From an uncultured virus (IMG/VR IMGVR_UViG_3300024303_004490) (Duplodnaviria; Heunggongvirae; Uroviricota; Caudoviricetes): a stretch of DNA of 20,000 bases. The stretch lies in the IMG/VR virus record IMGVR_UViG_3300024303_004490; one strand, written 5' to 3'. This document shows positions 1 through 20,000 of the stretch, in pieces. The translations under genes and the position numbers were made by a program. Below the pieces are notes generated by a model. It was not told where the DNA came from. It did no database searches and worked only from the letters and a program-made list of their open reading frames with translations. The stretch's first letter is position 1; each line of letters starts with the position of its first letter.

Positions 1-9
1 GATTTATAT

Positions 10-561
10 TTATGAAAGGAAGTCTTCTGTATCATCAGCTGTGAAATCCTGTGCAGCAGTTGTTTTGCCACCAAGATGCTCACCGTCACGAACCTTCTGA
101 ATGTTGCCGAGACCACAAGCAATACCCTTATTACCATTGCTGTTGAATGCATAGAAGTTAAGGCTTACACGAACATAGCAACCGGAATAAACTTCACTGC
201 GGTCAAGAATAGGCTGTACTGAACGGTCAACAATCTGGGGAGGAGTTGTGCTGTTAGCGTTTACGAAATAAGCATTCTTGTATGCTTCATCATCACGCTC
301 GGTGTCGCCATCACGAAGAGGAAGTTTAAGAGCGCCATCGGGAGGAATTTTACCTCCGAACTTACCGATGCCGAGCTGCTTTGCAGCTTCAACGGCGGCT
401 CTGATTTTTTCGATGGTTTCGGTATCTTTCTTGTCGATGATGAAAGATGCACCGTATTTGGGGGTGCCTCCATTAACGGACTGCGGTTCCCACACATGTT
501 CATAAGAGATACGAACGGGACCAGTTACTACTTTTGTTGATATGATTTTCTTATTAGTCAT
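10..561 (-). CDS. DUF2815-family phage single-stranded DNA-binding protein (T7 gp2.5-like)
   Basis: 183 aa with motifs 'VRISYEHVWEP', 'PLRDGD', 'EVYSGCYVRVS', 'GIACGLGNIQKVRDGE' and an acidic C-terminal tail (DDTEDFLS). Overlaps the upstream DUF2800 gene by 8 nt. Confidence 0.9.
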   Translation of the reverse strand: MTNKKIISTKVVTGPVRISYEHVWEPQSVNGGTPKYGASFIIDKKDTETIEKIRAAVEAAKQLGIGKFGGKIPPDGALKLPLRDGDTERDDEAYKNAYFVNANSTTPPQIVDRSVQPILDRSEVYSGCYVRVSLNFYAFNSNGNKGIACGLGNIQKVRDGEHLGGKTTAAQDFTADDTEDFLS

Positions 562-1705
562 TATTAATTACCTCGATTTCTGTAAAGTCATTTTTAGCAT
601 CTGTAGTCATTATTTCAGGGCGCTTGTCCGATACTGAAACAAGCGTTGGTTTGCCTTGGGGTTTATGTACCAACGAACCAAGGATTTCTTTGAACGTGGT
701 TTTTCCCATGAGCTTTTCCATCTCCGTTATCGAGATGAGGCTCTTCTTGTAAATGTCACGATATCCAGCGGCATAGGCTTTTTCAGCAACAGCCTCTTCA
801 TCGGTATATTTCCTTACGGAACGGCTTTCAACGAGCTTGAATCCATTCCACCTTTTGCCGTGATTAATAGCTGCATCCTGGGCATAAGCCTGAATTTCGT
901 TTGCCCACTTGGTGAGGTCGTCAAGGTGAAGAAGAATATCTTCAATCTCCTCATCTGAAAGAAGAGGTGGGAGTTTAAATTCATACTCTGCAAGCTTCAT
1001 TTTTGCTTCAGCCCTTGCACGACATTTAACAGCAGCTTTACAAAAAGTGCAGTGAGAACCAGGAATGAATTCTCCTTCTCCTTTTGCCGCCAAAGCTGCT
1101 CTTGGAATAAGGAACTCCTCTGCCCAAGACATCAAGTCATCGTATGTGATAGTCCAGGTTGAGATATTCTCTCTTCGCGGCTGATAAATGCTCATAGATA
1201 CATTCTCAATTTCATAAAGGTGGTCATACATCTTTATGGCTCCCAGTGCATAAAGCATCATCTGAGGATTATTAACAGCATCTACGAGAACACCTTGTCC
1301 GTACTTGAAGTCGATAATATGAACCAGGTTATCGGCTATAATAACGCAGTCACCTGTACCGAACCCTTCAGGAACGAAACAGGAGTAGTCAAGTTTCTGT
1401 TCAATGAGGATAAGGGGGTCAGCACTTTTTTCTTTGGCTTCTGCAATCTTCTCAAGTACGAATTCCACATAGCCGTCGGTGTACATATCCATTTCATCGG
1501 AGTCGTACTGTGATGTCGGTTTTCGGGAACGCATCTTAAGTGCCTTGCGAAGTTTGTGTTCACATAAAGCGTGTGCAGCTGTTCCTTCGGCTGCCGCTTC
1601 ACTTTCTCGGTCATCAAACTCTCTTTCAAGAACAGCTGATGGTGTGCAATTCAGCCATCTGTGAGAAGATGATGCACCGAGCAAGGCGTGTTTATTTGGG
1701 GGCAT
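554..1705 (-). CDS. DUF2800-family PD-(D/E)XK (Cas4-like) phage nuclease
   Basis: Start taken as MPPNKHALL (ATG 1705, SD AAGGAG upstream). Motifs 'HALLGASSSHRWLNCTPS', 'EGTAAH', 'GTGDC...IIDFKYG', 'NPQMMLYALG', 'HCTFCKAAVKC'. Adjacent to DUF2815 as in known phage replication modules. Confidence 0.88.
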   Translation of the reverse strand: MPPNKHALLGASSSHRWLNCTPSAVLEREFDDRESEAAAEGTAAHALCEHKLRKALKMRSRKPTSQYDSDEMDMYTDGYVEFVLEKIAEAKEKSADPLILIEQKLDYSCFVPEGFGTGDCVIIADNLVHIIDFKYGQGVLVDAVNNPQMMLYALGAIKMYDHLYEIENVSMSIYQPRRENISTWTITYDDLMSWAEEFLIPRAALAAKGEGEFIPGSHCTFCKAAVKCRARAEAKMKLAEYEFKLPPLLSDEEIEDILLHLDDLTKWANEIQAYAQDAAINHGKRWNGFKLVESRSVRKYTDEEAVAEKAYAAGYRDIYKKSLISITEMEKLMGKTTFKEILGSLVHKPQGKPTLVSVSDKRPEIMTTDAKNDFTEIEVINND

Positions 1706-2030
1706 CTGTGAGCTCCTTCGCTTTAGAAATAAGGTCTTCGAAACTTGCAATGTCGACCTTGCTTAAATTCTGCACACCGTAGGAGCGAATAAGTTCTTGA
1801 GCTTCAGCTGTAACCTTTGTTCCGAGAATTGCCCTTGCTTCAAGAATCAACTTCTCTTTTTTCTTTTTAAGGTCCTCATCGGTTTCAACTTTCACAGATT
1901 CTGTAGGTTCTTCTTTGATGTTTTCATCACAAGGGGGAGTAGCAATAACTGCGTCCACATAAGCCATTAAACTGTCCGAAAGTTTACGAAGGTTCAGAGC
2001 TACATCAAGAAGGAGTTTGTCCTTATCCAT
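1692..2030 (-). CDS. Hypothetical phage/ICE protein preceding DUF2800
   Basis: ATG 2030 (MDKDKLL) with SD AAGGAGG. Overlaps both neighbours. C-terminal 'LIRSYGVQNLSKVD' helical motif. Confidence 0.7.
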   Translation of the reverse strand: MDKDKLLLDVALNLRKLSDSLMAYVDAVIATPPCDENIKEEPTESVKVETDEDLKKKKEKLILEARAILGTKVTAEAQELIRSYGVQNLSKVDIASFEDLISKAKELTDAPK

Positions 2031-2223
2031 CACACACACCTCCTTCCTTAACTTCACTGATTGACAGCTTTGATACGCTGTCGCCCGGTACGAGAATTGT
2101 TACTTTTCTGCAGTCACCGAGTAGGAAGCGAAGAATACGTTCACGCATCTTTATGGTTTTACAGAAGACAATGCTGTCCGGGGTTGGCTTTTTGGAAACA
2201 TTGATTTTAAGATTATGTTCCAT
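2023..2223 (-). CDS. Small hypothetical phage/ICE protein (66 aa)
   Basis: ATG with GAAAGGA SD. Overlaps the downstream gene by 8 nt. Contains 'RERILRFLLG...VTILVPGDSV'. Confidence 0.7.
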   Translation of the reverse strand: MEHNLKINVSKKPTPDSIVFCKTIKMRERILRFLLGDCRKVTILVPGDSVSKLSISEVKEGGVCDG

Positions 2224-2324
2224 AGCTTTCAGTCCTTTCCGAGAGGTGGTTATGTAGTCCTCTCACCATATGGAGAAAAAGGGGCATTTTGTCAGGGTGT
2301 TTTTAGGCTTTTTTCAGAAATTTT

Positions 2325-2783
2325 TTAAAAAAATTTTTTAAATCTTTTTTTCGCAGCCTCAATTGACTCGTGAACAGACTGAAATGAGACTCCTTCTGTT
2401 TCAGCAATTTCCCTTAATGTCTTTCCCTCGGCAAGCTGTAAAAGGCGTCTCTGCTGAACCTCGGATAATTTTGAAAATGCATACTCGGTTCGTTTGCTTC
2501 GCTCTTCTACTTCAGCTTGTTTTTTTGCGGCTATTTCTCTTTTTTCATCTTCCGATGTTATGTAGAAATCCACTGTGTGGTCAGCATATGCCATGCCCTC
2601 ATACTTAGCTTCATCCGTTGAAACCGGGCAGTAGTATTTGTGGCGATGGTCACTCGCATCTTCTTTCTTGCGACTTTCCTTAATGCTGATGCCTATGTCA
2701 TCTTCAACCTCTACGGCTGTTCTTTTAATTTCGTAAGTACCTGTCTTTTCGTTGAATGCGTTATATCTGTATTCGATAATCAT
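2325..2783 (-). CDS. Sigma-70 region-4 (HTH) domain protein, putative element-specific transcription activator
   Basis: Start taken as MIIEY (ATG 2783, SD AAGGAG). C-terminal 'LSEVQQRRL...EGKTLREIAETEGVSFQSVHESIEAAKKRFKK' is a sigma region-4 HTH. Confidence 0.8.
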   Translation of the reverse strand: MIIEYRYNAFNEKTGTYEIKRTAVEVEDDIGISIKESRKKEDASDHRHKYYCPVSTDEAKYEGMAYADHTVDFYITSEDEKREIAAKKQAEVEERSKRTEYAFSKLSEVQQRRLLQLAEGKTLREIAETEGVSFQSVHESIEAAKKRFKKFF

Positions 2784-2798
2784 AAAAATTGCTCCTTT

Positions 2799-2926
2799 GG
2801 ATTTTTCTTGAAATCCGCCAGAGCCGCCGAAGATGTCCACCAAAAAGAAAAAGACGGCAGTGTGTGACACACTGATACCTATAATCGGTATTGATATGTC
2901 ACTGCACGGCCGTCTTGCGTTCTGGC
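2799..2926 (-). ncRNA. Putative structured 5' leader/attenuator upstream of the sigma-4 gene
   Basis: Nested inverted repeats: 2851-2858/2909-2916 (AAGACGGC/GCCGTCTT) with an inner imperfect stem, followed on the - strand by TTTCTTTTT. Outer pair 2817-2827/2917-2926. Small GGATTT/AAATCC hairpin next to the SD. Confidence 0.5.
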
Positions 2927-2949
2927 AGATAACTTTTAATATTCTGTTT

Positions 2950-3105
2950 TTATGCTGCGGTGGTTAAGATGTTTTCAATGTTAAGTGTGCCGTCGGGGTT
3001 TGCTGTGATGCGAGTTTTGCATCCTTTTACTACAATCTCCACAACCCTGCGGTCTTCACTTACATCACAGACGCGCTTATTATTAAGGTTGCGAACTTCA
3101 CTCAT
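2950..3105 (-). CDS. Small hypothetical protein (51 aa), missing from the ORF track
   Basis: Translated by hand: MSEVRNLNNKRVCDVSEDRRVVEIVVKGCKTRITANPDGTLNIENILTTAA*. Strong SD AAGGAGGA 7 nt upstream of ATG 3105. Confidence 0.7.
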   Translation of the reverse strand: MSEVRNLNNKRVCDVSEDRRVVEIVVKGCKTRITANPDGTLNIENILTTAA

Positions 3106-3141
3106 AGGCATTTCCTCCTTTCTTTATTTCTGTTGTAAAGC

Positions 3142-3264
3142 AAAAAGCCGACACAAAACATTCAAGGTATAAACCTCTGAATGCTCGTGCCGGCTTGAAC
3201 TCACTTGGTTCTGCTCGTCTTTGAGCTGTATATTTTATGCGAATCCCTCACTTGGGGTTTCTGC
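3142..3264 (-). ncRNA. Putative structured RNA: two hairpins with identical CAAGUGA loops plus a terminator-like long hairpin
   Basis: On the - strand: GAAACCC-CAAGTGA-GGGATTC (3241-3261), GCTC-AAAGAC-GAGC (3213-3226), GAAC-CAAGTGA-GTTC (3197-3211), then a long stem 3145-3196 ending in a short U-run. Confidence 0.5.
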
Positions 3265-3459
3265 TTACTTTGTTGTTTCTGCTGCTTGAACAATTTGTGT
3301 CATCAGCATTCCTACAGAAATTGTTTCATAGGCGTTTTCTTTAGCTTTCTTTATTCTTAATGCGTATTCCCCGGTTTCAGTTTTTACTGCTTCTCCGAGA
3401 GGAATGTGTTCTTTAGGGGTGTAGACCATTTTGTTTTTTTTGGGGGTGTTCTCTTTCAT
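3265..3459 (-). CDS. Small hypothetical protein (64 aa)
   Basis: ATG with GAGGAAG SD. Co-oriented, 25 nt downstream of the XRE gene. Confidence 0.6.
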   Translation of the reverse strand: MKENTPKKNKMVYTPKEHIPLGEAVKTETGEYALRIKKAKENAYETISVGMLMTQIVQAAETTK

Positions 3460-3484
3460 TCAACTTCCTCCTATCGTTGCTTTA

Positions 3485-4273
3485 TTAATATTTTTCATTG
3501 AATTTATTTATAAAATCAAGAACTTTGTTATTTATATCCGGTGTTTCGATTCGACGTTCAACTGCGGCATACAACTTGGGTAAGAATATATTAAAATCTA
3601 AATGTCGAGCCTTTTCCTCTGTACTTACATCACTATGATTTAATGTTGTACAACATATAGGGTTTGTGTTTTTAAAATCTTTTCCTAATAAATATAATTC
3701 GTACACGGTATCTATTGTAGAAGCATACGGGGCTGCAAGTTCTGATAAGTTACTCAAGACTAAAGCGATTTTTCCAACGCCATCGATAGAAGCAACATAT
3801 ATATTTTTACAGGGTGTTGCCGTGTATTTAGGATAGCATAACGATTTATATGTAAGTTCCTCCCAAAATGTTACGCCTACAGTCAAAGGGGAATCTACCG
3901 TGCCTAAGCGTATTGGAGTTTTTTTAGAAGACTCTTCAAAAACATCTTTAAAATAGTAGTATGCTTTCCAGTCAATTTCTCCACCTTCTGTAAGTTTTAG
4001 TAATTTACAAATGAAATTTAATAGATAGGCATCACCTGGGTTGTGGCTTTCAAAATCAGCAAACAATAATGCATCAACCGATACCTCAAATAAGTTTGCT
4101 ATTTTTACCAGAGCCTCTATACTTAATGAAGCTTTGTATTGATTTTTTGAAACCCTCGAAAAGTAACCAGTACTTACTCCTGCAGCTTTTTCTACATCAC
4201 CAATTTTCATATTATTTCTTTTGGTAAGAACATAAATATTATGAAAGAGCTGTCCTTTACTTGTCGCTAACAA
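3485..4273 (-). CDS. XRE/Cro-C1 HTH regulator with unrecognised C-terminal domain
   Basis: N-terminal HTH 'MKIGDVEKAAGVSTGYFSRV...SIEALVKIANLFEVSVDALL'. TTG start with AAAGGGA SD. Confidence 0.8.
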   Translation of the reverse strand: MLATSKGQLFHNIYVLTKRNNMKIGDVEKAAGVSTGYFSRVSKNQYKASLSIEALVKIANLFEVSVDALLFADFESHNPGDAYLLNFICKLLKLTEGGEIDWKAYYYFKDVFEESSKKTPIRLGTVDSPLTVGVTFWEELTYKSLCYPKYTATPCKNIYVASIDGVGKIALVLSNLSELAAPYASTIDTVYELYLLGKDFKNTNPICCTTLNHSDVSTEEKARHLDFNIFLPKLYAAVERRIETPDINNKVLDFINKFNEKY

Positions 4274-4310
4274 AATTTATCAATCCCTTTCTTTGTCGAA
4301 TACTGCTATT

Positions 4311-4339
4311 ATTATATGCAATATTATTATAAATGTCAG
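4311..4339 (-). promoter_or_regulatory. Sigma-A promoter (proximal) for the XRE/replication-module transcript
   Basis: CTGACA-17 bp-TATAAT on the - strand. Confidence 0.55.
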
Positions 4340-4374
4340 CAGTCGCTGCAATGTTATTGATTTTCGATAGTTAA

Positions 4375-4403
4375 ATTATATCTGAAAGTCACAGTGTTGT
4401 CAA
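4375..4403 (-). promoter_or_regulatory. Sigma-A promoter (distal), perfect consensus
   Basis: TTGACA-acactgtgactttcaga (17 bp)-TATAAT on the - strand. Confidence 0.7.
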
Positions 4404-4875
4404 TATCTATTTGAATTTTACTTCAAGTAATTTATTTGTAATTTATTGTAGATTTGAATTATAGTTCGAATTTTTTCGAATAAATATTATAAAAAAGTTT
4501 GTTTTTCGACAAAAGATTCATAAAACAAAATTGTAAAAAGTAACACGGATTTTTCAAAAAAAATCTAATTTTGGTATAACTTACAAAGTTAACATTATAT
4601 TGTATGTCTTTTAATAGTAATAATTACAAAATTAACTAAACTTATGTTACTTTTTCCAAAAAAATATAGTTTTTGATAGAAAAAACTAATGTTTCAATTA
4701 ATTTTCTACACATTTATTGTCTAATATCCATTCAATAACACAATTTAGGTATTACTATTTTATGTATACGGTAAGTGACCTACTTCATGTAAAAACGCCG
4801 CCAAACTAAAGAATTAGCATTTTCGACGCACAATAATATTGACAGTGATTGTTAACCCGATTTATATGCTTATAA

Positions 4876-6114
4876 TTACACATACATCATACCTGGCATC
4901 TTAACATTATCCCTTCCATCAAGTGGCATTTTAAGATTATGCAATAAACAACCGTAAGTAATAGCTTGTTTACCGAAACGGCTGCGAAGGTCCTCAACGG
5001 CATCTTCCAGTCGTTCTCTTTTTTCAATTCTCTGAATATCGGTAAAGAAAGATAACTGTTCGGTCGTAGTTTGTGGTACAAGGTTTATTGCTCGAATGGT
5101 TACAGCCCTCACGTTAGAATGCCAGATGTGTTTTTCCTTGAAAAGTTGATATCCAGCTTTGGCTATTTCTGAGGGCAGTTGTGTTTTCAGCGGTAATTTG
5201 CACTGATACTGTGAGCCGAACAAATCATTACCTCTGACAAATATCTGTACACCGGTAGCGGATAACTGATGCACCCTCAATCGGTGACCGACATCCTGAC
5301 TCAATGCAAGAATCACCCGCCATACCTCATCATCATTTTCAAGGTCAGAAATGCAGGTAATTCCGTGTCCTACAGATTTTACGGGAGAAACAAAATCTCG
5401 GTGCATTACTCTTGAAGAATCCGTGCCGTTGGCATATCTCCAAAGAGCTATACCATTAACACCGAGCAGAAGTTTTAAATATTGAGGATCTGCGTTTGCT
5501 ACATCCCCGATTGTATGAATACCTACTCTTGCCAATTTAGCTGTTGTGGCTCTTCCGCAGTATATCATTTCACTACAGTCGAGGGGCCACACCTTTTCTT
5601 TGAAGTTTTCCTTCCGGATTTCTGTGATTGCATCAGGCTTTTTCATATCACTTCCTAATTTTGCAAATATTTTATTGTACGAAACACCGATACTGACAGT
5701 CAACCCTAATTCTTCTCGAACCGAGCGCCTGATTTCTTCAGCTATGGTCATAGCATCTCCGTAAACATATCTGCTGCCTGTTACATCAAGCCAACATTCA
5801 TCCATACCGAAAGGTTCAATGAGGTCGGTATATCTTTGATAGATAGCCTGGGTTAGCTTTGAGTATTTAAGGTATTGGTCGTATTGGGGCGGGACAACGA
5901 TTAAATCCTTACATAACTGCTTTGCCTCCCAGTTCACCATTCCTGTTTTTACCCCCGCTTTTTTTGCTTTCTCTGATTTAGCGAGAACAATGCCGTGGCG
6001 TTCTTCTGTCGAACCACAGACAGCCACAGCCTTTCCTCTTAATTTAGGGTTAAGCATCATTTCCACCGAAGCATAAAAACAGTTTAAGTCACTATGCAAA
6101 ATTGCTCTTTCCAT
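4876..6114 (-). CDS. dinB: Y-family (DinB/PolIV-like) error-prone DNA polymerase
   Basis: Catalytic motifs intact ('ILHSDLNCFYASVE', 'IEPFGMDECWLD', 'AKLGSDMKKPD'). Clamp-binding-like 'EQLSFF' and C-terminal 'LEDAVEDLRSRFGKQAI'. Confidence 0.93.
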   Translation of the reverse strand: MERAILHSDLNCFYASVEMMLNPKLRGKAVAVCGSTEERHGIVLAKSEKAKKAGVKTGMVNWEAKQLCKDLIVVPPQYDQYLKYSKLTQAIYQRYTDLIEPFGMDECWLDVTGSRYVYGDAMTIAEEIRRSVREELGLTVSIGVSYNKIFAKLGSDMKKPDAITEIRKENFKEKVWPLDCSEMIYCGRATTAKLARVGIHTIGDVANADPQYLKLLLGVNGIALWRYANGTDSSRVMHRDFVSPVKSVGHGITCISDLENDDEVWRVILALSQDVGHRLRVHQLSATGVQIFVRGNDLFGSQYQCKLPLKTQLPSEIAKAGYQLFKEKHIWHSNVRAVTIRAINLVPQTTTEQLSFFTDIQRIEKRERLEDAVEDLRSRFGKQAITYGCLLHNLKMPLDGRDNVKMPGMMYV

Positions 6115-6156
6115 CAAGAAAACACCACTTTTCTCAAATTAACTTCCCAAAAAGTA

Positions 6157-6186
6157 TTGACAATGTGAAGTTGAGAGGTGTATAAT
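6157..6186 (+). promoter_or_regulatory. Sigma-A promoter for the XRE repressor gene
   Basis: TTGACA (6157-6162)-18 bp-TATAAT (6181-6186). Confidence 0.7.
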
Positions 6187-6219
6187 CAATGCGTAACTTC
6201 TCAAACTTCTCATAATTTT

Positions 6220-6248
6220 ATGTTAGCGACAAAAAATGTGTTTGTCAA
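6220..6248 (-). promoter_or_regulatory. Sigma-A promoter for the Y-family polymerase gene
   Basis: TTGACA (6248-6243)-17 bp-TAACAT (6225-6220) on the - strand. Confidence 0.55.
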
Positions 6249-6304
6249 TACCTTTTGTGATTTTGGAGAAGTTACAACTGAAAATTTTTATGGAGGGAAT
6301 GATT

Positions 6305-6736
6305 ATGACTTTTTCCGACAAAGTAAAAAGAGCCAGAGAAGTAGCAGGCTTAACTCAAGATGAACTTGCCCAAGCAATAGGTGTTTCTCGCCGTACAATC
6401 ACTGCTTATGAATCCGAAGGAGCAGTGGCAAGACGTTCTACCACAGAAAAACTCGCATACGCTCTTAAGGTATCTGTAAAATACCTCACAGATGAAAAAT
6501 GCACAGACCCCTTGGCAGAAATTGAAAAAGATGAATACATTGAACAAGCTCGTGCTTTATATGGTTCAAAGGGTGTTCGTGATATGGATGAACTTCTCAA
6601 AGACAATGCAGCCCTGTTTGCAGGTGGCGACCTTTCGCAAGACCAGAAAGATGCCTTCTTTGAAGCCGTTATGAAAGCTTACATAACTTGTAAAGAAGAA
6701 GCTAAAATTAAGTTCGGCAGCAAGAACAATGGTTAA
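6305..6736 (+). CDS. XRE-family HTH repressor (ImmR/DdrO-like)
   Basis: Start MTFSDK (ATG 6305, GGAGG 8 nt upstream). HTH 'GLTQDELAQAIGVSRRTITAYE'. C-terminal 'ALFAGGDLSQDQKDAFFEAV' is typical of XREs paired with ImmA. Confidence 0.88.
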   Translation: MTFSDKVKRAREVAGLTQDELAQAIGVSRRTITAYESEGAVARRSTTEKLAYALKVSVKYLTDEKCTDPLAEIEKDEYIEQARALYGSKGVRDMDELLKDNAALFAGGDLSQDQKDAFFEAVMKAYITCKEEAKIKFGSKNNG

Positions 6737-6782
6737 GTCCGTATTTTGGGACAGTAAAGATGTTAAACTTTATATGTGGGGA

Positions 6783-6811
6783 TTGAATGCCCTCATTACA
6801 TAATGTATAAT
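6783..6811 (+). promoter_or_regulatory. Sigma-A promoter upstream of the J-domain gene
   Basis: TTGAAT (6783-6788)-17 bp-TATAAT (6806-6811). Confidence 0.65.
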
Positions 6812-6859
6812 TATTTTTGCAAATTGGTAGTCACATTATTATGGAGGTAGGTGTGTTTT

Positions 6860-7663
6860 ATGGAAGATAGTAATATTATTCTTTTTCCTGACTTTGAAGC
6901 GTTGAAAAAAGAAGTGGAGAAGTTGAGAACAGAGATATCAATGCTCCTACTTGAAAGAGACGAGCTCAAATTAGTAGTTTGTAAAAATATAGAAACTGCA
7001 TATATGTTAGCCCTTGGCAGTCTTGAATATAAGGCTTATGAATTGCATTGTGCTGTATTGCGTTTAAAAAGAAAAATAGACCTTATCCAAGCAAAAAAGA
7101 ATCGCCAGGAAAAGGTTGTTCTTATTGATATTGATGAACAGCTCGATGAGGAATTTGCTGAATATCAACAGCACCTCGATGAACAAATTGACAAAATGAA
7201 TAAGGCGCTCGACCACAGTAAAGGTACACCCCTCACTGCAGAAGAGACAATAGAAATAAAGAAAGTTTATCGTAATATTGTGAAAGCACTCCATCCTGAC
7301 TTGCATCCTGATGTTACACTTGCCCAACTGCAACTGTTCCAAAATGCAGTTCAGGCGTATGAAAACGGTGACTTGAATAGCTTGCGAATTATCCACGAAA
7401 TGGTCGCAGACCCTGTTATACCGGAAGTCGGAGAAAATGGTATGGCATTGTTAACCAAAGAAAAAGAGCGTCTTACAAAATCCCTCGAACTTATCCATCA
7501 ACAGATTTCAGAAATCAAATCAGAGTACCCGTACACTATGAAAGACGTTGTAAACAACCCGGAAAAGATAGAAGAAAAGAAGACCGAACTACAAAGCCTA
7601 ATTGAAGAACTGAAAGAAGTATATGATTGGTACGAGGCTCGAATAAAAGAATTATTAAGGTGA
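6860..7663 (+). CDS. Coiled-coil protein with central DnaJ J-domain
   Basis: 'EIKKVYRNIVKALHPDLHPD...LFQNAVQAYENGDL' is a J-domain with an HPD motif, flanked by heptad-rich helices. Alternative GTG start at 6851. Confidence 0.8.
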   Translation: MEDSNIILFPDFEALKKEVEKLRTEISMLLLERDELKLVVCKNIETAYMLALGSLEYKAYELHCAVLRLKRKIDLIQAKKNRQEKVVLIDIDEQLDEEFAEYQQHLDEQIDKMNKALDHSKGTPLTAEETIEIKKVYRNIVKALHPDLHPDVTLAQLQLFQNAVQAYENGDLNSLRIIHEMVADPVIPEVGENGMALLTKEKERLTKSLELIHQQISEIKSEYPYTMKDVVNNPEKIEEKKTELQSLIEELKEVYDWYEARIKELLR

Positions 7664-7667
7664 TAAT

Positions 7668-8066
7668 ATGAGTGATATTATAAAAAGTGATGAAGGCGGA
7701 CTCGTTGGCTTGTTCCACGGAAAAGGAGGAGGCTTATCAATTCCTAAGCCATTTGAAAAAGACATCTACCTTTTTGATAGCTATGTTGCAGGAACAACGC
7801 ACATTCCGGGAATTGAAGAGCTTGAACCACATTTGAATGTTGATGACAAACTTAATTTTTACCGTGAACCGGATAACAAGTACGACCCTAAAGCTATCGT
7901 TATAAAAAACAGCGATGGTATAAAAATAGGTTATGTGCCAAAAGAGGATAATGTTATATTTTCCCGTTTGATGGATGCAGGGAAATTGTTGTTCGGTAGA
8001 ATCACCCAAAAAGAGAAAAAAGGAAAATGGCTGAAGATAAATATTAAGATTTACCTTCATGAGTAA
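7668..8066 (+). CDS. HIRAN-domain protein
   Basis: 'YVAGTTH...LNFYREPDNKYDPKAIVI...KIGYVP' is the HIRAN signature. Starts 4 nt after the J-domain gene stop. Confidence 0.88.
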   Translation: MSDIIKSDEGGLVGLFHGKGGGLSIPKPFEKDIYLFDSYVAGTTHIPGIEELEPHLNVDDKLNFYREPDNKYDPKAIVIKNSDGIKIGYVPKEDNVIFSRLMDAGKLLFGRITQKEKKGKWLKINIKIYLHE

Positions 8067-8098
8067 AATACCTTATATCATTATAATGTAAAGGAGGG

Positions 8099-8659
8099 TT
8101 GGCATTGACCTACGAGGAAATCCATACTTCGGTTGAAACTCTTGTAAAAAAATATGAAGAGCGTGACCCATTTAAACTGTGTCGTGCAATGGGTATTATT
8201 TTGCTTTTTCAATCGTTAGGTACTGCACCAGATGCAATAAAAGGTTTCTTTCTTGAAAGCAAGCGAATCCGAACTATTACGGTCAACTCTGACCTCCCAG
8301 AAGTAATACAAAGAATAATAGTGGCTCACGAATTATGCCACGCAGAAAATCATCGAAAAAGCGGCATCCACGCTTTCCATGAAGTAGCAATGTTCGACCA
8401 GACCTCTGTCTATGAAAAAGACGCCAATCTTTTTGCCGCCGAACTACTTCTTGAGGATAAGGATGTACTTGAGGCTTTGAACCAAGATACAACCTTCTTC
8501 ACAGCCGCAGCATCACTGCGTGTTCCGGCAGAACTTTTAGACTTTAAGTTCCGTGTTATGAAATGGAAAGGTTTTATGTTAGTTGAGCCACCAACAAACG
8601 CCCGTAGTAATTTTATGCGTAACATGGAGGTTCCTGAAAATGCAGACTACTACTGCTAA
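8099..8659 (+). CDS. ImmA/IrrE-family zinc metallopeptidase
   Basis: HExxH motif 'AHELCH' and 'YEKDANLFAAELLL'. SD AAGGAGG; the TTG at 8105 may be the true start. Confidence 0.9.
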   Translation: MALTYEEIHTSVETLVKKYEERDPFKLCRAMGIILLFQSLGTAPDAIKGFFLESKRIRTITVNSDLPEVIQRIIVAHELCHAENHRKSGIHAFHEVAMFDQTSVYEKDANLFAAELLLEDKDVLEALNQDTTFFTAAASLRVPAELLDFKFRVMKWKGFMLVEPPTNARSNFMRNMEVPENADYYC

Positions 8660-8927
8660 ACCTATAAAAGTTTATGTAGCCGTTAAGACGGATTTTTCTG
8701 AAGACGGCACAATGCTTCCAAGGGAAATCACCTGGGAAGATGGAGAGAAATTTACAATTGAACGAATCCTTGATATAAGACAAGCACCTGCTATGAAAGC
8801 CGGCGGTCAAGGTGACAGATACACAATATTAATCAAAGGAAAACAAAGCTATCTTTTCTTTGAAAGAAGTACGAACCTTACTGGAAATTACATTGGTAGA
8901 TGGTTTGTTGAGCGGAAGATTGCGTAA
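8640..8927 (+). CDS. Small beta-rich protein (95 aa), putative Y-polymerase accessory factor
   Basis: ATG 8640 with GGAGG SD, overlapping immA by 20 nt. Sequence 'PREITWEDGEKFTIERILD...GDRYTI...YLFFE...GRWFVE'. Confidence 0.7.
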   Translation: MQTTTAKPIKVYVAVKTDFSEDGTMLPREITWEDGEKFTIERILDIRQAPAMKAGGQGDRYTILIKGKQSYLFFERSTNLTGNYIGRWFVERKIA

Positions 8928-8933
8928 GAGAAC

Positions 8934-8984
8934 AAGAGAAAAAGACATATGGGTTTTTATCTATATTCGTCTTTTTCTCTTTTT
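8934..8984 (+). terminator. Probable intrinsic terminator
   Basis: 13-bp inverted repeat AAGAGAAAAAGAC (8934-8946)/GTCTTTTTCTCTT (8969-8981) with T-run, just after the operon. Confidence 0.55.
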
Positions 8985-9028
8985 CGGTCCAAATAAATGT
9001 ACTTGAAGAAAATGTACTATAAAAAGCA

Positions 9029-9057
9029 TTGTTTATTAGGAAATTTTGTGCTATTAT
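9029..9057 (+). promoter_or_regulatory. Putative promoter for mrr-hsd
   Basis: TTGTTT-17 bp-TATTAT with an extended -10 TGn. Confidence 0.4.
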
Positions 9058-9107
9058 GTATAAGTATTATTGTAATGAATCTCAAGTGGAATTAAAGGGG
9101 TTAGATT

Positions 9108-10013
9108 ATGAAGTTAAAGGAATTATCTGCGGACGGAAAAATAGCATATTTGATTAAACCTATCTTAAAAGTTTTACAAGCAGCTGGCGGACAGCTTGAG
9201 CGTTCTGAAATTAAAGAAAGAATTGCCGATATGGATGACCAAATTGCTGACTATGCTGAACTTGAAAAGACATCCAAGAAAACAGGAAATACATACAAAG
9301 AATTCAATTTTAAATTCAACTTTGCGATTAAAGATTTGTATTTCATTGGATTATTAACCTATACAGATACTTCTCCCGTCACTTTGACTGAAAAAGGTTT
9401 ATATCTTGATGTTGATGCTCTTAATGTTCAAAAAGATGTTATTGAAGCGTCAAAGGTACACTGGGAAGAAATAAGCAAAAACAATAAGAAAAATAGGGTT
9501 GTTGATGTTTCAGATAGTGAAGAAGAAACTCAAGCGGAAGAAAAAATTAAGGACGATTTCAAGGAAATCCTTCTTGCGGCTATTTCAAAAATGTCTCCTA
9601 AGAAGTTTGAAGCTTTCTCAAGAGCGTTACTTAATAAAATGGGAGTCGAATTCACAGAGAAAGGTGTTCAAATCAGTAATGATGGCGGTATAGATGGATA
9701 TGGTTATCATATAGATGCAAATGATTTTAGAACAACAAGAGTTGTTATTCAGTGCAAAAGATACAATGTAGCACCCGTTAGAGAACCTGAAATCAATCAG
9801 TTCTTAGGGGCTATGAATAAATATCAAGCTGATTATGGTGTGTTTATTACAAATGGTAGATTTACAAATGCTGCAAGAATCGCCGCAAGAGAAGGTTCGC
9901 CAATTACTTTAATTGATGGCAATGAGCTTGTAAGACTTGTAAAGAGATATGAGCTTTACATAACGCCAGTACAAACTTATGTTTTAGATGATTTTTATAA
10001 TAGCGAAGAATAA
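9108..10013 (+). CDS. mrr: Mrr-family (type IV) restriction endonuclease
   Basis: N-terminal Mrr_N-like helical domain. Catalytic 'FEAFSRALLNKMG...DGGIDG...IQCKRY...GVFITNGRFT...ITLIDG'. Confidence 0.88.
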   Translation: MKLKELSADGKIAYLIKPILKVLQAAGGQLERSEIKERIADMDDQIADYAELEKTSKKTGNTYKEFNFKFNFAIKDLYFIGLLTYTDTSPVTLTEKGLYLDVDALNVQKDVIEASKVHWEEISKNNKKNRVVDVSDSEEETQAEEKIKDDFKEILLAAISKMSPKKFEAFSRALLNKMGVEFTEKGVQISNDGGIDGYGYHIDANDFRTTRVVIQCKRYNVAPVREPEINQFLGAMNKYQADYGVFITNGRFTNAARIAAREGSPITLIDGNELVRLVKRYELYITPVQTYVLDDFYNSEE

Positions 10014-10078
10014 TTTTTTTTATCATCAACTTCCGATAATTTTTATTATATAGAAGTTGTATTAAGGAGGGCGTAAAT

Positions 10079-12433
10079 ATGAGTCCCGTATTAAGCAAAA
10101 AACAAATGACAGAAGAAGATATTAAGCTTCAGTACATAACCCCAGCTATACAAAGCAAATGGGGTCTTGACAGTATGACTATGGAAACAAGAATCACCGA
10201 TGGTCGTATTAACCTTAAAGGTAATCTTGTTGCAAGAGAAAAGCCAAAAAAAGCTGACTATGTTTTGTATCTTAATAAGTACAAGCCCATTGCCATTGTT
10301 GAAGCAAAAGATAACAACCATTCTATCTCATATGGACTTCAGCAGGCTAAAACATATGCACAAATGCTTGATGTTCCCTTTGCTTACAGCTCAAACGGTG
10401 ACGGTTTTCAAGAATACGACTTTTTAACAGGAGTAGAGCGAGAACTCTCTATGGATGAGTTTCCCACAGCTGATGAATTAACAGCCCGTTGGGAAGCACA
10501 AGGCATAACTGATAATGAAAAGAAGGTAATTGCACAGCCTTACTATTCAAGTCAGAATACCTATGACCCTCGTTATTATCAGCGCAATGCAATTAACCGT
10601 ACTGTTGAGGCAATCGCAAAGGGTCAAGACCGTCTTTTGCTTGTTATGGCTACAGGCACGGGCAAAACATATACCGCTTTCCAGATTGTATATCGTCTGT
10701 TGAAGAGCAATCTCAAGAAAAAGGTATTATACCTTGCGGACAGAAACATTCTTGTTGACCAATCTATTCAGCAGGACTTTTCACCACTTGAAAAAACTAT
10801 ACATAAAATCAATTTTGCAAAAGATGACCCTGTTACAATAACTTCTCACGAAGTGTATTTTTCTCTTTATCAGCAGCTTGCCGGAAATAGCAATGATGAG
10901 GATGATGAAACTGGCGGCGAAGATGCTGTTGAGCGTTTTGCTAAGCTCTTCAATAAAGATTTCTTTGACCTCATTATAGTAGATGAGTGTCACAGAGGCT
11001 CGGCAAAAAAAGACAGCAACTGGCGTAAAATTCTTGAATATTTCTCATCAGCTACGCAGATTGGTATGACAGCAACACCAAAGGAAACAAAGTATATTTC
11101 GAACATTGATTACTTTGGTGAACCGATATACACCTACAGCCTTCGTGAAGGCATTGAAGACGGTTTCCTTGCACCGTTTAAAGTTATAAATATCAAAACA
11201 AACATCGGTGAGGGATGGAGACCTTATAAGGGGCAGCTTGATAAAAACGGCTATGAAATAGAAGATAAAATTTATACCAACAGTGATTTTGACTACAACA
11301 TCATTCTCGAAGACCGTACCTATGAGGTCGCAAGAGAAATTACTGAATATCTTAAGAGTACCGACAGAATGCAGAAAACCATTGTTTTCTGTGCAACAGA
11401 GGACCACGCTGAAAGAATGCGAATTGCCCTTAATAATCTTAATGCCGATATGTGCAAAGAGAATCCTGATTATGTTGTTCGTATCACGGGTTCTGACGCA
11501 TATGGAAAAAGCAAACTTGATTATTTTATATCTGTTTCAGCGCCATATCCTGTTATTGCAACAACATCAAAGTTGCTTTCCACAGGCGCGGATTGTAAGA
11601 TGACTAAACTTATTGTTCTTGATGAAATGATTAGTTCTATGACTGAATTCAAGCAGATTATAGGTCGTGGAACTCGTCTTCGTGAAAAAGAAGGTAAAAA
11701 TCATTTTGTTGTTATGGATTTCCGTAATGTAACACGTCTTTTTGCCGACCCTGATTGGGACGGCCCCATTGAGACGGTTGACGGATATGACCCTGACCAC
11801 AAGCCTGGTGGCGGAGGTTCAGGCAGCGGTGGAGGTCTTACTCCTCCGGTTGTTCCCACTGAAAAATATATAGTAGATGAAAGAGGCTGCAATGTTCAAA
11901 TTTTAGGTAAAACAGTTTCTGTTTACGATGCAAATGGAAAGCTTCTTCGTCAGGAAAGCATAGTTGACTATACTAAATCTAATATTCTTGGTAAATATGC
12001 TTCTCTTGATAATTTCATCCGTCAGTGGACCGCTGAGGAAAAGAAAGAGGCTATTAAGAACCTGCTTGCAGAACAAGGGATTGATTTGCAGCAGATGAAA
12101 GAAGAACAAGGAATGGAAGCTGTTGATGATTTCGACTTTATCTGCCATGTCGCTTATGATAAAAAGCCTCTTACACGCCGTGAGCGTGCTAACAATGTTA
12201 AGAAGCGTGATTTCTTAAGCAAATACAGTGGTGTAGCAAGAGAAGTCCTCGAAACCTTACTTGACAGATATATGAATACAGGCATTTACGAAATAGAAAA
12301 AACAGAGGTTCTTAAACTTGAAGACTTTAAAAAATATGGTAAACCTTCAAAAATCGCATCATATTTCGGTGGCAAAGACGGATATTTAAAAGCGATAAAA
12401 GAACTTGAAGAAGAATTATATAAGGTAGGTTAA
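10079..12433 (+). CDS. hsdR: Type I restriction enzyme R subunit (EcoAI/EcoEI-like)
   Basis: Nuclease motif 'ADYVL...IVEAK', Walker A 'MATGTGKT', 'DECH', 'GMTATP', 'QIIGRGTR'. EcoEI-type C-terminus. Confidence 0.96.
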   Translation: MSPVLSKKQMTEEDIKLQYITPAIQSKWGLDSMTMETRITDGRINLKGNLVAREKPKKADYVLYLNKYKPIAIVEAKDNNHSISYGLQQAKTYAQMLDVPFAYSSNGDGFQEYDFLTGVERELSMDEFPTADELTARWEAQGITDNEKKVIAQPYYSSQNTYDPRYYQRNAINRTVEAIAKGQDRLLLVMATGTGKTYTAFQIVYRLLKSNLKKKVLYLADRNILVDQSIQQDFSPLEKTIHKINFAKDDPVTITSHEVYFSLYQQLAGNSNDEDDETGGEDAVERFAKLFNKDFFDLIIVDECHRGSAKKDSNWRKILEYFSSATQIGMTATPKETKYISNIDYFGEPIYTYSLREGIEDGFLAPFKVINIKTNIGEGWRPYKGQLDKNGYEIEDKIYTNSDFDYNIILEDRTYEVAREITEYLKSTDRMQKTIVFCATEDHAERMRIALNNLNADMCKENPDYVVRITGSDAYGKSKLDYFISVSAPYPVIATTSKLLSTGADCKMTKLIVLDEMISSMTEFKQIIGRGTRLREKEGKNHFVVMDFRNVTRLFADPDWDGPIETVDGYDPDHKPGGGGSGSGGGLTPPVVPTEKYIVDERGCNVQILGKTVSVYDANGKLLRQESIVDYTKSNILGKYASLDNFIRQWTAEEKKEAIKNLLAEQGIDLQQMKEEQGMEAVDDFDFICHVAYDKKPLTRRERANNVKKRDFLSKYSGVAREVLETLLDRYMNTGIYEIEKTEVLKLEDFKKYGKPSKIASYFGGKDGYLKAIKELEEELYKVG

Positions 12434-12437
12434 AATA

Positions 12438-13916
12438 ATGAGCTTATCAAATTTTGTAAAAAGAATAAGAGATATAATGCGTAACGATGCCGGTATCAAC
12501 GGTGATGCACAGCGTATCGAACAGATGGCATGGATGCTTTTTTTAAAGGTTTATGACGCCAAAGAAAAAGACTGGGAATTTGACGACGAAGATTATGTAT
12601 CAATTATCCCCGAAGAATGTCGTTGGAGTAATTGGGCTGTCGATGACCGCTCTGGTAATGCAATGACAGGTGATAATCTTCTTAATTTTGTCAACAACAC
12701 TCTGTTTCCCACACTCAAGGGCTTATCTGTCAGCAAAGATACACCCATAAAAAAATCTATCGTTAAGACAACTTTTGAAGATGCAAACAACTATATGAAG
12801 GACGGTGTTCTTCTTCGTCAGGTTATCAATGTTATTGATGAGCTTGAGCTTGATGATTATGAGGAAAGCCACGCCTTCGGTGATATTTATGAAACTATAC
12901 TTAAAGAGCTTCAGAGTGCCGGTTCTTCAGGTGAGTTCTATACTCCTCGTGCTGTAACTGATTTTATGGCTAAAATGATTAAACCCCAAATCGGTGAAAA
13001 TGTCGCTGACTTCGCTTGCGGTACAGGTGGTTTCCTTACAAGCTGGCTCAAAGAACTTTCAGCTCATATTGAAACAACCGAAGACCAGGAAAAATACGAT
13101 AATTCAATTTACGGCATCGAAAAGAAGCAGTTCCCGTATATGCTTTGCATTACAAATATGCTTCTTCACGGTATTGATGTTCCGAAGATTTATCACGACA
13201 ACTCCTTGCTTCGTGATGTGCTTGACTACACAGAAGAAGACCAGTTTGAAGTTATTCTTATGAACCCTCCTTATGGTGGCAACGAAAAGAACGAAGTGAA
13301 AAATCACTTCCCGTCAGATCTTGCAAGCAGTGAAACTGCTGACCTTTTTATGTCAGTTATTATGTACAGACTCAAAAAGAATGGTCGTGCAGCTGTTATT
13401 CTTCCTGACGGTTTCCTTTTCGGTACAGATAATGCAAAAGTAGCTATCAAGAAAAAGCTTCTTTCAGAGTTTAATCTTCATACTGTTATCCGTATGCCTC
13501 ACAGCGTTTTTGCACCTTATACATCAATTACTACAAATATTCTTTTCTTTGACAGAACAGGCCCCACAACAGAAACTTGGTTCTACCGCCTTGATATGCC
13601 TGAAGGTTATAAAAACTTCTCAAAGACAAAGCCGATGGAACTCAAGCATTTTGCTCCTGCTATGGATTGGTGGGAAAATCGTGAAGAAATCGCAGTTGAT
13701 GGTTTTGACAAAGCAAAGAAATACACTGTTGAAGAGATTGCTGAAAAGAATTATAACATTGACCTTTGTGGTTATCCTCATGAGGAAGAAGAAATACTTC
13801 CTCCAAAAGAGCTCATTCAACAGTATCAGGCAAAAAGAGCAAGTCTTAATGCTGATATTGACCGCATTCTTGCACAGATTACTGATATTTTAGGAATCGA
13901 TATTACGGAGGAATAA
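12438..13916 (+). CDS. hsdM: Type I R-M N6-adenine methyltransferase M subunit
   Basis: 'GEFYTPR', SAM motif 'DFACGTGGFL', catalytic 'NPPY'. Confidence 0.96.
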   Translation: MSLSNFVKRIRDIMRNDAGINGDAQRIEQMAWMLFLKVYDAKEKDWEFDDEDYVSIIPEECRWSNWAVDDRSGNAMTGDNLLNFVNNTLFPTLKGLSVSKDTPIKKSIVKTTFEDANNYMKDGVLLRQVINVIDELELDDYEESHAFGDIYETILKELQSAGSSGEFYTPRAVTDFMAKMIKPQIGENVADFACGTGGFLTSWLKELSAHIETTEDQEKYDNSIYGIEKKQFPYMLCITNMLLHGIDVPKIYHDNSLLRDVLDYTEEDQFEVILMNPPYGGNEKNEVKNHFPSDLASSETADLFMSVIMYRLKKNGRAAVILPDGFLFGTDNAKVAIKKKLLSEFNLHTVIRMPHSVFAPYTSITTNILFFDRTGPTTETWFYRLDMPEGYKNFSKTKPMELKHFAPAMDWWENREEIAVDGFDKAKKYTVEEIAEKNYNIDLCGYPHEEEEILPPKELIQQYQAKRASLNADIDRILAQITDILGIDITEE

Positions 13917-13918
13917 TA

Positions 13919-15487
13919 ATGACCGGACAACAGCTTAAAAATTCTATATTACAAATGGCTGTTCAGGGCAAACTTGTTCCGCAGGACCCGAATGATGAAC
14001 CTGCTTCTGTTCTTTTGGAACGCATAAGAGCAGAAAAGGAAGCCTTGATAAAAGCCGGTAAAATCAAGAAAGAAAAGAATCCTTCTGTAATATTCCGTGG
14101 TGCCGATAATTTGCCTTATGAGAAAGTCGGCAAAAACGAGCCTGTATGCATTGCTGATGAGGTGCCTTTTGATATCCCTGATAGCTGGGAGTGGGTGCGA
14201 TTAGGCAGTTTGTTAAGCGTTATAAGTGATGGCACGCATAAAACACCGCATTATGTACCAGATGGTGTTCCATTTCTTTCAGTTCAAAATATTTCGAGTG
14301 GGAAGTTTGATTTCACAAAAATCAAATACATAACACAAGAGGAACATCAAAAATTGATTGAACGAATCAAACCACAAAAAGACGATATATTGTTTTGCCG
14401 AATAGGCACATTAGGAAAAGCTATTAAATGCACTCTTGATTTTGAATTTAGCATTTTCGTAAGTTTAGGGTTGTTGAGACCAGTAGATATTTCAATAACT
14501 GACTATTTAGTATTTGCAATAAACTCCCCGTTAGGCGATAAATGGATTCACGACAACAAAGTCGGCGGTGGTACTCATACTTATAAAATTAATTTAATCG
14601 ATATACCGAGAATGTTAATTCCCGTTCCTCCTTTAGAAGAACAAAAACGTATTTTTGATAAATTATCAGTATTTGAACCACTTACCGAAGAATACACAAC
14701 CAAAGAAAATACATTATCCATCCTTAATGCGTCGTTTAGTGATATTCTCAAAAAATCAATACTTCAAGAAGCGGTTCAAGGAAAACTTGTTCCTCAAGAT
14801 GAAAATGACGAACCCGCTTCAGTGTTACTTGAGCGTATAAGAGCTGAAAAACAAGCACTGATTAAGGCAGGTAAAATTAAGCGAGATAAGAACGAATCCG
14901 TCATTTTCAGAAGGGATAATTCTCATTATGAGAAGTTGAACGGAATTGAACGTTGTATCGACGATGAAATACCATTCGAAATTCCTGAAAGTTGGCAATG
15001 GGAACGATGGGGCAACATATCGCAAAGCATACAGTATGGCTATAATGCACCCGCAAAAAGTGATGGAAAAATCAAGATGGTACGCATCAGTGACATACAT
15101 AATAATACTGTTAAATGGGATTCTGTTCCGTTCTGCGATATTGCCGAAGAGGATATAGAAACTTACCTTTTAAAACCTAATGATATATTGTTTGCCAGAA
15201 CAGGCGGCACGGTTGGTAAATCATATTTAGTAACAGAAATTCTTGAAGATGCTATATATGCTGGATACTTAATCAGAACCCGTTATAGTAATGAACTTGT
15301 TCCAAAATACTTAAAGTACTTTATGGAAAGTGAGTTGTATTGGTCTCAATTGCGTTCAGGCACTATTGCCACAGCTCAGCCAAATTGCAATGGTCAAACA
15401 TTATCAAGAATGTTGTTGCCTATACCACCAAAAGCGGAACAAGAGCGAATCACGCAAATGATTGATATTCTTTATACAAAGCTATAA
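13919..15487 (+). CDS. hsdS: Type I R-M specificity subunit, expressed allele (TRD1.1+TRD2.1)
   Basis: GGAGG SD, 2 nt after the hsdM stop. Two TRDs, each preceded by a conserved 'QGKLVPQD...PASVLLERIRAEK...PFxIPxSW' block and ending in 'PxPPxxEQxRI'. Confidence 0.95.
   Translation: MTGQQLKNSILQMAVQGKLVPQDPNDEPASVLLERIRAEKEALIKAGKIKKEKNPSVIFRGADNLPYEKVGKNEPVCIADEVPFDIPDSWEWVRLGSLLSVISDGTHKTPHYVPDGVPFLSVQNISSGKFDFTKIKYITQEEHQKLIERIKPQKDDILFCRIGTLGKAIKCTLDFEFSIFVSLGLLRPVDISITDYLVFAINSPLGDKWIHDNKVGGGTHTYKINLIDIPRMLIPVPPLEEQKRIFDKLSVFEPLTEEYTTKENTLSILNASFSDILKKSILQEAVQGKLVPQDENDEPASVLLERIRAEKQALIKAGKIKRDKNESVIFRRDNSHYEKLNGIERCIDDEIPFEIPESWQWERWGNISQSIQYGYNAPAKSDGKIKMVRISDIHNNTVKWDSVPFCDIAEEDIETYLLKPNDILFARTGGTVGKSYLVTEILEDAIYAGYLIRTRYSNELVPKYLKYFMESELYWSQLRSGTIATAQPNCNGQTLSRMLLPIPPKAEQERITQMIDILYTKL
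14099..14126 (+). repeat. Recombination site A1 (core TTTGCC)
   Basis: GGTGCCGATAA-TTTGCC-TTATGAGAAAG. 17 bp (14106-14122) is a perfect inverted repeat of 18345-18361. Confidence 0.75.
14894..14973 (+). repeat. Recombination site B1 (core TTCTCA) and flanking identity
   Basis: AGAAGGGATAA-TTCTCA-TTATGAGAAGT (14909-14936). 14920-14973 is a perfect 54-bp inverted repeat of 16912-16965, and 14894-14931 is a perfect 38-bp inverted repeat of 17539-17576. Confidence 0.8.
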
Positions 15488-15491
15488 TTTC

Positions 15492-15522
15492 AGGCATACA
15501 CTTCATTGAGAGGTGTATGCCT
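15492..15522. terminator. Probable bidirectional terminator between convergent hsdS and recombinase
   Basis: AGGCATACACTTC-attga-GAGGTGTATGCCT, a 13-bp stem with one G-U pair. Confidence 0.65.
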
Positions 15523-15528
15523 TTAATA

Positions 15529-16338
15529 TTACCAATCGACTATTTTATCAACGATTTCTCTTTGCTCGGTTGCTGTTTTGCGAAGGTATATTCGTGTTGT
15601 TTCAATGCTTTCATGTCCCATAAGGTCAGCAAGAAAAGCAATATCGTTACAGCGGTCAAGAAAGCTTTTTGCAAACCTGTGGCGAAATGAATGAGGATAA
15701 ACGACAGCAGGGTCAATACCATATCTCACAGCTAATTTTTTGAGTTGCCCGGATATACCACGGGTGGTAATTCTGTCACCATACTTGTTCAAAAAAATGA
15801 AGCCACTTTCCTGATGCTTTTCAGCTAACCATGAAAGGGCTTCTTCTTTTAAAGATTGCGGTATGTATATTCGCCTTAACTTGCCGCCTTTTGAGTACAA
15901 ATCCAAGTGACCGAGCTTGATATGTTCAACCTTGATTTGTATAAGCTCACTGACTCTTGCGCCTGTCGCTGCCAAAAAGCGAATAACAAAATACCAAAAC
16001 ATTTCATCATCTTTTTTAAGGCTGTTTTTGAAATATTCATAGTCAGCCTCACTGATGACATTTTCAAGAAAAGCCTTTTGTTGTACTCTTACAAAGGGCA
16101 TTTTCCATTTTTCTTTACCCACACTTTCCAAGTAGCAGTTGATTGCTCTGAGCCTTAAGTTCACCGTTTTCGGCTTGTAGCTTTCAATAAGCCACACCTT
16201 GTACTCCCGTAGGTTTTTCTTTGTGACTTCATCGTACTGTTCGCTGAATTGTTTTATTGCAAACATATACGATGAAATCGTGTTTTCTGAAAGGTTTGTA
16301 CCTCTCAAGTGTCTTTCAAATTTGTTTTTATCTATCAT
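15529..16338 (-). CDS. Tyrosine recombinase (hsdS invertase)
   Basis: Catalytic set R ('TGARVSEL'), K ('SKGGK'), HxxR ('HSFRH'), H ('MGH'), Y ('TTRIY'). SD AAGGAGGT. Lies inside the hsdS array. Confidence 0.93.
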   Translation of the reverse strand: MIDKNKFERHLRGTNLSENTISSYMFAIKQFSEQYDEVTKKNLREYKVWLIESYKPKTVNLRLRAINCYLESVGKEKWKMPFVRVQQKAFLENVISEADYEYFKNSLKKDDEMFWYFVIRFLAATGARVSELIQIKVEHIKLGHLDLYSKGGKLRRIYIPQSLKEEALSWLAEKHQESGFIFLNKYGDRITTRGISGQLKKLAVRYGIDPAVVYPHSFRHRFAKSFLDRCNDIAFLADLMGHESIETTRIYLRKTATEQREIVDKIVDW

Positions 16339-16379
16339 AGCGAAAGACCTCCTTTCGCTATAATTATACAGATTGAAAG

Positions 16380-16965
16380 TTATAATTGCTCGATGTACGG
16401 CAGCAAAGAATTATATGCAGCAACGATACGGTGTTGTTCTTTGAGGGGCGGTAATGCAATTAGTAATTTTTCAATTCTTGCAATTGCTAATTTAGGCTGA
16501 CCAACCTTAGTTGTAGCTTCGGCGATTTGAGCCTGAATTAAGGGAGATTGTAATTCTTTAATAAGCCAATCTTGATTTATTATTGTAAAAACAAGCCTAT
16601 CGGCATTCTCTGTTAAATTAGCACCATCAAGCTCTCTTGGGATTTTACCTATTCTGCCGATAGTACCAGCTACAGTTATAAATACATCTTCTTTTTTTAT
16701 GATGTATTTTGAGATGCTTGGATAAATGTCTGTCGGCACATATTGTAAATCTTCTGTTGAGACCCAACCGTCCTTCATATCAGAGACACGAATATATATG
16801 TGTCCCGTGTTATCTTTGATAAGCTTTCTGCCTGCAGGAATACGTTTACCACCTAAAACCGAAGTGATCGTTCCGAGCCTGCACCAACACCAATTTTCAG
16901 GAATCTCAAACGGTATTTCATCGTCGATACAACGTTCAATTCCGTTCAACTTCTCATAATGAGAA
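16380..16965 (-). pseudogene. hsdS: Silent hsdS' cassette (single TRD2.2)
   Basis: In-frame homology to hsdS begins abruptly at SHYEKLNGIERCIDDEIPFEIP. No N-terminal conserved region and no SD. Intact TRD up to the stop. Confidence 0.88.
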
Positions 16966-16976
16966 CTTTACAAAGC
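16912..16976 (-). repeat. Recombination site B2 (core TTCTCA, degenerate left arm)
   Basis: On the - strand GCTTTGTAAAG-TTCTCA-TTATGAGAAGT (16976-16949). The 54-bp identity to B1 starts exactly at the core. Confidence 0.75.
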
Positions 16977-18361
16977 TTCGATAGTTGACAATACTTTGTT
17001 TGCAAAATCAACAATCCGTTGTTGCTCACTCATCGGAGGAACGGGGATTAACATTTCTGCAAGTTGATTTAGATAAAATCCTTTTTGCGCCGTTCCTGTT
17101 GCTTCCTTAATTGCTTTGTTTTGAAAATATGCGGAGTCAAATACAAGTTTTAAATAATAATTATAAATTAGTGTTGTTATAACAGAAACACTACGTTGGA
17201 AACAAACGTTATATCCACCTTCGTAAACACAACTTCTTCCTAACGACCCAACAGAGGTAAAAAACAAATCGCCAGTAGTAGCATTGGTACGTAAGTTTTC
17301 TTGTTCAAAAACTTCTTTTGATAAATATCTAACCTTATTTAATTCAACTAACCTATTGTTGTTTATGTTAGTAGACGAAGCCATAATATATTGAGTTTCA
17401 AAAGTTTCACCTTTAGGAGGATTGTGGTCTCCGTCCACAAGCTTTGTGCAAATGCTTTTCAATCTAACCCATTCCCAAGAATTAGGTATCTCAAATGGTA
17501 TTTCATCATCAATGCAAACCACTTCAGAACCACGCTTTTCATAATGAGAATTATCCCTTCTGAAAATGACGGATTCATTCTTATCTTTTTTTATTTTGCC
17601 TGCCTTGATTAGTGCTTGTTTTTCTGCTCTGATTCTCTCAAGCAATACTGAAGCAGGCTCATCATTTTCATCTTGGGGTACAAGTTTGCCTTGAACCGCT
17701 TCTTGGAGAATTGATTTCTTTAGTTTTTCCGGGAATGACAAGTTTAATATTTTGATTTCCTGCTCTAATTCAGAATAATTACTCAAAACTGGAAGAAGCT
17801 CTTTTAGTTTTGAACAAATCCTATCTTGTTCATTCAGGGGAGGCAAAGGAATCCATAAGCTATCCAAACTGTCAGAATTTAATGTGTTACCTTTAATAGC
17901 CGTTTTTGTTTCTCCCAACTGTGACAATAACGGCATTACAGCAAATAAATATGAAGTCATAATTTTGTTATCGTCAACAAAAGGATAAATCGATATTATT
18001 GCTTCATTGTGAAATGCATCGATATCCAATATAGAGACTTTACCTACTGTAAGTTTGAAACTCATTAAAAGAGTTCCTGCTGGACTTTTTCTCCCTTTAA
18101 AACTAACATCGGCAGCATATGCACTAACGCCTTCTTTAGTTTCGGAAATATGTCCATCGGAAACCATATCGGCTATTGAAACCCAATTATGTATGGGGTT
18201 GTTCCAATATTCTGACTCTTTCCGTGGAGGCGTTTTGCCCATAGAATAATTTACTACATTGCAAAATCTAACCCATTCCCATGTGTCAGGTATCTCAAAT
18301 GGCACCTCATCAGCAATGCACACAGGCGCATTTTTGCCGACCTGCTCATAAGGCAAATTAT
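16968..18361 (-). pseudogene. hsdS: Silent hsdS'' cassette (TRD1.2+TRD2.3, 5'-truncated)
   Basis: Homology to hsdS begins at NLPYE. Lacks the first ~63 codons and an SD. Two intact TRDs that differ from the expressed ones. Confidence 0.88.
17534..17576 (-). repeat. Recombination site B3 (core TTCTCA)
   Basis: On the - strand AGAAGGGATAA-TTCTCA-TTATGAAAAGC (17561-17534). 38-bp identity to B1. Confidence 0.78.
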
Positions 18362-18368
18362 AGGAGGT
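18341..18368 (-). repeat. Recombination site A2 (core TTTGCC)
   Basis: On the - strand ACCTCCTATAA-TTTGCC-TTATGAGCAGG. Marks the outer end of hsdS homology. Confidence 0.75.
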
Positions 18369-18372
18369 TGAC

Positions 18373-18729
18373 TTAACAAAAACTACTTACTATAAGATTC
18401 AACTCTGCCCCCATTCCTCCGTCTCTACCAATAATAAAATCGGCTTCATTATAACACTCGACATAATTCTTAAAATCAATACACTTCCTATCACAATAGT
18501 ACCATTTACCTTGAAACCAATCTGGTAGCAAGGTGAAAAAATTTTCTGCATCCCCATCTACATATTCGTATAGTTCAACTATCCTTTCGGCGTCAAGAAC
18601 TTCAATTTCAAAACACCCATTTCCGTTATCAGCATCGGGGTTGTAATAAATAATATAAATCTGATGCTCTGCACCATGTATTTTACCGGGCAGAAAGACT
18701 GCATCATAGCCATCAAGGTAGCTTACCAT
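18373..18729 (-). CDS. Hypothetical acidic protein (118 aa)
   Basis: ATG with AGGAGG SD. No family recognised. Confidence 0.65.
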   Translation of the reverse strand: MVSYLDGYDAVFLPGKIHGAEHQIYIIYYNPDADNGNGCFEIEVLDAERIVELYEYVDGDAENFFTLLPDWFQGKWYYCDRKCIDFKNYVECYNEADFIIGRDGGMGAELNLIVSSFC

Positions 18730-18868
18730 AGCACCCTCCTAAACTTATTAATTTTTATATTAACTTCTTTAATAAACTATAATCAATGCTGTCGGCTTGT
18801 TCATTAAACTTCCAAAGCAAATATACTTATAGTATGGAAATAATGCTATTTGCTTTGGAGGTGCAATT

Positions 18869-19189
18869 ATGGATAAAGTTGAACTTGGTAAAAAGATAAA
18901 AGAAGCAAGAATCGGAAAAGGATACACGCAAGAAGTGCTTGCTGAAAAATCAGGTATCGGGCCTATTTATCTTGGTGAAATTGAGCGTGGGTTAAAGATG
19001 CCGAGCCTAAAAGTATTTATAAGAATTGTAGAGTCTCTTGATATTTCTGCAGACTACATTCTCCGTGATGAGTTGCCTTCAGGTAAGGATTATGTTTTTG
19101 ATGAACTGACCGAAAAACTGTCGGAGCTTACTCCAAAACAAAGAAAAGCGGCTGCAGCCATTCTTGATGCTTTTATAGCTACTTTATAA
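18869..19189 (+). CDS. XRE-family HTH transcriptional regulator
   Basis: 'LGKKIKEARIGKGYTQEVLAEKSGIGPIYLGEIERGLKMPSL...LDISADYIL'. GGAGGTG SD. Confidence 0.9.
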   Translation: MDKVELGKKIKEARIGKGYTQEVLAEKSGIGPIYLGEIERGLKMPSLKVFIRIVESLDISADYILRDELPSGKDYVFDELTEKLSELTPKQRKAAAAILDAFIATL

Positions 19190-19222
19190 AGGGTTGATTT
19201 GCAATCAGCTCTTTATTTTTTT
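19188..19222 (+). terminator. Intrinsic terminator after the XRE gene
   Basis: AAAGGGTTGATT-tgc-AATCAGCTCTTT stem (two G-U pairs) followed by ATTTTTTT. Confidence 0.6.
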
Positions 19223-19397
19223 ACCTTACCGAAATCGACAGATTTTTTACTCATCGTGGTTTATTATAATGCCTACAGCATAGTTTAAATGCTGATAGCA
19301 TTATGAGGCGGTGAATATATGGAATGCATAAATCCTCCGTTTTATTAGCCATGTAACTTGGATAGGCATAGCAATAATAATATTTGGAGTTGAAAAA

Positions 19398-20000
19398 ATG
19401 GATATAAAAGAAATGGTTAATAATTTATTGAATGATTCTGTAATCGTTGAAAAGATGTTTGATTACATTGATGCTTGGTGTGAAGATTTTAAAGAAGTAA
19501 AGACCCGTGCCGAATCCGCTGTCGATGATATGCTTGCCAGCATCGGTTCTGAAGCAGTTAACGCCTTAATAACGGCTTTGAAACAGCAAATAGCATCCGA
19601 TATAAGGTTTGCTACTGCACAGGGTTTAAAGGCAAATATAAGCGAATTTAGGCACCCTTCAAACATAATTATTCTTAATCAAGGTTTAGAGCATTATGTT
19701 CAAGAAGGTGTAATGCTCAATCTACCCGCAAGAAAAGATGCAGAAAAAGTAGTGGCCGAAATAATCAAGGAATATGGTATAGCAGAAATGGAGTGTTTTG
19801 CTTCAATCACGGAGTTTCATACATACCTTGAAACCGTATGTCCGAAGTTGGCACATTTCTATGGTTACATCACTGCTAATAAGATTTTGACTTTAACCGA
19901 ACCTGGGTATGTTTCAAACCAAATCCAAACTATGAAGTATACAAGAGAAGTGAAAAAATACTTCGGTGTACCAGATGATAAAAGCATACCACTACTGTAA
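19398..20000 (+). CDS. Hypothetical helical protein (200 aa)
   Basis: Long ORF with GGAG SD, stop at the window end. No family recognised. Confidence 0.7.
   Translation: MDIKEMVNNLLNDSVIVEKMFDYIDAWCEDFKEVKTRAESAVDDMLASIGSEAVNALITALKQQIASDIRFATAQGLKANISEFRHPSNIIILNQGLEHYVQEGVMLNLPARKDAEKVVAEIIKEYGIAEMECFASITEFHTYLETVCPKLAHFYGYITANKILTLTEPGYVSNQIQTMKYTREVKKYFGVPDDKSIPLL

Follow-up and report, generated by a model that had tools for sequence, protein, structure and literature searches.

Inversion switching of hsdS genes is of a well-known kind, the grammar of its sites now being clearer, and the SpnIII (cod, ivr) locus of S. pneumoniae with its recombinase PsrA (CreX, IvrR) is the best-studied case; IR1 mutagenesis was reportedly carried out by Li et al. 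in 2019. Tyrosine recombinases swap strands across the centre of their sites and the centres must match, and with man-made heterospecific lox and FRT spacer variants a centre mismatch can make sites orthogonal. In the R64 shufflon a single tyrosine recombinase, Rci, acts at many coding-embedded sfx sites with one conserved and one loose arm; to our knowledge these sites are not partitioned into non-crossing classes, and we know of no FtsK link for an hsdS-type switch. Regarding SpnIII, the excerpts of PMC6620402 and PMC7096588 used here describe three inverted-repeat classes with the short conserved sequence ATTATGGGAA and upstream 5-6 bp that differ between TRD1 and TRD2 repeats, with the conserved 10 bp being strictly CreX-dependent (PMC6620402), and in the excerpts used the pneumococcal literature describes site recognition and cutting by PsrA/CreX as unknown. 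In S. agalactiae 515, inversions occur at CTCTCCTTATGGGAA, ...GATGATAACTCTCCTTAT and GAAACCTTATGAGAAGTT, which have the same layout as the sites considered below and two centres (PMC7672463). The experimental borders of this Sag515I inverton (SaiA, clade 1), ...GATGATAA-CTCTCC-TTAT, CTCTCC-TTATGGGAA and GAAACC-TTATGAGAAGTT, share the ATAA / 6 bp / TTATG layout with separate TRD2 and TRD1 centres; they are described as plain inverted repeats, and the words "Xer" and "consensus" are absent from the main text of PMC7672463.

The window (the whole stretch of 20,000 nucleotides that was analysed; the host is a gut Clostridia MAG with a genome of 3.17 Mb) contains a restriction-modification system of Type I, hsdR-hsdM-hsdS, with silent hsdS cassettes and its own tyrosine recombinase. 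Pfam matches and the ORF layout revealed the hsdRMS operon with partial hsdS copies on the opposite strand. On the plus strand, hsdR (10079..12433, 784 aa; ResIII 7e-44, EcoEI_R_C 1.9e-33, HSDR_N) and hsdM (12438..13916, 492 aa; N6_Mtase 3.2e-70, HsdM_N) are followed by the expressed hsdS copy (13919..15487, 522 aa; Methylase_S in two stretches), which consists of an N-terminal conserved region, TRD1, a central conserved region and TRD2 and has an internal direct repeat, D1 (13934-14095 and 14747-14908, 72%). On the minus strand lie the recombinase (15529..16338, 269 aa), a silent TRD2 cassette, TRD2' (16380..16949; Methylase_S 4.6e-11), and the silent hsdS' (16968..18356; Methylase_S 2.1e-25, two stretches), which comprises TRD1', a central region and TRD2'' without the N-terminal region and has stop codons upstream of site A2 (see below). 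The operon, the silent opposite-strand hsdS and the internal tyrosine recombinase are shared with SpnIII, whereas the TRDs, the centres and the host differ. Homology to related loci starts at 10015-10024 and ends near 18364, marking the edges of a conserved module. The GC content of the window is 37.9% vs 45.9% for the genome, and the module is foreign to its host because recombinase relatives in the host's own family, detected in 41 of 200 genomes, are only 30-36% identical.

The recombinase contains PF00589 (1.2e-26; 93.9 bits vs a cut-off of 27.1) and SAM_4 domains, and its catalytic motifs ARVSEL, GGK, HSFRH, GH and RIY align with those of XerA and XerD (R, K, HxxR, H, Y). The best PDB matches were XerA (4a8e, 5.5e-21) and XerD (1a0p, 2.5e-11), the nearest solved relatives being XerA, XerD and XerH. 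Models of XerA, XerC and XerD were also the best profile matches, though all NCBIfam equivalog scores were under the cut-off (XerC 105.9/335, XerD 94.2/330, XerA_Arch 144.2/220 bits). Sequence comparison therefore supports an enzyme that is Xer-like and falls below the threshold for an XerC/XerD orthologue. The window recombinase shares 75% identity with the enzyme on the L104 contig, and Table S6 of PMC7672463 gives that contig's protein 58.9% identity to the query invertase. With PsrA compared via this L104 relative, the enzyme is probably of the PsrA/CreX clade and the locus probably belongs to the PsrA/CreX-type (pneumococcal SpnIII/cod-like) hsdS inversion switches.

The earlier note had placed five 28-bp sites with two kinds of 6-bp core in this locus, and all were found at those positions with the cores it gave. 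Two are of the TRD1 type: A1 (14099..14126, plus strand; GGTGCCGATAA-TTTGCC-TTATGAGAAAG, centre 14110-14115) and A2 (18341..18368, minus strand; ACCTCCTATAA-TTTGCC-TTATGAGCAGG in hsdS sense), the left arm of which, ACCTCCTATAA, is non-coding and lies on the conserved module's right edge. The TRD2-type sites are B1 (14909..14936, plus strand; AGAAGGGATAA-TTCTCA-TTATGAGAAGT, centre 14920-14925), which contains the palindrome TTCTCAT-T-ATGAGAA (14920-14934), B2 (16949..16976, minus strand; GCTTTGTAAAG-TTCTCA-TTATGAGAAGT in hsdS sense) and B3 (17534..17561, minus strand; AGAAGGGATAA-TTCTCA-TTATGAAAAGC in hsdS sense). Translation confirmed the peptides DNLPYE and DNSHYE at the two types. The pattern ATAA-N6-TTATGA fits four of the five sites, as had been claimed, the exception being B2, which lacks ATAA; its centre and right arm are kept, and its left arm comes from the preceding cassette, of which it holds the C-terminal codons and the stop (peptide ...IEAL*SSHYEK). 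Over the two strands of the 3.17-Mb genome this pattern has 33 occurrences, and four sites in the 4.3-kb locus fit it, a clustering that does not represent independent chance hits because these four are paralogous repeat ends. Repeat search and alignment revealed inverted repeats at the TRD1 start and at the TRD2 start, all ending in sites: B1/B3 over 189 nt (87%), A1/A2 over 114 nt (82%) and B1/B2 over 76 nt (95%). The exact run shared by B1 and B3 is 38 bp long and stops at TTATGA, and that of A1 and A2 is only 17 bp (14106-14122).

Our preferred reading, which we regard as probable, is that the Xer-like local recombinase switches hsdS via these five arm/centre/arm sites with class-specific centres. 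The recombinase would bind the arms, which are generic variants of ACTTCYSATAA, at sites placed exactly where the long inverted-repeat homology starts or stops, and the two classes have different centres, TTTGCC before TRD1 and TTCTCA before TRD2. Only in-register partners should recombine productively, because strand exchange needs a matching centre. Inversion between A1 and A2 would exchange the whole TRD1-TRD2 block and inversion between B1 and either B2 or B3 would exchange TRD2 alone, in each case giving new HsdS specificities. We infer the binding protein, the position of cleavage and the blocking of TRD1 x TRD2 exchange by centre mismatch.

Regarding the likeness to dif, the E. coli and B. 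subtilis sequences given in the earlier note agree with the seeds in Kono 2011 (PMC3025954), and its counts were reproduced: the two arms of A1 agree with E. coli dif at 9/11 and 8/11 positions, and for the left arm of A2 the agreement with B. subtilis dif is 9/11. Such a 17/22 arm match is reached by A1 and only two others among about 6.3 million genomic 28-mers, while A2, B1, B2 and B3 have 11-15/22 arm matches against three dif seeds. The outer GGTGC of A1 had been over-read, as it forms part of R-G-A codons and is absent from non-coding copies. Four of the five sites show the dif layout, in which a 6-bp centre lies between 11-bp arms with ATAA and TTATG on their inner sides, and the family logo supports it; at 9-10/11 positions the family arm ACTTCC(G/T)ATAA agrees with the left arm of B. 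subtilis dif. A Xer/dif-like architecture is supported, because the nearest solved relatives of the enzyme are XerA, XerD and XerH. Unlike in XerCD/dif, the restriction-modification module holds five or six copies and not a single site at the terminus, a single dedicated recombinase scores under the XerC/XerD equivalog cut-offs, and the outcome is inversion and not dimer resolution.

That host Xer recombinases (of the XerC/XerD or CodV/RipX type) act at dif-mimicking sites, as the earlier note had suggested, would account for the A1 match and for the B. subtilis-like arm, and a Ureaplasma paper deals with the binding of host RipX, XerC and CodV to specific DNA at phase-variable inverted repeats (PMC3599477). 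We nevertheless consider this very improbable and find it unsupported, since the site sequence stays constant over an archaeon and hosts from no fewer than four phyla, always travelling with a local recombinase that is itself the Xer-like protein, and since pneumococcal xerD and xerS mutants, like recA mutants, invert normally, with the shortest repeat strictly CreX-dependent (PMC6620402 and PMC4948785, in the excerpts used). Cumulative GC skew of contig C21 climbs steadily through the window, which is away from the GC-skew switch. Three published dif seeds scanned against the genome gave no convincing host dif for comparison, the best matches being non-palindromic at 20-21/28. The best palindromic candidate, C22:36078, was rejected, as it was present in none of 60 same-family genomes at up to 3 mismatches.

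Comparison of 147 related loci, 80 of them fetched with the recombinase (71-99% identity) and 66 with the silent hsdS', revealed a recurring layout of an arm, a variable 6-bp centre and then TTATGAGAA, the counterpart of the short conserved sequence of SpnIII. The proposed arm / 6-bp centre / arm layout holds across relatives, in which the 6 bp vary and the flanks do not, synonymous positions included: Tyr is encoded by TAT in all 177 unique contexts vs 31 TAT and 20 TAC in flanking codons, and the Asp codon is GAT in 113 of 113 contexts vs mixed background usage. In the logo of homologous sites, non-coding left arms are almost devoid of information between -30 and -10, after which they converge on TTCYGATAA, giving TTCTGATAA, a mirror of the right arm at 8 of its 9 positions. 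Left arms of B2-type sites are not conserved, and the distant subfamily L153-L178 has GACAA with unconserved silent left arms, so a strict two-arm model fails in places. Partner pairs share at least the centre and TTATGA in 85 of 85 (genome set) and 45 of 46 (metagenome set) cases. Among the 31 metagenome loci that have a same-centre pair in inverted orientation, 28 carry the recombinase (59-99% identity), the other three being contigs or fetched stretches of 4.0-8.6 kb, and sites and local recombinase (59-99%) co-occur in Clostridia, Erysipelotrichaceae, Enterococcus, Melainabacteria, Pasteurellaceae and an archaeon. When up to 4 mismatches were allowed, scanning the genome with the consensus TTCTGATAA-N6-TTATGAGAA returned 78 matches and was too loose for use. 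Established by this work are the anatomy of the locus, the family-wide grammar, constraint at the DNA level, the joint occurrence of sites and recombinase, and the existence of relatives in alternative arrangements.

The earlier proposal that the core serves as an address code is consistent with same-type centres being identical in 78 of 78 loci (23/23 and 30/30 in the genome set, 8/8 and 17/17 in the metagenome set), counts in which related loci are not independent, but it is unproven. T1 and T2 centres differ in 76 of 76 loci (40/40 genome set, 36/36 metagenome set), but shuffling centres among loci gave zero T1/T2 coincidences in 46% of trials, and the statement that a T1 centre never equals a T2 centre was consequently rejected as evidence. 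Seventeen different (T1,T2) combinations occur, the minimum Hamming distance being 2. Partner-centre identity could stem from gene conversion instead of selection. The centre difference could also be a by-product of coding divergence between Leu-Pro and Ser-His, with partners chosen by flanking homology or arm quality and the enzyme reading mainly the centre-proximal right arm, much as in asymmetric shufflon sites with one dispensable arm. The two variable residues do fall within the centre, TTATGA is common to all pairs besides the centre, and both the unconserved left arms and the shuffle result fit such a by-product; we hold it to be unlikely, since synonymous centre variants co-change in both partners of one locus (TTTACC in L042, TACCCC in L049, TACGCC in L071, CCTGCC in L075), TTCCTA and TTCTTA are T1 centres in some loci and T2 centres in others, and tyrosine recombinases generally require centre identity.

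Regarding inversion states, hsdM has the same direction relative to the recombinase as in the window in five and the opposite direction in four of nine comparable loci among the first 12 listed. L041 and L051, and likewise L115 and the window, differ as predicted for a B-type inversion, and a TRD1 exchange between L080 and L082 was mapped to a 26-bp interval holding the site. In three runs, assembled contigs break at sites: those of X1 and X2 terminate at the 17-bp A run's ends, and one X6 contig spans A2. Among assembled contigs from samples rich in related hsdS genes, no clean strand-switch joint or inversion junction of this strain was listed at the sites, and a metagenome scan for a near-identical locus in another arrangement, with the silent hsdS' as query, gave nothing closer than 64-79%. 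The same-strand joints 15523>16947, 16370>17533 and 16976>17535 have short sides of 19-27 nt.

Switching that is mostly recombinase-independent and driven by homology along the long inverted repeats, with the short motifs only marking the ends of conserved coding segments, seems to us quite improbable. The 189-nt (87%) and 76-nt (95%) repeats would permit it, and pneumococcal repeats of 85 and 333 bp invert without CreX, RecA, XerD or XerS, but CreX is strictly needed for the 15-bp repeat (both PMC6620402, in the excerpt used); moreover, the exact identity of A1 and A2 amounts to only 17 bp in their 82% homology, some partner pairs (L041, L062, L124) share only 12 bp, and conservation extends to the non-coding arm and to synonymous positions. 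By analogy with the long pneumococcal repeats, inversion between B1 and B3 or B2 may also proceed without the recombinase, which counts against our preferred reading.

A sixth dif-like site, X (10029..10056, plus strand; ACTTCCGATAA-TTTTTA-TTATATAGAAG), was detected 23 nt ahead of the start of hsdR, on the conserved module's left edge. It is near-palindromic, matches B. subtilis dif at 20/28 and overlaps the promoter-like TTATCA-N18-TATTAT. In 1.35 Mb of related loci, 23 of 28 occurrences of ACTTCC[GT]ATAA lie 20-50 nt upstream of an ORF of 766-803 aa. Site X covers the likely hsdR promoter and is conserved across the family. A speculative extension, which we put forward as doubtful, is that one Xer-derived recombinase reads one generic 11-bp arm, the 6-bp centre being a natural address that gives non-crossing exchange classes within a gene, a natural counterpart of heterospecific lox, and that the same enzyme also sits on site X over the hsdR -10, its occupancy throttling restriction during specificity switching.

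Many host-associated bacteria have their methylomes and phage resistance reprogrammed by phase-variable Type I systems. For these, the 147-locus comparison yields a testable grammar, in which the arm is generic, the 6-bp centre is free as long as partners match, and TTATGAG is invariant, and this grammar offers an explanation for why repeat classes do not cross, if centre mismatch does block exchange. A new lead comes from the conserved site X at the hsdR promoter, which may show how such modules regulate restriction or move between phyla.

The window, the minus strand of G000:C21:54409-74408, contains a restriction-modification module in which mrr, hsdR, hsdM, hsdS, a recombinase gene and silent hsdS pieces together span 9108-18368. 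The genes hsdR (10079-12433), hsdM (12438-13916) and hsdS (13919-15487; 522 aa, two Methylase_S stretches) are followed on the minus strand by a tyrosine recombinase (15529-16338, 269 aa) convergent with hsdS, a single TRD cassette (16380-16949) and hsdS' (16968-18356), which has two TRDs and lacks the N-terminal region. Between the convergent genes, an 18-nt inverted repeat (15487-15527; 5-nt gap, 83% complementary) is probably a two-way terminator. Adjoining the conserved module, and outside it, are a 118-aa ORF without Pfam match (18373-18729, minus) and an XRE-type HTH protein (18869-19189, plus). The GC content is 37.9% in the window and 45.9% in the genome. Relatives of the recombinase in the host's family are at most 30-36% identical (41 of 200 genomes), and the module is therefore foreign to the host lineage. 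Invertible hsdS loci are already well described as a class, of which this locus is an ordinary member.

The five sites proposed in an earlier note were all re-read in the sequence at the positions and with the 6-bp centres (there called cores) that it had claimed: A1 (14099-14126, plus) and A2 (18341-18368, minus), with centre TTTGCC, lie before TRD1, and B1 (14909-14936, plus), B2 (16949-16976, minus) and B3 (17534-17561, minus), with centre TTCTCA, before TRD2. The peptides DNLPYE and DNSHYE were correct on translation, the dif sequences that it quoted agree with the seeds in the consulted portion of Kono 2011 (PMC3025954), and the dif match counts for the A1 and A2 arms were correct on recount; the observation is thus confirmed, and its interpretation partly supported. 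All five sites are ends of longer inverted repeats. The A1/A2 homology (114 nt, 82%) extends rightward from ATAA and includes an exact run of only 17 bp. That of B1/B3 (189 nt, 87%) extends leftward and ends at TTATGA, and that of B1/B2 (76 nt, 95%) extends rightward from TTCTCA; therefore only TTCTCATTATGA is common to the three B sites. B2 lacks ATAA; its left arm consists of the last codons of the preceding cassette, stop codon included. Taken together, the B centre and the right arm are perfectly palindromic over 15 bp (TTCTCAT-T-ATGAGAA, 14920-14934), and nothing similar is present at the A sites.

Related loci were collected by a recombinase scan (genome set: 80 loci, recombinase 71-99% identical) and, without reference to the recombinase, by a scan with the silent hsdS' (metagenome set: 66 loci). 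Hosts in the genome set comprise Lachnospiraceae, Ruminococcaceae, Acutalibacteraceae, Erysipelotrichaceae, Enterococcus cecorum, Gastranaerophilales, several Pasteurellaceae and a Methanimicrococcus MAG. TRD starts were taken by the motif PF.IP..W (197 and 181 in the genome and metagenome sets, respectively), and an in-frame TAYGAR anchor upstream was required, which kept 187 and 158 sites and dropped 10 and 23. Site classes were set by strand order and not by sequence, T1 having another site 650-950 nt downstream and T2 a neighbour 450-950 nt upstream; the remaining sites were unclassed and left out of the counts.

Codon usage at the sites points to constraint on the DNA itself. The Tyr codon was TAT in 177/177 unique contexts of the genome set and 137/139 of the metagenome set, whereas flanking codons had TAT 31 vs TAC 20 and 19 vs 22, respectively; Asp was GAT in 113/113 (background GAT 400 vs GAC 150), and Glu was GAG in 150/177, while the background is mostly GAA. 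The non-coding left flanks of silent T1 sites (19 unique ones) had an information content of 0.1-0.8 bit per position over -30 to -10 and next read TTCTGATAA, at 1.7, 1.1, 1.5, 1.0, 0.8, 2, 2, 2 and 2 bits; 8/9 of these last positions agree with the right arm TTATGAGAA read in reverse complement. Centre and TTATGA were common to partner pairs (85/85 in the genome set, 45/46 in the metagenome set), which supports a site of arm, 6-bp centre and arm, and in some pairs these 12 bp are all that is shared. Exceptions to the two-arm layout are the unconserved left arms of B2 type and a sister subfamily (L153-L178; recombinase ~60% identical, T2 centres CAAGTA or CAGGTA) with left arm GACAA, in which the silent left arms are unconserved, yet the sixth dif-like site, site X, is kept upstream of hsdR.

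Regarding the proposal that the centre acts as an address code, centres were identical within a class (23/23 and 30/30 loci in the genome set, 8/8 and 17/17 in the metagenome set) and disjoint between T1 and T2 (40/40 and 36/36 loci), counts in which related loci are not independent. The 17 (T1, T2) centre combinations differed at at least two positions, TTCCTA and TTCTTA serve as T1 centre in some loci and as T2 centre in others, and synonymous centre variants are paired inside single loci (L042, L049, L071, L075). Identity between partners is consistent with the proposal, although gene conversion could also keep partner centres alike; the disjointness of the classes is by itself not statistically informative, as shuffling centres among loci gave zero T1/T2 coincidences in 46% of trials. 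In L047 (5396), L052 (5390) and L084 (5350), hybrid sites carry the T2 centre TTCTCA next to a non-coding left arm of the silent type (TTCTGATAA-like), consistent with generic arms and class-specific centres or with past deletion between T1 and T2 sites.

Judged from their sequences, the hsdS sites are dif-like in architecture. The match of A1 to E. coli dif (17/22) is equalled by only 3 of ~6.3 million genomic 28-mers, A1 included; its outer GGTGC is, however, coding sequence and absent from non-coding copies. A stronger case for dif-likeness is made by site X (10029-10056, plus), which lies outside the coordinates of the earlier note; this dif-like near-palindrome 23 nt before hsdR reads ACTTCCGATAA-TTTTTA-TTATATAGAAG. 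Its arm ACTTCC[GT]ATAA was counted 28 times over 1.35 Mb of loci (~1.3 estimated by chance); in 23 of these cases a 766-803-aa ORF (hsdR) begins 20-50 nt downstream, the distant subfamily included. In L036 site X is a perfect 10-bp palindrome with a 7-nt spacer, and L071 and L118 have the hsdS-site arm TTATGAGAA as its right arm. The X arm agrees with the left arm of B. subtilis dif at 9-10/11 (of 6.3 million host-genome 11-mers, 434 reach 9 and 18 reach 10), with the reverse-complemented right arm of T2 sites at 9/11 and with the A2 left arm at 10/11, and because of these matches all arms seem to be versions of a single 11-bp arm. Homology to relatives starts just left of X and stops at the A2 left arm. 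Site X, which also overlaps a promoter-like TTATCA-N18-TATTAT (a consensus match only), may serve as an operator bound by the recombinase or mark an end of the module. It is not the host's dif, since no GC-skew switch falls at the window; a search of the host genome for its own dif, for comparison, found none convincing.

The catalytic motifs of the recombinase align with XerA and XerD, its top PDB matches are XerA (4a8e, 5.5e-21; 5hxy), XerD and XerH, and its top NCBIfam models, XerA, XerC and XerD, all score far below cut-off; the protein is Xer-like, not an orthologue. It belongs to a very large family: each of the 7999 protein clusters that were scored passed E 1e-20, and the few that are named are called tyrosine-type recombinase/integrase. 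Many clusters, including ones whose members number in the hundreds to thousands, have a longest contig of ~2 kb, the size of the B1-B2 segment, which argues that assemblies habitually break at the repeats. Host XerC/D had been suggested to act alongside or instead of the local enzyme. A recombinase homologue was present in 28 of the 31 metagenome loci with an inverted same-centre pair, the other three being contigs or stretches of 4.0-8.6 kb, and the same sites are present in hosts whose own Xer systems must be widely divergent. In pneumococcus, according to the sections consulted, a conserved 10 bp in all three repeats is strictly CreX-dependent (PMC6620402), and xerD, xerS, SPD_0921 and recA mutants had no effect (PMC6620402; PMC4948785). 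Because the sites accompany the local recombinase and pneumococcal xerD and xerS mutants change nothing, action of host Xer proteins is unlikely.

Inversion did occur among relatives. Among the comparable loci of the first 12 listed, hsdM and the recombinase were co-directional in 4/9 and opposed in 5/9. L041 and L051 differ as expected from B1xB3 inversion, the expressed gene of L115 (recombinase 99.3% identical) holds a homologue of TRD2'', the second TRD of the silent hsdS' in the window, and between L080 and L082 TRD1 is exchanged inside a 26-bp interval containing the site. In one isolate assembly (Amedibacillus dolichus), two scaffold ends (L106 3461-7759 and L107 4635-8933) share a 4299-nt identical block from a T1 site with different left flanks, as if the culture held two arrangements or the assembly were at fault. 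Strain-level flipping was examined in Logan contigs of four metagenomes, which break at all five sites. In runs X1 and X2 the contig ends coincide exactly with those of the 17-bp A run, a stretch too short to fill the assembler's word, and in run X6 a single contig continues through A2. The ends at the A run suggest a branch; co-resident related strains could be another cause, and the contigs hint at flipping in this strain but do not prove it. Same-strand contig joints (15523>16947, 16370>17533, 16976>17535) end at B2/B3 borders; each was seen in two or three metagenomes, with about one third of the local depth and short sides of only 19-27 nt.

The inversion borders of S. agalactiae 515 determined by sequencing, GATGATAA-CTCTCC-TTAT, CTCTCC-TTATGGGAA and GAAACC-TTATGAGAAGTT, as excerpted from Huang 2020 (PMC7672463), have a layout identical to that of the present sites, and there too two centres. 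In the parts of the pneumococcal studies consulted, the 5 bp preceding the shared 10 bp count in one class of repeats but not in the other (De Ste Croix 2019, PMC6620402), and the short repeat and 6 bp upstream are both required according to the PsrA paper, which gives the mechanism as unknown (PMC7096588). The word "Xer" is absent from the three hsdS inversion papers searched for it (PMC7672463, PMC7096588 and PMC9881135), and among the first 15 of 209 results of a full-text search linking hsdS to Xer, dif sites, inversion or the central region a single paper contained hsdS, with Xer standing there for the xerS knock-out. The reading of the sites as arm, centre and arm, the address idea and site X thus seem to be unpublished as far as the literature searched goes, and the locus is of moderate interest for its site grammar and for site X.
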